Source: a virus. Taken from it: a stretch of 64,000 bases of DNA. The stretch is taken from positions 1-64,000 of the IMG/VR virus record IMGVR_UViG_3300033233_000019; one strand, written 5' to 3'. The notes under the pieces were generated by a model. That model worked only from the letters and a program-made list of their open reading frames with translations. It searched no databases and had not been told where the DNA came from. The translations under genes were made by a program, and so were the position numbers. This document shows, piece by piece, positions 1 through 64,000 of this stretch (position 1 is the first letter of the stretch; each line of letters starts with the position of its first letter).

Positions 1-179
1 CGGTGACACTGCCAACACAGCGTGATCAGATTGTCGAGCCTGTCGCTGCCCTGATGTGACCGATAAACGATATGATGGACGTGCAACCCGTCTGTCCATT
101 GGCACGAGCGGCACTTCCAGCCGTCTTGTTCCATTACTTCCCGGCTAGTGGTTTGACTCAGCACGCCGCATCCTTTCAT
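1..179 (-). CDS. HNH endonuclease (partial, runs off left end; absent from ORF track)
   Basis: Manual translation from ATG at 179: MKGCGVLSQTTSREVMEQDGWKCRSCQWTDGLHVHHIVYRSHQGSDRLDNLITLCWQCH; CxxC, HH...NL..LCxxCH = HNH signature. Confidence 0.8.
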   Translation of the reverse strand, partial: MKGCGVLSQTTSREVMEQDGWKCRSCQWTDGLHVHHIVYRSHQGSDRLDNLITLCWQCH

Positions 180-358
180 CTGTGAAGTACTCTAACGGGT
201 ACGGCATTTGTTTCCCCGTCAGGTGGCGGTAAGCACGCCTAAGAATGACAACACCTTCTTGATTGGCACGGCCATTGGCAAAGCCGCCCTCACCGCCACC
301 TACCATTTCGGTATATCGTGCGGCCAAAATCCAAGCCGCAGACTTGTCGCCCTGGTCT

Positions 359-784
359 TCAGTCTCCAAAGTATCCTGCCTTTTCCACGGAGTCGAATAC
401 CAACTTCACCCACCCTTTGCCAAGCTGCTTTAGCTTCTCAGTCTCAACGCCTACACACAAGTCTCTCGTAGCTTTGCTTCTCCTGAAACATGCTGTCATG
501 GCGTACCATTCTTCATAAGTGAATAATCTGTTCTTGCCATAATTACAGCGTTTGCAACATACTACACAATTTGATTCAGAATAAGCCAGTTTGCTGTTTT
601 TGCGGTCTAAGTTTACCGCTTGGCTGTTGTGGCTATTAAACGGAACCCACTTTAGCCGGGAGCCACAGTAATGGCATGTTTCAATTTCTGTAAACTCAAG
701 AAACTGCTTGTATGTTAACTCGACTTCGTGTTTTGTGAAAAGCAGCTTATTGTACAGATACTCAAAGGGTCGAAGTTTATACAT
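359..784 (-). CDS. HNH-like (beta-beta-alpha-Me) endonuclease
   Basis: CHYCG...LDRKNSKLAYSESNCVVCCKRCNYGK; paralogous to 21050, 25862 and 55490 ORFs. Confidence 0.8.
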   Translation of the reverse strand: MYKLRPFEYLYNKLLFTKHEVELTYKQFLEFTEIETCHYCGSRLKWVPFNSHNSQAVNLDRKNSKLAYSESNCVVCCKRCNYGKNRLFTYEEWYAMTACFRRSKATRDLCVGVETEKLKQLGKGWVKLVFDSVEKAGYFGD

Positions 785-1569
785 TATACTTCAACCCCAT
801 CAATTGATTTGTCCAGATCGTCTGCGATAGCGGACACGTCTTTGGCATCCACTGCGCCCGGTATCGGATCGTTCTGAGCGTTGTTCAGATACTCGATGGC
901 AATCACTTCTGCGCACCGGGCATCCGACGCCATGATCGCATTGCCCGTCTCCGGGTCACGAGCGACGGCACCGATGTTGACTCGTGCCTTCTCGATGGCT
1001 TGCTGCCACGTGGTTTCCTTGACCAGCCGCTTCATGTGGAGATTAACCCATACTAGCTCGTCTTCACCAGTCAGCCCCTTGAGCGTCTTGACGTGCTCCT
1101 GAATCTCTTTCAGGCTCATGCCGTCGCCCTCGTCCACGAAGCCGATGATGAAGTCACGCATCGGAATCAGCTTGCCGTCTTTGTCTTTGTAGTTTGCAGT
1201 TGGATCGAGCGACGTGATTTCCCGCAGCTTGGCGATTCCAAGCTTCTCATACTCGCTGCGGTCACAGCCGCACTCCGTCATGACTTCGACGATGCGGACT
1301 AAGTACTTGGCACGCTGCCGCTGCATGAGCGTGACGAAGTATTCTTCGGCGGTGTCGAAGCCGTAGCCGACGTAGTACTTCTTGTCTTTGATTTCGTAGA
1401 GCAGTTCCGCGATATCGAACTTGGAACGCTCAAGGGAGCCAATCAGGATTTCCAATTTCTCCCTGATCTTGGTGGATGCGCCAGCTTCGGCCTCACCGAT
1501 GATTGCCGCTTCGTTCTGCGGTACAACGAATACTTCTGCCATATCGTTTATCTCCTGTACTGCAAGCAT
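784..1569 (-). CDS. hypothetical phage protein (true start probably the second Met, MAEVF)
   Basis: 261-aa ORF; sigma70 promoter and AGGAG RBS before MAEVF. Confidence 0.75.
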   Translation of the reverse strand: MLAVQEINDMAEVFVVPQNEAAIIGEAEAGASTKIREKLEILIGSLERSKFDIAELLYEIKDKKYYVGYGFDTAEEYFVTLMQRQRAKYLVRIVEVMTECGCDRSEYEKLGIAKLREITSLDPTANYKDKDGKLIPMRDFIIGFVDEGDGMSLKEIQEHVKTLKGLTGEDELVWVNLHMKRLVKETTWQQAIEKARVNIGAVARDPETGNAIMASDARCAEVIAIEYLNNAQNDPIPGAVDAKDVSAIADDLDKSIDGVEV

Positions 1570-1596
1570 CCTACAGCGTTAGTCGCCGTCTGTCAA
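1568..1596 (-). promoter_or_regulatory. sigma70-type promoter
   Basis: TTGACA-17bp-TAGGAT with extended TG. Confidence 0.7.
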
Positions 1597-1787
1597 GTTA
1601 CTTTAGTTTCGGCCTTGGCGTCGTCCTTGGCTTTCTGTACAAGGTAATCGGTGCGTGCCTCGTCCATCAAGATTGCTTCTTCGTGCTCCTGCTTGAGTCC
1701 CGGCGCATTCTTGGAGTTGCCGAACGCAGACTTACGGGTCTTGGCTCCAACCCAAACTCCAAATGTGTTAGGTGGTGCGTCTTTCAT
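1593..1787 (-). CDS. small hypothetical protein
   Basis: AAGGAG RBS; promoter TTGACA-17-GATACT at 1809-1837. Confidence 0.65.
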   Translation of the reverse strand: MKDAPPNTFGVWVGAKTRKSAFGNSKNAPGLKQEHEEAILMDEARTDYLVQKAKDDAKAETKVT

Positions 1788-1833
1788 GCTGTTCTCCTTA
1801 ATAACTAAAGTATCTCACACTCCTGAACATTTG

Positions 1834-2382
1834 TCAAGAGCTTATTGTAATACCTAATTTTAGATAATCGGCAGCCCTTTGAACAAAATCTGCAAACCTC
1901 GTTTTTCGTGAGCCTTTTTCAAAGAACTCACATACTTTTCTGAAGAGTACACCTTGTAGAATTTCATCTGTTCGTGGTCTTGGTTTAGTATCGGTCTGTT
2001 CAACCCATTCCTTCGTTCGTTGAGCTATTTCCCTTGGGTCGCTCGTGAATGCGGTGGTTTCTATAACGTGTTTTAATGTTTGTGTGTCGTTCAAGTTAAG
2101 TCCTGATTTTTTTAATTCCTCAAGAACAGGCTTTGGCAAATTACGTGCTTGACGAAATGCTACTCTGTACTGCTGAATAGTTCTTGCGCTAATTCGACAT
2201 TTATCAATAAGCTGACTCTTGTAACTATTCGTCGTTAGACCTTCGGGTGGATTCGTCAGAAGCTCTTCTAAAATACCGCCAGCCTCTATGCAGTTTCTCT
2301 TTGTCAATCGCTCACCAAGAACATTTCGCTCGTGGATGCTGCTCAAGTCTTGTTCAAGCTTTATTCTTTCGTTTATTTCCAT
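1834..2382 (-). CDS. hypothetical protein, possibly helical DNA-binding
   Basis: 182-aa ORF overlapping the end of the ABC-GNAT gene in the AT-rich island. Confidence 0.6.
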   Translation of the reverse strand: MEINERIKLEQDLSSIHERNVLGERLTKRNCIEAGGILEELLTNPPEGLTTNSYKSQLIDKCRISARTIQQYRVAFRQARNLPKPVLEELKKSGLNLNDTQTLKHVIETTAFTSDPREIAQRTKEWVEQTDTKPRPRTDEILQGVLFRKVCEFFEKGSRKTRFADFVQRAADYLKLGITISS

Positions 2383-3670
2383 TTTTTTCCTTTATATAAC
2401 CCGGCCCAACAAATTTAGCCATAACTTTTTTACGAAGGTTCCATAACAATGTACCCGCTAACGAAGGTGTATCAATCACGCACTGCTTTAGGTCTTCCTT
2501 TGTCCAACCGGGTTTTAACTGGTTAGCTCCACCGGGATTAACAAATTGTGATGAAGCAAACGGAGCTATCAATTCTCGATTCTCTTTAGCTTCCATAAGG
2601 CTAAAACATTTTGCTTTTGATGCCCATTCAATCGGGGAAAGCGGAACAACCAATCCCACTGGCGGTTTAATTATTAGGTCGTCAACTCGTTTCATCCCTG
2701 CACGTTCAAATACAGGGTTAAATCTTGCCATTGCTGCTACGGTATCGGCGTCGGGGTGTAGTTCTAGGTATTTGCGAACAAGAGCTTGACCAACTCCGCA
2801 TCCTCTGTATGTGGGATGCACCACAACACGAGCAATACGATATTGGCGGCTACCGGGCAATAATTTGCCCACTAGCCAGCCTATAATATCGCCGCCCATT
2901 TCACCGTCGATTGTTGCAGAGAAATACTCTTGTCTTCCTCCAGTGTATTTGCCTTTGTAGTGAAGCTCCCCAAGAGGATGATTTCTGTATGCGTCTTTAC
3001 CGGGGGAAATTTTTCCTCCCGGTGTTTGCTTAGTACTAACATCCGTTTCTTGCTTTACTCTTATCTTGAACGGGGTATTTACAGAAGTCGTTCTCGATTC
3101 TGTTATCCAGCGTGACGGAAATGCTCTTCCTCGCACCACCAAATCAGGCTGAAGGAATGGAATTATATCGTCCTGTGCCGTGACAGCTATTAGCTGAATG
3201 CTTAGCTTTCTCAAAATCTTCTGAAAGCTGAATGATAGTACCTTTGCTGTGATGCGGTCCAACGTCGCTAAGAACTCATCAACGATTAGTAACTTCGTTC
3301 CAGCACACAAGCACGAGTACATTCGCGCTCGTGCTTGTTGGCTATCTGACAACTGATTGTACTTCAACGAGAATAAAGACGCATCGTTCAGTCCAACAGT
3401 GTTAAGTAGTCGTAGAGAAGTTTCATCGTCTATTGCCCATTGGTGCAGCGGCTTGTCTGGTATATTAATCGTGGTTGGTTCACCTAGCATTCGCATGAGC
3501 GTGGATTTCCCACAGCCTGATTCTCCTGTAATCAATACGATTGGAGGAAGCTCATCAGGCAGTTCTACATCTACAACTTTGTTTATCCACCCGTCAGTGA
3601 CACCGAATGCGTCAGCTATATCGGTTGACTCATTAGTGAGTGATATAGTGAAAGATTTTTCATACTTCAT
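2354..3670 (-). CDS. ABC-type ATPase fused to GNAT acetyltransferase (COG2401-like)
   Basis: Walker A GESGCGKST, ABC signature-like LSDSQQAR, Walker B LIVDEF..LD, C-terminal GNAT motif A RVVVHPTYRGCGVG. Confidence 0.85.
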   Translation of the reverse strand: MKYEKSFTISLTNESTDIADAFGVTDGWINKVVDVELPDELPPIVLITGESGCGKSTLMRMLGEPTTINIPDKPLHQWAIDDETSLRLLNTVGLNDASLFSLKYNQLSDSQQARARMYSCLCAGTKLLIVDEFLATLDRITAKVLSFSFQKILRKLSIQLIAVTAQDDIIPFLQPDLVVRGRAFPSRWITESRTTSVNTPFKIRVKQETDVSTKQTPGGKISPGKDAYRNHPLGELHYKGKYTGGRQEYFSATIDGEMGGDIIGWLVGKLLPGSRQYRIARVVVHPTYRGCGVGQALVRKYLELHPDADTVAAMARFNPVFERAGMKRVDDLIIKPPVGLVVPLSPIEWASKAKCFSLMEAKENRELIAPFASSQFVNPGGANQLKPGWTKEDLKQCVIDTPSLAGTLLWNLRKKVMAKFVGPGYIKEKNGNKRKNKA

Positions 3671-4214
3671 AGGTGGTTCCGCTCCAGTTCAATCCCCACT
3701 TAATGTACAACTCGACTCCAAGCTCTAGGCTGTTGATTGTGTCGGGATGTTTGCCCGTTACAGGAAGAATCGAAATATCTTCTGGCGGGACAAACTTTAA
3801 CGTTGATGCAGGTCTGCGTTGTTCGCCTTGAATCGGACGAGCATCGTCTGGCAATGGCCGTCCCATTTTGACAAACCAGTCTTTGACAATTGCGTCCCAA
3901 GATTCCGGCCAATGAATGCGCAAGTTGTAGCCTTTAGCTTTCAGATGCTCAACAAATTCTGACTTGACTGTGCCTGAAAATTTCTTGGAAAGAGTTCCAT
4001 GCACTTTTTCGGTGAGAGTTTTTAGCTCCTGTGCAGCAAGTTCTTCTTCAGTCGCTAAACGCCAAGGATTGCTCAGGGCTTTGTGCCACTGCTTATCTTC
4101 GATGTACCAAAACTCTAAACCCTGTTCGATGATGTTGCCTATCTTAACGATTTGTACAATCTTGTTGCTGAAGCGATTGATTACAAAATCACCGTTTTTC
4201 ATAACTTCCTCCAC
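3660..4214 (-). CDS. hypothetical protein
   Basis: 184-aa ORF overlapping both neighbours. Confidence 0.65.
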   Translation of the reverse strand: MEEVMKNGDFVINRFSNKIVQIVKIGNIIEQGLEFWYIEDKQWHKALSNPWRLATEEELAAQELKTLTEKVHGTLSKKFSGTVKSEFVEHLKAKGYNLRIHWPESWDAIVKDWFVKMGRPLPDDARPIQGEQRRPASTLKFVPPEDISILPVTGKHPDTINSLELGVELYIKWGLNWSGTTYEV

Positions 4215-5269
4215 TGCCTAAAGTTTTCACAATTGGCTTCGTTTGTCAAGTGCTTTATTTCCTTTGTTTTGTTGCCTTTAGATGCCTTGGCTGCGATTCG
4301 TTCAAGCTTCGCAGCTTCCTTAGCAACTCTCTTATCCTCTTTCGCAGCCTCTTTTTCAGTAGCTCTTTGCTCTTTGCGTGCATCGCGTATCGCCTCTCGT
4401 TTGGCTTTCATTCGATTTGTTACTTCGGTATGTGTCCGATGCAAATCGAGAGCATACTTGAAGCCAAGCCAGTCGGCGTTAGCCCAATCCATTTCGCAAT
4501 GCCACGGATCGAATTTGCCATCTTCCTTGCCCAACCGAATGATCCATCGATCATCCAGCTTTTCGCCAGTCTCTTCTTCATACGCTTGTTGATACGCTGC
4601 GGTCTGGTAGAGATATTCCACGTACAGATAATTGGAACTCTTCCAGTCGATCAGACTTTTGCGATTTTTGAACGGAGTCGAGCAACATGTTGGATCATCA
4701 CACGAGTCACAAACCGCAACACCGTCGAGCGTTCCCGCGAACTCGTAATTCCTGCTGTAAATCTTTCGCTCAGTGTAAACCCACCGAACGTTGTGCTGCT
4801 TCATCCAATCGAGAGCAGCTTCCACGCAACTCTTCGCTCGTTCGTCTTCCGGCCAATAGAGCGTTCCGGCTGGCTTGAGTCCAAGCTTGATCTTGATGTA
4901 GTCCTCAAGCCAATTGTGTGCTGCCGAACCTACGTTCGCAGCCTCTTCCAGCTTCTCTTTGTGTGCGGACTTCGCATTCGTAGCGAAGTGATCGAACTCT
5001 TCCAGCGACAGCGGGACTAATACTTCATTCCCGCTTTCGTCAGGCTGAGTCGGAATGATCCGCATCAACTTTTCGTACATCATCTTGCAGCCCCACGGCA
5101 CGAGCGCCGCAGACTTGTCGATGATGTGGCACACGGTTGTCACACCGTCTTTCCGTTTCAGTTCACCGTCCACGACTTCAAAGTATGCATGGATCGGATT
5201 GCCATAATACCGCAGGGTCACTTCGTCGTTGTAAAACTTGTACTCTTTGAACGGGCCAGTAACGATCAA
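4199..5269 (-). CDS. PD-(D/E)XK / Cas4-like exonuclease
   Basis: GSAAHNWLE, E..IYS...AGTLD, IDWKSS, Q.AAY motifs. Confidence 0.8.
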   Translation of the reverse strand: MIVTGPFKEYKFYNDEVTLRYYGNPIHAYFEVVDGELKRKDGVTTVCHIIDKSAALVPWGCKMMYEKLMRIIPTQPDESGNEVLVPLSLEEFDHFATNAKSAHKEKLEEAANVGSAAHNWLEDYIKIKLGLKPAGTLYWPEDERAKSCVEAALDWMKQHNVRWVYTERKIYSRNYEFAGTLDGVAVCDSCDDPTCCSTPFKNRKSLIDWKSSNYLYVEYLYQTAAYQQAYEEETGEKLDDRWIIRLGKEDGKFDPWHCEMDWANADWLGFKYALDLHRTHTEVTNRMKAKREAIRDARKEQRATEKEAAKEDKRVAKEAAKLERIAAKASKGNKTKEIKHLTNEANCENFRQWRKL

Positions 5270-5286
5270 TCAAACCAGTTTCTCGA

Positions 5287-5775
5287 TCACAAGCGACAGC
5301 CGCGTTTCGTCTTCTTGACCAAGCAATCAATCAGTGGATTGTCGTCCACAAATTCCTTGATCAGAGTCTTCCGCATTTCTTCGGTTGTTGGCTCTGTCGT
5401 CTTTTCGCGTTTCTTCCGCTTCGGCTTTGCACCCATTTCAAGAACAGCATCGACAACTTTTTCAGGGTGTCTTTCCGGCTCAGGTTCCGGCGCAGTCTTA
5501 GTTACTGGTTTGCTATTGACCAACTCTACATGCTTAGTCCATTGCTGCTGTCTCTCTTCAAGAGAGTCGATCAGCCGCACGTTGGCAAACTCGACATTGA
5601 CGGTCTGTGGCTTCGTGCCACCGATGGCACCGATGGGACGTATGATCGCTGCGCCCATCTTGGTGAAGCCTTCCAAATAACCTGCACGCCAGCCTTCGGA
5701 ATAGTACCTAACAAGCGTGTTTACAGCAGCTTGCAGGTATTCAGGAATCTCGATACTGATCGTGGGTTTCTTCAT
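5287..5775 (-). CDS. hypothetical protein
   Basis: 162-aa ORF starting 8 nt after the -10 box of a consensus promoter. Confidence 0.65.
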   Translation of the reverse strand: MKKPTISIEIPEYLQAAVNTLVRYYSEGWRAGYLEGFTKMGAAIIRPIGAIGGTKPQTVNVEFANVRLIDSLEERQQQWTKHVELVNSKPVTKTAPEPEPERHPEKVVDAVLEMGAKPKRKKREKTTEPTTEEMRKTLIKEFVDDNPLIDCLVKKTKRGCRL

Positions 5776-5783
5776 GCTACACC

Positions 5784-5812
5784 ATTCTACACCCGTTTAC
5801 TGATCCTGTCAA
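5784..5812 (-). promoter_or_regulatory. sigma70-type promoter
   Basis: TTGACA-17bp-TAGAAT with extended TG. Confidence 0.75.
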
Positions 5813-5815
5813 GCC

Positions 5816-6013
5816 TTATTTTCTGCGAGGCTTTGGCTTGAACCGGAAGTTTCCCCGGCCTTTGTTGTTTTCCAATTCGTAACCCTTTTCCCACGCCGAC
5901 TTGTATGGCTCGTCTTTGTAGGGGTTGTCGATGAAGTTAACACCGATGCGGCACGCAACGCGGCCAGCTTCGATGAATGTACTACGCGGTTGAAGCTTCT
6001 CTTGATCTGTCAT
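5816..6013 (-). CDS. small hypothetical protein (NPY...W..GY motif)
   Basis: 65 aa, GGAG RBS, in operon. Confidence 0.6.
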   Translation of the reverse strand: MTDQEKLQPRSTFIEAGRVACRIGVNFIDNPYKDEPYKSAWEKGYELENNKGRGNFRFKPKPRRK

Positions 6014-6014
6014 T

Positions 6015-6626
6015 TCACTCTCCTGTGTCTGCTGCCAGTCTCTTCCGTTCTTTCTCTTCCTGCTCCCTTACTCTGCTGTTCACTTCCGCCAGCTTGGGAC
6101 GCGGTATCGGGTGCGTCGAGAAGTCTACGCGCTCCCATCCTGAATAGTTGTGACCTTGCTTCACGAAGACATGCAGCGGACACGGCTTGCCTTCGTAGCG
6201 CGACAGCGGACCACAGCAGCGGTCAACGTAATTGACTTCTAACAGGCCGACGCATACAGCTTGCGGAGCAAATTCTTTGATCGCCGCGACGATTTTGTTC
6301 GCGGTGTTGCCACTGCAAATCAAATCGTCCACGATGATATATCGTTTACTGGCTTTGAAGCCCTCAACATGATGGCAGCTATGAGTCGAGTCTTTTCCGC
6401 CAAACTCGCATTCCTTCCGAACAGCGAGAAGCTCTTTGCCCATTGCCAGCGCCAGCGGAGCAGCAATTAGCGAACCGCTAAGACCACGGAACGCTATCGC
6501 ATCGAAAACGTGAAGCGCCAGAGCCTTCCGGCAATTGTCCAACGTGGTCTGAAGATTGTTGCGACGGATCAAAGGCTCAAGGTAGCTCGTGTGCTCCCAC
6601 TTGGAATCTTCCAGATAGTCGCTCAT
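6015..6626 (-). CDS. phosphoribosyltransferase-family protein
   Basis: PRPP-binding loop YIIVDDLICSGNT; start moved to MSDYL (ATG overlaps upstream stop). Confidence 0.8.
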   Translation of the reverse strand: MSDYLEDSKWEHTSYLEPLIRRNNLQTTLDNCRKALALHVFDAIAFRGLSGSLIAAPLALAMGKELLAVRKECEFGGKDSTHSCHHVEGFKASKRYIIVDDLICSGNTANKIVAAIKEFAPQAVCVGLLEVNYVDRCCGPLSRYEGKPCPLHVFVKQGHNYSGWERVDFSTHPIPRPKLAEVNSRVREQEEKERKRLAADTGE

Positions 6627-6818
6627 GGCTGTGTCCGATACACCTTTCTGTTTTGAATGTGAATTGTGAACTTCAAAAAGTTGAACCCGATACCAAAAGC
6701 TTTCTCTTTCCAACCCCACACATAGATATTGGGAATCAGGAACCAAACACGGTCACGGTGCCACCACCAAACCAAGTCGTAATATTTACGAATTTTCTTT
6801 TCGTGAAGTTTACCCATG

Positions 6819-7355
6819 TCAGTCTCCTAATGCAGCGAATGCTGCGTTCGTAGCCTGTTGATCATCGACCTTTAGATATTCGCCCGTGCTGCTGATCGAC
6901 TTGTGTCCAAGCATCTGACGGACGTTCTCGATGCCAGCCGTGTGAATCGTAAGCTGTGCCAGCGTGTGCTTCAAGATGTGAGGATGGCACAAATGCTTTG
7001 GGATCGATGCAATCCGGCCAAGCTTCTGCACGATCTGCCACGCACGCTTGCGGGTGATGCTAAACAGCGGTCCCTCTGGATGGGCGTGACACCATGCTTC
7101 CAGAGCAGTCTTCTCATCGAACAGAGGATCGCTGGTATGCCTGAGTGCCTGAGTAGTCTTCATGCTGCCCTTGAGACGTTCGACAGTCACGAACCCATCG
7201 ACAACGTTAGCAGCCGTTAGCCCGTCTTTGCCCACGATTTCGCTGACGCGCAGCCCATGAGTGAAGCTTACAAGCAGCATCAGCCAATCGCGCTCCGACA
7301 CCTTGCGTGCTTCGGTCAGCAGCCGGGTCAACTCGTCTTTGGTCAAATGTTCCAT
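6819..7355 (-). CDS. minimal tyrosine recombinase (FimB/FimE-like, catalytic domain only)
   Basis: HGLRVSE (Arg), RLKGS (Lys), HPHILKH, LGHKSISSTGEY (His, Tyr). Confidence 0.85.
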   Translation of the reverse strand: MEHLTKDELTRLLTEARKVSERDWLMLLVSFTHGLRVSEIVGKDGLTAANVVDGFVTVERLKGSMKTTQALRHTSDPLFDEKTALEAWCHAHPEGPLFSITRKRAWQIVQKLGRIASIPKHLCHPHILKHTLAQLTIHTAGIENVRQMLGHKSISSTGEYLKVDDQQATNAAFAALGD

Positions 7356-7361
7356 ACAAAG

Positions 7362-7390
7362 AGTGTCTCACGGTTCCAAAATCTTGTCAA
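7362..7390 (-). promoter_or_regulatory. sigma70-type promoter, likely leaderless recombinase mRNA
   Basis: TTGACA-17bp-GACACT; ATG 6 nt downstream, no SD. Confidence 0.55.
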
Positions 7391-9213
7391 CTAAATCAGC
7401 ACGGCCCCGAAAAATAAAACCGCGATTGCGAACGCCGCCACACAGATCAGGAAGATGATCATGGTTATGCCTTGAGCAATAACCGATGAGTACATGGCTT
7501 GATGGACAAGCATGTGTCGGGGTTGACTGGCAACGGCGGCAGCGGTACTTCCGGTTGCGGGTCAATCTCAAACGTTGGTGCCGGGTGAGGAATGTCTTTG
7601 TCGTCTTGCTTCGGCGTGTCCTGTGCCGCAAACGGCACGCATAACATCAGCAACAGCACAAATGTTTTCGTAGTTCCTCCCAATATTGTTTAACAGAACC
7701 ACCCTGCCGCTCCGCGTGAGCGTCGAGTTTGTTAGCTCCTGCCTCCTGATTAGCCGCCCATTGGCGGGATCAGGAGTGACAGGCTAACCGTATCTGAAAG
7801 TAGCCACGGTTCATGGTTAGTTTTCCTCCGGGTCATACAGGACAACAGCGTACTGCTGCTCTTCCGGCAATGACTCATTGGGTCGCCATTTCAGGTAGAC
7901 TCCCCGTTGCGCTAATACTTTCGCTTCGGGGATGCTTACCCGCTTCTCTTCGGCTTTCTGCTCAATGTCATTCATGTGTTAGTCTCATTTGTATAAAGTT
8001 TTATTTGTCTATTGTCTTCATGTAGATGGTTGCAGTCCCACCGCCCTGACTTTGATGGTCAGGGTACTACTGACAGAGCAGCCGCCACAAATCGCGCCTA
8101 GAGTGCCAGCACCGCCGCAACTGCTAGAGGTATTCGCCATTTGCTTCTCCTTTCTACTTCACGAAGTACGTGTAGTTTCCATTCGCTTCTTGATTCCATT
8201 TGTTGATCAGCATCAGACCTTCGACGACTGGCATCCAGCCCATGCTTTCGGACAGGCCAATCTCTTTCAGGTGATGCGTGGTGAAGTGCAGCGTCTCGAT
8301 CAAACCGGACGCATTGACTCGACGATAGTACTTCATGCCAAGTGGATTCATCGTTGCCTCCATTCGTCAATTTTGAACTCAAGCCAGTTGATCAAGCATC
8401 GAAGCTTGCAGCAAACAGGCTGGTAATATTCGTCTCTCAGCCAGTCACAAAATTGTCCGACTCCAAGTTCTGTCGGACTGCCGCAAAATCGGCAAGGTTT
8501 AATCACTCTGCCTCCAATGACTGCTTGACTGCCGCGATTGACGGGAAGGTTTCGCCCTGCGCTCCGCTGTTTGTGATATATGCGAAGCCGCCAGTAACCG
8601 GACGAATTTCGCCTACTGTCTTGCCCGACAGTTTGACTTCGACCACGACTAACTTGTGGTTGTAGTTGATCACTTTGTCTCCGGTGTCTCTTCGGCCACA
8701 CGCTGCTCAAGATAGTCTAGCACATGCAGCGCAGTTTCGATGGGCAGCATCAGGCTATTGTAAATCAGATAGCCTGTCCTGTAAGCGGCCTTGTAGCCCT
8801 TGAGCCACAGGTCGTAGGCGTCTTTCGCATTCTTCAGGTTGTCCATGTCTGGCATAGTCTCATATTCCTTTCCGTTTGTCAAGCTTTTTCTTCGTCGCTG
8901 ACCTTTTTTATTAGCGCAGCGATAATCTGATGCGCCTGTTTTTCGGCTTCGTTCGACCAGCCACCATAGCATTCACTGCAATGGTACGTCGTGTACAGAT
9001 AACGGCTGATGTGCTGAAGACATTCCTCTCCGGTCTTTGCGTCATACTTCCGTTTACGCAAAGTTCTCACCGGAGCGCAAGCGTGCAACCTTGATCACAG
9101 CCTTGCACAGTTCGACAGGATCAACATCAATCCAGTCTTCGGAAGGGGTCTCAAGTTCGTCTGCTACTAACTCGACGAACTCATCGGTCACTTCAACATC
9201 GAGATTCATCATT

Positions 9214-9537
9214 TCATTTCTCCCTTATCCAGCATTTCTGACCTGAGTAGCAGACTTCAACGCTGTAGACTTCGATTCCCTTGGCTTGCGCCAGTTGCAC
9301 TAACCGCGCCGCCGCGTACTTGACTTCGCTCTCCTGCACGTCGTAGATGTGCTCGACGATTTCGTCGCCTTCTGGTCCGTTGCTCAAGAGTGACAGCCAG
9401 TACAGCCGCGCACGAACGATTCCTAGCCCAATTTCATTGGCCCACTTCGACGACTTCTCTGGCCGCACTTCCAGCCCGTCAGGGCCAATGTAGACTTCCA
9501 TCGAAATCGGAGTACCGTCTTTGAGTTTGTTGTGCAT
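9214..9537 (-). CDS. hypothetical protein
   Basis: 107-aa ORF with GAGG RBS. Confidence 0.6.
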   Translation of the reverse strand: MHNKLKDGTPISMEVYIGPDGLEVRPEKSSKWANEIGLGIVRARLYWLSLLSNGPEGDEIVEHIYDVQESEVKYAAARLVQLAQAKGIEVYSVEVCYSGQKCWIREK

Positions 9538-9668
9538 GATCTAAGTTGTACCTCAGTTCTGCATGTTCGACTGAATGTCGTAGACAAAATCGGCCAGAAA
9601 TCTCTTGACTCTGCCCGATCTGATCCATGCGTAAATGCGCGGCGATGGTGGACACTTCCTGAGTTGTC

Positions 9669-10055
9669 TCATTGTGTCTCCGCAATCATTGGATGCACGG
9701 TGACAGCCCCGACACCGTATGGCTTCAGGCCGGCTAATCGAGCAGCCCCTTCAGACAGATCGATCACCCGGTCAGGATGATGGTATGGCCCACGGTCAGT
9801 AATCGTGACGATCACCATCCGGCCATTAAACGATACGAGCGCCCGTGTGCCAAGCGGCAGGACACGCGAAGCCGCCGTGAGTTTCATCCTGTCGAATCGC
9901 TTCCCATTCGCCATTGTGCGACCTTGATGAAACGTGCCGTACCACGATGCGTTGCCAGCCTGATCTTGAATCCTATATTTTTCAGCCGCCGACGCGGTTA
10001 GCGCCGTGAGCATCACGAATCCGCACAGGCAATTGCGAAGTGTTTTCATGTTCAA
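9669..10055 (-). CDS. rlpA: RlpA-family (DPBB) lytic transglycosylase with signal peptide
   Basis: GNASWYG...RTMANGKRFD...TAASRVLPLGT...ITDRGPY...IDLSEGAA; promoter TTGACA-17-TAGGCT at 10085-10113. Confidence 0.9.
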   Translation of the reverse strand: MNMKTLRNCLCGFVMLTALTASAAEKYRIQDQAGNASWYGTFHQGRTMANGKRFDRMKLTAASRVLPLGTRALVSFNGRMVIVTITDRGPYHHPDRVIDLSEGAARLAGLKPYGVGAVTVHPMIAETQ

Positions 10056-10269
10056 AGCCCTCCGTATTTGGACGTGCTATTCTCAGCCTAGCAAACCCGG
10101 AAATGTTTGTCAAGTAAATTCTTGCCTCCGCCCCTTGGAAAAAGCACCGATTAATTCCGCATATTACTTTGGTCATTACAGGAGCCACGGCCAGCCCATG
10201 TGCGTTTACCAGTTAGTACCGTTAGCCCATTAGCGTATCACTAATAAGTTATTAGTGAAGTAGTAAACA

Positions 10270-19288: not shown

Positions 19289-19673
19289 GAGGGATAATGA
19301 AGAAAGACAACAGAGATGATTGGGAACTACACAGGGACGGAGACTGTGAGTTCGATTGCCCGTTCTGCTATGATGAGGGGTTTGAGCATACTCAGATCGA
19401 AGCGGAGGAGACTAATGACTAACACATCTAGGATAGACGTAGGAACGGTCAACGTCTGCATCAAGCGGGTCTGCTACGACTGCCGCAAGGGAGACGATCC
19501 TATTCGGCAGTCGGACGGCGATTGGATGCACATGATGATGGGATTCGATGATTGGTCTGAGCACTGCCCTGCTGCGAGGCTGCACGAGTTGTTATGGGAA
19601 TATCATGGCTTGTGAGAAGTGTTGGCGGCTTATCTTCGGATGATGTATCGTGGCGGGAGTCAAGCGGATCACC

Positions 19674-19746
19674 GTGTGAGTCCGGTTGAAAACAGCAGAC
19701 TGTAAATCTGCCGCCCCGGCATCGGTGCGAATCCATCCCCATGCCA
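19674..19746 (+). pseudogene. degenerate tRNA-Tyr(GTA)-like element
   Basis: Perfect anticodon arm GCAGA-CTGTAAA-TCTGC, GGTGCGAATCC T-loop remnant, ends CCA; D arm eroded. Confidence 0.45.
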
Positions 19747-19760
19747 TATTAGGAGGAACA

Positions 19761-20009
19761 ATGAAGTGGTTGATTTTAGTTCTGGTTAGTTTTATGCTAG
19801 TTGGCTGTCACAAGAAGCCAGTCAAAGCATTTGTCGAACCTTTACACTTCAGCGAAACAATCAACTACGATTGTATCGACCACATTGAAGTGCAGCGCGG
19901 GTATTGTCGCAAGCCGTTGGGCAGCGATGTAGCAACTTGCAGTCTGGTGAAACCAGTAAAGAAGAATACTGAAGAATGCCAGAAAGCAAATAACGTTTTT
20001 CCAGACTAG
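19761..20009 (+). CDS. small lipoprotein
   Basis: AGGAGG RBS; MKWLILVLVSFMLVGC lipobox. Confidence 0.7.
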   Translation: MKWLILVLVSFMLVGCHKKPVKAFVEPLHFSETINYDCIDHIEVQRGYCRKPLGSDVATCSLVKPVKKNTEECQKANNVFPD

Positions 20010-20093
20010 TAGAGGAGAAAGAATGTTTAATGTGGCGTTTTTTGCGCTGTTACTCTTGTGCGTGTACGCACTAATTTTAGGATGGAGGAAGTA

Positions 20094-20330
20094 ATGATTG
20101 ATGATCTGTATCATTGTCCGCGATGCGAGGCTGGTGAGTCTACAATCGGCAGCACATTTCGTTGGCACGGCTATACGCCACAGGAAGGCTATAAGAATGC
20201 GGAGCAATGCTTCGACGGTTTTACTCGTGCTGTAGTAGAAATTCTTCTAGACGACTATTACGAGTTCGATTGCCCATTCTGTTACAAGGAAGATGATGAA
20301 GACGGATTGGAATGGGACGACGAGTACTAA
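20094..20330 (+). CDS. small zinc-finger acidic protein
   Basis: GGAGG RBS; CPRC...CPFC. Confidence 0.6.
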   Translation: MIDDLYHCPRCEAGESTIGSTFRWHGYTPQEGYKNAEQCFDGFTRAVVEILLDDYYEFDCPFCYKEDDEDGLEWDDEY

Positions 20331-20399
20331 AGACCTGATCATGCCGTGCAATCGCAAACGTATCATATTGTACGGATACAATCTTATCGCGCCTTGAAA

Positions 20400-20514
20400 A
20401 CAACTTTAACTCATAAGTTGTAGGTTCGATCCCTGCGCCCACCAACACCGACTTCGTTCAGTGGCAGGATGCCTTAGGAGCATCACAGGGGGTCGATTCC
20501 ATTAGTCGGTGCCA
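20400..20514 (+). pseudogene. tandem truncated tRNA-like elements (3' T-arm/CCA remnant plus compact element with UAG loop)
   Basis: GTAGG-TTCGATC-CCTGC-GCCCACCA (ends 20444); ACCGACT/AGTCGGT-G-CCA acceptor with GATGC-CTTAGGA-GCATC arm (20447-20514). Confidence 0.45.
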
Positions 20515-20849
20515 TCCACTCACACTCGACTTGTCATTGAGATTGTGCAATATTCTTCAACTGGTCACTTATTCTATGTGCTCGTTCGCCTGTCATTTTA
20601 TGCACTTTCCCGGCGCATGGTTCATGATTTCAGGATCGATGTCGGATGCGATATCCGTCATGCGAACGTCATGTAGAGGGCAGGACGGGTCTTGACAGTG
20701 GCAGTATGGGTCTAACGCTTCGGTATGTGGGAGCGTTACTCGCGCAGCGCATGGACCAGCGTTACCGGGCGTGCGTGAGCACCATCCTTGGGGTGGTTTG
20801 TCGCAAACCGTTGAACGGTCGGGATCGACGGTTACTGGATTGTAAGGAA

Positions 20850-20925
20850 TGGAGCCGGGAGCGTGGGTCGAACACGCAGCCTTCTGATTACAGATCAGAT
20901 ACTCTGCCAATTGAGTTATCCCGGC
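20850..20925 (-). tRNA. tRNA-Thr(TGT), atypical C33
   Basis: Full 76-nt cloverleaf GCCGGGA-TA-ACTC-AATTGGCA-GAGT-A-TCTGA-TCTGTAA-TCAGA-AGGCT-GCGTG-TTCGACC-CACGC-TCCCGGC-T-CCA. Confidence 0.9.
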
Positions 20926-21049
20926 GCTTATCTTGTTTAGAGTAATGTTAACGTCTCGTAGTTGATTATAAATCTGCCAACTCAAATCCATTTGTTCCTC
21001 CTAGCATAACTCCACATTGCTCCAAGTATCAGAGCCAGCAACCACAAAT

Positions 21050-21454
21050 CTAAAAGCCACATTTGGACTTTACAAAATGTTCATAAACTACTTTTATCCA
21101 GTCGGAAAACTCTTCAACAGTCAAATTACTTTTAGCCTGATTGCACCGTTTGCAGCAGGGCACTACATTGGACAAAAGATATCCGGCACTAGGCACGACT
21201 TGATCCAACCCTGAGCTTGTAGTGTTTAACGAACCTCCACAATAATGACATGGCTGTTTTAATAGATGTTCGTGTTCATAGATGGTTATGTTGCAAAACT
21301 TACCTTTTGATTTGGCAAGAGACAAAAGCACACTGTATCTTCCTTTTGGAGTTCTTAGATAAGCGCGGTTTAGCTTGTCCAATAAATCCTTATGCTTGGC
21401 ACGATATGCTTTTCTAGTTGCCCGCTCTTTATCTTTGTCTTTATATCTACTCAC
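21050..21454 (-). CDS. HNH-like endonuclease
   Basis: CHYCG...GLDQVVPSAGY..SNVVPCCKRCNQAK. Confidence 0.8.
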   Translation of the reverse strand: MSRYKDKDKERATRKAYRAKHKDLLDKLNRAYLRTPKGRYSVLLSLAKSKGKFCNITIYEHEHLLKQPCHYCGGSLNTTSSGLDQVVPSAGYLLSNVVPCCKRCNQAKSNLTVEEFSDWIKVVYEHFVKSKCGF

Positions 21455-21662
21455 TCTTCACCTGATATTCTGGTTGTAATGATATTCCTTTTTTAGAATA
21501 GAAACAAGCCTCTTCCAACTTCGTCTTTACGATTGAAAGCTGTCTGCCCTCTGGCAAAGCCGCCTCGATCACACACAGAAGTGTATCGAATGCGTGTCCG
21601 ATGTTCTGGACTCGTGCGAATCCTTTTACGTTTAATTGGCGATCATCAAATAAATCATTCAT
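21447..21662 (-). CDS. Acb2/Tad1-like helical-hairpin nucleotide-sponge anti-defence protein
   Basis: 71 aa with PEGRQLSIVKTKLEEACFY, matching the R..S...TKLEEA..(W/Y) hairpin motif. Confidence 0.65.
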   Translation of the reverse strand: MNDLFDDRQLNVKGFARVQNIGHAFDTLLCVIEAALPEGRQLSIVKTKLEEACFYSKKGISLQPEYQVKSE

Positions 21663-21865
21663 TTCTTCTCCCCGTAGAACTGAAAAAACTTAAAGACCGG
21701 ATCGTCCGGGTCTGCTCTGTAAACCAAGACTGCTCTAAACTCGTCCGCTGTCAGACAGCCCTTCTCTTGGTTGCATGTGTTACACGCATCCTTGTTCCAC
21801 TTCTTGTCTTTGCTGCCTTTGCATGTCGGAACAACGCGGTCAAGCGTGTGATTCTTACGACTCAT
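21659..21865 (-). CDS. small HNH-like protein
   Basis: TLDRVVP..KG...ACNTCNQEKG. Confidence 0.6.
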   Translation of the reverse strand: MSRKNHTLDRVVPTCKGSKDKKWNKDACNTCNQEKGCLTADEFRAVLVYRADPDDPVFKFFQFYGEKK

Positions 21866-21895
21866 GACCGCAGTAATAGTATCGCTTGACCGGGA

Positions 21896-22402
21896 TTACG
21901 GCTTGATCATCCTCCAAGGAATGCCAGCTTCAGTAAACATCATCTGAGAAATCTTGATGGCTTCCAGCCAACGCTGGACTCGCGGATCACTCATGTCAGG
22001 CTCGTAGCCGACAATCTCACCGATGCGCGACTGGATGGCGTCCTTGGCACATTCGTTGCAGATCGGCGGGAAAGAGAAGCTTGGGTAAACATACAACGTG
22101 CCGCCCTTCGCGTAATCGCCAGCCTTGCGTATTGCGTTCGACTCAGCATGAACCACCAGTTTGTACTTCAGTTCGCGGTCAGCATAACGTTCCGGCGAAT
22201 CCACGACTCCACGAGGAAATCCGTTGTAGCCAACAAATTCCTTTTGCAGATCGTAGTTGACCAGCACAGCGCCTACTTGCGTGCTTGGGTCTTTCGACCA
22301 TGTGCTGACAAGCTTCGCCATTTCCAAGTAGCGACGATCCCACTTCTCCTGCTTGTCTTTGTAATCTCCGGTTGCCTGATTGATTCTTCCTAACTCGTTC
22401 AT
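21896..22402 (-). CDS. dCMP deaminase
   Basis: SKDPSTQVGA, GYNGFPRG, HAE, PxCxxC. Confidence 0.92.
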   Translation of the reverse strand: MNELGRINQATGDYKDKQEKWDRRYLEMAKLVSTWSKDPSTQVGAVLVNYDLQKEFVGYNGFPRGVVDSPERYADRELKYKLVVHAESNAIRKAGDYAKGGTLYVYPSFSFPPICNECAKDAIQSRIGEIVGYEPDMSDPRVQRWLEAIKISQMMFTEAGIPWRMIKP

Positions 22403-22749
22403 TGCTCCTCCAACCACTTCTCAAAATATTTGGCGTTCGTGAAAGCCATGTCGCTCTCACTCTTCGTCAGCTTGCGCTCAATTGGTGTGCTGATCGTTCG
22501 CATGAACACCACCAACTTCATCATTTCTTTTTTGGTGTCTGCGTCCATTACAGCTTTTCCCAATCGATAGGTTCATTAAATCCGGCTTCAGTACGAAGAT
22601 CATTCAGCTTCTTCGCTATCTGAGGCTCTCCAATTGCCAGAGCCAGACCAATCACATCGATGAACGACTTGTTCCAAAGCTTTCTCGCTTCGACCATGCC
22701 ATATGCATCGGTGTCAACTGGTGTTGGATGATTGTCGATTCCGTCCTTG

Positions 22750-24387
22750 TTAACTTCCACAACTTCCTCCTCGCAAGTCGCAAACGTCCGCTTGCTCGTA
22801 AATTATTTCGTCCTTGTGCTTCAGCGCCGTTTGATACGACACCGGGACTAATGGTTGACCGCTTCGCGCACCATCCGGGTAAAACGTAATGCCGCGCAAT
22901 TGAGGCAAGTACTTCATCAGCATCTTGCCCATCGGCTTAACCTTGTCTTCGTTGTTCCACTCGCTGCCCCAAGGCGGCAAGTTGATTGTGCTGCTAATCG
23001 CATGATCCACGTAACGCTGCATGAATGCTTGAAAAGCAACGCGGCGCTCCGGGGTTTTCGACAACTCGTAAGCGTCTTCAATCTTGTCTGGATCGATACC
23101 TTTCTTGATCAACCTCTCAGCAGTTGGGTCAACGACGTACTGAAGGGCGCGTTTCTTGCCATCGGTGAAATAAAGTCTGCGATACGCAACACAGAGTATA
23201 GGCTCAATACAAGTAGTAGTTTCTCCCACAATTCCGATAGTTCCATTCGGAGCGAGGGCGCGATTCTTGACTGGTGTCGATAGGTTCCAAAGCTTCGCGT
23301 ATTTTTTGGACGCATCGTCGCTCTCCTGTTCATAAAGCATCAACCAAGCTTTCAACTCTTCGCACTCACCATAGACGTGTCCGCGTGTGAGCAACCACTC
23401 TGCGACTCCCATCAGACCTAATCCAAGGCGGCGGTTCTTATCTCTAACTTCACGAATCTTCTCTGTCGGAACATCGCTATAGACTGTCCCGGCCAACAGA
23501 AACGCGATTGCTGCTTGGACTGCTTGTTGGAACTCAAGCAGTGAGGCAAATCTCACCATGTTGAGCGATCCAAGATTGCAGATATCGCTGTCTTCGTGGC
23601 TCGTGATTTCGGTACACGCATTTCGTAAGTTTTCCCCTTCGTTCTTGAAAGCGTCGATGCTGAAGCCGGGGTCACCCGTGCTCATCGCTTGCTTCAGTGT
23701 CTTGTAAAACCTTTTGCGTGTGTGGGTGCCGTCAGCTTCAAACTTTCTGAAAAACTCCGTGTCCAAAATCGTGCTGATGTTCGTCATGTCGAGCGGCGCA
23801 GGAAAATCATAATCCTTCGCCTTCAACGCCACAACTTCCGGCGACCAATTCTTGATCGTAGTGAACGTATCAATGTCAGGATGATTCCAGTGCAGCCCTG
23901 CCCAAATCGCGCCTCTACGATTACCACCAGAGCGAATGAATCGCCCGGACTCATTGACCATTTGCATCAATGCAAGCGGCCCACTGGCGACACCGCCTGT
24001 CTTCTTGATTGGCTCACCATATCCGCGAAGATCGGAATACACCACACCTTCGCCAGCACCAGTCATAAGTGACATGCTGGATTTGTACATCAAGCCAGAC
24101 CAACCCTCACGACTGTCTTCGGCGCGGAACAACGCACAATTCTGTGTTTGGTGAAATGGTTTTCCGGTTGCTGCCAAATAACGACCACCGGGAAGAAATT
24201 TTCTGTCACGAATCAGACCTTCAACAAACGCGATCAACTCTTTGTCTTTGGTTACAGAACTGAGGACAGTGTGCGCGACTCTATGTGCCAACTCTGCCCA
24301 TGTTTCTTTCGTACCGTCGCCCTTCACTTGCAGATATCGGTTCTTGGCAACTTCTCGTGCGAGACTACCCCACTTGTCCAGACTCAT
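22750..24387 (-). CDS. nrdJ: class II (adenosylcobalamin-dependent) ribonucleotide reductase
   Basis: FLPGGR, QNC, RRGA, NACTEI (thiyl Cys), CNLGSLN, R.LGLG.MG, APNGT, ISSTIN, C-terminal Cys pair; no nrdB nearby. Confidence 0.88.
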   Translation of the reverse strand: MSLDKWGSLAREVAKNRYLQVKGDGTKETWAELAHRVAHTVLSSVTKDKELIAFVEGLIRDRKFLPGGRYLAATGKPFHQTQNCALFRAEDSREGWSGLMYKSSMSLMTGAGEGVVYSDLRGYGEPIKKTGGVASGPLALMQMVNESGRFIRSGGNRRGAIWAGLHWNHPDIDTFTTIKNWSPEVVALKAKDYDFPAPLDMTNISTILDTEFFRKFEADGTHTRKRFYKTLKQAMSTGDPGFSIDAFKNEGENLRNACTEITSHEDSDICNLGSLNMVRFASLLEFQQAVQAAIAFLLAGTVYSDVPTEKIREVRDKNRRLGLGLMGVAEWLLTRGHVYGECEELKAWLMLYEQESDDASKKYAKLWNLSTPVKNRALAPNGTIGIVGETTTCIEPILCVAYRRLYFTDGKKRALQYVVDPTAERLIKKGIDPDKIEDAYELSKTPERRVAFQAFMQRYVDHAISSTINLPPWGSEWNNEDKVKPMGKMLMKYLPQLRGITFYPDGARSGQPLVPVSYQTALKHKDEIIYEQADVCDLRGGSCGS

Positions 24388-24564
24388 TGCTCTCCTTGGA
24401 TGCTTCGTCTTCGTGCCGTTGCTGAATGTCTGCAATCATCATCAACGCCACGCCGCACGCGACAACTCGCTGATGAATGTCGTGCAGCGAAAGCATAACC
24501 AGAAGCATGATCAGTATATTGATTATGATGGCACCGATTACGATCCACATGTTTCCTCCAAAAA

Positions 24565-24952
24565 TTAACGGGCGCGTTCTGTTGCAAGGTCGCGCCCTAA
24601 CCCCTATCCGCGTTACGCCGAAGCGTAAGCGAAAGATGGTTCCACCGAAAGATGGGGAACAGTGATGGACTTGCGCCCACCCTGCCAACCTTCAATCATG
24701 GAACTTGCGATAAACGGTTTAGCATTTATCCGTTGCATGTCGTTTTAAGGTGCGCCATACTACCACCGCATTGTCCATGATCCCTGAAATGTATCCGTCG
24801 AAACCTTGACACGCCCATTATAAACAGTTGAACACGTTTTTACGGCCCACGTTTGAACGTCAATGTTTGTCTTCGTTCAACTGCTTATGGTGGACGTGAC
24901 GAGAGTCGAACTCGTGTCCGCATACACCAACAATCACTTCATACCATGCTTA
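24565..24952 (-). ncRNA. ssrA: circularly permuted (two-piece) tmRNA
   Basis: Acceptor piece (T-arm ACGAG-TTCGACT-CTCGT, CACGTCC-A-CCA ending 24888) lies upstream of coding piece starting GGGCGTG-TCAAGGTTTCGAC at 24816; G3:U70 pair; tag frame 24723-24613. Confidence 0.9.
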
Positions 24953-25150
24953 AACTTATAAAATTTAGGGCGGGGTGGTTATGAACCGTTCCCCGTTATC
25001 CCCAAATGGCAAGTTGCGACCTTGCCGTGCTTATTGCCCACACCAACGGAGCGCCGTCTACAGTCCTGAATCTTGTACAGGCGTAACGTCCCGGCTAGAC
25101 TGCTACCGTATGTTGGAATATGCGATGCGCTTCACTGTGAGCAAACTTAA

Positions 25151-25393
25151 TTAGCCAAGCAGCTTGTGAAGTTCATCCAGACCAGCGTGAACCAGCTTCG
25201 CCTCTTCGGTCTTCGCAGCCGTGGCTGCCTTCAGAGCAATCAACTTTCCTTCGGCTTCGGCAACCTTGGCGAACGCAGTCACACCGCCCGTAACCTGCCC
25301 GACAGCAGCCTTCGCTGCGGCACTCTTCGTGTACAGCTTGTACCCGAAAAACGCAGCGATGGCGAGAGCCACCAGAACGATGAATGTGATCAT
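25151..25393 (-). CDS. small membrane-anchored Ala-rich protein
   Basis: AGGAGG RBS; N-terminal TM helix. Confidence 0.7.
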   Translation of the reverse strand: MITFIVLVALAIAAFFGYKLYTKSAAAKAAVGQVTGGVTAFAKVAEAEGKLIALKAATAAKTEEAKLVHAGLDELHKLLG

Positions 25394-25480
25394 ATTCCTC
25401 CTTGTTAACAACGGGAGCCTCACGGCCCTCCACCAGTTGCATTTACGATGCAACAAACGCCAGTACCCGGACCACCAAGT

Positions 25481-25810
25481 TTACGTCTTGGAACGGTTAT
25501 GACTTTCTTGTGGTACACCCAACTTCCTGCCGTTCGTTTTCCAGTGCTCCCTTTGAGCGTTCGTCTTCAAGTCGCAGAAGTCGGCTATATCCCGCAAGCA
25601 AGCTGCGTCCAGAATGATGCTGTTGTCCAGTGGGCGATACGTGTATTTCCACCACGCTCCGTGCCAGCGTACAACACCCAAAGATACTGAGGATTGTCGG
25701 CTGATCACCGTAAAGACCCGCGTCTTCGCGTGATAAGCGTCACATTTCCCGTTGTCCCTGAAATTCAGGAACGCGCCTTGCGTCCATTCCTTATCCAACT
25801 CTGTAAGCAT
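25481..25810 (-). CDS. hypothetical protein
   Basis: 109 aa; promoter TTGACA-17-TACAAT at 25809-25837 overlaps the annotated start. Confidence 0.6.
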   Translation of the reverse strand: MLTELDKEWTQGAFLNFRDNGKCDAYHAKTRVFTVISRQSSVSLGVVRWHGAWWKYTYRPLDNSIILDAACLRDIADFCDLKTNAQREHWKTNGRKLGVPQESHNRSKT

Positions 25811-25861
25811 TGTACACTACTCCATTTGGTTTGTCAAGTTTTTTCGCAATAAAACTTGACA

Positions 25862-26392
25862 TTATTTCTGCCAGCTTCGGATCAGATTACCAATTAGCAC
25901 CCATTCGTCGTAGCTGAAGTGGTCAGACTTAGACCTATTGCATCGAGCACAGCACACTACACAATTATCCATTGTGTAACCTACCTTGTTATCTCGTCTG
26001 TCGAGCTTATAGCCGTTAGCGGTGCTATAGGGCTTCCAAACTACCTTATCGTCGCAATAATGACACCTATTTATGGTGGTGAACTTAACAAATTCGGCGT
26101 AAGTCAAGGACACTGTGGTGCGTGCTTTAGCTAACTTTACTAGCACGTTGTATAAAGCCTCAAATGGACGCAATTTATGGTGCGCTCTATAGCACGAATT
26201 ACAGCCTGTGTTCTTACCTCGCAATATATTAGATGCAGTCTTCGTAAATTCAATTCCGCATTTACAGCGGCATTGCCAGACTGAATGATGTCGGTCAGCA
26301 GTATATGTCGAAACTAAATAAAGAATTTTTAAGTTACCAAATACTCTTCCTGTAAGATTTACAAATTTATTAGGCATTATTTTCTCCAACAA
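25862..26392 (-). CDS. HNH-like endonuclease with N-terminal LTG..FG.L / CxCxCG domain
   Basis: NLTGRVFGNL...WQCRCKCG; CHYC...LDRRDNKVGY..DNCVVCCARCNRSK. Confidence 0.8.
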   Translation of the reverse strand: MLEKIMPNKFVNLTGRVFGNLKILYLVSTYTADRHHSVWQCRCKCGIEFTKTASNILRGKNTGCNSCYRAHHKLRPFEALYNVLVKLAKARTTVSLTYAEFVKFTTINRCHYCDDKVVWKPYSTANGYKLDRRDNKVGYTMDNCVVCCARCNRSKSDHFSYDEWVLIGNLIRSWQK

Positions 26393-28842
26393 CTATCGAT
26401 GTGAAAATCAAACGTCATTTTTACCTTGCTCATTTTTTCGGCAGCAGCTACAGCAAATGCTCTGCCAGTCATATTAGCCACAAGTTTGCTATACCGAACC
26501 GGGCATTGAACTAATAACTCGTCATGTACCATTGCCAAGATTTTTGCTTTCAACCGTGGCAATGTATGCCATAAAAAGGGCATTCCTTTAGAACTATATC
26601 CGCATCCCATAGCCAGTTTAATTATACTGGCATTCGTTCCCTGAATAGGGTGATTCTTGCCCTGCCGCTCAATACGCCCGAACATCGACTTCATCATTGA
26701 TGAGACTGTCCAAGCTTGAGGCATTTGGCGGTGGAGCATGTCATATAACGCTTCATCTGATGGCTTCTTGCCATTCGCTGCCGTGTACGCTTCGGTTTCA
26801 GTTTCGACTGTTTGCTCCCACAACGCCTCAGTCCACTTGGGCCGCATGATACCGAAAAACTTCGGGTCTTTCCGCATCCACTTTTCCCAACGCGATCCTT
26901 CCTCTTCCTTTGCTGACTCGATAATCTCTTGTATGGCGCGATCCCATGTTGGCTCAGGGAACAGTCGTCGGCGACCAAACATGTCCCACGCGGCGCGGTT
27001 GTCTCGTGCTGCTTGAGCCGATGCGTCCAAATAATTCCAAAGATCAGGGAAGCTGTCTTTGTGCTTATCCAAAATATCTTGAGCCTCTTCAACTGATTTA
27101 CCAGTCTGTGCGGCAAGGTTCGATGCCTGACCGCCGTAAGGGATCAGGAAGTTAGGAACCTTCGCATCATCACGCTTATGACCGTGATTCTGGCATTTGC
27201 ATTTCTTGTGCTGTGGTAATCCGTCAGCGCCAATCTTGTAGTACACACACTCAGGTGATGCCCACCCCGGCCATTCAGCAGGATACATCATTTCGGCGCA
27301 AACTTCGTGAACGTCGTCGCCGTGGTTAAATGCGTCGATCCAAACTTTCTCGCCAGACAACTCTGCCAGAATGCGAAGTTCTGCGCCTGACATGTCGGCA
27401 GTCACAATGCAGTAACCTTCAGGTTCGTCCGCGTCTGGTGGATCAGCCACGAAGCACGCACGAATCTCTTCCGCCTTTGGGATATTCTGACCGTTTGGTT
27501 GCGAACTTGTCGAGCGACCTGTTTCAGCATCTAGCTGATTGAACTTCGGGTGTAATCTATAATCGTAAGGATGCAGCCAGCCTTCCTGCCAGCCTTCGGC
27601 TTCCTTGGTTTTTTTGTGCTTGAATCCCGGCGAAGTTGTCCATGTGCTTGTCCACGTCTTGCCGTAGGTCTTAATCGACTTGGACAGCTTTCGGTATTTC
27701 AGGAATGCCGCGATCACCGGAACGTGCTTGTACTCCGACAGGTCGGAATCGTCTGTGCTCGTTAGCCCCTTTAGCCCCGGCATCGTTTCAAACACTTCAA
27801 GCATCTGAGCGCCTGATGAGTAATTGATCAGCGCATCACCTTCGCACTTGGCAACCAGATTGCGCTGCTTGGTGCGCCGCTTGCCAAGGTCGGATGCTTC
27901 CTTCTTCAACTTGTCACGCAGTGGTCGGCGCACTTGGTCTTTCAAGTCGATTGACTTCCACTTTTCCTGCGCTTCAGCAATCTGCACATCTGTAATCACG
28001 GCGCTCTTGGAACCAACAAGCGGAACAAGCACCGGGTCAAGTTCTTCAGTAAGCAGTTTTTTGAAATCTGCGATATTGCGATCACCAATTCCATTCCACT
28101 TGTCTGTGTCCACGCGCATACCGTGAATGTGCATGTCAATGAATGAGCCGATTGCGTTGTTCTCGATTCCGGCTATTTCAATCATGCTGGTGTCTTTGAG
28201 CAACGGATATTGAAGCTGGCGAAAAGCAAGTGGCAACACCACGTCAATCGCGGCATACTCAACTTGCTCCGATGTTATCGGGTCAGTCAGGTTGAATGAC
28301 ATTTGTAGGTCTTTGTTAATCTGCGCGTTGAAATAACGTGCGGCCATTTCCTCCATTGAGAAGTAGCCGTAATCTTTCAGCGAGTGTTCACCAGCCACGA
28401 GCAATCGCTCCACAACGTCGCACGAGAACAATTTCCACGTCCGCATTCCGAAGCACCAGTACGACTGCTCGTACTCAAACCCAAGATTGACTCCTACTTT
28501 AAGATAGTCACCAGTGCATAGGAAAGGAGTGAAAGCGTCAACCACAGCCCGTAGGCGAGGATCAAGGTTCTTACCATAGTTGCCCTGCGTGGCACCAAGT
28601 ACTGTGGAATTGCCGTCAACAAAAGCAAGCAGATCGACAACAAACTGTTCATTTCTGTCTCCAATCTGCCAGAGACGATCCCGGCGAACGTAGAAGTCCT
28701 TAGCCGGGGTCGTTTCTTTGTCCCACCCAAGAACTCGCTTGGACTTGAGCAAATGATTTGTCATTCGCAGCAATCCTGCACCGTCTGTCACGAGTGTTGG
28801 GTTCAACGGCGGATTCAACTTCAGTGGAGCTAACTCACTCAT
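26377..28842 (-). CDS. polA: family A DNA polymerase with 3'-5' exonuclease
   Basis: Exo I WDKET, TGRSTSSQPNGQNIP, motif A ADMSGAELR, motif B R...K..NF...YG, motif C VHDEL. Confidence 0.95.
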   Translation of the reverse strand: MSELAPLKLNPPLNPTLVTDGAGLLRMTNHLLKSKRVLGWDKETTPAKDFYVRRDRLWQIGDRNEQFVVDLLAFVDGNSTVLGATQGNYGKNLDPRLRAVVDAFTPFLCTGDYLKVGVNLGFEYEQSYWCFGMRTWKLFSCDVVERLLVAGEHSLKDYGYFSMEEMAARYFNAQINKDLQMSFNLTDPITSEQVEYAAIDVVLPLAFRQLQYPLLKDTSMIEIAGIENNAIGSFIDMHIHGMRVDTDKWNGIGDRNIADFKKLLTEELDPVLVPLVGSKSAVITDVQIAEAQEKWKSIDLKDQVRRPLRDKLKKEASDLGKRRTKQRNLVAKCEGDALINYSSGAQMLEVFETMPGLKGLTSTDDSDLSEYKHVPVIAAFLKYRKLSKSIKTYGKTWTSTWTTSPGFKHKKTKEAEGWQEGWLHPYDYRLHPKFNQLDAETGRSTSSQPNGQNIPKAEEIRACFVADPPDADEPEGYCIVTADMSGAELRILAELSGEKVWIDAFNHGDDVHEVCAEMMYPAEWPGWASPECVYYKIGADGLPQHKKCKCQNHGHKRDDAKVPNFLIPYGGQASNLAAQTGKSVEEAQDILDKHKDSFPDLWNYLDASAQAARDNRAAWDMFGRRRLFPEPTWDRAIQEIIESAKEEEGSRWEKWMRKDPKFFGIMRPKWTEALWEQTVETETEAYTAANGKKPSDEALYDMLHRQMPQAWTVSSMMKSMFGRIERQGKNHPIQGTNASIIKLAMGCGYSSKGMPFLWHTLPRLKAKILAMVHDELLVQCPVRYSKLVANMTGRAFAVAAAEKMSKVKMTFDFHIDSCWRK

Positions 28843-31019
28843 TTCGATCCCCATGAATCTTTGTACTCCCAATAGAGCCTGTGGCCTTCTTTTCCGTTTC
28901 TGTAGATTCCAATCTTGTCGGCCATGCGACACAACGTGTCCCACGAGCAACTTGTCTCTGCCATCAACTGCGCGTCGAAATCATCTACGTACCGTTTACT
29001 CTCGACTGCGAACACCGCCTTGATTGATTGCTCACGCTTGCTATTGCGCTTATCGTTGTTCACATCACGACTCTCGCGGTCCGCCGCAATGTCGTCGGCT
29101 GATTGCAAATTCTCTCCAAGATATTCGACCTTCGCTTGTTCACCAAGCTGCGGTAACGCTGGCATGACAAACCCAATCGTTTTGAAATCGATGCCGGGGA
29201 ACTGACCAAGATTGCGCTTGATCTGCGACATGGTGGTTATCTCATCGTTGCGAGTGAACATCCAACCCATACGAGCGACTTCACCAATCGCAGCGGAGCC
29301 ACCGATCTTATGCAATGCGTTCGCTACGCCTTGCTGTTTGTTGTGGTGGGCGATCAGCAGAATAGCAATCTGGTAATCCGCCGCCAGTCTTGACAGCGGC
29401 ATCATAATCTGCCGCACATCCTGTGTCTTGTCGCCTTTCTTGTTGCCAAGGTAATTCATCAGTGGATCGATCACGACCAACTTAATGTCGCTGTTTTCCA
29501 GAACTTGTTTCTCGATGTACTGAATGTCTTTGTCGAGATTGAGTGTGACAATCTCTCCCGGTCTGCCTTCGATACCTTGCACCATCAGCAATCGTTTTAG
29601 GTCACCATCTGCTGCCAAAAATCTTGGGCCGATGATCGTGTTGGGATCGTCTTCCTCAGACAGCAACAGCGTGGTCGCCGGATCGTTTTCATTTTTGGAG
29701 CCATCGATGAAGTCTGCACCATTGCTCAATCGAGCGGCGAAATCGAGAGCCATCAAAGTTTTACCGATGCCAGCATCACCGGAGAACACGGTAACGAATC
29801 CAAGCGGCACCCGATTCTTCCAGAGCCACTTCGTCGTGTCCATCTTCGCCAGATCAATCGTCACAACTTTGATGTGCTTCTCTGGCTCGACGACAGGCTC
29901 ATCGTCAACAGGTTGCGGTGTAAGCGCCGATTCCTTCAGTGTTGCGAAACTGAATCGTTTTCCGAACTTTGCCTCAGCCGCATCGCGGAACTGTCTCCAA
30001 TGATTTTCAGAGCACGAATTGTGAAAACAGAAATACCCCAATCCCGATGGACCAACGAAGACAGCAGCGTCTTTGTTGCCGTGCTCCGGGTTGAAGAAAC
30101 ATTCGTTGAGGACAAACTTGTATCGACCATCCGGGTCTTCTCCCTCGCTCTTAATTTCGATGCCGTAGAAATCCAGAAACGCACGCATGTGCTCTTTGGT
30201 GTATTCAACGTGCTTGCTAGCAACGAGGCCACTTCTCTTCGTGGTCACGGGAGTTATTGCCTTTGCAATCTCGACAGTCGAAGCAAGAGCAGTCAATTGC
30301 TCAAGTGTAACGCAATCCATTCCACCAACACCGTTGGCAACCAACTTCGATACGCGGTGAAATCTTTTCTGCGCCGCGTGCTCTTCCCCCTTGCGTGCCA
30401 TACTGCCGTAAGCTTTCACGATGCGTGCCGCATTGAAAACCGACTTGTCCACTTTCACTTTGTCAGTATCAAACTTCGCGGCCAGCGCACCCAAGACAGC
30501 TTTCAACAATGCAGTAACATCGCTAGTGTTGTCCAGATCAACGCGATACAGCAGATGGTAACCATTGCCAGAGTCTCCGAACAAGGGACGCGGCCAGCCT
30601 TCGGCCTTGAGATACTTGAAAATTTCAGATACCTTTTCCTTCGCAAGCGCCTTCTCCTCGTCTGAAGAACTGATGCCAGCCGCACGCTGTGGGTCAATGT
30701 CCAGCAGCAGCCAACGGCGGCGAAGAATTTGAGAGTCTTGGGTTGTCTCGTTCGCATTCTCGCGTGACTTGTTGCACGAGCGGGAAATCAGCGACGGTTC
30801 GCAGGGATTCAACGTATAGTAAACAGCGGTATAGCATTGGCCTACTTCCCTAATATCTTTTGCCAACTCCCCATGATCATCGTAGTAACCAGAAATTGTA
30901 CCAAGGTTGCGCCCGTTTTCAGCTTTCGCTTTCGGGATTCGGAGTTCGACTACTGCGCCTTCGGGAAACAGCGCAGTGATTGCTGCACGAATGTCTTCCA
31001 ACTTAATTTCTTCCGCCAT
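28839..31019 (-). CDS. primase (AEP-like)-helicase (RecA/AAA_25) fusion
   Basis: LLDID, SGNGYHL, C..H/CFH..C zinc motif, GDAGIGKT, SEED, VVIDPL, HHNK. Confidence 0.85.
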   Translation of the reverse strand: MAEEIKLEDIRAAITALFPEGAVVELRIPKAKAENGRNLGTISGYYDDHGELAKDIREVGQCYTAVYYTLNPCEPSLISRSCNKSRENANETTQDSQILRRRWLLLDIDPQRAAGISSSDEEKALAKEKVSEIFKYLKAEGWPRPLFGDSGNGYHLLYRVDLDNTSDVTALLKAVLGALAAKFDTDKVKVDKSVFNAARIVKAYGSMARKGEEHAAQKRFHRVSKLVANGVGGMDCVTLEQLTALASTVEIAKAITPVTTKRSGLVASKHVEYTKEHMRAFLDFYGIEIKSEGEDPDGRYKFVLNECFFNPEHGNKDAAVFVGPSGLGYFCFHNSCSENHWRQFRDAAEAKFGKRFSFATLKESALTPQPVDDEPVVEPEKHIKVVTIDLAKMDTTKWLWKNRVPLGFVTVFSGDAGIGKTLMALDFAARLSNGADFIDGSKNENDPATTLLLSEEDDPNTIIGPRFLAADGDLKRLLMVQGIEGRPGEIVTLNLDKDIQYIEKQVLENSDIKLVVIDPLMNYLGNKKGDKTQDVRQIMMPLSRLAADYQIAILLIAHHNKQQGVANALHKIGGSAAIGEVARMGWMFTRNDEITTMSQIKRNLGQFPGIDFKTIGFVMPALPQLGEQAKVEYLGENLQSADDIAADRESRDVNNDKRNSKREQSIKAVFAVESKRYVDDFDAQLMAETSCSWDTLCRMADKIGIYRNGKEGHRLYWEYKDSWGSK

Positions 31020-31422
31020 TCTTGCCTTTCACATAGGGATTATTTTCACCTATGCGGTTTTTGCAATAGGCCAAATAATTTGGGTAGTTCATGTTTTCTT
31101 TTTGTGTTCCCCATACCAAATTGGTTGGTATGTTGTTTTGTGAATTTTCGTCGTTGTGTAAACAATAAGGTTTACCTATTGGCGCTGGTCCGTTGAATGC
31201 TTCACAAACCAGCCGTGCAACTTTGTAAGTTTGATGATTGCGCTTGTGTCTATAAATGAAACGCTTTCCGTCCCATTGTCCAAAAGAAACAGTTCCGCCA
31301 TATGAGCGATATCCACCATTCGGCATTGCAATCGTATAAGGTACAACTCTAATCCGTCCCAAAGATGAGGCTTCTAAATTTGGGACGGATAGAATTGATT
31401 TCCATGTTTCGTTATTCATCAA
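31003..31422 (-). CDS. NUMOD4/HNH homing endonuclease
   Basis: ETWKSI...EASSLGRIR; VARLVCEAF.G...H.DENSQNN...NLVWGTQKENM. Confidence 0.85.
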   Translation of the reverse strand: MMNNETWKSILSVPNLEASSLGRIRVVPYTIAMPNGGYRSYGGTVSFGQWDGKRFIYRHKRNHQTYKVARLVCEAFNGPAPIGKPYCLHNDENSQNNIPTNLVWGTQKENMNYPNYLAYCKNRIGENNPYVKGKNGGRN

Positions 31423-32051
31423 AAAGGAATATCATCGTCCGAAATCTCGACGCTTCCTTCCTGTGGCCCGACTTCAACGCCAGCCTTTGCAGCCGAACGT
31501 GTGGTGCTGGTTGGAGCCGGAGTGGTCTTCGGAGCGGAAGTTCCTACTGAAGCATTCTTCGGAGCAGTCTTCGGAGCAGTCTTCGGAGCAGCCTTCTGCG
31601 CGGGTTTCTGATCCTTCTCCTTGTTGCAATCGCGGACGAAATCCGCAGGAATGCCGACAGCCTGATTCTTGATCGGAGCCAGAATCGTTGCGATGTTGGC
31701 AAAAATCTTGCCTTCCGCGCCTTCGTTCTGAATCACATCCAGTTGGCATTGCTTGCCGATGAGCGTCTCAAGGTCGAGCGACTCGCCGGGGTCTTTTCCA
31801 AGCAAACGCCGAACTGCTTTGAACATGATGCTTTTTTCGTGAAGCGACAAACTCATCTGCTGCATCAAACGAAATGGCCTTCCATCAGAATCGGTATCCG
31901 ACAGGATGAAGATGAAGCGGACACGATGCTTCGTGCCGTAGTTGGTGGGCTGATCGCCCAAGTCAATAACGTCCGCAAGGACAGCCTGATACAGACCGTC
32001 AGCGGGAATCTCGAAATCCTTCTGCTCTTTCTTGTTAACCACAATCGCCAT
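31419..32051 (-). CDS. single-stranded DNA-binding protein (phage OB-fold type)
   Basis: Acidic C-terminal tip SDDDIPF; position next to primase/polymerase. Confidence 0.75.
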   Translation of the reverse strand: MAIVVNKKEQKDFEIPADGLYQAVLADVIDLGDQPTNYGTKHRVRFIFILSDTDSDGRPFRLMQQMSLSLHEKSIMFKAVRRLLGKDPGESLDLETLIGKQCQLDVIQNEGAEGKIFANIATILAPIKNQAVGIPADFVRDCNKEKDQKPAQKAAPKTAPKTAPKNASVGTSAPKTTPAPTSTTRSAAKAGVEVGPQEGSVEISDDDIPF

Positions 32052-32094
32052 ACTGTTTACGACCTTTCTCGTGCTCTGTTAGCAACGTGGAACC

Positions 32095-32123
32095 ATTCTA
32101 GCACAGGTGCCGCTCCGTGTCAA
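32095..32123 (-). promoter_or_regulatory. sigma70-type promoter of the replication operon
   Basis: TTGACA-17bp-TAGAAT. Confidence 0.75.
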
Positions 32124-32127
32124 GGAT

Positions 32128-32302
32128 AAAAGTGCAGTTGCGGTGAGGAACCCCGGAAGCAAATCGTCCGAAGAGCTTGGTGGAATACCCTCTGCCGGGT
32201 AGCATATGACTCCGGTCAGTTCTCTCCCATATTCAGTCCTGCTCCTCCACCGACCAACGATTGAAGTCTCGCCGTGCGTGGATTCTCCTCCGTAACTGCA
32301 CT
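32128..32302 (-). ncRNA. ~175-nt rod-shaped small RNA, 6S-like candidate
   Basis: Own promoter (32308-32336); 5' AGUGCAGUU pairs with 3' AACUGCACU followed by a U-run; nested internal helices. Confidence 0.6.
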
Positions 32303-32307
32303 CACAC

Positions 32308-32336
32308 ATCCTACTCCCGATCCTGCATTCTGTCAA
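32308..32336 (-). promoter_or_regulatory. sigma70-type promoter for the small RNA
   Basis: TTGACA-17bp-TAGGAT. Confidence 0.7.
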
Positions 32337-32399
32337 GAAGAAATGAGATTTGTTGAAAACAAAGCACATCTTTAGAAACCCACACCATATACTAACTAT

Positions 32400-32720
32400 G
32401 ACTAACGAAGTACCGCCCGGATCACCCGCTAACCCTGAGTACACGCTTAGGTATCCGTTAGCCGCACGGATCGGGTGTAGTGGACGGTATACTTAGAGGC
32501 TGTTAGCAACCCATTAGCCCGATTAGTCGCGTAAATTGTTGATTACAAATATATATGTCAACTGTCTGTTAACTGTTAATTCCGCGCAAAATTCAAAGTT
32601 ATTGAAAACAAAGGAGTTATGCGACAAACGCTTATTTTGGCGTTAAAAGTCCTTTGTTTTCAAAGCTTTACCCGGAAAGTATTCGGCGGCTATCAAGTTG
32701 TTGAAACAAAAGAAATAAAA
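32400..32720. other. AT-rich divergent intergenic region with IHF-consensus sites and TTAG motifs (candidate origin)
   Basis: WATCAANNNNTTR matches at 32532-32544 (minus) and 32691-32703 (plus). Confidence 0.45.
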
Positions 32721-32723
32721 GTG

Positions 32724-32752
32724 TTGACATTTGATGCAATTTAGTTTACAAT
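32724..32752 (+). promoter_or_regulatory. sigma70-type promoter, leaderless mRNA
   Basis: TTGACA-17bp-TACAAT; ATG 6 nt downstream. Confidence 0.7.
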
Positions 32753-32758
32753 GTAAAG

Positions 32759-33322
32759 ATGAGAGAACTTCGACCCGGAATCGATTATCTAACTGAAGGC
32801 AACGCTGGAATAAGATACAATCGGCGGCGTGCTCAAGAAGCAAAAGAATTGAGTAAACCTAAGAAAATAAAAACTTTGGCAGCAGTCTTGGAAGACTTCC
32901 ACAATAGAGCCAAAGACCAGACCAAACGACTAGGCTTGCTTCGATATATGACAACTATTATACTAAAAGAGGTTAGTTTAGAAGAACTTACAAGGAAAAG
33001 AAAAAAATTCGACGAGTTCAAAAACGATATTTTCCCTTTGACTGAGGATTGGTGCTGGTTGTGTAATAAGCAGTTAGCCACGATTAGGCACCACGTCATA
33101 CTGCTGAGAAACGGCGGTCCTGAACTGGCGAAGCCTAATGTTGTTTTGCTGTGTCAAAATTGCCATAATGTCATTCATCCGTGGTTGCACGAGTCGAACG
33201 TATCACAATCGGAACTTACAAGGATTATTGATGTTTTCCAAAAAGCAAAAGAAGGAAAACTGTCTAGGAGTCAGGCAGAAATTGAGATGTCTATAATTTT
33301 CGACGGTCTTTTTGCGATCTAA
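32759..33322 (+). CDS. HNH endonuclease
   Basis: CWLC...HHVILLRNGG...NVVLLCQNCHNVIH. Confidence 0.8.
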   Translation: MRELRPGIDYLTEGNAGIRYNRRRAQEAKELSKPKKIKTLAAVLEDFHNRAKDQTKRLGLLRYMTTIILKEVSLEELTRKRKKFDEFKNDIFPLTEDWCWLCNKQLATIRHHVILLRNGGPELAKPNVVLLCQNCHNVIHPWLHESNVSQSELTRIIDVFQKAKEGKLSRSQAEIEMSIIFDGLFAI

Positions 33323-33543
33323 ATAATTATTTTTCCTTTATTTTCAACAACATAACTTGTTTACTAAGGAATCACTGTGGTATAATAGTACTATACACAA
33401 ACGATGGGAACTAACGCTTTAACCGGGCCTCCTCCTGCTGGCTCCCGCCAGTACCCGGTCTTAGGGGCTAGCGAACACCGTCGTCAGACGGGATCAAGTA
33501 GTTAGCCCCAATATCGTATATTAGAGGAGTCGTTGAAGGCCGA

Positions 33544-34563
33544 ATGAAAGACTTGAGCATCATTATTCCGGCCTATGGGTTGGACGACGCAATTGGTTTA
33601 TGGGCAACGATTGAGGCTTGTGTCTTCGATCTGGAAAGTTCCGGGCTGACTTATGATTTTCGGGTCTGTGTGAACGGAGTCTCTATTCCGCCCGAAGAGA
33701 CGGAGACAATTCACAAGTATCTAAATAGCGCCGGGTTAGTTGGTGAGTGGGTTCACAAAGATAAACCACAGTGCCCTGCTCGTGCGAGACAATTGCTGGC
33801 AAAAAACTGCGACAGCAAATACATCTTCTTATTGGACAATCATTGCATTCCAATGCCGGGGTACTTCAAGCGCGGCGTTGAGATATCGGATAAATACAAC
33901 ATCGATCTTCTGCATTCGGTCACACACATGTTTACAGGGTTTCGCCGTGACTACGAGTACAAGCTTACACTGGAAAAAAATTTTTGGGCAAATGAGGGAT
34001 ACCAAACTCCTCTGAAGAATGTTCCATACCCGATTGCCGCCGCAGGACATGGCGGGGTCGTTCTTCGCAATTCCACGCTGAAAGAAACAGGCGGATATTG
34101 GGAAGGCTTCGACGGCTATGCTGGCGAAGAGATGTATGTGGACATGAAGTATTGGTTGCTCGGCAAGAAAGTTTGGATTGACCCAGATTTTGTTCACGCT
34201 CATTGGGCAGCACGCAGGAAGTATCAACGTCGTAGTTCAGAGGGTTATTTCCTGAACATGCTAATGGCCACTAACATTATCGGCGGCGAAGCATGGATGA
34301 ACAGGGTCTACAACAACGTCAAGAACAGCGACATATTGCCACAACCTGTTAATGTAGAAAGCAGTTCAGACGACATAATCGATGTGGGAAATTACGTCGA
34401 AGACTTAGAAAGCAAACTACAGCCGGTAAAAATTTTGGACAGCAGCTATCTCGATAGAGCTAGATACAATTCACGAGAACACGCTGGCTGGATGGCGCGT
34501 AACAGAAAAATGACGCTGGATGAGTTGCTTGAGTACTTCAAGAGAAACGGTATTCGTACTTAG
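33544..34563 (+). CDS. glycosyltransferase family 2-like
   Basis: LSIIIPAY, ARARQ, YIFLLDNH, GGY..GF..YAGEE. Confidence 0.8.
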   Translation: MKDLSIIIPAYGLDDAIGLWATIEACVFDLESSGLTYDFRVCVNGVSIPPEETETIHKYLNSAGLVGEWVHKDKPQCPARARQLLAKNCDSKYIFLLDNHCIPMPGYFKRGVEISDKYNIDLLHSVTHMFTGFRRDYEYKLTLEKNFWANEGYQTPLKNVPYPIAAAGHGGVVLRNSTLKETGGYWEGFDGYAGEEMYVDMKYWLLGKKVWIDPDFVHAHWAARRKYQRRSSEGYFLNMLMATNIIGGEAWMNRVYNNVKNSDILPQPVNVESSSDDIIDVGNYVEDLESKLQPVKILDSSYLDRARYNSREHAGWMARNRKMTLDELLEYFKRNGIRT

Positions 34564-34577
34564 GATAGAGAGTAAAA

Positions 34578-34985
34578 ATGTTTGATAGCACAAATTATCA
34601 AAAGCAATACTATCTATTAAACAAAGAAAAATCTGCCTCTAGGAAGAAAGTCAGTCGAGAAAGAAATAAGGAACACTACACCGAATACCAAAGGTCTTAC
34701 AGAGCTACGCACAAAGGCCAGACCAAGAACTATAATTTACAACACGATTACGGAATTTCCGTTGAAGATTACGACGTCTTACTTAAAACGCAGTTTGGCA
34801 AGTGTGCTATTTGTGGAGCCGTGGAATCTACTCATAGATATAAAAGTTTGAATGTAGACCACGACCACAATAGTAATAAGGTTCGTGGGCTATTGTGTCA
34901 TAAATGTAATATTAGACTTGGCTCGTTTGAAAACAATTTAGACTGGCTTAGAGCCGCCCTAGACTACTTGGGAGTTAGTCTCTAA
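34578..34985 (+). CDS. endonuclease VII-family homing endonuclease
   Basis: YGIS...Q.GKCAICG...VDHDH...VRGLLCHKCN..LG. Confidence 0.88.
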   Translation: MFDSTNYQKQYYLLNKEKSASRKKVSRERNKEHYTEYQRSYRATHKGQTKNYNLQHDYGISVEDYDVLLKTQFGKCAICGAVESTHRYKSLNVDHDHNSNKVRGLLCHKCNIRLGSFENNLDWLRAALDYLGVSL

Positions 34986-36415
34986 TGACTACCACAAATT
35001 ATACTCTTGTAGTTACTTCGTGCGAAAGACCTGAACTTCTTAAGCAAACTTTATTATCGTTTGCAATGTATGCCGACATAGAGCCGATTGATACCGTTGT
35101 CATTGAAGATGGCAATTCGGACGCTCCAGCTTGGTTCGAGAATATTCAAGGGCTTGGCAAACTTAGATGGCTAAAGAACGGTGTTCGTCGAGGGCAGACC
35201 TATTCTATCGATAGAGTTTATTCGGAAGTTAAGACCGAATATCTTTTCCATTCAGAAGAAGATTGGTTGTACACCCGCACAGGATTTATCAAAGAGAGTC
35301 TTGATATCTTGGCAAAATACTCAGATATCTCTATGGTTGGCATTAGAGGAAAATCCGAACATCCCGAATTTTTTGACGCAGAGCGCGGGTTCAATATTCG
35401 GCAGAAAGATTGGAATGGATGGGGCGGTATTTCTTGGAATCCCGGCCTTCGCCGTTTGGAAGATTACAATCGAATCGGAAAGTTTGGCAATCATGTCGAT
35501 TACGACCTGACATGCCATGAGCATAAGATTAGTACAATTTACCGCTCGTTAGGATTCTTCATGGCGAGTCTCCCGGTTGCCTGCAAGCACATCGGAGCAG
35601 ATCACAAAGTTTGGAGTCGAGCAGTTGTATTACCCAAAATTCTGGTAACTATACCCGCTTGTCACCAATACTATGTCGGTAATTTGGCACATGAAAATTA
35701 CGACAAGCATCAAAACACTTTTGTCGGCGATCAGATTTTGGCGTGTCGTGAAACGTGGCTTAAGGATTCAAAATTAGACTACAAGTTTTTCTATGGGCAG
35801 GGCGCTGATCGTGAACCGGGCGAAGATGAAGTTTTTCTCGATGTACCGGACGATTATCGCAGTCTGACCAAGAAGCTGAAAGCCACTTGTAAATGGGCGC
35901 TTGATCACGGATATGAATACATTTTCAAGTGTGACGACGATACTTACGTTTGGGCTGACCGTCTGCGTACAAGCGGGTTTGAACATCACGATTATGTTGG
36001 CTACGATTGGGCTTGCAATTCATCGAACAAACATCATTGTTTTGCTGGTGGATTCGCGTGTTGGTTTAGTGCGAAGGCCGCGAAAGTAATTGCCGATGCA
36101 CTGGACACAACTGAACCTGCGGACGATGTTTGGGCTGGTCACATGCTGCGGGATGCAGGAATAAAGCTCGTGCATGATGCCCGGTATCATCCGAACAACG
36201 CGAACAAGTTCATCAACATTGAAGACGTTCCTTTGCAGCACGCATACATTGCACTTCATGCGTGTGACTCGGAGACGATACGTCAGCTTCACGAAAGAGC
36301 GTGGATGTTAAGTGATTCTCCGGTGAGCAACGCAACAGGGTTTACGGAAGCAGACAGACAGAGTAAAACTTTTGAGCAAGAGCTTGCAGACCTAATGGGA
36401 GGGTTACAGGTATGA
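34985..36415 (+). CDS. two-domain glycosyltransferase (GT2-like + GT31/galactosyl-T-like)
   Basis: N: VTSCERP, FHSEEDW, WNPGLRR; C: RETW, DDYRSL..K, FKCDDDTYV, DDVWAG. Confidence 0.8.
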   Translation: MTTTNYTLVVTSCERPELLKQTLLSFAMYADIEPIDTVVIEDGNSDAPAWFENIQGLGKLRWLKNGVRRGQTYSIDRVYSEVKTEYLFHSEEDWLYTRTGFIKESLDILAKYSDISMVGIRGKSEHPEFFDAERGFNIRQKDWNGWGGISWNPGLRRLEDYNRIGKFGNHVDYDLTCHEHKISTIYRSLGFFMASLPVACKHIGADHKVWSRAVVLPKILVTIPACHQYYVGNLAHENYDKHQNTFVGDQILACRETWLKDSKLDYKFFYGQGADREPGEDEVFLDVPDDYRSLTKKLKATCKWALDHGYEYIFKCDDDTYVWADRLRTSGFEHHDYVGYDWACNSSNKHHCFAGGFACWFSAKAAKVIADALDTTEPADDVWAGHMLRDAGIKLVHDARYHPNNANKFINIEDVPLQHAYIALHACDSETIRQLHERAWMLSDSPVSNATGFTEADRQSKTFEQELADLMGGLQV

Positions 36416-36579
36416 GCGACACAACGGTTGTTACGCAGGAAGAAATAAAAGAGCTAAAAGCTAAAGTCAACAAGAGTATCGAGCAGTTGGTTCGCATGGT
36501 CTTGCAAGTAAAGAAGAGGGTTGACCAATTAGACGAGCGTATAGCCATATTCAACGCTAGGGCGGGTCATAAGCTATGA
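36412..36579 (+). CDS. small coiled-coil protein (below ORF-track cutoff)
   Basis: MSDTTVVTQEEIKELKAKVNKSIEQLV... 55 aa; ATG overlaps upstream stop; GGAGG RBS. Confidence 0.55.
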   Translation: MSDTTVVTQEEIKELKAKVNKSIEQLVRMVLQVKKRVDQLDERIAIFNARAGHKL

Positions 36580-36625
36580 ATTATTTCTGGCCGAACATGA
36601 TAGGGGAGTCTCTTTGGCATAAGAC

Positions 36626-37285
36626 ATGAAAATTCTAATTGCGATAATGGCGTGTTGGCATCGTGAGAATTACGCGGACGCACAACGAGAGACATGGATA
36701 CGGGACATTCCGGCAGGAGTAGATTACAGATTTTTTTTCGGACCTAACGACAAACGTTTACCGAAAGCCGATGAGGTTTTTGTAACTTGCAAAGACGACT
36801 ACCGCAGCCTTCCTTTGAAGGTAAAAGAAGCAATGCAGTGGGCCTATGAACAAGGCTATGATTACGTATTCAAAACCGACGACGATGTTTATGTACGTCC
36901 TGACAGATTAATGCTTAGTGGTTTTGAGAAGTACCCATATTCCGGGTTTAGTTTTCAGGAGTATGGTGCAGTAGGTTTGGCGTATTGGTTAGATCGAGAC
37001 TGCGTGAAGTTAGCTTCAGACAGCGATCCTTGGCTTGACGCCGAAGATTCTTGGATCAGCCAATTGATGAAAAGGAATGGAGTTCCATTCCGACACGATC
37101 CAAGATATAGACTGGTTATCGTGGATCGTTTAGGTAGCAAAAACATAATTCAAGGTATGCCGGGATTTGAAAACGACATGATTGCCGTTGCAGAATTTCC
37201 CGGTCAAACAATGCATGTGCCACATCAGCATTGGAAGGATTCACTTGAGGAATACAACGAGATAATGGAGAGAGTTTTAATCTAG
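36626..37285 (+). CDS. GT31/galactosyltransferase-like glycosyltransferase
   Basis: QRETW, DDYRSLPLK, FKTDDDVYV, AEDSW; paralog of the upstream C-terminal domain. Confidence 0.8.
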   Translation: MKILIAIMACWHRENYADAQRETWIRDIPAGVDYRFFFGPNDKRLPKADEVFVTCKDDYRSLPLKVKEAMQWAYEQGYDYVFKTDDDVYVRPDRLMLSGFEKYPYSGFSFQEYGAVGLAYWLDRDCVKLASDSDPWLDAEDSWISQLMKRNGVPFRHDPRYRLVIVDRLGSKNIIQGMPGFENDMIAVAEFPGQTMHVPHQHWKDSLEEYNEIMERVLI

Positions 37286-37293
37286 GAGGATAA

Positions 37294-38292
37294 ATGGTTT
37301 TCGAGGGGGAGAGCGTACTAATTTCAGGTGGAACAGGTTCAGTAGGTAAGACTCTGGTGCGCCGCTTACTAGACAGTACAGGAACACAAGGAACACCACG
37401 TAAGATTGTGGTTCTGTCGCGGGGAGAAGCTGAGCAATATGCGATGCGCGAGTATTACCAGCGCAAAGGTACTGCGGTCAGCAAGTTGGATTTTGTAATA
37501 GGCGATGTTCGTGATTATTCTACGTTAAGTGCTTCTCTGCGCGACGTGGATATTGTCATTCATGCGGCGGCAATGAAACAAGTTCCGGCATGTGAGTATT
37601 TCCCATATGAAGCGGTTCGTACTAACGTCGAAGGCACGGAAAACATCATCAGGGCGATTCAGAACCAAGATTATCCGGTCAAGACAGTTCTTGGCATTTC
37701 AACGGATAAGGCGTGCAAACCGACTTCGTGTTATGGGATGACAAAGGCAATTCAAGAACGCCAATTAGCACATGCAAATATGCGTCATCCCTCCACGAGG
37801 TTCATCGGTGTGCGATATGGCAACGTTCTAGCATCAACTGGATCAGTCATACCACTGTTCAAGGAGCAGATTGAGAAGGGTGGCCCTGTCACCGCAACAT
37901 GTGAAGAAATGACTCGATTTTTTATGAGTCTCGACGACGCAGTGGATATTATTTTTGCAGCAATTAAGGGAGCATTGCCGGGAGAGACATACATCCCTCG
38001 TATGCCAGCCTTACGGATTTCTGATCTAGCAAAAGCCATGATTGGCAAGAAGAAAACAGAATTGAAGTACACAGGCATTCGACCCGGCGAGAAAATGCAC
38101 GAGATTTTGATCAGTGCAGACGAGATTTACCGAACTTCAGATCGCGGCAAGTATTACTCTATTGCCTCAAACCTGCCTGAAATTCAGATGCTACCCGACG
38201 AACTTTGTCTCGACAAAGAATACAGTTCTTCAGATGTGGTATTGCCGTCGAACGAAGTGATTGGGTTTTTGAAGAAAAACAGCCTTTTATAG
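37294..38292 (+). CDS. UDP-GlcNAc 4,6-dehydratase (PseB/FnlA/CapD family)
   Basis: GGTGSVG, GDVRD, HAAAMKQVPACE, ISTDKA, YGMTK, RYGNVLASTGSVIP, GIRPGEKMHE. Confidence 0.92.
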   Translation: MVFEGESVLISGGTGSVGKTLVRRLLDSTGTQGTPRKIVVLSRGEAEQYAMREYYQRKGTAVSKLDFVIGDVRDYSTLSASLRDVDIVIHAAAMKQVPACEYFPYEAVRTNVEGTENIIRAIQNQDYPVKTVLGISTDKACKPTSCYGMTKAIQERQLAHANMRHPSTRFIGVRYGNVLASTGSVIPLFKEQIEKGGPVTATCEEMTRFFMSLDDAVDIIFAAIKGALPGETYIPRMPALRISDLAKAMIGKKKTELKYTGIRPGEKMHEILISADEIYRTSDRGKYYSIASNLPEIQMLPDELCLDKEYSSSDVVLPSNEVIGFLKKNSLL

Positions 38293-38422
38293 AGTCACGA
38301 TTCATAACAGAATTTTAATAATGTGACGATGGCGTGAAGAGCGCCAATTTCTGATGGACGGGATGCTGCGGTATCCCGCCCACCAACGAAAGATATACAC
38401 TTGCAAGACGGGGAGTTGATCA

Positions 38423-38854
38423 ATGGCAAGCAAGGTGAAGGTAAGCAGAAACGCTCTTAACTACTTTCGCAAGCTGGCAAGAAGCACCGACAAAGAAATT
38501 GAAGCCTATCTCATAGGGGAAGTAGTTTCACCCCAACTTACCGTAATTCATCGTTTTGTATATACGAAGAAATATGAGAAGCAAACTACTGACGAGGTAA
38601 AGTGGTTTGATAAAGAGACAGATGCATTGAAACTAGAAGCGGGAGAGCAGAAGTTAGCAGTTGTAGGAAGTATCCATAGCCATCCGAATTATTGGCCGAT
38701 TGTTTCGGCAACGGATCATATTGCACATGTCACTGATCAAATGAGGATCATGGGAGTTTGTGCGACCATGAAACGCAAGACGATGGTCTGTTTTTGGGTC
38801 ACCGAAAGCTGTTTACCCTGCGAAATAATCTACAATGAAAAAGGGAACGACTAA
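38423..38854 (+). CDS. stand-alone JAB/MPN+ (JAMM) metalloprotease
   Basis: E...GSIHSHPNYWPIVSATD = E-xn-HxH-x7-S-x2-D. Confidence 0.8.
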   Translation: MASKVKVSRNALNYFRKLARSTDKEIEAYLIGEVVSPQLTVIHRFVYTKKYEKQTTDEVKWFDKETDALKLEAGEQKLAVVGSIHSHPNYWPIVSATDHIAHVTDQMRIMGVCATMKRKTMVCFWVTESCLPCEIIYNEKGND

Positions 38855-39128
38855 TTTACTAAAGGGTGAGATTCGCAAGGCGCTGAAGAATGAGCGTCTG
38901 ACTCCGAATCAGCGTCGTGAGTACATCTGGATGCTGGCCGAACTTGACGGGTATGTTTTCAAGTTCAAGGAAACAAAATCGCCCGAGGAATTGCCGACTG
39001 AGGATGAAATATTCGCACGAGACTCGCAAAAACGAATCAGGGAATTGCTTGGTGGAGAGGAGACACATGCAAGTACCAATGGTGAGCAGAGCGGAAGCAA
39101 AGAGGTTCTCAAAGGCGTGGAGTCATAA
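38835..39128 (+). CDS. hypothetical protein
   Basis: 97 aa in operon. Confidence 0.55.
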   Translation: MKKGTTNLLKGEIRKALKNERLTPNQRREYIWMLAELDGYVFKFKETKSPEELPTEDEIFARDSQKRIRELLGGEETHASTNGEQSGSKEVLKGVES

Positions 39129-39431
39129 AGGCGTTGCGCTTGTTATTGATGATCCATTATGCCAGTTCGCAGCAGACTTTGCGAATGTGGTGTTGAAGTC
39201 ATTCGTACAGAGCTTCGTGCAGGAGAAAGCCGAAGCCGCAAAGCCAAAAGTCAAGATCGTGGAGGGATAACATGAACGGGATGCAATATCTACAACACAG
39301 TTTTACACTGCCAGCGGGATCGACCAACATTTCCTCGCAGAAATGGGATTTGGCGTTCATGTCTCGTGAAGAGTTTGTGGCGAAGTACCAAATCTCCAAC
39401 AAAGAATATGACAAGCTTGTGAAAGGGTAAC

Positions 39432-39920
39432 ATGGAAGAAGTTTACCCTAAGCTTTGGATTGGCGACGACCAAGATTATCTGAAGATGAAAGACCGGGAA
39501 GGTTGGGCATTCGTAAGAGCGTGCAAAGAAGGGCCGGGCGGTCACCGTTCTATGGTGGGCTACACGACTCGTGGCGCTCCGAAAGGTCCGAACTATTACG
39601 CGGCGTGGAAAGACAATCATATCGCGCTGAACCTGATCGACTCCGATGATCCGTCACATATCCATGATGAGTCAATTCTTCCTGCTCTTGAATTTATCAA
39701 GAAATTCTTGAGCGAAGGCAACAATGTTTTGGTTGCGTGCAACAAAGGCCACAGTCGAGGCCCAAGCATCACAATGATGTTCTTGGGAATGATTCACGAT
39801 CTGCCCTCAAACTTCAGAGAGGCATTCCGGGTCTTCAAGATTTTGTATCCGAAGTACGATCCGGCACAGGGAATTGAGTTCTACGTGAAGCATAAATACG
39901 CTTCTCTGACAAAGGAATAA
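39432..39920 (+). CDS. dual-specificity protein phosphatase
   Basis: EEVYPKLWIG; P-loop LVACNKGHSRG (CX5R). Confidence 0.85.
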   Translation: MEEVYPKLWIGDDQDYLKMKDREGWAFVRACKEGPGGHRSMVGYTTRGAPKGPNYYAAWKDNHIALNLIDSDDPSHIHDESILPALEFIKKFLSEGNNVLVACNKGHSRGPSITMMFLGMIHDLPSNFREAFRVFKILYPKYDPAQGIEFYVKHKYASLTKE

Positions 39921-39921
39921 C

Positions 39922-40467
39922 ATGGCAGATGATACCAGAGTTTCGGAAGAGCAGAAAGCGCAGTTGTCCAAACGGCGCGGACAGGCGGCGGCACAGATCG
40001 TCGATCCTGAAGAGCGCAGAAAGTTCATTTCGGCGCAGGGAGACGCGGAAGCGGCCAACAAGGGCGAACTTCCCGTTGCGAAGGCAAAGAAAATGAGTGA
40101 AGAGTCTGGACTGATGGGCTACAAGAAAGGCACACCTTATGTGCCGAAGACTGGTGCAGCAATTGTTCACAAAGGTGAGCGCGTTGTACCCGCCGAAAAG
40201 AATAACCCGATGGGCCTTGCGGAAGCAGCTTTGGGTCACCAAGATCGTGAACCAGCAGATAAGCCAGCAAAGCGCATCAAAGAAATTCGTACTCGTAAGA
40301 CTAAAAACGGCGCTTTCATACATGAACACCATCACACACGACCGGACGTGCATCCTATGGAAGAGCACGCATCGGCGGATCAGGAAGCCATGCTTTCTCA
40401 TATGGGATCACAGGCACCTAATATGGGTGAGTCTGAACCTGCACAAGCGGAAGGCGCAAGCGAGTAA
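39922..40467 (+). CDS. hypothetical protein upstream of TerL
   Basis: 181 aa; YKKGTPYVPKTGAAIVHKGERVVP; His-rich segment. Confidence 0.65.
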   Translation: MADDTRVSEEQKAQLSKRRGQAAAQIVDPEERRKFISAQGDAEAANKGELPVAKAKKMSEESGLMGYKKGTPYVPKTGAAIVHKGERVVPAEKNNPMGLAEAALGHQDREPADKPAKRIKEIRTRKTKNGAFIHEHHHTRPDVHPMEEHASADQEAMLSHMGSQAPNMGESEPAQAEGASE

Positions 40468-40469
40468 AC

Positions 40470-42437
40470 ATGAAATACGCGAAACTCTTGGAGAACGAGT
40501 CCGACGCATTAACCCTCAATCCGAATTGGCAGCATGTTGGTAAGACCAAACCGGATTTGATGGCAAACGCGAAGGCAAGCTTCAAGAGATTGACAGCACC
40601 AGATCAGACATTGGTCGATGCGTCATGGACAAAGTATTGTCTTGCTGAAAAGATTGCGTACAATCTGGAAGATGCAGTTTGGTTTCGTTATCTAGCGCAG
40701 ACAAATTTGTTCTTTCTCTGCAACTTGCTTGAGAAGTACCAGCACATTACGTTTGACGCGCACGAAGAAATTTGCAACAAGTTTTTCGTCCGCAAAGACC
40801 CGACGTTCGCAACGTTCCGCGACTTCGCATCTGCATACGTCGAATTGAAAGAACGGTTGCTGCTCGTACCTCGTGGCGGCTTCAAGTCGTCGATTGACAT
40901 TGCAGACTGTATCCAGTACATCATCAATTATCCAGAAGTAACCATCTTGATTATGACTGGTGTGTACAAACTGGCGCAAGACTTCGTGGGTGAATTGCGT
41001 GGACACTTTGAGAAGGCAGTAGCCAGCGTAGATTCAAAAGACAAGAAAACCTATGGTCACCGGATCATGGATGATGGCACCGTCAGTTTGTTTCAGGTAT
41101 TGTTTCCTGAGCACTGCGTGATCCCCACTGAGGGGAGCAGCCTTGAGTTTCAAACGCCAGCCTGTAAGGTTCCTGACAAGGAGCCAACAGTCATGGCGGC
41201 ATCTATTGAGCAGTCATTGTCAGGTTGGCACTTTTGTATTGTGAAAGCCGACGACGTTGTGACTAACGAAAACTCGCAGACAATCACTCGTTTGCAGACA
41301 GTAGAACGTCAGTTGAGTATCAACAAAGCTATGTTGCACCCGTTCGGTTTTTTTGACAAGATTGGAACGTGGTACGACGAAGCAGACATTTACGGCATCG
41401 ATATTAAGCGTGCCGAAGACCTTATCAAAGAGAACTTGCAACCTGACACTATCATCTACTTGAAGGCGTGTTGGGAACCGACAGAACAAGCAAAGAAGCT
41501 TGGTAAGATCGAAGAAGAAATGGTCGAAGCCGATTGGAAGCTTTGGTTTCCAAAGGATCGCAGTGGTATCCAACGTTTGTCTTACAAATTTCTGATGGCA
41601 GAAAAGCGTAAGAACGTTGAAATGTTCGCAATTAAGTATCTCAACGATCCACGCAAGGTTCATCAGGTCAAGTTCCCGCATGAACTTCTGATGCGTAGAA
41701 CGATCCCTGCTTCGCAGCTTCCCCATACCGGGATGATTGTGCAGACATGGGATACAGCGTATTCATTGCAGAGTTGGGCCGACTACACGGTTGGCGTTAC
41801 TGCGTTGATCTATGCTGGCAGGTTCTACATTATCGATTGCGTGCGCGGCAGGTTCAATGATATTGAACTTCCACGCATTATCGCAACGACTGGCTACAAG
41901 TGGAAGCCGAAAAGAATTGCAGTTGAGGAATCAGTAGGAGTCAAGTGGATGAATCGAGAGATTCGCCGCGAAATGGACAAGCTGAACATCAGCATTCCTA
42001 TTGAGTATGTTCCTCTTGGGGTAGGTAACAAGACTCGCGCCAAGGAAATGAAGGCAAAACCAGTTCTTAGGTTACTTGGCGACGAACGGTTGTTTTTCAG
42101 CAAGTCGTCCGCGTCATTAGAGGAAATGTTCACTGAACTGGAAGGTTTCCCGAACAAGACGCACGACGATGTTGTGTCGGCGCTGTCAATTCTGGTAGAA
42201 CAGTTTGGCGCATACGCTGACATGGAAGCGCGGGTAAATTTTGCAGCTTCCGATTTCACAGCCGATCAAAAGTCTAAGGCGCAGCACGAGCGTATGTACT
42301 GCGATGGTGCTTACTCAAAGTACAACCAGAATTTCGCTCTGACTGAGGACAACATGATGGACATATCCTCACGACAGGAAATTCCTCAAGCACCTGACCC
42401 GATGGACGTGAATCCATTGGCCGATCTAGGAATATAA
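40470..42437 (+). CDS. terL: terminase large subunit
   Basis: LVPRGGFKS, GWH...DD, IGTWY, YLNDP; RNase H-like WDTA...DYTVG, FP..THDDVVSA. Confidence 0.88.
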   Translation: MKYAKLLENESDALTLNPNWQHVGKTKPDLMANAKASFKRLTAPDQTLVDASWTKYCLAEKIAYNLEDAVWFRYLAQTNLFFLCNLLEKYQHITFDAHEEICNKFFVRKDPTFATFRDFASAYVELKERLLLVPRGGFKSSIDIADCIQYIINYPEVTILIMTGVYKLAQDFVGELRGHFEKAVASVDSKDKKTYGHRIMDDGTVSLFQVLFPEHCVIPTEGSSLEFQTPACKVPDKEPTVMAASIEQSLSGWHFCIVKADDVVTNENSQTITRLQTVERQLSINKAMLHPFGFFDKIGTWYDEADIYGIDIKRAEDLIKENLQPDTIIYLKACWEPTEQAKKLGKIEEEMVEADWKLWFPKDRSGIQRLSYKFLMAEKRKNVEMFAIKYLNDPRKVHQVKFPHELLMRRTIPASQLPHTGMIVQTWDTAYSLQSWADYTVGVTALIYAGRFYIIDCVRGRFNDIELPRIIATTGYKWKPKRIAVEESVGVKWMNREIRREMDKLNISIPIEYVPLGVGNKTRAKEMKAKPVLRLLGDERLFFSKSSASLEEMFTELEGFPNKTHDDVVSALSILVEQFGAYADMEARVNFAASDFTADQKSKAQHERMYCDGAYSKYNQNFALTEDNMMDISSRQEIPQAPDPMDVNPLADLGI

Positions 42438-42446
42438 GGATACCCA

Positions 42447-44570
42447 ATGGCAGACGAACAAAGATTGGAAAAAGACGGTAATCCAAACGCCCAACTTGGT
42501 GCTGAAGATTACACATCGACGGGCGAAATCAAGACACTATCTGGTGATTTGGCACTCGTGGTTGGGTCAGCGCAAAGTGCAGAACAATTCATTGCGAATA
42601 AGCAGTGGCATTTGCTCTGGCGTGATGCGGATTTGCTGTATCAAGCGCCACGTCCAATGTCTGTGTATGAGAACACATACATTCTGGAACCTAACGTTCA
42701 GCGATTCACCGTCGCTAAAGTGTGCAACGCAGTTGTACCGCAGTTGTACAAAGGTCTTTTCTACGATGATCCTCCGATGGTTCTGCGCCCACGCGCAGGT
42801 ACACGTCAGGAAATCGTTGACGCAAACTCAACTCTGTTCTCCTATATGTTGGACGCTTGCAATTTCAAGCGCGAAACCAAGTGGGGTCTGGAACAGATGG
42901 CTCATCTTGGAACATCGATTTGGAAGTGGGGTCTAAAGTACGAGAAGGTATTGGTTCAGAAGCGCACGGCGACACGCATCAACATCACACAAGGTTCCGC
43001 AGAGTCGGAAACTTCGGAAGTAGTTGTGTCTGACGATCTGCCTAACATCACCACTACCGAAAAGATCGTTCCTCGTCCGTTCTTTGAGTACCGGGAAATC
43101 TCCCGCGTGTTGCTTGATAGTCATACCGAAGTCGGTGATATCCGTGAAGCTAAGTGGGTATGCGATGTTCGATACATGGACTTCTATGACATGCAGGACT
43201 TGCAAGAGTCCATGACTGACAAAGACGGAAAACTGACCGAAGACGGTTGGGATTTTCCAAAGGACATGAAGGATTTGTGGTGTGAGCCTAGCGGCGGTGC
43301 ATCCGAAGCGCCAGCAGTACGCGCCTCTGAGCAGCAGTCTATGGTTCGTGGCGTAGTTCATCACGCCGAAGACGTAAATGTGAAGAATAGTCCCGATCCG
43401 CTTCGCAAGAAGCTGGAAGTTTTGGAATATTGGGACAAGAAACGAAAAATTCTCGTGTTGGGTCGCAAGAAAGTGATCTACACAGGGAAAAATCCGTTCA
43501 ACCAGATTCCATTTCTCAGCGCAAACTGGTGGAATCGACGTAAAGCATTTTATGGCATGGGTCTTGGCCTGATCGTGGGTCAAAATCAGCGCGTTGATCA
43601 AGGAACAATCAATGCAATTCTGAAAATCCTCAGTTTCGGCATCAATCCGATCTATCTGCGTAAGCGCGACAGCAATTCGCCCACACAGATGATCAGAACT
43701 GGTCTAGGAAAGATTCTGACCGTCGATGGCGAAGTCGAAAAGGCTTACAAGCTGATGGATACTCCGAAAGTACCGAACGAAGTTTGGTCGGCACTTCAGG
43801 AATCAGAACGCGCAACAGAATCTTCTTCTGGTGCAGATCAGATGCTTGTGCAGGGCAGCACCGCTGGCCCACGTACATCGATGGGGCGTACAGCGGGTGG
43901 TGCAAACATCCTCGCGGGTGCTAGTGCAACTCGTTTGGACGGGCCGCTTGACAATTTCATTGGTCAAGTGTTCACTCCGTTCCTGTACATTCTCGACTTT
44001 CTGATTTTCAACTACGTGCCAGATAAGGAAATCGTTTCCATTCTTGGTGATGAACTTGGCAAGGAATATGCCAAATCGCTCGACATGCAAGAGTTCCACG
44101 ATGCCAAGTACGAGTACGAAGTTCTCGCTGGCGCAAGTCTGGCTGCAAAGCGCACAATGGCACAGTCCATGACGCTGATCACTCAGATTTTCTCGCAGCC
44201 GAACATCCAAGAGAATTTGGCAGACATTAACGAAGAGTACATCGACTTCAAGCCAATCTTGAGTATGTGGATGGAAGCTTCGGAGTGGAAGAACAAGCAG
44301 GATATCATCAAGAAAATGACTCCTGCAATGAAACAGAAACGCGCAGCAGCACAGCAAGCGGCGCAGCAGCAAACCAAGGCAGCTATTCAGCAGCAGACTG
44401 ATCAGCAAAAATTCCAGCAGAAACAGCAGTTGGAAGATCAGGCAACTGAGGGCCGAATCAAGCGTGACTTGGTGAGAGAAGCTTTCCGCAAAACGTCAGG
44501 CAGTCAAGCTTCAGAGGGAGTTTCCAATCCTAAAGGTCTAGGCGGCGAAGAGACACCGTTTGGTGCATAA
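42447..44570 (+). CDS. portal protein (P22-like)
   Basis: 707 aa after TerL; PF...FYGMG, RTAGG motif, Gln-rich C-terminal barrel. Confidence 0.85.
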   Translation: MADEQRLEKDGNPNAQLGAEDYTSTGEIKTLSGDLALVVGSAQSAEQFIANKQWHLLWRDADLLYQAPRPMSVYENTYILEPNVQRFTVAKVCNAVVPQLYKGLFYDDPPMVLRPRAGTRQEIVDANSTLFSYMLDACNFKRETKWGLEQMAHLGTSIWKWGLKYEKVLVQKRTATRINITQGSAESETSEVVVSDDLPNITTTEKIVPRPFFEYREISRVLLDSHTEVGDIREAKWVCDVRYMDFYDMQDLQESMTDKDGKLTEDGWDFPKDMKDLWCEPSGGASEAPAVRASEQQSMVRGVVHHAEDVNVKNSPDPLRKKLEVLEYWDKKRKILVLGRKKVIYTGKNPFNQIPFLSANWWNRRKAFYGMGLGLIVGQNQRVDQGTINAILKILSFGINPIYLRKRDSNSPTQMIRTGLGKILTVDGEVEKAYKLMDTPKVPNEVWSALQESERATESSSGADQMLVQGSTAGPRTSMGRTAGGANILAGASATRLDGPLDNFIGQVFTPFLYILDFLIFNYVPDKEIVSILGDELGKEYAKSLDMQEFHDAKYEYEVLAGASLAAKRTMAQSMTLITQIFSQPNIQENLADINEEYIDFKPILSMWMEASEWKNKQDIIKKMTPAMKQKRAAAQQAAQQQTKAAIQQQTDQQKFQQKQQLEDQATEGRIKRDLVREAFRKTSGSQASEGVSNPKGLGGEETPFGA

Positions 44571-44579
44571 TGGAGGATT

Positions 44580-44939
44580 ATGAATATCGAACCGGATGTT
44601 GAACTAACAGGGATCGAGAGAGCGCACTTGTCAGTGTGGCTGTCTGATCCAAGCTTCAAAATCGTGCAGAAACTTTTGGAAGATGAGGTTAAGAAATTCA
44701 ACATTAGCCTCATCAATGCTACTACCCCGGAAGAAGTTGTGGTTCGTCACAGCTATGCTAAGGTAGCGGCGCAGATTTATTTGGGGCTGATCAACCGGAT
44801 ACAAACTGAAGTGGAGTTTTACACAAAGTCTCCGAAACCTTCAGACAAGCCAGTTGACCCGACAGAAGAATCGTTGGATTTGGGCGACCTTGCAGAAGCA
44901 ATGGCCGATGTACCAAATCTGATGGAAATTGAGCCGTAA
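44580..44939 (+). CDS. hypothetical head-associated protein
   Basis: GGAGG RBS; lies between portal and scaffold. Confidence 0.65.
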   Translation: MNIEPDVELTGIERAHLSVWLSDPSFKIVQKLLEDEVKKFNISLINATTPEEVVVRHSYAKVAAQIYLGLINRIQTEVEFYTKSPKPSDKPVDPTEESLDLGDLAEAMADVPNLMEIEP

Positions 44940-45000
44940 GCGGAACGTCCGCTATAGAAATCGTAGAGCGTAACAAACGCGCTATAAATGTGGAGTAATT

Positions 45001-45963
45001 ATGTCAGACGAAACACCCGTTGTGGAAACACCCGTCGTGGAGCCAGCCGCTCCTGTAACGCCAACTGAGGTTGTGTACGAATACCAACCCGTAGATGATC
45101 TTGGTCGCCCGTTGGGTGCCAAGCAGGTTTTCAAAGGAAAAGATTTTCAGGAAATCGCAAACAAGATTGCCGAATCGAATATGAATCTGGTGAAGCTCAA
45201 TCGTGACCTGAACCGGAAGAATCGTCTTGGCGAGTTTGTTCCCGATAACATTCCTGAGACAGCAAAACGCATCAATCGTGACGCTGTGGACTTTCGTCCG
45301 CGTCCGTTGACCGACGAGGAGCGCATTTCGTTGGCGCATGACATGGCTGATCCGGCCAAGTTTGATGAGGCTTCGGATCGCTTGTTTACAGCCAAGATTG
45401 GCGCAAGTCCTAAGCGCATCAGCGAAGTGCTGACAAGCGCACAAGACGATATCGCGGCAATGCGAACCAAAGAGGAAGGCGACCTTTTCGTTAAGGCCAA
45501 TCCTTCTTACTACGTTTGCATGGAAAATTTCAGAACCATCGCTAACTGGATGATGAAGAACGATCTAGCACCAGTTCGTGAAAACTTTCAACTTGCATTT
45601 GACACGCTGAAACCAGTCGGATTACTGGTAGAAGCTCCAATCCCGCGTGAGGATCATCCACCTGTCGTTGCGGCACCAGTCGTAGCGCCTGTAGTGGAAC
45701 AACCTCCGGTAAATTCGCAACCGGAGCCGGAACCCGTTAGTCGGATTACTAACGACGAGCCGCAGACGCAGCCAAAGCGTACACCTAGAGTAGCATCTGG
45801 ATTAACCCGTGACCAAGGCTCAGACTTTGGCACACCTTCCAAGAGCAATACTCTAACGGTGGCAGAGATCGAAGCAATGTCTTCGGAAGTTTACAAGAAG
45901 CGTTTATTGACCGAACCCGGCTTTTCAAAAGCTGTGGATGAGGCATACGCTCCAAAGAAATAA
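45001..45963 (+). CDS. capsid scaffolding protein
   Basis: Acidic/Pro-rich helical protein directly before the capsid gene; C-terminal IEAMSSEVYKK. Confidence 0.7.
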   Translation: MSDETPVVETPVVEPAAPVTPTEVVYEYQPVDDLGRPLGAKQVFKGKDFQEIANKIAESNMNLVKLNRDLNRKNRLGEFVPDNIPETAKRINRDAVDFRPRPLTDEERISLAHDMADPAKFDEASDRLFTAKIGASPKRISEVLTSAQDDIAAMRTKEEGDLFVKANPSYYVCMENFRTIANWMMKNDLAPVRENFQLAFDTLKPVGLLVEAPIPREDHPPVVAAPVVAPVVEQPPVNSQPEPEPVSRITNDEPQTQPKRTPRVASGLTRDQGSDFGTPSKSNTLTVAEIEAMSSEVYKKRLLTEPGFSKAVDEAYAPKK

Positions 45964-46000
45964 CCGATCATTCAACTTCGTCTCAGGATAGGGTAACTAT

Positions 46001-47032
46001 ATGAGTTTCTCTCCTAGCTCCAACGCGCAGTCGAATCTTCCACAGAGCACCGTGAAGTATTACGACAAAAAGTTCCGCGAGAACTTGAAAGCGCAGACCC
46101 CATTCGTCGCTTGTTCGGAACGTCTCGACCTGCCGATGAAGTCTGGTAACCAGTACCAGATGTTTATGTACGTTCCCCTGGCGGCAAACGTGACCGCACA
46201 GACTGAAGGTACAGTCGGCAACGGCATCGCGGTGTCCGTTCTGACAAACACAGCGACCATCGGTGAGTACGCCGATTACGCTAACTTCTCTTCGCTGTCT
46301 CTCGCTACCGCGATTGACAACACCGTCGAGAACGTTGCGCGTGAAATGTCGTACCGTCTTGGTGAGTCTCTGAGCGCACTGGTTCGTGCGACTGCTGATG
46401 GCGCAAGCGCCATTGACAGTTCCGTGCTGACCTCGCTGGCTGCAACTTCCACGACTTCGTTTACGGCCCTGAGCCTGTCTCAGATTCGTAACAGCGTGCA
46501 GAGTATGGCTGGCCGCTCGATTCGTCCTTTCGACGAAGCAAGCAAGGCATTCTGTGGCGTTATCCACCCGTTCGCCCTTGGCGACGTGCTGGCTGACAAC
46601 AGCAACGATGCCCCGCTCGACATGCTGAAGCACACCCCCGTGGGTCTGGCACGCATGGAAGAGCTGATTTCGGTCGATCTGACTGAAGTGATTGAACTGC
46701 CGTCCAGCGGTGTTCAATTCTTCCAGACGAACCAAGTCACCACGACAGGGACATACAAGTCCGTGTCGAACCTGACTGCACTGCGTACCTACATCTTCGG
46801 GCGCGATGGGATTTACTCCATCAACCTTGGAGCACAGGGTGACACAGGCTTCGGTGATGGTGAATGGCGCAACATCAAGTGCAACATCGTTCAGAACGCT
46901 GAACCGACTGTTGCCGATCCTGAAGGGCTGATCCCCGGATGGACAAGCTATCGTGTTCACTTCACGACTTCGCTTGGACCGGATACCACTATCCGTATGC
47001 GTCAGATTGATGCTGCTTCGGCAATCAGCTAA
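46001..47032 (+). CDS. major capsid protein (N4-gp56-like HK97 fold)
   Basis: 343 aa; LPMKSG, TEG, EYADY, VIHP...D, ADP..L..W; strong codon bias; followed by a terminator. Confidence 0.85.
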   Translation: MSFSPSSNAQSNLPQSTVKYYDKKFRENLKAQTPFVACSERLDLPMKSGNQYQMFMYVPLAANVTAQTEGTVGNGIAVSVLTNTATIGEYADYANFSSLSLATAIDNTVENVAREMSYRLGESLSALVRATADGASAIDSSVLTSLAATSTTSFTALSLSQIRNSVQSMAGRSIRPFDEASKAFCGVIHPFALGDVLADNSNDAPLDMLKHTPVGLARMEELISVDLTEVIELPSSGVQFFQTNQVTTTGTYKSVSNLTALRTYIFGRDGIYSINLGAQGDTGFGDGEWRNIKCNIVQNAEPTVADPEGLIPGWTSYRVHFTTSLGPDTTIRMRQIDAASAIS

Positions 47033-47053
47033 TCACTGATAAGAAGAAATTGA

Positions 47054-47092
47054 TGAGGGTGTCAAAATCATTGGCACCCTCACAATCGTTTT
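47054..47092 (+). terminator. stem-loop after capsid gene
   Basis: TGAGGGTGTCAA/TTGGCACCCTCA hairpin followed by a T-rich tract. Confidence 0.6.
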
Positions 47093-47107
47093 GAAAGGAC
47101 AAATTCT

Positions 47108-47596
47108 ATGGCAGATGTACAAGAATCTTATCCTCTACCGACAACTGGTCTTCTGAAGCCGACTGAAATCGTGCTGACTGGTTCTGGTCTTTCCACATTG
47201 GTTACCGCGAGACGCTACATGGTCACGCTGTCGCTTAATGGAACCAGTTCCGTCGCCGTGACTGCGGCTGCGAAGGACATTGCTGGTGCCGATCCGTCTT
47301 ACACAGGAGCGTTTCATTGGGTTGCGCGGAATGCTGCGCCTCAAGCTGCAAACGCTGGTGATGTGGTCGAGTCTTATCCGGTTTCCACTGACGGTGTTGT
47401 GGCGAACATTGCTTCGTTCAACTCCGACAAGTCGGTTGCGGCTCTGACTTCGGCTTCTAATCCGCCTACTGTGTATGCACACACGGTTGGTGAAGCACTG
47501 GTCGAGTGCTTCGTTCCGTCCTTCGACGTTGACGGTGCAAACGACTACCTGAAGGGTGGCGTTTACACAGAGTTGATTGTCATTGTGACTCCGTAA
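47108..47596 (+). CDS. Ig-like virion (decoration) protein
   Basis: Beta-rich; S.DKSVA motif of Big_2-like domains; follows the capsid gene. Confidence 0.55.
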   Translation: MADVQESYPLPTTGLLKPTEIVLTGSGLSTLVTARRYMVTLSLNGTSSVAVTAAAKDIAGADPSYTGAFHWVARNAAPQAANAGDVVESYPVSTDGVVANIASFNSDKSVAALTSASNPPTVYAHTVGEALVECFVPSFDVDGANDYLKGGVYTELIVIVTP

Positions 47597-47666
47597 TTCA
47601 AAATCGGGGCAGTGAAATTGAGAAAGTAACTGCCCCACTAACTAAGCGGAGAGGAAAGGAAAGCTA

Positions 47667-47993
47667 ATGTCTGAAGTAAACGCTTCATTAACAAAACGTG
47701 TTGGTACAAGCGACATTAACTACGAGAACTATCAGGTTGCGGCAACTTCTAGTTCCTTCCCTAAGACCATTGTCTCCCGTGACACAGGTACGATTTTGGG
47801 TACAGTTCCACCGGGTCAGGCTGGTCTGAAGTTGGTTGATGGAACGCAGCAACAGTCTGTTGCTCGTGTATGCGCCGTTCCTCGTCAGACTGTTGGTGGA
47901 GTCGCAATGGACGGTGATGGTAACTTCATCCGTAAGGAAGATGATGCCACTTATCGTGGTAATGCGGCTGGCTACAGCAATCTTGGCGAGTAA
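47667..47993 (+). CDS. virion structural protein
   Basis: 108 aa with RBS in the head module. Confidence 0.6.
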   Translation: MSEVNASLTKRVGTSDINYENYQVAATSSSFPKTIVSRDTGTILGTVPPGQAGLKLVDGTQQQSVARVCAVPRQTVGGVAMDGDGNFIRKEDDATYRGNAAGYSNLGE

Positions 47994-48043
47994 GAGAGTT
48001 TCATTAGCGAGTCACTTGTGACCCGCTATTAAAGCTTTCTTTT
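47994..48043 (+). terminator. intrinsic terminator-like long hairpin
   Basis: GAGAGTTT..TAGCG.GTCAC-TT-GTGAC.CGCTA..AAAGCTTTC then TTTTT. Confidence 0.55.
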
Positions 48044-48224
48044 GGATAACTATCAAAAGGGATGTAAGGTCGGATTACCTGAACCCTGAGTAGACGGTGA
48101 GTCCAATAGGCAAGCATTCATCCGGCCAGATGGTGTCTTGCTGCCCAATACGAAACGTAGATTGCCATCCCAACAATCACTGTACAGGCGTTTTCGTGTT
48201 GCGGTCTTTTCTTAGGAGGAAAGA

Positions 48225-48836
48225 ATGGGGAGCACAGTAGGCAAAGAAAAAGCACCGTGGGAGTCGTATTCAGCTACGTTTGAAGAGAAGCTCGATCCGC
48301 AGTTGGAAGAAGCTATTAAACGATATGCTGAAACTGCACACGGAAAAACAAGCAACCAAAACGCCGAAGAGTTGTGTCGGCAAAAAGAAATCAGTGCCGA
48401 AGTTGCAAAAGAGTATCAGTGGGTAACTCCCGACGAGTATGCAGACGAAGGGCCGCGAATAGGCAAGGTTCTGCATTCATCGGAATTGATTACGCTGCTG
48501 AGAAACAAATGCAAGCTTCGCTGTTGGTATCGTGACCATCCTCAAGCTAGAAAGGTCACGCTCGTTGTTCAACGTTGGGCGCAGATTCCCGAAGTCGGCT
48601 GTTGGGTTCAGCTTGGCTTCATGCCAGAGTACACGATCATGGGTTTCGACGATCATGGCGTGCCATTGGCAGAAAGATATCGGGGCTGGCGCACATGTAT
48701 TTTGCAGTTGATTTTGAAGGGGCTTATCGCTGAAGAACTTGCCAACAAGGTCTTCGGATATGCTCATGGGACTGTTTCAGAGCGGTATCTTGAAACGCTG
48801 TATGGTTTCAGGAATCGCCGTTTTGCAGTGATCTAA
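48225..48836 (+). CDS. hypothetical protein
   Basis: AGGAGG RBS; 203 aa. Confidence 0.7.
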   Translation: MGSTVGKEKAPWESYSATFEEKLDPQLEEAIKRYAETAHGKTSNQNAEELCRQKEISAEVAKEYQWVTPDEYADEGPRIGKVLHSSELITLLRNKCKLRCWYRDHPQARKVTLVVQRWAQIPEVGCWVQLGFMPEYTIMGFDDHGVPLAERYRGWRTCILQLILKGLIAEELANKVFGYAHGTVSERYLETLYGFRNRRFAVI

Positions 48837-48902
48837 CCGGAACGCCGGAATATAAATGTGATGTAGCCGGAACAACCGGGATAGAAATTGTGGAGTAATA
48901 CA

Positions 48903-49448
48903 ATGACAGAAGAAAATCAGCAAGAACAGTTGTCACCCGAAGAGTTTGAGAAGAAACGTCAGAGACTTGAACTTCGTCGGTTGGAAGCGGATACGCAGGA
49001 CATTGAAGAGCGTTTGGCAGAGCGCGAAATGAAGCGCGAAACCAAGCGTCAACGCAGCATCAACAACGGCCAGACATTGCGCCAGATCGAAGCCAGCACA
49101 AAGGCTGTGCAAGAACATTGCAACCATAAAAAGGGCGGCAGTGGAGCACAGGGATTTATTGCCGGTGAGGGCGATGATTCTCAGTACTCCGTGCTGAAGC
49201 ATCGTATGCCCATGGGCGACGTGTGGGTTCGCTGTCTGCGCTGCGGTAAAACATGGAAGCCACCCGTGGAGTCGAAGTACACGGTTAAGGGCAAGTTTGA
49301 CCAAGACGCATTCAACGCTGCCGTGCGCGAGTACGAGTCAGCAGTTGCGTTTCAGACTCGTAACCAGACGAGCGGATCGATTCAGTTCCGGGCTTCTGAC
49401 GGCGGTAAGCACTTCCGTGAAGTCACCAAAGATGTGAATTTGCGTTAA
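48903..49448 (+). CDS. coiled-coil / zinc-binding hypothetical protein
   Basis: C.HKKGG...CLRC; GGAG RBS. Confidence 0.7.
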   Translation: MTEENQQEQLSPEEFEKKRQRLELRRLEADTQDIEERLAEREMKRETKRQRSINNGQTLRQIEASTKAVQEHCNHKKGGSGAQGFIAGEGDDSQYSVLKHRMPMGDVWVRCLRCGKTWKPPVESKYTVKGKFDQDAFNAAVREYESAVAFQTRNQTSGSIQFRASDGGKHFREVTKDVNLR

Positions 49449-49549
49449 CCTGCGGTAAGCATGTCGGCCTACAGTGCCGACTACGTGCCTATAAAAGGCA
49501 TTCGGTGAAACTCCGAGCAATCGCCCGTTATAGCCGGGCGCTAAATTTA

Positions 49550-49954
49550 ATGATAAAAACACACTGCAAGAACGGTCACGCATTGACCAAGGATAATTTA
49601 GTATTACGAAAGAACGGTTACGCGCAATGCCGTGTGTGCTTTAATAAGTCGGCTAAAGAATGCACCAAACGCTGGCGCACTAGGCATCCAGACAAGGCTA
49701 AATACAGTAAACTAAAATATCGTTACGGTGTTACTCCTGAACAGTATGAAACAATGTATGAACAGCAAGAAGGAAAATGCATTTTGCCTTCATGTGGTCG
49801 CCCTATAAACGCAACCAATCACGATCACGTTTCTGGATTGCTTCGTGGTTTGATGTGCAAAGAACACAATATAGCACTTGGATTATTTTCTGATAGTCCT
49901 AAGCTGCTAAGAGAAGCGGCTGAGTATTTAGAAAGGTTCATTTATGGCAGGTAA
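49550..49954 (+). CDS. endonuclease VII-family protein with N-terminal THCKNGH zinc module
   Basis: THCKNGH...CRVC; YGVT..Q.GKC...HDH..GLLRGLMC..HN..LG. Confidence 0.8.
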   Translation: MIKTHCKNGHALTKDNLVLRKNGYAQCRVCFNKSAKECTKRWRTRHPDKAKYSKLKYRYGVTPEQYETMYEQQEGKCILPSCGRPINATNHDHVSGLLRGLMCKEHNIALGLFSDSPKLLREAAEYLERFIYGR

Positions 49955-51056
49955 CTCGACTATTTCCTTACAGAGCGTGGTTGATGATGCCCTGTCAATG
50001 GGAGACATTGCGCCAGCTTTGTCTACAGGTGGCTTCAGCGATCAGCCAGCACTCTCGATTGCTAACGACGTTTTAAACGCAATGCTTTTGGGTGGCCCCG
50101 GTGGGGAGCCGTTTAACTGGAAGTGGAACCGTTTCTTCGTCCAACCTTTCGCAACGATTTCGTTGCAGCAAGACTATTTCGTACCCGGTAACATTAGGCT
50201 TGGGTGGTTAGAGTCTGCCTTCGCAGTAGATATCAACAACACTTCCATTCCAAAACCTAAGCGTTCCATCGAATGTCATCGTGACCTTCTGCCTACGGAC
50301 GCGCAAACAGGCTATCCCGGCAAAATGTGCTGGATTCCAAATGATCAGTGTCTCACAGGAACATGGGGTCAACATCCGTTAGGCCCGACTTCTGTGGGTT
50401 CACCCGGTGAGCAAACTGGCGGGGCAAGCATCACAGGTGCTCAGAACCCCGGCCCGAATGTGATATACACCGATCCTGTTGGAACAACCAATCAGCCAGT
50501 CAACGCGACCACAATCATCACCGATCCCAACGGCAACCTTTGGGTTGTCACTACATACGGTCAGTGCGGCGCTACACAACCCGTGTGGCCTACAAATCCG
50601 GTGTACCCGACTCTCGCAAGTCCAAATACAGTTGCGACTACGCAGACCGATGGGTCAGTCGTGTGGACAGCCATCAACCCGAAAGGGCAGGGCTTCCGGT
50701 TGAATCCGATTCCGCCCGTTACAGGCATTAGCTGGTTAGTCCAGCCAATCGCTCAGTTGCGTCCGACGCGCTTCACTGCGCTGGCAAACACGCTTGAGCC
50801 GATTCCCGACGACTACGAGAAATATTTCAAGCAGGGATTCTTTGCACAGTGCTATCGCAGAAATCCCGATCAAAAAGTTCGCGCTCGATTCACAGAAGAG
50901 TGGGCGCTGTTCATGCGTGATTTGGACATGGCAGTTCGTTCCGGTCAGCGTGAAATGGATGACTTCGGATTCTATCCGGGTCAGTCAATCATGGATGCAG
51001 GTACTGCTTTTAATCCCATAAATCCAGCCATGCCATATGGGGTTTGGAATGGCTAA
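49944..51056 (+). CDS. head-tail adaptor / tail tubular A-like protein
   Basis: Position; PFNWKWNR, GWLESA, PIPDDY; paralog of 52211 gene. Confidence 0.6.
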   Translation: MAGNSTISLQSVVDDALSMGDIAPALSTGGFSDQPALSIANDVLNAMLLGGPGGEPFNWKWNRFFVQPFATISLQQDYFVPGNIRLGWLESAFAVDINNTSIPKPKRSIECHRDLLPTDAQTGYPGKMCWIPNDQCLTGTWGQHPLGPTSVGSPGEQTGGASITGAQNPGPNVIYTDPVGTTNQPVNATTIITDPNGNLWVVTTYGQCGATQPVWPTNPVYPTLASPNTVATTQTDGSVVWTAINPKGQGFRLNPIPPVTGISWLVQPIAQLRPTRFTALANTLEPIPDDYEKYFKQGFFAQCYRRNPDQKVRARFTEEWALFMRDLDMAVRSGQREMDDFGFYPGQSIMDAGTAFNPINPAMPYGVWNG

Positions 51057-51477
51057 CATAAAGACGCATTGCAAGAATGGTCATGAATTCACAGAAGAAA
51101 ATAGTCGTTGGACTATTAAAGACAATGGAAAACGCCGTCGTATTTGTCGTATTTGCAACAACGAGTATCATCGCCAAATACGACATACAAATCCTTCTGC
51201 TAGAGACAAGATTCGTAAATACGAACGCGAGTACAAATTAAAATATAAGTACGGTGTTACCGCCGATATGTGGAGAAACATGTTTGAGAAACAAGGCGGC
51301 TGTTGTGCCGGATGTAACACTTCATTTGAATTTGTAACGCCCTGTGTGGATCATTGCCACATTACTAATGATTTTCGCGGACTACTTTGTCATGCCTGTA
51401 ATCGCGGAATTGGTCTTTTGAAAGATAGTCCTGAACTTTTAGAAAAACTGGCAACTTATTTGAAAAATAACCACTGA
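51049..51477 (+). CDS. endonuclease VII-family protein with THCKNGH module
   Basis: THCKNGHEF...CRIC; VDHCH..FRGLLCHACNRGIG. Confidence 0.85.
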   Translation: MANIKTHCKNGHEFTEENSRWTIKDNGKRRRICRICNNEYHRQIRHTNPSARDKIRKYEREYKLKYKYGVTADMWRNMFEKQGGCCAGCNTSFEFVTPCVDHCHITNDFRGLLCHACNRGIGLLKDSPELLEKLATYLKNNH

Positions 51478-51560
51478 ACAGAGGAACCCTAATTCAAGGG
51501 TACAGTGGCTTTACCGTTGTCGTGCTCTGGTTTAGAAAGACGGTAAACAGGAATTACATC

Positions 51561-52202
51561 GTGAAACATTTTTTGCTGTCTATCATTCTTGCATTGTCAC
51601 TGTTGACACAGACCTGTGTCGCGCAGCCAAACATCAGAGAAACTCAACACGCAGCAATGCACTGGCTGCTGTTTCAAACTGAAAAAGATGCATGGTATTG
51701 CACCGGATATGCAATTTCGGAGCACGCAGTTTTAACAGCGGGACATTGTGATGAACCCGGCATGTCGGTATCATTTGATAAGGAACTGGAACTAAAGCCA
51801 GCACCAACTGAAATCACTGCAAAGTATTTTGATGGCAATGATCATATGATTTTTGTGGTGCCTTCTATTACATTTGCTGATACAGTATACTATAACCCAA
51901 AAAAATATAAGCTGCCCAAGCAAGGTGAGCATGTTTACTATTGGGGTAATCCTGAACGTCACCGAGATTTGTATCGTGAGGGTTATATGTCAGGTATTGA
52001 TCCCGATCCCGATACCGATCTACGCACAAAAGATGCAGGAATTTACTTCATCATAAACGCTGCTCCCGGCGATAGTGGTTCAGTTGTTTTTGCCGAAAAT
52101 GGTCGCATTGTTTCAATGGTTAGCGCATCGGGCGACAGTACAATTATGCTTGGTTATCCGCTGGCATTCACACCAGAGCAGGTAGCTGAAGCCGAAAAGT
52201 AA
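51561..52202 (+). CDS. secreted trypsin-like serine protease
   Basis: Signal peptide; LTAGHC, D, GDSGS triad motifs. Confidence 0.85.
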   Translation: MKHFLLSIILALSLLTQTCVAQPNIRETQHAAMHWLLFQTEKDAWYCTGYAISEHAVLTAGHCDEPGMSVSFDKELELKPAPTEITAKYFDGNDHMIFVVPSITFADTVYYNPKKYKLPKQGEHVYYWGNPERHRDLYREGYMSGIDPDPDTDLRTKDAGIYFIINAAPGDSGSVVFAENGRIVSMVSASGDSTIMLGYPLAFTPEQVAEAEK

Positions 52203-52210
52203 AGGAATCT

Positions 52211-53110
52211 ATGGCAAGTACAATCACGCTGCTGCAAACAATGGAGTGGGCTAAGAAGCTGAACTTCAATCGTAGTTCTGCTATCGGGAACTATCTTGAA
52301 CCAGCCATGACGAGCGCAAACATTGTGAAGCAAGCAATCCTTGGCGCACCGTTTGAGTGGCGCTGGAATCGCAAAGAATACGCTTGGACATGTGTCAACC
52401 CGGCAACAGTTTGGGCCGCAGTCACCGTGTACGCTTTGAATTTTCGTTTCAAAGACCCGAATGGAAACATTCAGATGGTCACTGCTATCGGATCGGCTCC
52501 GCACAAAAGCGGTGTTGTCCAGCCTACTTGGAGCACCAACACAGCAGGTAACGGAACAACCGCAGATGGCGATCTAGTATGGACGGTGTTTGATCTTCAG
52601 ACATACCAAGTGAGCGTTCCTGATTTTGGCTGGATCGAGCACGCATCCGTGCAAGATATCGGCCAGTCTCCTGCTAAATGGTATTCAGTTCAGCCACAGT
52701 TGTCTTTAGCTTTGGATTCTTCCCAAGCTCGTCCAACAAAGATTTCGGCACATACAGATGATCTTAACGGCAACATTGGTTTCGTGCTTATGCCTGTACC
52801 TGACAAAGCATACCCGATGAACATCCACATTCAGAAGAAAGCTTCGCTGTTCACGAGCGTAAACGACACATGGTCACCGATCCCCGATGAGTATTCTTAC
52901 ATCTACAGTTGGGGTTTCTTGGCGTTGATGTACATGTTTGCTGATGATCCAAGATTCAACATGGCTAATCAAAAATTCGTCGCACATCTGTTGGCTAACA
53001 ACGAAGGTCTGACTGAGACTGAAAAGAATATGTTCTTGGGTAATTGGGGTGGTATTACAGGCTCCGAAATCGCCAGAGGGCAGCAAGGCGCTCAAGCAAG
53101 ACAAGTTTAA
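52211..53110 (+). CDS. head-tail adaptor paralog
   Basis: MASTITL, PFEWRWNR, GWIEHA, PIPDEY shared with 49944 gene. Confidence 0.6.
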   Translation: MASTITLLQTMEWAKKLNFNRSSAIGNYLEPAMTSANIVKQAILGAPFEWRWNRKEYAWTCVNPATVWAAVTVYALNFRFKDPNGNIQMVTAIGSAPHKSGVVQPTWSTNTAGNGTTADGDLVWTVFDLQTYQVSVPDFGWIEHASVQDIGQSPAKWYSVQPQLSLALDSSQARPTKISAHTDDLNGNIGFVLMPVPDKAYPMNIHIQKKASLFTSVNDTWSPIPDEYSYIYSWGFLALMYMFADDPRFNMANQKFVAHLLANNEGLTETEKNMFLGNWGGITGSEIARGQQGAQARQV

Positions 53111-53166
53111 ACTTGAAGAAGGAAATTCTGCATAGGCGAGAATGCCGGAAAGACACGGTATAATCT

Positions 53167-53469
53167 ATGGCAGCACCAACTTTTGTTGATCCATCCGGCG
53201 CACCAATTGCCAATGGCGTTATGGTTGTCAGCTTGAATGCTGACGCAAAATCGTCACTTGGGCAGGTTCACAGCCAGCGCACAAGATTTGCACTCGACTC
53301 TACAGGTACACCTGATGTGTCCGCAGTGCAACTTTTGTCGTCTCTAGCAAACAACTATGACAGCAACAACACTCCGTCGTATTCCGTAACGGTGTACAAC
53401 GCTTTAGGTGAACGAGTTTGGGGGCCAAGCATTCCGGGCGATCCGGCGCTTCCGTCTCCTCTTCAGTAA
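53167..53469 (+). CDS. tail fibre-associated protein
   Basis: Resembles N-terminus of next gene (F.D..G....G....L..D, G...WGP). Confidence 0.55.
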   Translation: MAAPTFVDPSGAPIANGVMVVSLNADAKSSLGQVHSQRTRFALDSTGTPDVSAVQLLSSLANNYDSNNTPSYSVTVYNALGERVWGPSIPGDPALPSPLQ

Positions 53470-53477
53470 AGGAAAAC

Positions 53478-54386
53478 ATGCCAGCAACAAAAACAAAATT
53501 GATTGGTGGATTGTTCCAAGACGCAGACGGTGTTGTCCTGAACAAAGGCTATTTGCTCTTTGAGTTGTCACACGACTCACAGGTTACAGGATTGATCACT
53601 CAGGTTTGCGCTGGTGTGAATATCAAGATCACCCTAAATTCCAGTGGTAGCGTTGACCAGACTGTAGCCCAATACATTTGGGGTAACGACGATCTGCTTC
53701 CAATCAACAGTTTTTATACAGTCGCGGGTTACACTGCGGCTGGTCAGCTTGCTTGGGGGCCGAATCACCAGCAAGTAACAAGCGGCGCAACGTTCGACGT
53801 TGGCACTTGGGTTCCTGACCTGTTGACTAATTGGAATCCTCCTCTTCAGTCGCCAGAACTCGACACAAACGGAGTACTGAACGGCAATCAAGCCAAGCTG
53901 AATTTGAAAAACGGTAAGAACATCGCCATCACGGATGCGGGTAACGGTGACGTTACAATCGCTGGCCCAACATTCGCTGGCGGAAAAAACATCACGGTCA
54001 CAGGAAACACTTCAGGCGGCGCTGGAACAGTAACTATTGCTGAGATTTCTACTCCTTACGACATTGGTATTCCGATTGTCGGACAGCCAGATGCCAGCGA
54101 GTCAATCGGCTACATCATTCCACGAGCAGTTACCTTCCTTGGAAATTTCTCAGGATCGTATGCTACGAGCGCAGTAGCTTCTGCCGGAACGATTGTTTTT
54201 GTGATCAAGAAAAACAATGCTCAGGTCGGCACTGTCACTTTCACTGCAAGTGTGACAGGTGTTTTTGCTTCAACAAGCGGCTTACCAGTATCGTTTGCCG
54301 CAGCAGATTTGCTTGAATTAGTTGCCCCGGCAGTTGTCGATGCAACGTGGGCGAACGGAAGATTTACGATTGTTGGGAGCCGATAA
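53478..54386 (+). CDS. tail fibre / receptor-binding protein
   Basis: Gly/Thr-rich; GKNI.IT repeats; C-terminal beta domain. Confidence 0.65.
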   Translation: MPATKTKLIGGLFQDADGVVLNKGYLLFELSHDSQVTGLITQVCAGVNIKITLNSSGSVDQTVAQYIWGNDDLLPINSFYTVAGYTAAGQLAWGPNHQQVTSGATFDVGTWVPDLLTNWNPPLQSPELDTNGVLNGNQAKLNLKNGKNIAITDAGNGDVTIAGPTFAGGKNITVTGNTSGGAGTVTIAEISTPYDIGIPIVGQPDASESIGYIIPRAVTFLGNFSGSYATSAVASAGTIVFVIKKNNAQVGTVTFTASVTGVFASTSGLPVSFAAADLLELVAPAVVDATWANGRFTIVGSR

Positions 54387-55480
54387 TGAGTACACCTGTC
54401 GTTTACACAATTTCGTCGCCAAACGGCAGCGCAGATAGATCAGTTACAGGCTATGCCTCCGCATTGAAGCAGCTTTTGTTATTCAACGCTGCATCAGGAA
54501 CTTTCTTAAATGTGGACGGAACAGCCTTCACGCTTTCATCGTTTACTCCTGATCCTAATGCTGGCGGAAGTCAGTTTCAATGTGCTGGCCCAATGTCTTC
54601 GGGCTGCGATGCTGCGGGAAATTGGTACAGTAACCTTGATAGTAGTCCTCATTATGTCGAAAAGTATGATAAGGCTTCTAAGCTGAAGCTTACGTCTAAC
54701 ACAGACTTTCCGACAGTAGGTTCGTTAGGGCCACCATCGGTCAACGTTCAAAAAGACAATTCTAGCATCGAGCACGTCGTGGCATTCGAGGACAATGCGG
54801 GTCAAATCGCAGTGTGGGATACAGGTATGCTGTTGCAAGGTTATGCGTTTGTTCGCAATCCTTCTGGTGCTGTATCGAACTCGTCATTCACTTCATGCTA
54901 CGACAAAAACGGTTTGCTTTGGGGATTGACCAACACTTCACTTAGCAACAACGGAAATTCCAATCTAGTGTCTATCGATCCGGCTGGCGGTTCAACTGGA
55001 AACAACTTCAACACTGTGGCATGGTTTACTGTTGCAGGAGTGACATACGGGCAATCGATGGCAATGTGGTATGTTGCTTCTGATCACTCATTGGTCTTAG
55101 CAACTCGTACCGGGTTTTTGATCAAATGGGATATCGCCACTCATTCTATTGTCGCAAACGTTGATCACTCAGCACAACTTGGAAGTCAAGATTATGGAAC
55201 TGCTGCTGGATGGGCAAAGACCGGAACCCTGCTAAACGATAAGATTCACTTTGGCGGACTGAATGGCGTTCTGTATGTGTTCAATGCAGTGACTTTGGCA
55301 ATTGACACTACTTACAATTTCCGAACAATTCTAAGCAACGGTACGTTTGGCTGGCCTGTTCTTCCGCTCCAATATTTTCCTGAGCAACAGCTTGTAGTAA
55401 TCAACTACACTGGAAATACTTGGAAGATTGTGCAGCTTGCCCCTAAAACGCATCGAAGAATGATTTTCATCAACACATAA
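54386..55480 (+). CDS. beta-propeller-like virion protein
   Basis: Ser/Asn/Thr-rich repeated beta strands (D..G..W, IAVWD, LIKWD). Confidence 0.55.
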   Translation: MSTPVVYTISSPNGSADRSVTGYASALKQLLLFNAASGTFLNVDGTAFTLSSFTPDPNAGGSQFQCAGPMSSGCDAAGNWYSNLDSSPHYVEKYDKASKLKLTSNTDFPTVGSLGPPSVNVQKDNSSIEHVVAFEDNAGQIAVWDTGMLLQGYAFVRNPSGAVSNSSFTSCYDKNGLLWGLTNTSLSNNGNSNLVSIDPAGGSTGNNFNTVAWFTVAGVTYGQSMAMWYVASDHSLVLATRTGFLIKWDIATHSIVANVDHSAQLGSQDYGTAAGWAKTGTLLNDKIHFGGLNGVLYVFNAVTLAIDTTYNFRTILSNGTFGWPVLPLQYFPEQQLVVINYTGNTWKIVQLAPKTHRRMIFINT

Positions 55481-55489
55481 GGATAGAAC

Positions 55490-55855
55490 ATGGCTAATAG
55501 ATTACCTGATGGCGAAGCTTCTTGTAATTCGGTTTATGATAACTACATTCAAAACTCCAAAAGACGGGGTTTGTCGTTTGAGCTAACCAAAGAAGAAGCA
55601 AAAAGTCTGTTTACATCGAATTGTTATTATTGTGGTGTTGAGCCATCAAAATTTCGCCAGCCTAAAAACAGGATTCGTTCAGGATTCATGTACAACGGTA
55701 TCGACCGGGTAAACAATGAAATTGGGTACACGGCAGATAATTGTGTAACATGTTGTTTTGTCTGTAACCGCATGAAATACATTTTGTCGCAAAAAGAGTT
55801 TTTGGAACATATAAGCCGAATTGCAGCTTATAGGATTGGCGGATTAAATGCCTAA
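55490..55855 (+). CDS. HNH-like endonuclease
   Basis: CYYCG...NGIDRVNNEIGY..DNCVTCCFVCNRMK. Confidence 0.8.
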   Translation: MANRLPDGEASCNSVYDNYIQNSKRRGLSFELTKEEAKSLFTSNCYYCGVEPSKFRQPKNRIRSGFMYNGIDRVNNEIGYTADNCVTCCFVCNRMKYILSQKEFLEHISRIAAYRIGGLNA

Positions 55856-58800
55856 TCAAATCGGGTTATCTGGTGGTCAGCCACAAAAACAAACCAGATT
55901 CGCACCACTATATACTGGCAGATGGAGTTCAGGTTTATGGACTAATCGTTCTCCTCTTCGTGATGGCAACACATCGCGCATCGTGGAAAAGTTCTATGGT
56001 GCTGCGGGTGATGCTCTGATCGACGGCCTGAACGTTGAAATCACAAACAGACTGACATTGGCTCGTAGACCGGGCAATCCAGTGTTCGATTCAAACACCT
56101 ACACTGGTGTTGACAACATCCAAGCATTCAGCATGTTCTCTCCGACTACGGAGCAGATCGATGTGATGATTGACGAAGCTAATCAGCTTTCGTCTCTGTT
56201 CGGCGGCGTTAAGTCACTCGTATGGAATAAGAGTGTTGGCGCTGGACAGACATACATGCAGCCAGTTGGCAACAGTCTGTATTTTGCCAACGGCATTGAC
56301 AACAAGAAATGGCTCCAAAGTCTAGTGACTTGGGCCGCAAGCACACAATGGAACGGGCCAACATCGCCCTACATGACTACGTTTCTGATTGATTCCAACG
56401 GGAACATTCAGCAATTGACTGCTTGCATCATCGGCATCACTTCGACAACTGTAGCCAGCGGTGTCCTGACTGTGACTGCCACAGAGACATTGCAGCCCGG
56501 TGGTCTACTGAGCGATCTTGTGACACCCGGCTTGCAGGTAAAGTTTCCTGCGGCTCTAGCGGCAACAACTCTTCAAGGATTGATAGTCACCGTTGACACA
56601 GTTAGCGGTTTGACATTCACTGCAAAAGTCACCCTTGCCAACTACGCTTCGACTCCTGAGACTGCCAAAACGATGAACGTGTTTGGCGGCTTTCCGGTTT
56701 CTGGTGTAGGCGTTCCAACATGGTCAACAACTCCACTGACGCCCGGTATGGCAACGCCATCCGATGCCCTCACGCTTGATGGAACAGTTCAGTGGACTAA
56801 TCGCGGTACTCCGGTTGAGAATTGGGGCATCAAACCGCCCACAACGACAATGCCGAAGCCGGGACTCAACTCTTCGCGTGTCGCGTGGAACACGAATACA
56901 TTCTACTCCAATCCGGGTGTGATCATCGACGCTAACGGGAACATTCAGTTAGTCACCATCGATGGCATTTCTGGTGCCTCAGTACCTACATGGGGAACGA
57001 ACGTCAACGATCTAACGGTTGATGGTGGAGTAACGTGGAAACTTATCCAGAAGGCTCCTTTAGGATGGGCCGCTGGAACAGCATATACGCCGGGAGTATT
57101 TGTCACTGGCGCAACAGCCGGAACAGGCACATGTTTGTTTCGCCTTCGAGCCTTCTCACAGCCATTGCTCAAGAACGGCAACATCGACGTTTGGACGTGG
57201 AATCACGATCATAGTCGCGGTGTTGGATCGTTCGCTCTTTTGGCTCCCGTGGTAGCTGGCGTTTCAAACGCTGGTACTCACACCACAACCAACACTTATG
57301 TTGGACATGCAACAGTCAATTGCATTTCAAAGACAACCCCAGTATCTTCTTCTCCCGGTAACGGCGATGATGGATTTTGGGATCAGCAAAGCAACGCTGG
57401 TGAGTGGGTTAGCAATAGCCGTATCTATGCGCCGCACGCTGACACGAGCAGTGTCATTAGCGGCACGCTAACCGTTGGAGTACCCGGACAGTATACTTTC
57501 GCGCTGAATCACCATGATGGTTGTTTCATCGGCTTTGGTGGCGGCGCAACGAAAGTGTCTGGCGTGCTCATCGACGACGCAGCGGTTTCCCCTGCCAGAA
57601 CCACAACAGCAATGTTCGGTTATCCGATCTTTGGTGGTACTGACACTGGTCTATCAGGAAACGCAATCTGGAATGACACGGTTACAGTCAATTTTCCTGT
57701 AGCTGGTGACTATCCGTTTGAAATCGACTATGCGTACTGGTATCACTCTTCGTCGCACACTGAGCAGCCTGTAATGAAAGGTGCTCCCAACTCCGAAGTG
57801 TACATGGAAATGGTTTGCAACGGCAAGACCATCATTCCTACCACACCAGTGAGCGGTGCGACACAACCTATTTGGCCGGATTGGACAACTGCTTTTGCAG
57901 CATACGATTCGACTGCGAACGACACAAAATACCCCACAGTAACCGATGCATCTGGAACAATGGTTTGGGAAAATCTTGGGCCAGTAACCGATTATGTGTG
58001 GGTGGCAACAACCACATTCACGCTGCCAAATCAGATCATCATTGATCCTAACGGCAACCAGCAAGCGCCGTATCGAACAGGCGTAACTGGTTCCGATGCC
58101 TCAACTGAACCTTCAGTGTGGGCAACAGGAATCGGGCAACTGACCAACGACAATCCCAACCTTATATGGATATGTCATGGTGGAGCATCCTCGTCCGCGT
58201 TAGGTGGAACGTTAAGCACGTTCTCCGATCAAGGATGGGAGTATTGCATCGCTTTGGTTAACACGCTGGACAACACTGTGTCGAACTGTGGTAAGTTGTC
58301 AGTCGGAACAGGAAAAATCATCGGCGCGAAGAGTTTGAACTTTGCGGCTGGTGACGGTCTTCCTCCTGCATCGCAGATCGATCCACAGGTCGATTATGTG
58401 GCGATATTCAGAACGACTGACGGTTTGGGCGTGCCGTTCTTGATTCCGGGGTTGGAGAATAACACCTTCTACACAATCTCACTGGCAGAATATCTGGCAA
58501 ACGGATACTCTGATACGACACCGGATACGTCGCTCGACAACCTTATTCAAGGCCCGATTTCGGGAGAAAACACTCCTCCCGCTGGCGGCGCTCAGAATTT
58601 GACGTACCATTTGAACCGCATCTTCTTCAGCGTTGGCAACGTGGTCTACTGGACTTCTGGCCCGGACGATCCCATTGGCAACGGTCTGAACGGTGTGTCA
58701 CCTTTGAACTTCGACCAATTACCGTCGCTGGTAAAGCGCATTGTGCCAACTGGATTGGGAGCACTGGTATTCACAGTTTCCGATATCTTCATCATCAACG

Positions 58801-59663
58801 GAACTGGAACGTCAAACAATCCTATCCAGAGTGCTCAACCGTTTATCTCTGGTATTGGTCTGCTGAGTTACAACGCTTTGGCGCTCAAGGGAACAACGAT
58901 TGGCATGTTCACTACGGACAAGCAATTCTTGATCCTTGACCCGACGAGCGGCGTTTCAATCGCTGGATTCCCAATCGGTGATCGTCTTCGCAAGAACAAC
59001 GGTCAGCCGGGAACAGCATGGAACCCTAAGAATGTGTATGTGACGTGGCACGCTAACGGCGAAGACCACGCATGGTATCTTTCGGATGGAGCGAACGGTT
59101 GGTACAAACTAATCGACACTCCTGCTCCTGAAGACCCCGGACACTACACATGGTCGCCATTCGCTAACATCGTTGGCGGTTGCAAGGCTGTCTTGAGTAT
59201 CGAAGTTAGTCCCGGTGTTCACGAATTGTTGCTTGGCCCAACAGGGTCAGGAGAGATTCTGCACAGAGACTTGACTACATTCACGGACGGTGCAAGCAGC
59301 ACGTATGGCGCTTGGGCGGTTATTGGTTCGGCTGTGTTAGCACAACCGGGTCAAGTTGCCGAAGTCATGTTTATCACAACTGAGTCAGTTCGGACTGGTA
59401 CTTCGCTTACGTTGGGAATTTTGGTTGACGAAGCGTTACCGTACTACACTGGCCCATTTGAAATATTGAAAGTTTGGGAAGACGATCCTACGGGTATTCC
59501 ACCAAGCCGTTCAATATTTGGTCAGAGATTCTACATGTCAGAATCGAAAGACAAGCCAGCAATTTGCCGCCACATGCAGTTCCAGATTAATTGGGTGAAG
59601 GAAGAAGTAGCAAGCGAACTTCTGACGCTCACAGTATTCGGTGCGTACAACCAAGAAAGTTAA
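55848..59663 (+). CDS. tail tubular B / nozzle protein with inserted PA14-like and Trp-repeat modules
   Basis: N-terminal L.RRPG; LYFANG; RIFFS..N.VYWTS; PA14-like GQYTFALNHHDG...GDYPFEIDY. Confidence 0.7.
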   Translation: MPNQIGLSGGQPQKQTRFAPLYTGRWSSGLWTNRSPLRDGNTSRIVEKFYGAAGDALIDGLNVEITNRLTLARRPGNPVFDSNTYTGVDNIQAFSMFSPTTEQIDVMIDEANQLSSLFGGVKSLVWNKSVGAGQTYMQPVGNSLYFANGIDNKKWLQSLVTWAASTQWNGPTSPYMTTFLIDSNGNIQQLTACIIGITSTTVASGVLTVTATETLQPGGLLSDLVTPGLQVKFPAALAATTLQGLIVTVDTVSGLTFTAKVTLANYASTPETAKTMNVFGGFPVSGVGVPTWSTTPLTPGMATPSDALTLDGTVQWTNRGTPVENWGIKPPTTTMPKPGLNSSRVAWNTNTFYSNPGVIIDANGNIQLVTIDGISGASVPTWGTNVNDLTVDGGVTWKLIQKAPLGWAAGTAYTPGVFVTGATAGTGTCLFRLRAFSQPLLKNGNIDVWTWNHDHSRGVGSFALLAPVVAGVSNAGTHTTTNTYVGHATVNCISKTTPVSSSPGNGDDGFWDQQSNAGEWVSNSRIYAPHADTSSVISGTLTVGVPGQYTFALNHHDGCFIGFGGGATKVSGVLIDDAAVSPARTTTAMFGYPIFGGTDTGLSGNAIWNDTVTVNFPVAGDYPFEIDYAYWYHSSSHTEQPVMKGAPNSEVYMEMVCNGKTIIPTTPVSGATQPIWPDWTTAFAAYDSTANDTKYPTVTDASGTMVWENLGPVTDYVWVATTTFTLPNQIIIDPNGNQQAPYRTGVTGSDASTEPSVWATGIGQLTNDNPNLIWICHGGASSSALGGTLSTFSDQGWEYCIALVNTLDNTVSNCGKLSVGTGKIIGAKSLNFAAGDGLPPASQIDPQVDYVAIFRTTDGLGVPFLIPGLENNTFYTISLAEYLANGYSDTTPDTSLDNLIQGPISGENTPPAGGAQNLTYHLNRIFFSVGNVVYWTSGPDDPIGNGLNGVSPLNFDQLPSLVKRIVPTGLGALVFTVSDIFIINGTGTSNNPIQSAQPFISGIGLLSYNALALKGTTIGMFTTDKQFLILDPTSGVSIAGFPIGDRLRKNNGQPGTAWNPKNVYVTWHANGEDHAWYLSDGANGWYKLIDTPAPEDPGHYTWSPFANIVGGCKAVLSIEVSPGVHELLLGPTGSGEILHRDLTTFTDGASSTYGAWAVIGSAVLAQPGQVAEVMFITTESVRTGTSLTLGILVDEALPYYTGPFEILKVWEDDPTGIPPSRSIFGQRFYMSESKDKPAICRHMQFQINWVKEEVASELLTLTVFGAYNQES

Positions 59664-59665
59664 CA

Positions 59666-60367
59666 ATGGCAACATTAAAAGAATCCTTGGCAACCGATTT
59701 AACGGGTTACGAGCCAGTTGACGTATCCAAGAACTTTGGACTCCCTCCAATGAGGGAAGGTCAACCTACTAAGAATCCGTTTCTTCGCTGTCCAATGCCA
59801 CCTGTTACGGTTACGCCGGATTCTCTTCGACAGTACTATATCGGGGGTCAGGTTCCTCAATTTCGTATCTTGACTCCCAACAACAACCAAAGTGGCGGCG
59901 GCAATGGTGGCGGAACAACAATCGTTGGCGGCGGCGGTACGGTAGTTACTCCCGCAGCCGGATCAAGTTCCACACCAGCAGCTATTGCAGCAACATCAGT
60001 ATCGTTTACGACTCCGAACCTGAATAACGGCCAGACATACGAAGCAATTCTGCCCATGTCTAAATCGTTCCAGCTTCTTCAGCTTGCCGCAAACGATACA
60101 TGCCGTGTTGAGATATACGGAAACGGCACAGCACAGAACAACGATCTGGCACGCGCACTCGATGCACCACCGCTGCCGGGATCACAGCAGGACTTGATCA
60201 CGGACGTTGTGCTCGACACAGCGCCGTTCAAATGGACATTCCAGAATCGAGTGGGAGCCAATTCGGACAGCCCGCAGCAATCATTGATCTACATCACGAT
60301 CACTAATCTTGATGTTAGTAGCATGACGATTACGATTACGCTGTTCTATGTGCCGCTTGAAAGCTAA
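59666..60367 (+). CDS. tail-associated protein
   Basis: Gly linker plus beta domain. Confidence 0.6.
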   Translation: MATLKESLATDLTGYEPVDVSKNFGLPPMREGQPTKNPFLRCPMPPVTVTPDSLRQYYIGGQVPQFRILTPNNNQSGGGNGGGTTIVGGGGTVVTPAAGSSSTPAAIAATSVSFTTPNLNNGQTYEAILPMSKSFQLLQLAANDTCRVEIYGNGTAQNNDLARALDAPPLPGSQQDLITDVVLDTAPFKWTFQNRVGANSDSPQQSLIYITITNLDVSSMTITITLFYVPLES

Positions 60368-60369
60368 TT

Positions 60370-60639
60370 ATGAATCGTGAAATCACAAGTTCGTTGTGGC
60401 CCTTGACGGGTGATGTGGATGCTGAAGCGGGTAACACGTTAGTCCGCGTTATCGGCATTCAAGGTCGAACCGTTGACAATCCGACGCTGTTTGGCGGCGA
60501 ACACATCGCCTACGATCCAGTGACAAACCATTGGATACCCTTTCTTGAGGCAACGATCCAAGTGAACGGTATGACGGTCAGCGATGATCCATACATCAGT
60601 GTCAATGTGCCAAAGCCAGTTTTGGTGAACGGTTCCTAA
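60370..60639 (+). CDS. small tail-associated protein
   Basis: LTGDV...V.GIQG fibre-like motif. Confidence 0.55.
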   Translation: MNREITSSLWPLTGDVDAEAGNTLVRVIGIQGRTVDNPTLFGGEHIAYDPVTNHWIPFLEATIQVNGMTVSDDPYISVNVPKPVLVNGS

Positions 60640-61013
60640 TGACTAAAAATCAGAGGAATAGCTACATGCGGGAATACAGCAAACGTTGGAAACCCGGCTG
60701 TGATTTCAACAAAAACAGAAATCTAAAGCACAAATACGGGATCACACTGGATCAATATCAACAGATGTTGGTTTTGCAAAATAATTTGTGCTTGTTGTGC
60801 AAACAGACTTTTGATTTTAACGACAACGTTGGTTATGGCAGTCCAGTAATAGACCACGATCACGGCTGCTGTTCTGGAACTAAGTCTTGCGGAAAATGCA
60901 TTCGTGGAGTGATTCATCGCCGTTGCAATATCGGCTTAGGAGCGTTTTCGGACGACGCTGTGCAATTGAGACTAGCCGCTGAATATTTGGAGAAATTCAA
61001 TGTTAAATCTTAA
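60639..61013 (+). CDS. endonuclease VII-family protein
   Basis: YGITLDQY..Q...CLLC..IDHDHGCC...CGKCIRG..H.RCN.GLG. Confidence 0.85.
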   Translation: MTKNQRNSYMREYSKRWKPGCDFNKNRNLKHKYGITLDQYQQMLVLQNNLCLLCKQTFDFNDNVGYGSPVIDHDHGCCSGTKSCGKCIRGVIHRRCNIGLGAFSDDAVQLRLAAEYLEKFNVKS

Positions 61014-61416
61014 CGATACAACTCCTGCGGCACAGGCAGGATATCAGAATGGCGTATGGCAGGAAGATTCCTCTGGCAACGCTTCAATTGCTATGAAGTT
61101 CCAAGGCTTCGGCGGCAAGACAACAATCGCCCCGGTAGCTGGCGCATTGACTGTTGATTGCTCATTAGCAAACAGCTTCTATATCAATGTGAATGCAGCG
61201 ATCACATCTATGAACATCACCAACCCGGTTGACGGGCAGGAGATTACAATTCTGTGGGTTCAGGATGGCACTGGACATGCAATTGTGCTGGCAGGAAACA
61301 TGCAAGGTGCGACTGCACCGACGACAACCGCCAACAAAGTAAGCTGCCAAAAGTTCACGTACAACACTGGCAACGGCAACTGGTACGCAGTTTCCGCTGG
61401 CGTTGTAAACATGTAA
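61000..61416 (+). CDS. tail fibre tip-like protein
   Basis: VDCS..N.F...NP.DGQ.I...QDGTG motif typical of fibre C-termini. Confidence 0.6.
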   Translation: MLNLNDTTPAAQAGYQNGVWQEDSSGNASIAMKFQGFGGKTTIAPVAGALTVDCSLANSFYINVNAAITSMNITNPVDGQEITILWVQDGTGHAIVLAGNMQGATAPTTTANKVSCQKFTYNTGNGNWYAVSAGVVNM

Positions 61417-61424
61417 GGAGAGAC

Positions 61425-61829
61425 ATGGTAACAACACGATGGATTCAGCCGGAAGACCACGACTTGATTACTGAGTCGCTAAAGACCGACGAGTATCACT
61501 TCGGAAATGAAGCCGATTTTTTCTATGATCCAGATACCTGTTGCAACGTCTACGAAGACGAAAACGGGCCGATCATGTATTTGAGGGGATACGTCGATTC
61601 CCAAGTCGGTGAGAGAAGCGTTTGTATCGATATTCAGTTCTTGTCGAACATCGACGCGAGACGCAATATGGAAGCACTGCTGTTCGCCAACAAGTATTTC
61701 GTGGCAAACTGCAAAGAGCAAGGATTTGAAGAACTGGTCTTCAGTACCAAGTCTACAAGACTGAAGAAATTTTGCACGAAGTATCTTGGCTTTGCCGAAG
61801 TAGATGGCAAAATGCATAAGGTTTTATAA
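61425..61829 (+). CDS. GNAT-like / internal virion-associated protein
   Basis: AGGAG RBS; position before ejection genes; C-terminal F...LGF. Confidence 0.45.
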   Translation: MVTTRWIQPEDHDLITESLKTDEYHFGNEADFFYDPDTCCNVYEDENGPIMYLRGYVDSQVGERSVCIDIQFLSNIDARRNMEALLFANKYFVANCKEQGFEELVFSTKSTRLKKFCTKYLGFAEVDGKMHKVL

Positions 61830-61897
61830 CTGCCAGCTTAATTACCTGTGCAGCGGGGAGTGCCCTTTCACTCCCCAATTTTCTAAAGGGAGAAATC

Positions 61898-62314
61898 ATG
61901 AAAATGTCTAAATGTCACCCAAATAGATTACATTGGGGAAAAGGATTATGCAAAAGGTGTTGGAGTAAAAAGTGGTACGCTCAGAACAAAGCAAAATGGG
62001 AGCGATACTATCAGAAAAACAAGATAAGAATTTGCAAACGAGTAAAACTTCGTGCCAAAAGTATACCGGATAGGCATATTGTGGAAAGATACGGCATTAC
62101 TTTGGAACGCTGGATTGAAATATTTGAAAATCAAGGCCAAGTTTGTGCTATATGCAAAACTGGCAAACCTAACGGACGTGGATGGCATACTGACCACGAT
62201 CACGACACTGACAAGGTGAGAGGCATATTATGCCACCACTGCAATGTCGGTATAGGAAACTTAAAAGATAGCATTGAGCTATTAAACAGTGCTATAAGCT
62301 ATTTAAGAGAATAA
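61898..62314 (+). CDS. endonuclease VII-family protein
   Basis: YGIT...Q...CAIC...HTDHDH.TDKVRGILCHHCNVGIG. Confidence 0.88.
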   Translation: MKMSKCHPNRLHWGKGLCKRCWSKKWYAQNKAKWERYYQKNKIRICKRVKLRAKSIPDRHIVERYGITLERWIEIFENQGQVCAICKTGKPNGRGWHTDHDHDTDKVRGILCHHCNVGIGNLKDSIELLNSAISYLRE

Positions 62315-62322
62315 GAGGGCAC

Positions 62323-63180
62323 GTGGGATTTTGCGGCGGTAATGTTTCAAGTCAAGAAAAAACGGCGCAAGCTAATCAGGCTGCATTGTCGAACACATTG
62401 ACGCAACAGGCACAGACAATCATGGGTGCCAGTTCCAAAGTGTTCAACGACCTGATCGCTGCATTTGCGCCTATCGTGGCGGCAGGGCCATATCAGGAAG
62501 GCTTCTCGCTCTCCCAATTGGCCGAAATGAAATCTCAGGCGGTCACGCAGACAGGCGTTGCTGCTCGAAATGCCATGACTGCGGTCAAGCAAGCTGCATC
62601 TGCCCAAGGCGGCGGAAACATCCCGCTTCCCGGTGGTGCGACAATCGGCGCTGAAATTGGTGTTGCCAATGCTGCCGCTCAGACGGGCGCAGCGCAGCTA
62701 ACAGGCATCGACCTTGCAAGCAAAGAGCAAGGTCTGAAGAACTTCTATGCTGCCGCTGGTGTACTTGGCGGTGCTCCCGGCGCAGCTTTCGGTGTGGCTA
62801 ACCAAGCGGGTCAGGTGGCAACAGGCGCAGCAGCGGCCTCTGCGCAGACAGCCGAAGATATCACAAAGGTTCAAAACCAGCCCGGATGGGGTCTTAGCTT
62901 GCTGAGTGCAGCTTCCTCCCTTGGCGGCGCGGCAATCGGCAAGTGGTGCTGGATTGCTGAAGCACTATACGGTGTTGACGCTCCGAAGACGATATTGGTT
63001 CGTAAGTGGATCAATAACGTTTACGCGAAGACGTTCGTTGGTAAGATCGTGTTGTTCTTCTACGGTCTGCTTGGCAAACAGGTTGCCAAGTTAGTCAAAG
63101 TTAGTCCTATGTTGCAGCGGGTTTTCCACCCGATTTTCGACAAGGCGCTGGCAAAGGCAGAAGCATTCTACAAGGAATAA
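62323..63180 (+). CDS. Ala/Gly/Gln-rich ejection protein with C-terminal CFI-box-CTERM-like domain
   Basis: Low-complexity helical body, then CWIAEALYG...VRKW...Y.KT.VGK....FY...G..VA. Confidence 0.65.
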   Translation: MGFCGGNVSSQEKTAQANQAALSNTLTQQAQTIMGASSKVFNDLIAAFAPIVAAGPYQEGFSLSQLAEMKSQAVTQTGVAARNAMTAVKQAASAQGGGNIPLPGGATIGAEIGVANAAAQTGAAQLTGIDLASKEQGLKNFYAAAGVLGGAPGAAFGVANQAGQVATGAAAASAQTAEDITKVQNQPGWGLSLLSAASSLGGAAIGKWCWIAEALYGVDAPKTILVRKWINNVYAKTFVGKIVLFFYGLLGKQVAKLVKVSPMLQRVFHPIFDKALAKAEAFYKE

Positions 63181-63182
63181 TT

Positions 63183-64000
63183 ATGGCAGAAGAAACTGAA
63201 CAGAAAATCGACAGTCCCACAGTTGAGCCGACTGAAGAAACGACAGACAACAATCAGCAAGCTGAAGCTGATGTTCAGCCGAAGGAAGAGTCTACTTCAG
63301 GCGCAGAGGACAAGACTGCCGCTTCTGAACCCGCTACTGCACAGCGCATGATTGGTGCGCGTGAAGATAACGCACAGTACGCCAATGCTCCGACGTATTC
63401 ATCGGACGAGGCTGTCAGCACTGTTTCTCAACAGTTGTCGCCTGAGCAGCAAAAGATGATGGCGCAGCGTGCAGCAGAGCATGAAGCTATCGATCATACC
63501 GCGAGTAAGTGGAGACATGCAGCCGAAGCTATGGCTGGCGGTGAAGCCACTACCTACAAGTATGACGCTGCAACCGGAGAACTGAAGTCCGAAAAGAAGC
63601 CGTTGACCAAAGGCCAGATTATGATAGGCATTCTTGCCAACGTGTTAGGCGGCATGGGTGCTGGCGCAGGTGCGCGTAATCCGGCTGAAGCCATCGGTCA
63701 AGGATTCCAGTACGGTGCCAATCAGGTGAAACAGCGTGACGAACAGGCACGTCAGCAAGCGACTGACGACTGGAAGCGTCGTGTTCAGACTATTCAGACT
63801 AACTTTCAGATTCACCAGAACGAAATGGCTCAGAACAAATTGGGATGGGACGCCAGCATGGAAGATGTTAAGCTTGGCGCTCCGCTCTACAAGATGCTGA
63901 CCGATGGTGAAGCTGCTGGTGAGTTCAAGGACGAAAACGGCAAGCCGATCAAGGTCATTCAGAAAATCATTTCAGGCAGCGATTTCCAGAAGGAAATTGC
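63183..64000 (+). CDS. ejection / internal virion protein (partial, runs off right end)
   Basis: Open frame from ATG 63183 with AAGGA RBS; acidic N-terminus and Gly/Ala-rich helix. Confidence 0.65.
   Translation, partial: MAEETEQKIDSPTVEPTEETTDNNQQAEADVQPKEESTSGAEDKTAASEPATAQRMIGAREDNAQYANAPTYSSDEAVSTVSQQLSPEQQKMMAQRAAEHEAIDHTASKWRHAAEAMAGGEATTYKYDAATGELKSEKKPLTKGQIMIGILANVLGGMGAGAGARNPAEAIGQGFQYGANQVKQRDEQARQQATDDWKRRVQTIQTNFQIHQNEMAQNKLGWDASMEDVKLGAPLYKMLTDGEAAGEFKDENGKPIKVIQKIISGSDFQKEI

What the first reader, a model, noticed from the sequence alone, without database searches (positions are those of the whole stretch)
24565..24952. Phage-encoded circularly permuted two-piece tmRNA with an unusually long tag
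Seen (minus strand): the acceptor piece UAAGCAUGG...UGUAUGCG-GAC-ACGAG-UUCGACU-CUCGU-CACGUCC-A-CCA (ends 24888) precedes the coding piece starting GGGCGUG-UCAAGGUUUCGA-CGGAUACA (24816). The two halves form a 7-bp acceptor stem with G3:U70 and A73 (Ala identity) plus P2 helices. The 71-nt spacer is closed by a 13-bp stem (UAAGCAGUUGAAC/GUUCAACUGUUUA). After AUAAAU, the resume codon GCU opens 36 codons: AKPFIASSMIEGWQGGRKSITVPHLSVEPSFAYASA*. Established: permuted tmRNAs are known mainly from Alphaproteobacteria and some Betaproteobacteria and Cyanobacteria, and most tags are about 10 aa. No smpB lies in this window. Inference: an independent permutation lineage in a phage; the long tag may re-route rescued proteins or add an adaptor site.
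Basis: partly seen in the sequence, partly recalled or inferred. Interest (0 to 1): 0.8.

Follow-up and report, generated by a model that had tools for sequence, protein, structure and literature searches.

The report
Phage two-piece tmRNA, 36-codon tag
An uncultured 99-kb sediment phage carries a genuine "swapped-order" ribosome-rescue RNA (tmRNA). Such phage genes are already known, and its unusually long 36-codon tag is an ordinary 14-codon tag with one 66-base hairpin inserted in frame.

Summary
Window 24952-24560 (minus strand) is a circularly permuted tmRNA gene: Rfam RF04321 scores 56 bits against a cut-off of 47. It has a 7-bp acceptor stem with G3:U70, A73 and an encoded CCA, plus a T-arm, PK1, a GCU resume codon and a 36-codon frame whose stop lies in a hairpin. 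The record is a complete 98.9-kb phage with no SmpB, ClpP, Lon or SspB.

The claim of an independent permutation lineage is not supported.
- The 3' pseudoknot carries the alphaproteobacterial signature ACCUNGCAACAGAAC.
- A sister phage's tmRNA at the same genome position passes the alpha model, RF01849.
- Phage two-piece tmRNAs are published (PMC9004378), and this scan has reported them before on other DNA.

What is new here:
- The extra 22 codons are one 66-nt self-complementary module in frame. Without it the tag reads AKPFIATSFAYASA.
- ARAGORN misses the gene only because the tag exceeds 33 codons.
- Related soil and sediment phages carry tags of 26-36 codons. Among them is the cultured Acidobacteriota phage Tunturi_3, whose tmRNA is unannotated.
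- Sampled Acidobacteriota genomes have one-piece tmRNAs with tags of 8-10 residues. Some end in FAYAA, which the window's tag resembles.

Processing, alanine charging and tagging are inferred, not shown. Verdict: a new member of a known kind, of moderate interest.

The parts
24888..24952 (-). Acceptor piece. It holds the 5' strands of the P2 helices, the T-arm, the 3' strand of the acceptor stem, A73 and the encoded CCA. The 5' end is approximate.
   Evidence: RF04321 alignment starts at 24948. Relatives share a conserved AAGUUAAGCAUG-like leader at this point. Coordinates.
24899..24915 (-). T-arm: ACGAG / UUCGACU / CUCGU.
   Evidence: 5 of 5 pairs form. All 5 positions covary across 15 related phage tmRNAs without a single broken pair.
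24888..24898 (-). Acceptor 3' strand CACGUCC, discriminator A73 and CCA.
   Evidence: It pairs 7 of 7 with GGGCGUG at 24816-24810. G1-C72, G2-C71 and G3:U70 are invariant, and positions 4-6 covary, in 15 relatives.
24817..24887 (-). Intervening spacer, 71 nt, to be excised. A 14-bp closing stem starts right after CCA and ends 4 nt before G1.
   Evidence: Fold z = -3.25. Seven of 13 relatives scored have unrelated sequences forming closing stems of 10-13 bp; all seven end 4-5 nt before G1, and six start right after CCA.
24560..24816 (-). Coding piece. In order: acceptor 5' strand, D-loop analogue, P2 3' strands, PK1, tag frame, stop-codon hairpin, 3' pseudoknot/terminator.
   Evidence: RF04321 alignment. 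The 3' end matches RF01849 locally. Coordinates.
24735..24767 (-). Pseudoknot PK1. Stem 1 is GGUG (24767-24764) with CACC (24752-24749). Stem 2 is GUAUG (24760-24756) with CAUGC (24739-24735).
   Evidence: All pairs form. It sits where the PK1 of L057, L011 and L008 sits, and 11 nt upstream of the resume codon as in L057.
24613..24723 (-). Tag reading frame: resume codon GCU, 36 codons (AKPFIAS...PSFAYASA), stop UAA.
   Evidence: Translation. The CM aligns AUAAAUGCUAA to the consensus resume context. ARAGORN picks the same resume codon once the tag is shortened. Two population variants inside the frame are synonymous.
24639..24704 (-). 66-nt (22-codon) self-complementary module inserted in frame in the tag.
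   Evidence: Long imperfect hairpin: z = -4.07 with flanks and z = -2.8 for the tag alone. A relative's contig replaces the segment between 24638 and 24705 (66 nt) with 69 other letters. The module occurs once in the genome. Removing it leaves AKPFIATSFAYASA.
24613..24628 (-). Hairpin UUACGC-UUCG-GCGUAA containing the stop codon (equivalent to helix 5).
   Evidence: 6 of 6 pairs form. In relatives the stop codon also lies in a hairpin just upstream of the 3' pseudoknot.
24560..24604 (-). 3' pseudoknot that also looks like a terminator. GGGGU pairs with ACCUU and GGGCGCG with CGCGCCC. The loop holds ACCUUGCAACAGAAC, and GUUAAUUUUU follows.
   Evidence: Pairings. Local match to the 3' end of RF01849, 18.9 bits, E = 0.002. 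The 15-mer lies inside alphaproteobacterial permuted tmRNAs.

Best explanation
This is a functional phage ssrA gene of the alphaproteobacterial-type two-piece architecture. It lies in the replication module, between the DNA polymerase and ribonucleotide reductase genes.

Inferred mechanism:
1. The gene is transcribed as one precursor.
2. The stem-closed 71-nt spacer brings CCA-3' and G1 together and is cut out, presumably by RNase P at G1 plus host 3' processing.
3. The two pieces stay paired through the acceptor stem and the P2 helices.
4. Host AlaRS charges the RNA through G3:U70 and A73.
5. Host SmpB and EF-Tu deliver it to stalled ribosomes.
6. Translation resumes at GCU and adds 36 residues ending in ...SFAYASA.

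The likely benefit is extra ribosome-rescue capacity during infection, with the C-terminal hydrophobic end handing products to host proteases.

The unusual tag length comes from a single 66-nt self-complementary module inserted in frame into an otherwise ordinary 14-codon tag. The module must stay open and in frame to be read through.
For: Shown here:
- Gene identity. RF04321 scores 56 bits against 47. The acceptor stem, T-arm, PK1, stop hairpin and 3' pseudoknot all pair. The acceptor stem, T-arm and P2a covary in 15 related phage tmRNAs, with G3:U70 invariant. Spacer closing stems covary.
- Independent caller. ARAGORN gives the same call and the same resume codon once the tag is 33 codons or fewer.
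- Phage context. The record is rated complete, with terminase, portal, polymerase, primase-helicase and RNR genes.
- Conserved position. A tmRNA lies downstream of the polymerase in G001, L310, L312 and the cultured phage Tunturi_3.
- Population data. In three other sediment metagenomes the tag region is about 98% identical. The tag variants include two synonymous third-position changes (AUU>AUC, CCA>CCG), and a diverged contig has a 66-to-69-nt replacement that keeps the frame.
- Dependence on the host. No SmpB, ClpP, Lon or SspB is found in the genome.
- Tag ending. The tag end SFAYASA resembles Acidobacteriota tags such as ANSFAYAA and ANTQFAYAA. The nearest cultured relative infects an acidobacterium.

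Inferred from established knowledge: processing into two pieces and function with SmpB (Keiler et al. 2000, as cited in PMC9004378 and PMC8012679).
Against: - There is no RNA, aminoacylation or tagging evidence for this gene or any close relative.
- No sigma-70-like promoter was found nearby.
- P2a has one G-G mismatch and the outer P2 helix one mismatch.
- The tag ends in Ser-Ala rather than the Ala-Ala that ClpX reads in model systems (my own knowledge). Degradation may therefore be weak.
- An open 36-codon frame alone is not strong evidence: 24% of shuffles of the 108 nt stay open.
- One population variant (CAG>GCA, near a contig end) would break 3 pairs of the inserted hairpin.
- The host is inferred only from 50% terminase identity to one cultured phage and from the tag ending.
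Confidence: 0.8

Rival explanations
1. The extra length is selected as RNA, not as peptide. On this reading the 66-nt hairpin is an expansion of the mRNA-like domain, for example to stabilise the RNA, slow the ribosome or bind a protein. The 22 extra residues are a passenger that only has to stay open and in frame.
For: - The insert is one discrete, exactly 66-nt self-complementary unit (z = -2.8 to -4.1).
- In a relative it is swapped for a different 69-nt segment between conserved flanks.
- All nine long-tag relatives tested (26-36 codons) are predicted to place the extra codons mostly in one extended stem-loop. L266 gives z = -3.65 and L312 z = -2.95.
- Between L263 and L269, one pair of the inner hairpin changes on both sides (G-C to A-U), with amino-acid changes on both strands.
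Against: - Six of the nine long-tag relatives tested give only weak z-scores, -0.4 to -1.3.
- RNAalifold on five members of one subclade did not keep a long hairpin; only a 4-bp inner stem survived.
- In that subclade the peptide (SAK.AKVLAFPA...AL.MAA) is conserved through synonymous changes, with pN/pS of 0.2-0.7 in 9 of 10 pairs.
- The window's own hairpin has no alignable homologue, so covariation cannot be tested on it.
Confidence: 0.35
2. The long tag is a functional peptide, that is an adaptor or alternative-protease site, or a signal that re-routes rescued proteins.
For: - Long tags of 26-36 codons recur in related phages and share motifs. RKV.V or RKS..V occurs in L011, Tunturi_3 and the window, and AKV[LI] followed within 1-2 residues by F and P occurs in L263, L269, L267, L353, L356 and L358.
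- pN/pS is mostly below 1 in one subclade.
- Population variants in the window's tag are synonymous.
Against: - The window's 22 extra residues align poorly with the other long tags.
- The phage encodes no adaptor or protease of its own.
- Part of the subclade's conservation was imposed by the search pattern used to find it.
- No biochemical data exist.
Confidence: 0.2
3. The RNA acts as a decoy that titrates host SmpB or blocks host trans-translation, and the tag is irrelevant. A TLD-only tmRNA, as in mycobacteriophage DS6A, is the precedent.
For: - The phage has no SmpB, so its tmRNA must compete with the host's for that protein.
- The DS6A precedent, and inhibition by TLD-like molecules, are discussed in PMC4131195.
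Against: A complete mRNA-like domain is kept: PK1, resume context, open frame, stop hairpin and 3' pseudoknot. The frame is preserved in population variants. None of this is needed for a decoy.
Confidence: 0.07
4. The permutation arose independently within a phage lineage, and this is a new permuted lineage.
For: - The window itself does not reach the thresholds of the alpha model (18.9 against 50 bits) or the beta model (38.8 against 84).
- Several relatives score slightly better with the beta model than with the alpha model.
Against: - It has the same break point and the same single 3' pseudoknot, with the alpha signature 15-mer.
- The sister phage's tmRNA at the same position passes RF01849 full-length.
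- More than 117 IMG/VR contigs carry the same signature, and among the fetched IMG/VR contigs ARAGORN called 41 permuted tmRNAs, most with typical alpha tags beginning ANDN.
Confidence: 0.05

Closest known systems
Phage-encoded two-piece tmRNAs of aquatic phages (Methylophilales phage Melnitz, pelagimyophages; Buchholz et al. 2022, PMC9004378)
   Same: - A circularly permuted ssrA carried by a lytic-type phage that has no SmpB.
- Alpha-type architecture in a phage whose probable host has a different tmRNA type.
- Location among early or replication genes.
   Different: - A different phage group: about 95-99 kb, related to the podovirus Tunturi_3, from soil and sediment.
- No glutamine riboswitch was found.
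- The tag has 36 codons because of an in-frame hairpin module.
- It is invisible to ARAGORN, the tool used in that survey.
Two-piece tmRNA of Alphaproteobacteria (Caulobacter ssrA; Rfam RF01849 alpha_tmRNA)
   Same: - The same gene order: acceptor piece, spacer, coding piece.
- PK1 is retained.
- A single 3' pseudoknot with the ACCUNGCAACAGAA loop.
- G3:U70, A73 and an encoded CCA.
   Different: - The window reaches only 18.9 bits on RF01849, in a local match to the 3' end.
- Alphaproteobacterial tags in my sample have 9-22 residues and start AN. This one starts AKP and has 36 codons.
- It is carried by a phage, probably of a non-alphaproteobacterial host.
One-piece tmRNAs of mycobacteriophages (Bxz1 group) and Bacillus phage G (PMC4131195)
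   Same: A phage-borne ssrA without SmpB. The presumed role is ribosome rescue during infection.
   Different: Those are standard one-piece genes. This one is permuted.
One-piece tmRNA of Acidobacteriota (Rfam RF00023), the probable host type
   Same: The tag C-terminus is similar: the window ends ...SFAYASA, and host-type tags include ANSFAYAA and ANTQFAYAA.
   Different: The bacterial genes are one-piece (98-213 bits on RF00023) with tags of 8-10 residues. RF04321 gave no match in the four genomes tested.

Membership tests
Permuted (two-piece) tmRNA, Rfam RF04321 | Covariance-model score at or above the curated gathering score | tested here: met
   56 bits against 47, model positions 1-213, E = 3e-8 for the window.
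Permuted (two-piece) tmRNA, Rfam RF04321 | tRNA-Ala-like domain: 7-bp acceptor stem with G3:U70, discriminator A73, 3' CCA and a T-arm with a T-loop | tested here: met
   GGGCGUG/CACGUCC pair 7 of 7, followed by A73 and an encoded CCA. The T-arm pairs 5 of 5 with loop UUCGACU. The same pairs covary in 15 relatives.
Permuted (two-piece) tmRNA, Rfam RF04321 | Permuted gene order: the 3' acceptor half lies upstream of the 5' acceptor half, separated by an excised spacer | tested here: met
   CCA ends at 24888, G1 is at 24816, and the spacer is 71 nt and closed by a stem.
Permuted (two-piece) tmRNA, Rfam RF04321 | PK1 followed by a resume codon and a tag frame that ends in a hydrophobic C-terminus, with the stop codon in a hairpin | tested here: met
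   Both PK1 stems pair. GCU sits 11 nt downstream, as in L057. The frame ends ...FAYASA, with UAA inside the UUACGC-UUCG-GCGUAA hairpin. ARAGORN chooses the same frame.
Permuted (two-piece) tmRNA, Rfam RF04321 | Processing into two RNAs, charging with alanine, SmpB-dependent tagging | not testable with these tools
   No RNA-holding run was listed for this DNA.
Alphaproteobacterial tmRNA, Rfam RF01849 | Covariance-model score at or above the gathering score (50 bits) | tested here: not met
   The window gives 18.9 bits, a local match to the 3' end only. The sister phage locus L002 reaches 59.9 bits full-length.
Alphaproteobacterial tmRNA, Rfam RF01849 | A 3' pseudoknot whose loop carries ACCUNGCAACAGAA | tested here: met
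   The exact 15-mer lies at 24590-24576. In bacterial genomes, 39 of 120 hits lie inside permuted tmRNAs, and 24 of the 25 with readable titles are Alphaproteobacteria.
Betaproteobacterial tmRNA, Rfam RF01850 | Covariance-model score at or above the gathering score (84 bits) | tested here: not met
   38.8 bits, a local match to the tRNA-like core only.
Standard one-piece tmRNA, Rfam RF00023 | Colinear 5'-to-3' arrangement matching the model | tested here: not met
   No RF00023 match is listed for the region even at E up to 10; matches overlapping a better hit of the same clan (tRNA clan CL00001) are suppressed in that output.

The most novel reading that the evidence does not exclude
Soil and sediment phages related to the Acidobacteriota podovirus Tunturi_3, and a wider set of phages sharing the same PK1, carry alpha-type two-piece tmRNAs whose tags have grown to 26-36 codons through in-frame structured insertions. 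Their probable hosts use one-piece tmRNAs with tags of 8-10 residues. On this reading the extended tags are functional, either as a peptide motif or as an RNA module that alters rescue kinetics or stability. They give phage-rescued proteins a fate different from host-rescued ones. They have been overlooked systematically because ARAGORN cannot report tags longer than 33 codons.
Probability: 0.3. Interest if true: 0.6.

Novelty: new member of a known kind. Interest (0 to 1): 0.35.

Why it matters
- **Detection bias.** Phage tmRNAs are counted mostly with ARAGORN. Three clade members with tags of 34 or 36 codons (window, L267, L312) were missed, along with five with shorter tags. The quoted upper limit of about 35 residues may therefore be partly a tool artefact.
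- **A testable system.** The work also uncovers an unannotated two-piece tmRNA in a cultured Acidobacteriota phage, Tunturi_3. That gives a tractable phage-host pair for asking why a phage brings a rescue RNA of a different architecture, with a much longer tag, than its host's.
- **Limits.** Beyond these two points the gene is a clean but ordinary example of a known class.

Tried and rejected
- **ARAGORN:** no call at default or lowered thresholds. explains this by tag length.
- **blastn against cultured phages:** the 701-nt region gave no match.
- **The tag read as a 41-aa ORF from AUG 24738:** no homologue among 5.8 billion proteins. There is no Shine-Dalgarno sequence, and the AUG lies inside PK1, so I rejected it as a separate gene.
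- **Degenerate patterns for the tag peptide:** nothing in IMG/VR or in JGI metagenomes.
- **Exact T-arm/acceptor 28-mer in JGI metagenomes:** nothing. No alignable close relative of the window's tag could therefore be fetched.
- **Sequencing runs:** no RNA holder was listed. The contigs laid were DNA only.
- **Promoter and terminator scan:** nothing found. The 3' hairpin has a 14-nt loop, beyond that scan's 8-nt limit.
- **Hallmark 15-mer in bacterial genomes:** most of the 120 hits were chance matches in other phyla. Only the 39 inside tmRNA calls were used.
- **RNAalifold on five long-tag relatives:** it did not support a conserved long hairpin.
- **The 66-nt module as a repeat or mobile element:** rejected, because it is a single copy in the 98.9-kb genome and absent from all fetched loci.
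- **Prophage att fragment of a host ssrA:** rejected. Both pieces are complete, and the gene is at the same mid-replication-module position in several relatives.
- **Phage-encoded partners:** none found for SmpB, ClpP, SspB or Lon.

Full report
**Observation**

- The upstream part ends in a T-arm (ACGAG/UUCGACU/CUCGU), then CACGUCC, A and CCA, with the last A at 24888.
- A 71-nt spacer follows.
- GGGCGUG begins at 24816 and pairs 7 of 7 with CACGUCC, giving G3:U70 and A73.
- Rfam 15's permuted-tmRNA model RF04321 matches end to end at 56 bits (gathering score 47).
- The CM aligns AUAAAUGCUAA with the consensus resume context. Translation therefore resumes at GCU 24723-24721 and runs 36 codons to UAA at 24615-24613.

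ARAGORN did not call the gene even at very low thresholds. When I deleted three or more internal codons from the tag in silico, it called a permuted tmRNA at default settings with the same resume codon. ARAGORN's failure is therefore caused by a cap at 33 codons. The shortened-tag calls also confirm the gene and its frame with a second, independent program.

**Context**

- The window is the first 64 kb of a 98,912-bp IMG/VR virus record that CheckV rates complete.
- Flanking genes on the same strand are a family-A DNA polymerase (26377-28950) and a ribonucleotide reductase (22750-24435). A primase-helicase, terminase and portal are also present.
- The whole record has no match to SmpB, ClpP, SspB or Lon, so the RNA must rely on host partners.

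**Structure beyond the tRNA-like domain**

- PK1 can form with GGUG/CACC and GUAUG/CAUGC. It ends 11 nt before the resume codon, the same spacing as in relative L057.
- The stop codon lies in a UUACGC-UUCG-GCGUAA hairpin.
- The RNA ends in a pseudoknot (GGGGU/ACCUU and GGGCGCG/CGCGCCC) followed by GUUAAUUUUU, which looks like the terminator.
- The spacer is closed by a 14-bp stem that starts directly after CCA and ends 4 nt before G1 (z = -3.25).

**Relatives and covariation**

Pattern and protein scans of IMG/VR retrieved related phage tmRNAs. Across 15 of them:
- all acceptor and T-arm pairs form;
- G1-C72, G2-C71 and G3:U70 never vary;
- acceptor positions 4-6, all five T-arm pairs and P2a covary.

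Seven relatives have spacer closing stems of 10-13 bp made of unrelated sequence; all seven end 4-5 nt before G1, and six start right after CCA. This is the geometry expected for excision of the spacer. Excision is a logical necessity, because the CCA end lies upstream of the 5' end of the acceptor stem. It is inferred from the Caulobacter precedent, not shown here.

**Lineage**

- The loop of the 3' pseudoknot is ACCUUGCAACAGAAC. The same 15-mer (with N at position 5) occurs in more than 117 IMG/VR contigs. Among the IMG/VR contigs fetched up to that point, ARAGORN called 41 permuted tmRNAs, most with typical alphaproteobacterial tags beginning ANDN.
- In one genome per bacterial species, 39 of 120 hits lay inside permuted tmRNA calls. 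Of the 25 whose titles I could read, 24 were Alphaproteobacteria (Pelagibacterales, Bradyrhizobium, unnamed alpha MAGs). The other was a short contig binned as Bacteroidaceae.
- A sister phage (96 kb, polymerase 52-57% identical) has a tmRNA at the same position that passes the alpha model RF01849 full-length, 59.9 bits against 50.

The window itself reaches neither the alpha threshold (18.9 bits, 3' end only) nor the beta threshold (38.8 bits, core only). I therefore file it under RF04321 and describe it as alpha-like. Some relatives score slightly higher with the beta model, so CM scores alone do not settle the lineage.

**Is a phage location new?**

No.
- One survey reports that 402 of 18,146 phage genomes carried tmRNA. 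That gave 133 unique forms, 53 of them two-piece and mostly aquatic. It includes the case of phage Melnitz, whose alpha-type ssrA differs from its host's type (PMC9004378).
- One-piece tmRNAs of mycobacteriophages are older knowledge (PMC4131195).
- This scan has also reported phage two-piece tmRNAs before on other DNA, including one with a long tag.

**Host and the nearest cultured relative**

- The closest cultured phage is Tunturiibacter phage Tunturi_3: 97.6 kb, a podovirus, terminase 50% and polymerase 39% identical. Its host is an acidobacterium.
- Its GenBank record annotates only CDSs around the polymerase, and the paper never mentions tmRNA (PMC11924767).
- RF04321 nevertheless finds a permuted tmRNA at record 88172-88396, scoring 63.3 bits, in an unannotated gap downstream of the polymerase.
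- In Acidobacteriota, 40 of 41 sampled genomes have a standard one-piece tmRNA. One of the 41, G032, is unpublished; without it the count is 39 of 40. Its tag was left out of the tag list.
- RF04321 gave no match in the four acidobacterial genomes tested.
- Their tags have 8-10 residues. Four of 31 end in AYAA, for example ANSFAYAA and ANTQFAYAA. The window's tag ends ...PSFAYASA.

Together these points suggest, but do not prove, an acidobacterial host whose own tmRNA has a different architecture.

**The long tag**

Thirty-six codons is just above the 8-35 residues quoted in a review (PMC8012679), but it is not isolated. Phages sharing this polymerase or the same PK1 carry tag frames of these lengths:
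- 26-27 codons: L263, L269, L353, L356, L358;
- 28 codons: L057, L266;
- 29 codons: Tunturi_3;
- 30 codons: L011;
- 34 codons: L267;
- 36 codons: L312;
- 10-14 codons in the remaining relatives.

In every case the first in-frame stop falls in the hairpin just upstream of the 3' pseudoknot.

For the window, the extra length is one discrete unit.
- Positions 24704-24639 are exactly 66 nt (22 codons) and fold into a long imperfect hairpin. The fold gives z = -4.07 with flanks and z = -2.8 for the tag alone.
- The unit occurs only once in the genome.
- Removing it leaves the ordinary-looking 14-codon tag AKPFIATSFAYASA, which ARAGORN calls at default settings.
- Contigs from four other sediment metagenomes carry close relatives. 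In three of them the tag region (24592-24730) is about 98% identical.
- The variants inside the tag include AUU>AUC and CCA>CCG, both synonymous. A whole-codon CAG>GCA change also occurs near a contig end.
- One diverged contig replaces the segment between 24638 and 24705 with 69 other letters, again keeping the frame.
- Other contigs keep the tRNA-like half but swap the tag half, so the tag region behaves as an exchangeable module.

**RNA or peptide?**

Unresolved.
- For RNA: all nine long-tag relatives tested are predicted to put the extra codons mostly in one extended stem-loop, and three of the ten long tags including the window's have z near -3. One pair in L263 and L269 changes on both sides, with amino-acid change on both strands.
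- For peptide: one subclade conserves SAK.AKVLAFPA...AL.MAA through synonymous changes, with pN/pS of 0.2-0.7 in 9 of 10 pairs. Part of that motif was imposed by my search pattern. RNAalifold did not keep a long hairpin there.
- An open 108-nt frame by itself is weak evidence, because 24% of shuffles stay open.

**Most likely mechanism**

Gene identity is shown. The rest is inferred.
1. The precursor is transcribed with the replication genes.
2. The stem-closed spacer is removed, giving a free CCA end at 24888 and a 5' end at G1 (24816).
3. The two pieces stay paired.
4. Host AlaRS, SmpB and EF-Tu use the RNA to rescue ribosomes stalled during infection.
5. Translation of the 36-codon frame appends a tag whose hydrophobic end resembles the host-type degron.

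Rivals are a decoy for host SmpB, a purely RNA-level role for the insert, and a functional long peptide.

**Verdict**

- This is a real, well-formed phage two-piece tmRNA, a new member of a known kind.
- Points worth keeping are the in-frame hairpin origin of the long tag, ARAGORN's blind spot above 33 codons, the recurrence of 26-36-codon tags in this phage group, and the unannotated tmRNA in the cultured phage Tunturi_3.

Noticed in passing
L303:3673-3948 (-) and the same coordinates in L308: Phages related to this one (polymerase 40% identical; one is a 109-kb IMG/VR contig) carry a match to bacterial RNase P RNA class A, RF00010. It scores 126.8 bits against a cut-off of 100, in only 276 nt. 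It sits inside an array of more than 20 tRNA genes just upstream of the polymerase. A phage-encoded, reduced RNase P RNA would be unusual.
   Followed up: no
L250:1501-1725 (-), which is PP885686.1 88172-88396: The cultured Tunturiibacter phage Tunturi_3 has an unannotated permuted tmRNA (RF04321, 63.3 bits). Its apparent tag has 29 codons starting at GUC and ending MLAA. The publication never mentions tmRNA.
   Followed up: partly
L312:8764-9163 (+): An 89-kb relative has a tmRNA with a spacer of about 240 nt that contains two T-arm-like stretches. Its tag frame is also 36 codons, unrelated in sequence to the window's.
   Followed up: partly
window 24401-24734: In another sediment metagenome (run X3) a contig keeps the tRNA-like half of the tmRNA (24734-24955, 4 differences). 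It carries 727 other letters in place of the 332 that hold the tag, the 3' pseudoknot and the small downstream ORF. Other contigs keep the tag half and diverge in the tRNA-like half. The locus is a mosaic with a breakpoint just upstream of the resume codon.
   Followed up: partly
window 24384-24550 (-): A small hydrophobic ORF of about 55 aa with a GGAGG ribosome-binding site starts 10 nt after the tmRNA terminator, upstream of the ribonucleotide reductase gene.
   Followed up: no
window 20853-20925 (-): tRNA-Thr (UGU), 62.7 bits, about 3.6 kb downstream of the tmRNA on the same strand.
   Followed up: no
It is separate from the tmRNA gene studied here, and I did not examine it.
   Followed up: no

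Follow-up and report, generated by a model that had tools for sequence, protein, structure and literature searches.

A candidate end-clamped structured RNA, stand-alone or leader, upstream of the SSB-like gene of an uncultured sediment phage

Genomic context of the element

The candidate RNA described here is encoded on a 98,912-bp IMG/VR virus record that was recovered from a sediment metagenome and represents an uncultured phage; the window that we analyzed comprises its first 64 kb (64,000 nt). The element sits in a 708-bp gap between the gene at 31419-32051 on the minus strand and an HNH endonuclease gene at 32759-33322 on the plus strand, and this gap is the point at which the genes switch strand (Table 1). 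Over the whole genome, the cumulative GC skew reaches its lowest value at this intergenic region (~32 kb) and its highest near ~88 kb, which makes the region a candidate replication origin by a signal that is confounded by transcription direction. Both the minimum and the maximum coincide with gene-strand switches.

The phage appears to have no close cultured relative: blastn against GenBank phages gave no match, and tblastn of the primase-helicase and the SSB-like protein against the same phages returned remote matches only (at most 32% identity). The leftward gene had originally been labeled an SSB gene, and this label is reasonable because the family of its 210-aa protein ends in an SSB-type acidic tip, DDDIPF, and because an HNH gene and then a primase-helicase gene follow at its 3′ side. 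A profile search of the family against PDB gave no match. The HNH_3 endonuclease gene in this operon (31003-31422) is replaced by unrelated sequence (L002:762-1312) in L002, a metagenome contig whose SSB-like protein is 90% identical to that of the phage, while the SSB and primase-helicase flanks align. Therefore, this endonuclease gene is likely to be mobile.

Table 1. Positions of the candidate RNA and of the features around it (window coordinates; L002 is the related metagenome contig).
Feature	Position	Strand	Remarks
SSB-like gene	31419..32051	-	210 aa; C-terminal DDDIPF tip; PHROG 862 (function unknown); no Pfam family
P2, sigma70-type promoter with extended -10 (TG)	32095..32123	-	TTGACA-17-TAGAAT; 43 nt before SSB-like start codon
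U-rich tail between helix and P2 -35	32124..32130	-	UUUUAUC; varies in L002 (UUUC-UC)
Candidate structured non-coding RNA, ~175 nt	32128..32302	-	Fold prediction; 32129-32230 identical in L002
Closing helix, 3′ arm	32131..32153	-	GGGUUCCUCACCGCAACUGCACU; inverted-repeat analysis; identical in L002
Closing helix, 5′ arm	32280..32302	-	AGUGCAGUUACGGAGGAGAAUCC; inverted-repeat analysis
P1, sigma70-type promoter	32308..32336	-	TTGACA-17-TAGGAT; predicted +1 at 32301/32302
Dyad motif copy, 15 nt	32350..32364	-	CTTTGTTTTCAACAA; centre ~-55 from P1 start; putative operator
ORF, 35 aa	32205-32098	-	GGAG 4 nt before ATG
ORF, 121 aa	32444-32079	-	Open frame on P1 strand

Host-type promoters on both sides of the element

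Two consensus promoters reading towards the SSB-like gene had been proposed in the original prediction, one on each side of the element, and both are present as described, P2 with an extended TG in addition. P1 gives a 10/12 match with a 17-nt spacer, and the candidate thus has a promoter of its own, as expected for an sRNA gene. Its canonical +1 falls on G32301 or A32302, so that the closing helix starts on the first transcribed base, again as proposed.

Both promoters belong to a larger set. The pattern TTGACA-N16-18-TAnnAT (also given as TTGACA-N17-TAnnAT) occurs seven times in the window compared to 0.35 expected copies (20-fold), none of 100 shuffles reached seven, and the whole genome contains ten copies. 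Most copies lie 7-43 nt before a start codon. Because the pattern is enriched and mostly placed just before start codons, these sites are very probably the promoters which the phage offers to the host polymerase. The TAGGAT hexamer of P1 also serves as the -10 element of a promoter at 1568-1596, directly 5′ of a gene. P1 itself is the exception in the set, as it is followed by 175 nt of non-coding DNA and then by P2.

A closing helix clamps the ends of the predicted RNA

The first 100 nt of the candidate RNA are G-rich (36 G vs 18 C), and its two ends are complementary. The original prediction had paired AGUGCAGUU with AACUGCACU; this pairing holds up and can be lengthened to 23 nt, and the first 12 pairs of the helix reach probabilities of 0.75-1.0 in the predicted ensemble. 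Over its 23 positions the closing helix contains 18 Watson-Crick and two G-U pairs. When the dinucleotides of the 800-nt region are shuffled, 0.1% of the shuffles give an inverted repeat as good as this one, and the clamp is the single inverted repeat of the 98.9-kb genome with at least 18/23 pairs at a spacing of 60-250 nt. With a tetraloop replacing the inner domain, the clamp alone is predicted to contribute -18 to -27 kcal/mol.

The complete RNA folds into a Y-shaped minimum free energy (MFE) structure of -62.5 kcal/mol with a z score of -2.0 relative to shuffled sequences, and the opposite, plus strand folds no worse (z -2.5). Off-register windows of 180 nt which miss either arm have z scores of 0 or above; therefore, the fold signal comes from the clamp and not from the interior. 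Of the nested helices that had been drawn inside the clamp, CGG/CCG is strongly predicted at pair probabilities of 0.96-0.99, whereas AAUCGUU/GACGAUU (~0.02) and GGUGGA/UCCACC (~0.12) are minor in the ensemble. The long rod into which these helices had been assembled lies 3.8 kcal/mol above the MFE when enforced. Because the sole relative is identical over its 102 nt and offers no covariation, the structure that we describe is an energy prediction.

Comparison with 6S RNA and other RNA families

The original prediction went on to read the rod as a possible phage mimic of bacterial 6S RNA (SsrS, RF00013), which would bind the host sigma70 holoenzyme as an open-promoter decoy. The candidate resembles 6S RNA in its size (~175 nt compared to ~180 nt) and in its ends, which are paired in a 23-nt closing helix with 20 pairs, and its placement at an early control region would suit such a role. 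In E. coli, 6S RNA is transcribed from tandem sigma70 promoters and is co-transcribed with a downstream gene. However, covariance models for RF00013 and all of Rfam gave no match at E<=10, either in 3 kb around the element or in 731 nt with lax filters, and this includes the riboswitch, aptamer and leader families. Across the region and the whole window, no Rfam family covers the element. Neither RF00013 nor any other 6S model matched elsewhere in the 98.9-kb phage, and the same RF00013 search was positive in 7 of 14 control genomes. Moreover, the predicted fold is branched and no covariation supports any rod. A large two-sided central bubble is absent from both the MFE structure and the rod, whose longest unpaired runs are 8 and 7 nt, respectively (quoted range 6-8 nt), and by the original prediction's own criterion of a central bubble this speaks against 6S RNA. 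Judged by these models, the element should not be filed as a 6S RNA, and we regard a decoy of the 6S type as very improbable.

The 3′ end and a possible leader function

Where the candidate RNA would end is less clearly marked than where it would start. The U residues proposed to follow the helix are there in so far as the tail, UUUUAUCC, is U-rich, but it is short and reads UUUC-UCC in L002; five U in the 8 nt after the clamp are common to the window and L002, while the sequence itself is not kept. A search for a canonical terminator hairpin at the 3′ end of the candidate RNA found none, and canonical terminators are few anywhere in the phage. The tail abuts the -35 element of P2, which places the P2 polymerase site 4 nt downstream of the candidate RNA, and a polymerase bound there could interfere with transcription from P1. 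Because of P2, the RNA had been called a separate unit rather than a leader. P2 does exist; the separateness was deduced from it rather than observed.

A cis-acting function also has to be weighed. Transcripts from P1 could read through into the operon of SSB, HNH and primase-helicase genes, with the 175-nt domain as a 5′ leader module that stabilizes the mRNA, offers an RNase III-type site in its 23-bp imperfect duplex or acts as a conditional terminator; the domain would then modulate what P1 adds to the constitutive output of P2. The missing canonical terminator between P1 and the gene and the poorly conserved tail fit this explanation, as does the predicted fold of the 263-nt read-through transcript, in which the domain is unchanged and independent of the P2 leader. 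Phage RNase III sites are comparable in size to a ~20-bp imperfect duplex such as the one found here, and the SSB gene of phage T4, gene 32, provides a precedent with its tandem promoters and structured upstream leader. On the other hand, transcripts that start at P2, downstream of the domain, would not contain it, and these would account for most SSB mRNA. Complementarity between the domain and the ribosome-binding region of the SSB-like gene was not seen, and riboswitch or leader families did not match, as noted above. Overall, we consider a pure leader function unlikely, yet the most serious of the alternatives.

Conservation in one relative and narrow distribution

A search with the SSB-like protein identified 29 relatives, including five (P0003-P0007) at 63-71% identity. 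Scans of metagenomes and IMG/VR yielded 93 loci, of which only L002 reaches the element; the contigs of P0003-P0007 are not among these loci. L002 ends inside the element, and the comparable part is 32129-32230. Over these 3′ 102 nt, L002 and the phage do not differ at a single position (0/102). By comparison, 9.2% of the sites in the SSB coding sequence differ between the two, including 19 of 94 fourfold-degenerate sites (20%), and the probability of 0/102 changes in a neutral stretch would be ~1e-10. Five changes are located in the 17 nt of tail and P2 spacer between the helix and the P2 -10 element, two of them in the tail (one is a 1-nt deletion) and the other three in the spacer; no change is seen in the P2 hexamers or the 5′ UTR. 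Sites that are expected to be free thus vary right beside an unchanged element, which fits selection on the sequence of the element. In principle, the identity could instead reflect a recent recombination tract or a function or constraint at the DNA level.

The same comparison bears on whether the stretch encodes a small protein, either of 35 or of 121 aa. On the P1 strand neither frame is interrupted, and nucleotide-perfect conservation would be compatible with coding. However, in L002 the 1-nt indel throws either ORF out of frame before it ends, and there is no synonymous-type variation at all. In addition, the ORFs cross P2, or both P1 and P2, and the short Shine-Dalgarno spacing of the 35-aa ORF lies within a predicted hairpin. 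No relatives of these ORFs were found, and for the 121-aa ORF this covers Pfam, PHROGs and the protein collection. Because the deletion shifts both ORFs and the longer one lacks relatives, it is unlikely that the element codes for a protein, and we give the small-protein explanation hardly any credence. The notion of a non-coding, structured RNA unit driven by P1 is plausible in view of the 102-nt identity and the ORF-breaking indel; what falls away from the original prediction is the 6S identity.

Beyond L002, the element is difficult to find. SSB relatives at 47-57% identity (L003, L005 and L013) lack it and have a single promoter directly before the SSB gene. A covariance model of the element had no match in 113 related or motif-sharing loci, blastn and nhmmer over the fetched loci recovered no copy other than that in L002, and exact-pattern scans with pieces of the element in IMG/VR and a prokaryotic genome collection returned nothing. 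Contigs from four DNA runs span the SSB gene as well as parts of the operator region and leave 32137-32337 uncovered; they have no bearing on presence or absence. No RNA run containing the stretch was found. The element is single-copy in the genome and, as far as these comparisons reach, appears to be a narrow, lineage-specific addition.

A dyad array next to P1 and functions at the DNA level

The intergenic gap also carries a repeat array. The 15-nt dyad CTTTGTTTTCAAYAA is present in five copies in the gap (32350-32712) and in a sixth at 33337-33350, and nowhere else in the genome. Two copies have their centers at about -55 relative to a promoter start, one to that of P1 and the other to that of the diverging promoter P3 (32724-32752); P2 has no copy. 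The same 18-mer occurs upstream of the SSB homologues in L005 (1381-1476) and L013 (914-1075), within tandem units of ~78 nt, whereas a scan of IMG/VR with the operator 18-mer mostly hit an unrelated coding region. The array is probably an operator or iteron array. Its geometry is suggestive of a common switch for P1 and P3 that does not include P2, and since P1 and P3 share the dyad at the same distance, a phage DNA-binding protein would probably control the RNA along with the rightward arm.

A second long-range inverted repeat lies next to the candidate RNA. At 32305-32485, two 13-nt arms (32311-32323 and 32468-32480, 92%) enclose the P1 -35 element and the first dyad motif. This unit folds with a z score of -3.66 on the plus strand (0/200 shuffles) and -1.64 on the minus strand, and it shows no homology to the candidate RNA.

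Such surroundings raise the question of whether the element acts as DNA, either as part of an origin or control region or as the relic of a small insert with terminal inverted repeats, in which case the RNA would be incidental. The element lies at the GC-skew minimum and strand-switch point of the genome, adjoins possible iterons directly upstream of the replication genes, folds equally well on both strands, is present in some relatives and absent from others, and is flanked by a 13-nt direct repeat, TTTnTnCTTGACA. At 55% GC the stretch is too GC-rich for an unwinding element, and it is single-copy, with no copies in the exact-pattern scans of viral and prokaryotic collections. Furthermore, the helix lines up precisely with the predicted transcription start and with the U-rich tail, and it does so on the P1 strand only. 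Together, these observations make an element acting purely as DNA rather improbable. We also considered a MITE-like mobile element, for which the inverted repeat would speak, and rejected it on the single copy and the viral and prokaryotic exact-pattern scans.

A tentative model for the P1 transcript

Taken together, the ~175-base non-coding stretch probably specifies a small structured RNA or an RNA leader of a new and narrowly distributed kind, and a new orphan phage RNA, whether stand-alone or leader, is plausible. The explanation we tentatively prefer, while holding it somewhat short of an even chance, is an end-clamped RNA of ~170 nt which is driven by P1 and released by partial termination and/or processing, with read-through into the replication operon. 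The host sigma70 RNA polymerase would transcribe a 175-nt structured non-coding RNA from P1, in which the 23 nt at either terminus pair with each other and thereby clamp both ends of a branched inner domain. The clamp together with the pyrimidine- and U-rich tail would serve as a partial terminator, an RNase processing site or both, so that a discrete, nuclease-protected RNA of ~170 nt would accumulate early in infection. Transcripts that escape would continue through P2 into the SSB and replication operon, and P2 would provide SSB expression that is independent of the operator.

The promoters, the closing helix, the interrupted reading frames and the conservation in one relative are the observations; that the stretch is transcribed, where the RNA ends, that it is stable and co-regulated and any role in trans are our inferences. 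Against the model stand the modest z score of the fold, which is blind to strand, the short tail that is changed in L002, the single, partial and identical relative and the SSB relatives at 47-57% identity which do without the element. A search for antisense targets within the phage returned only one 16-nt identity, GGGTATTCCACCAAGC, between 32175-32190 (minus strand) and 59492-59507 (plus strand), the latter on the sense strand of a 1271-aa late ORF; this sense-sense match (E 0.01) does not extend and is possibly due to chance.

A bolder version of the model is a long shot. The clamp-ended RNA could represent a new class of phage regulator at the master divergent control region, acting either as a decoy, functional rather than homologous, for host machinery such as sigma70 RNA polymerase or as a ligand- or protein-gated clamp terminator that meters P1 transcription into the replication operon.

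Related phage RNAs

Early mRNAs of phages are known to carry structured leaders and RNase III sites, for instance the gene 32 (SSB) leader in T4 and the R-sites in T7. The candidate shares with these a structured element of ~20-bp imperfect duplex in front of an SSB gene with multiple promoters. In contrast to T4 gene 32, no pseudoknot or A/U-rich operator was identified, and P2 separates the candidate from the gene.

By analogy, the nearest functional counterpart may be the “6S RNA” of phage lambda. According to a recent study, this is the 194-nt promoter-proximal transcript of pR′ that ends at tR′, and it is described there as occurring in processed, Hfq-bound form with a possible sRNA role; the same study reports no sequence similarity to bacterial 6S RNA (10.1101/2024.10.31.621285). 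Like the lambda transcript, the candidate would be a short phage RNA that is made from a strong host-type promoter and ends before a downstream operon, with read-through possible, all of which is predicted here. Unlike lambda, which has a canonical terminator, Q antitermination and late genes downstream, the candidate has a second full promoter, a 3′ end formed by a long-range clamp and replication genes downstream.

Small RNAs encoded by phages are still poorly catalogued, and an RNA of this kind, conserved, clamped at its ends and encoded where the two transcription arms of an uncultured 99-kb phage meet, would be a candidate for an early regulator. If this were confirmed and binding to a host machine demonstrated, it would represent a novel means of host takeover by a phage. 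At present, the candidate is an orphan with one partial relative, and its value is that of a lead.

Other RNA features of the phage

The Rfam search of the window reached the gathering level for a permuted two-piece tmRNA at 24696-24948 (minus strand, 56 bits) and a tRNA-Thr at 20853-20925 (minus strand); hammerhead families did not reach the threshold anywhere in the window. Another leader-like stretch is found at 18178-18320 on the plus strand, where a consensus promoter is followed by a GC-rich leader of 107 nt with a tRNA-like appearance, without an Rfam match at E<=1, and then by a 121-aa ORF. Finally, for the promoters at 32724-32761 and 5784-5812 the predicted start coincides with the ATG of the first gene or lies within ~2 nt of it, and both promoters are likely to give rise to leaderless mRNAs.
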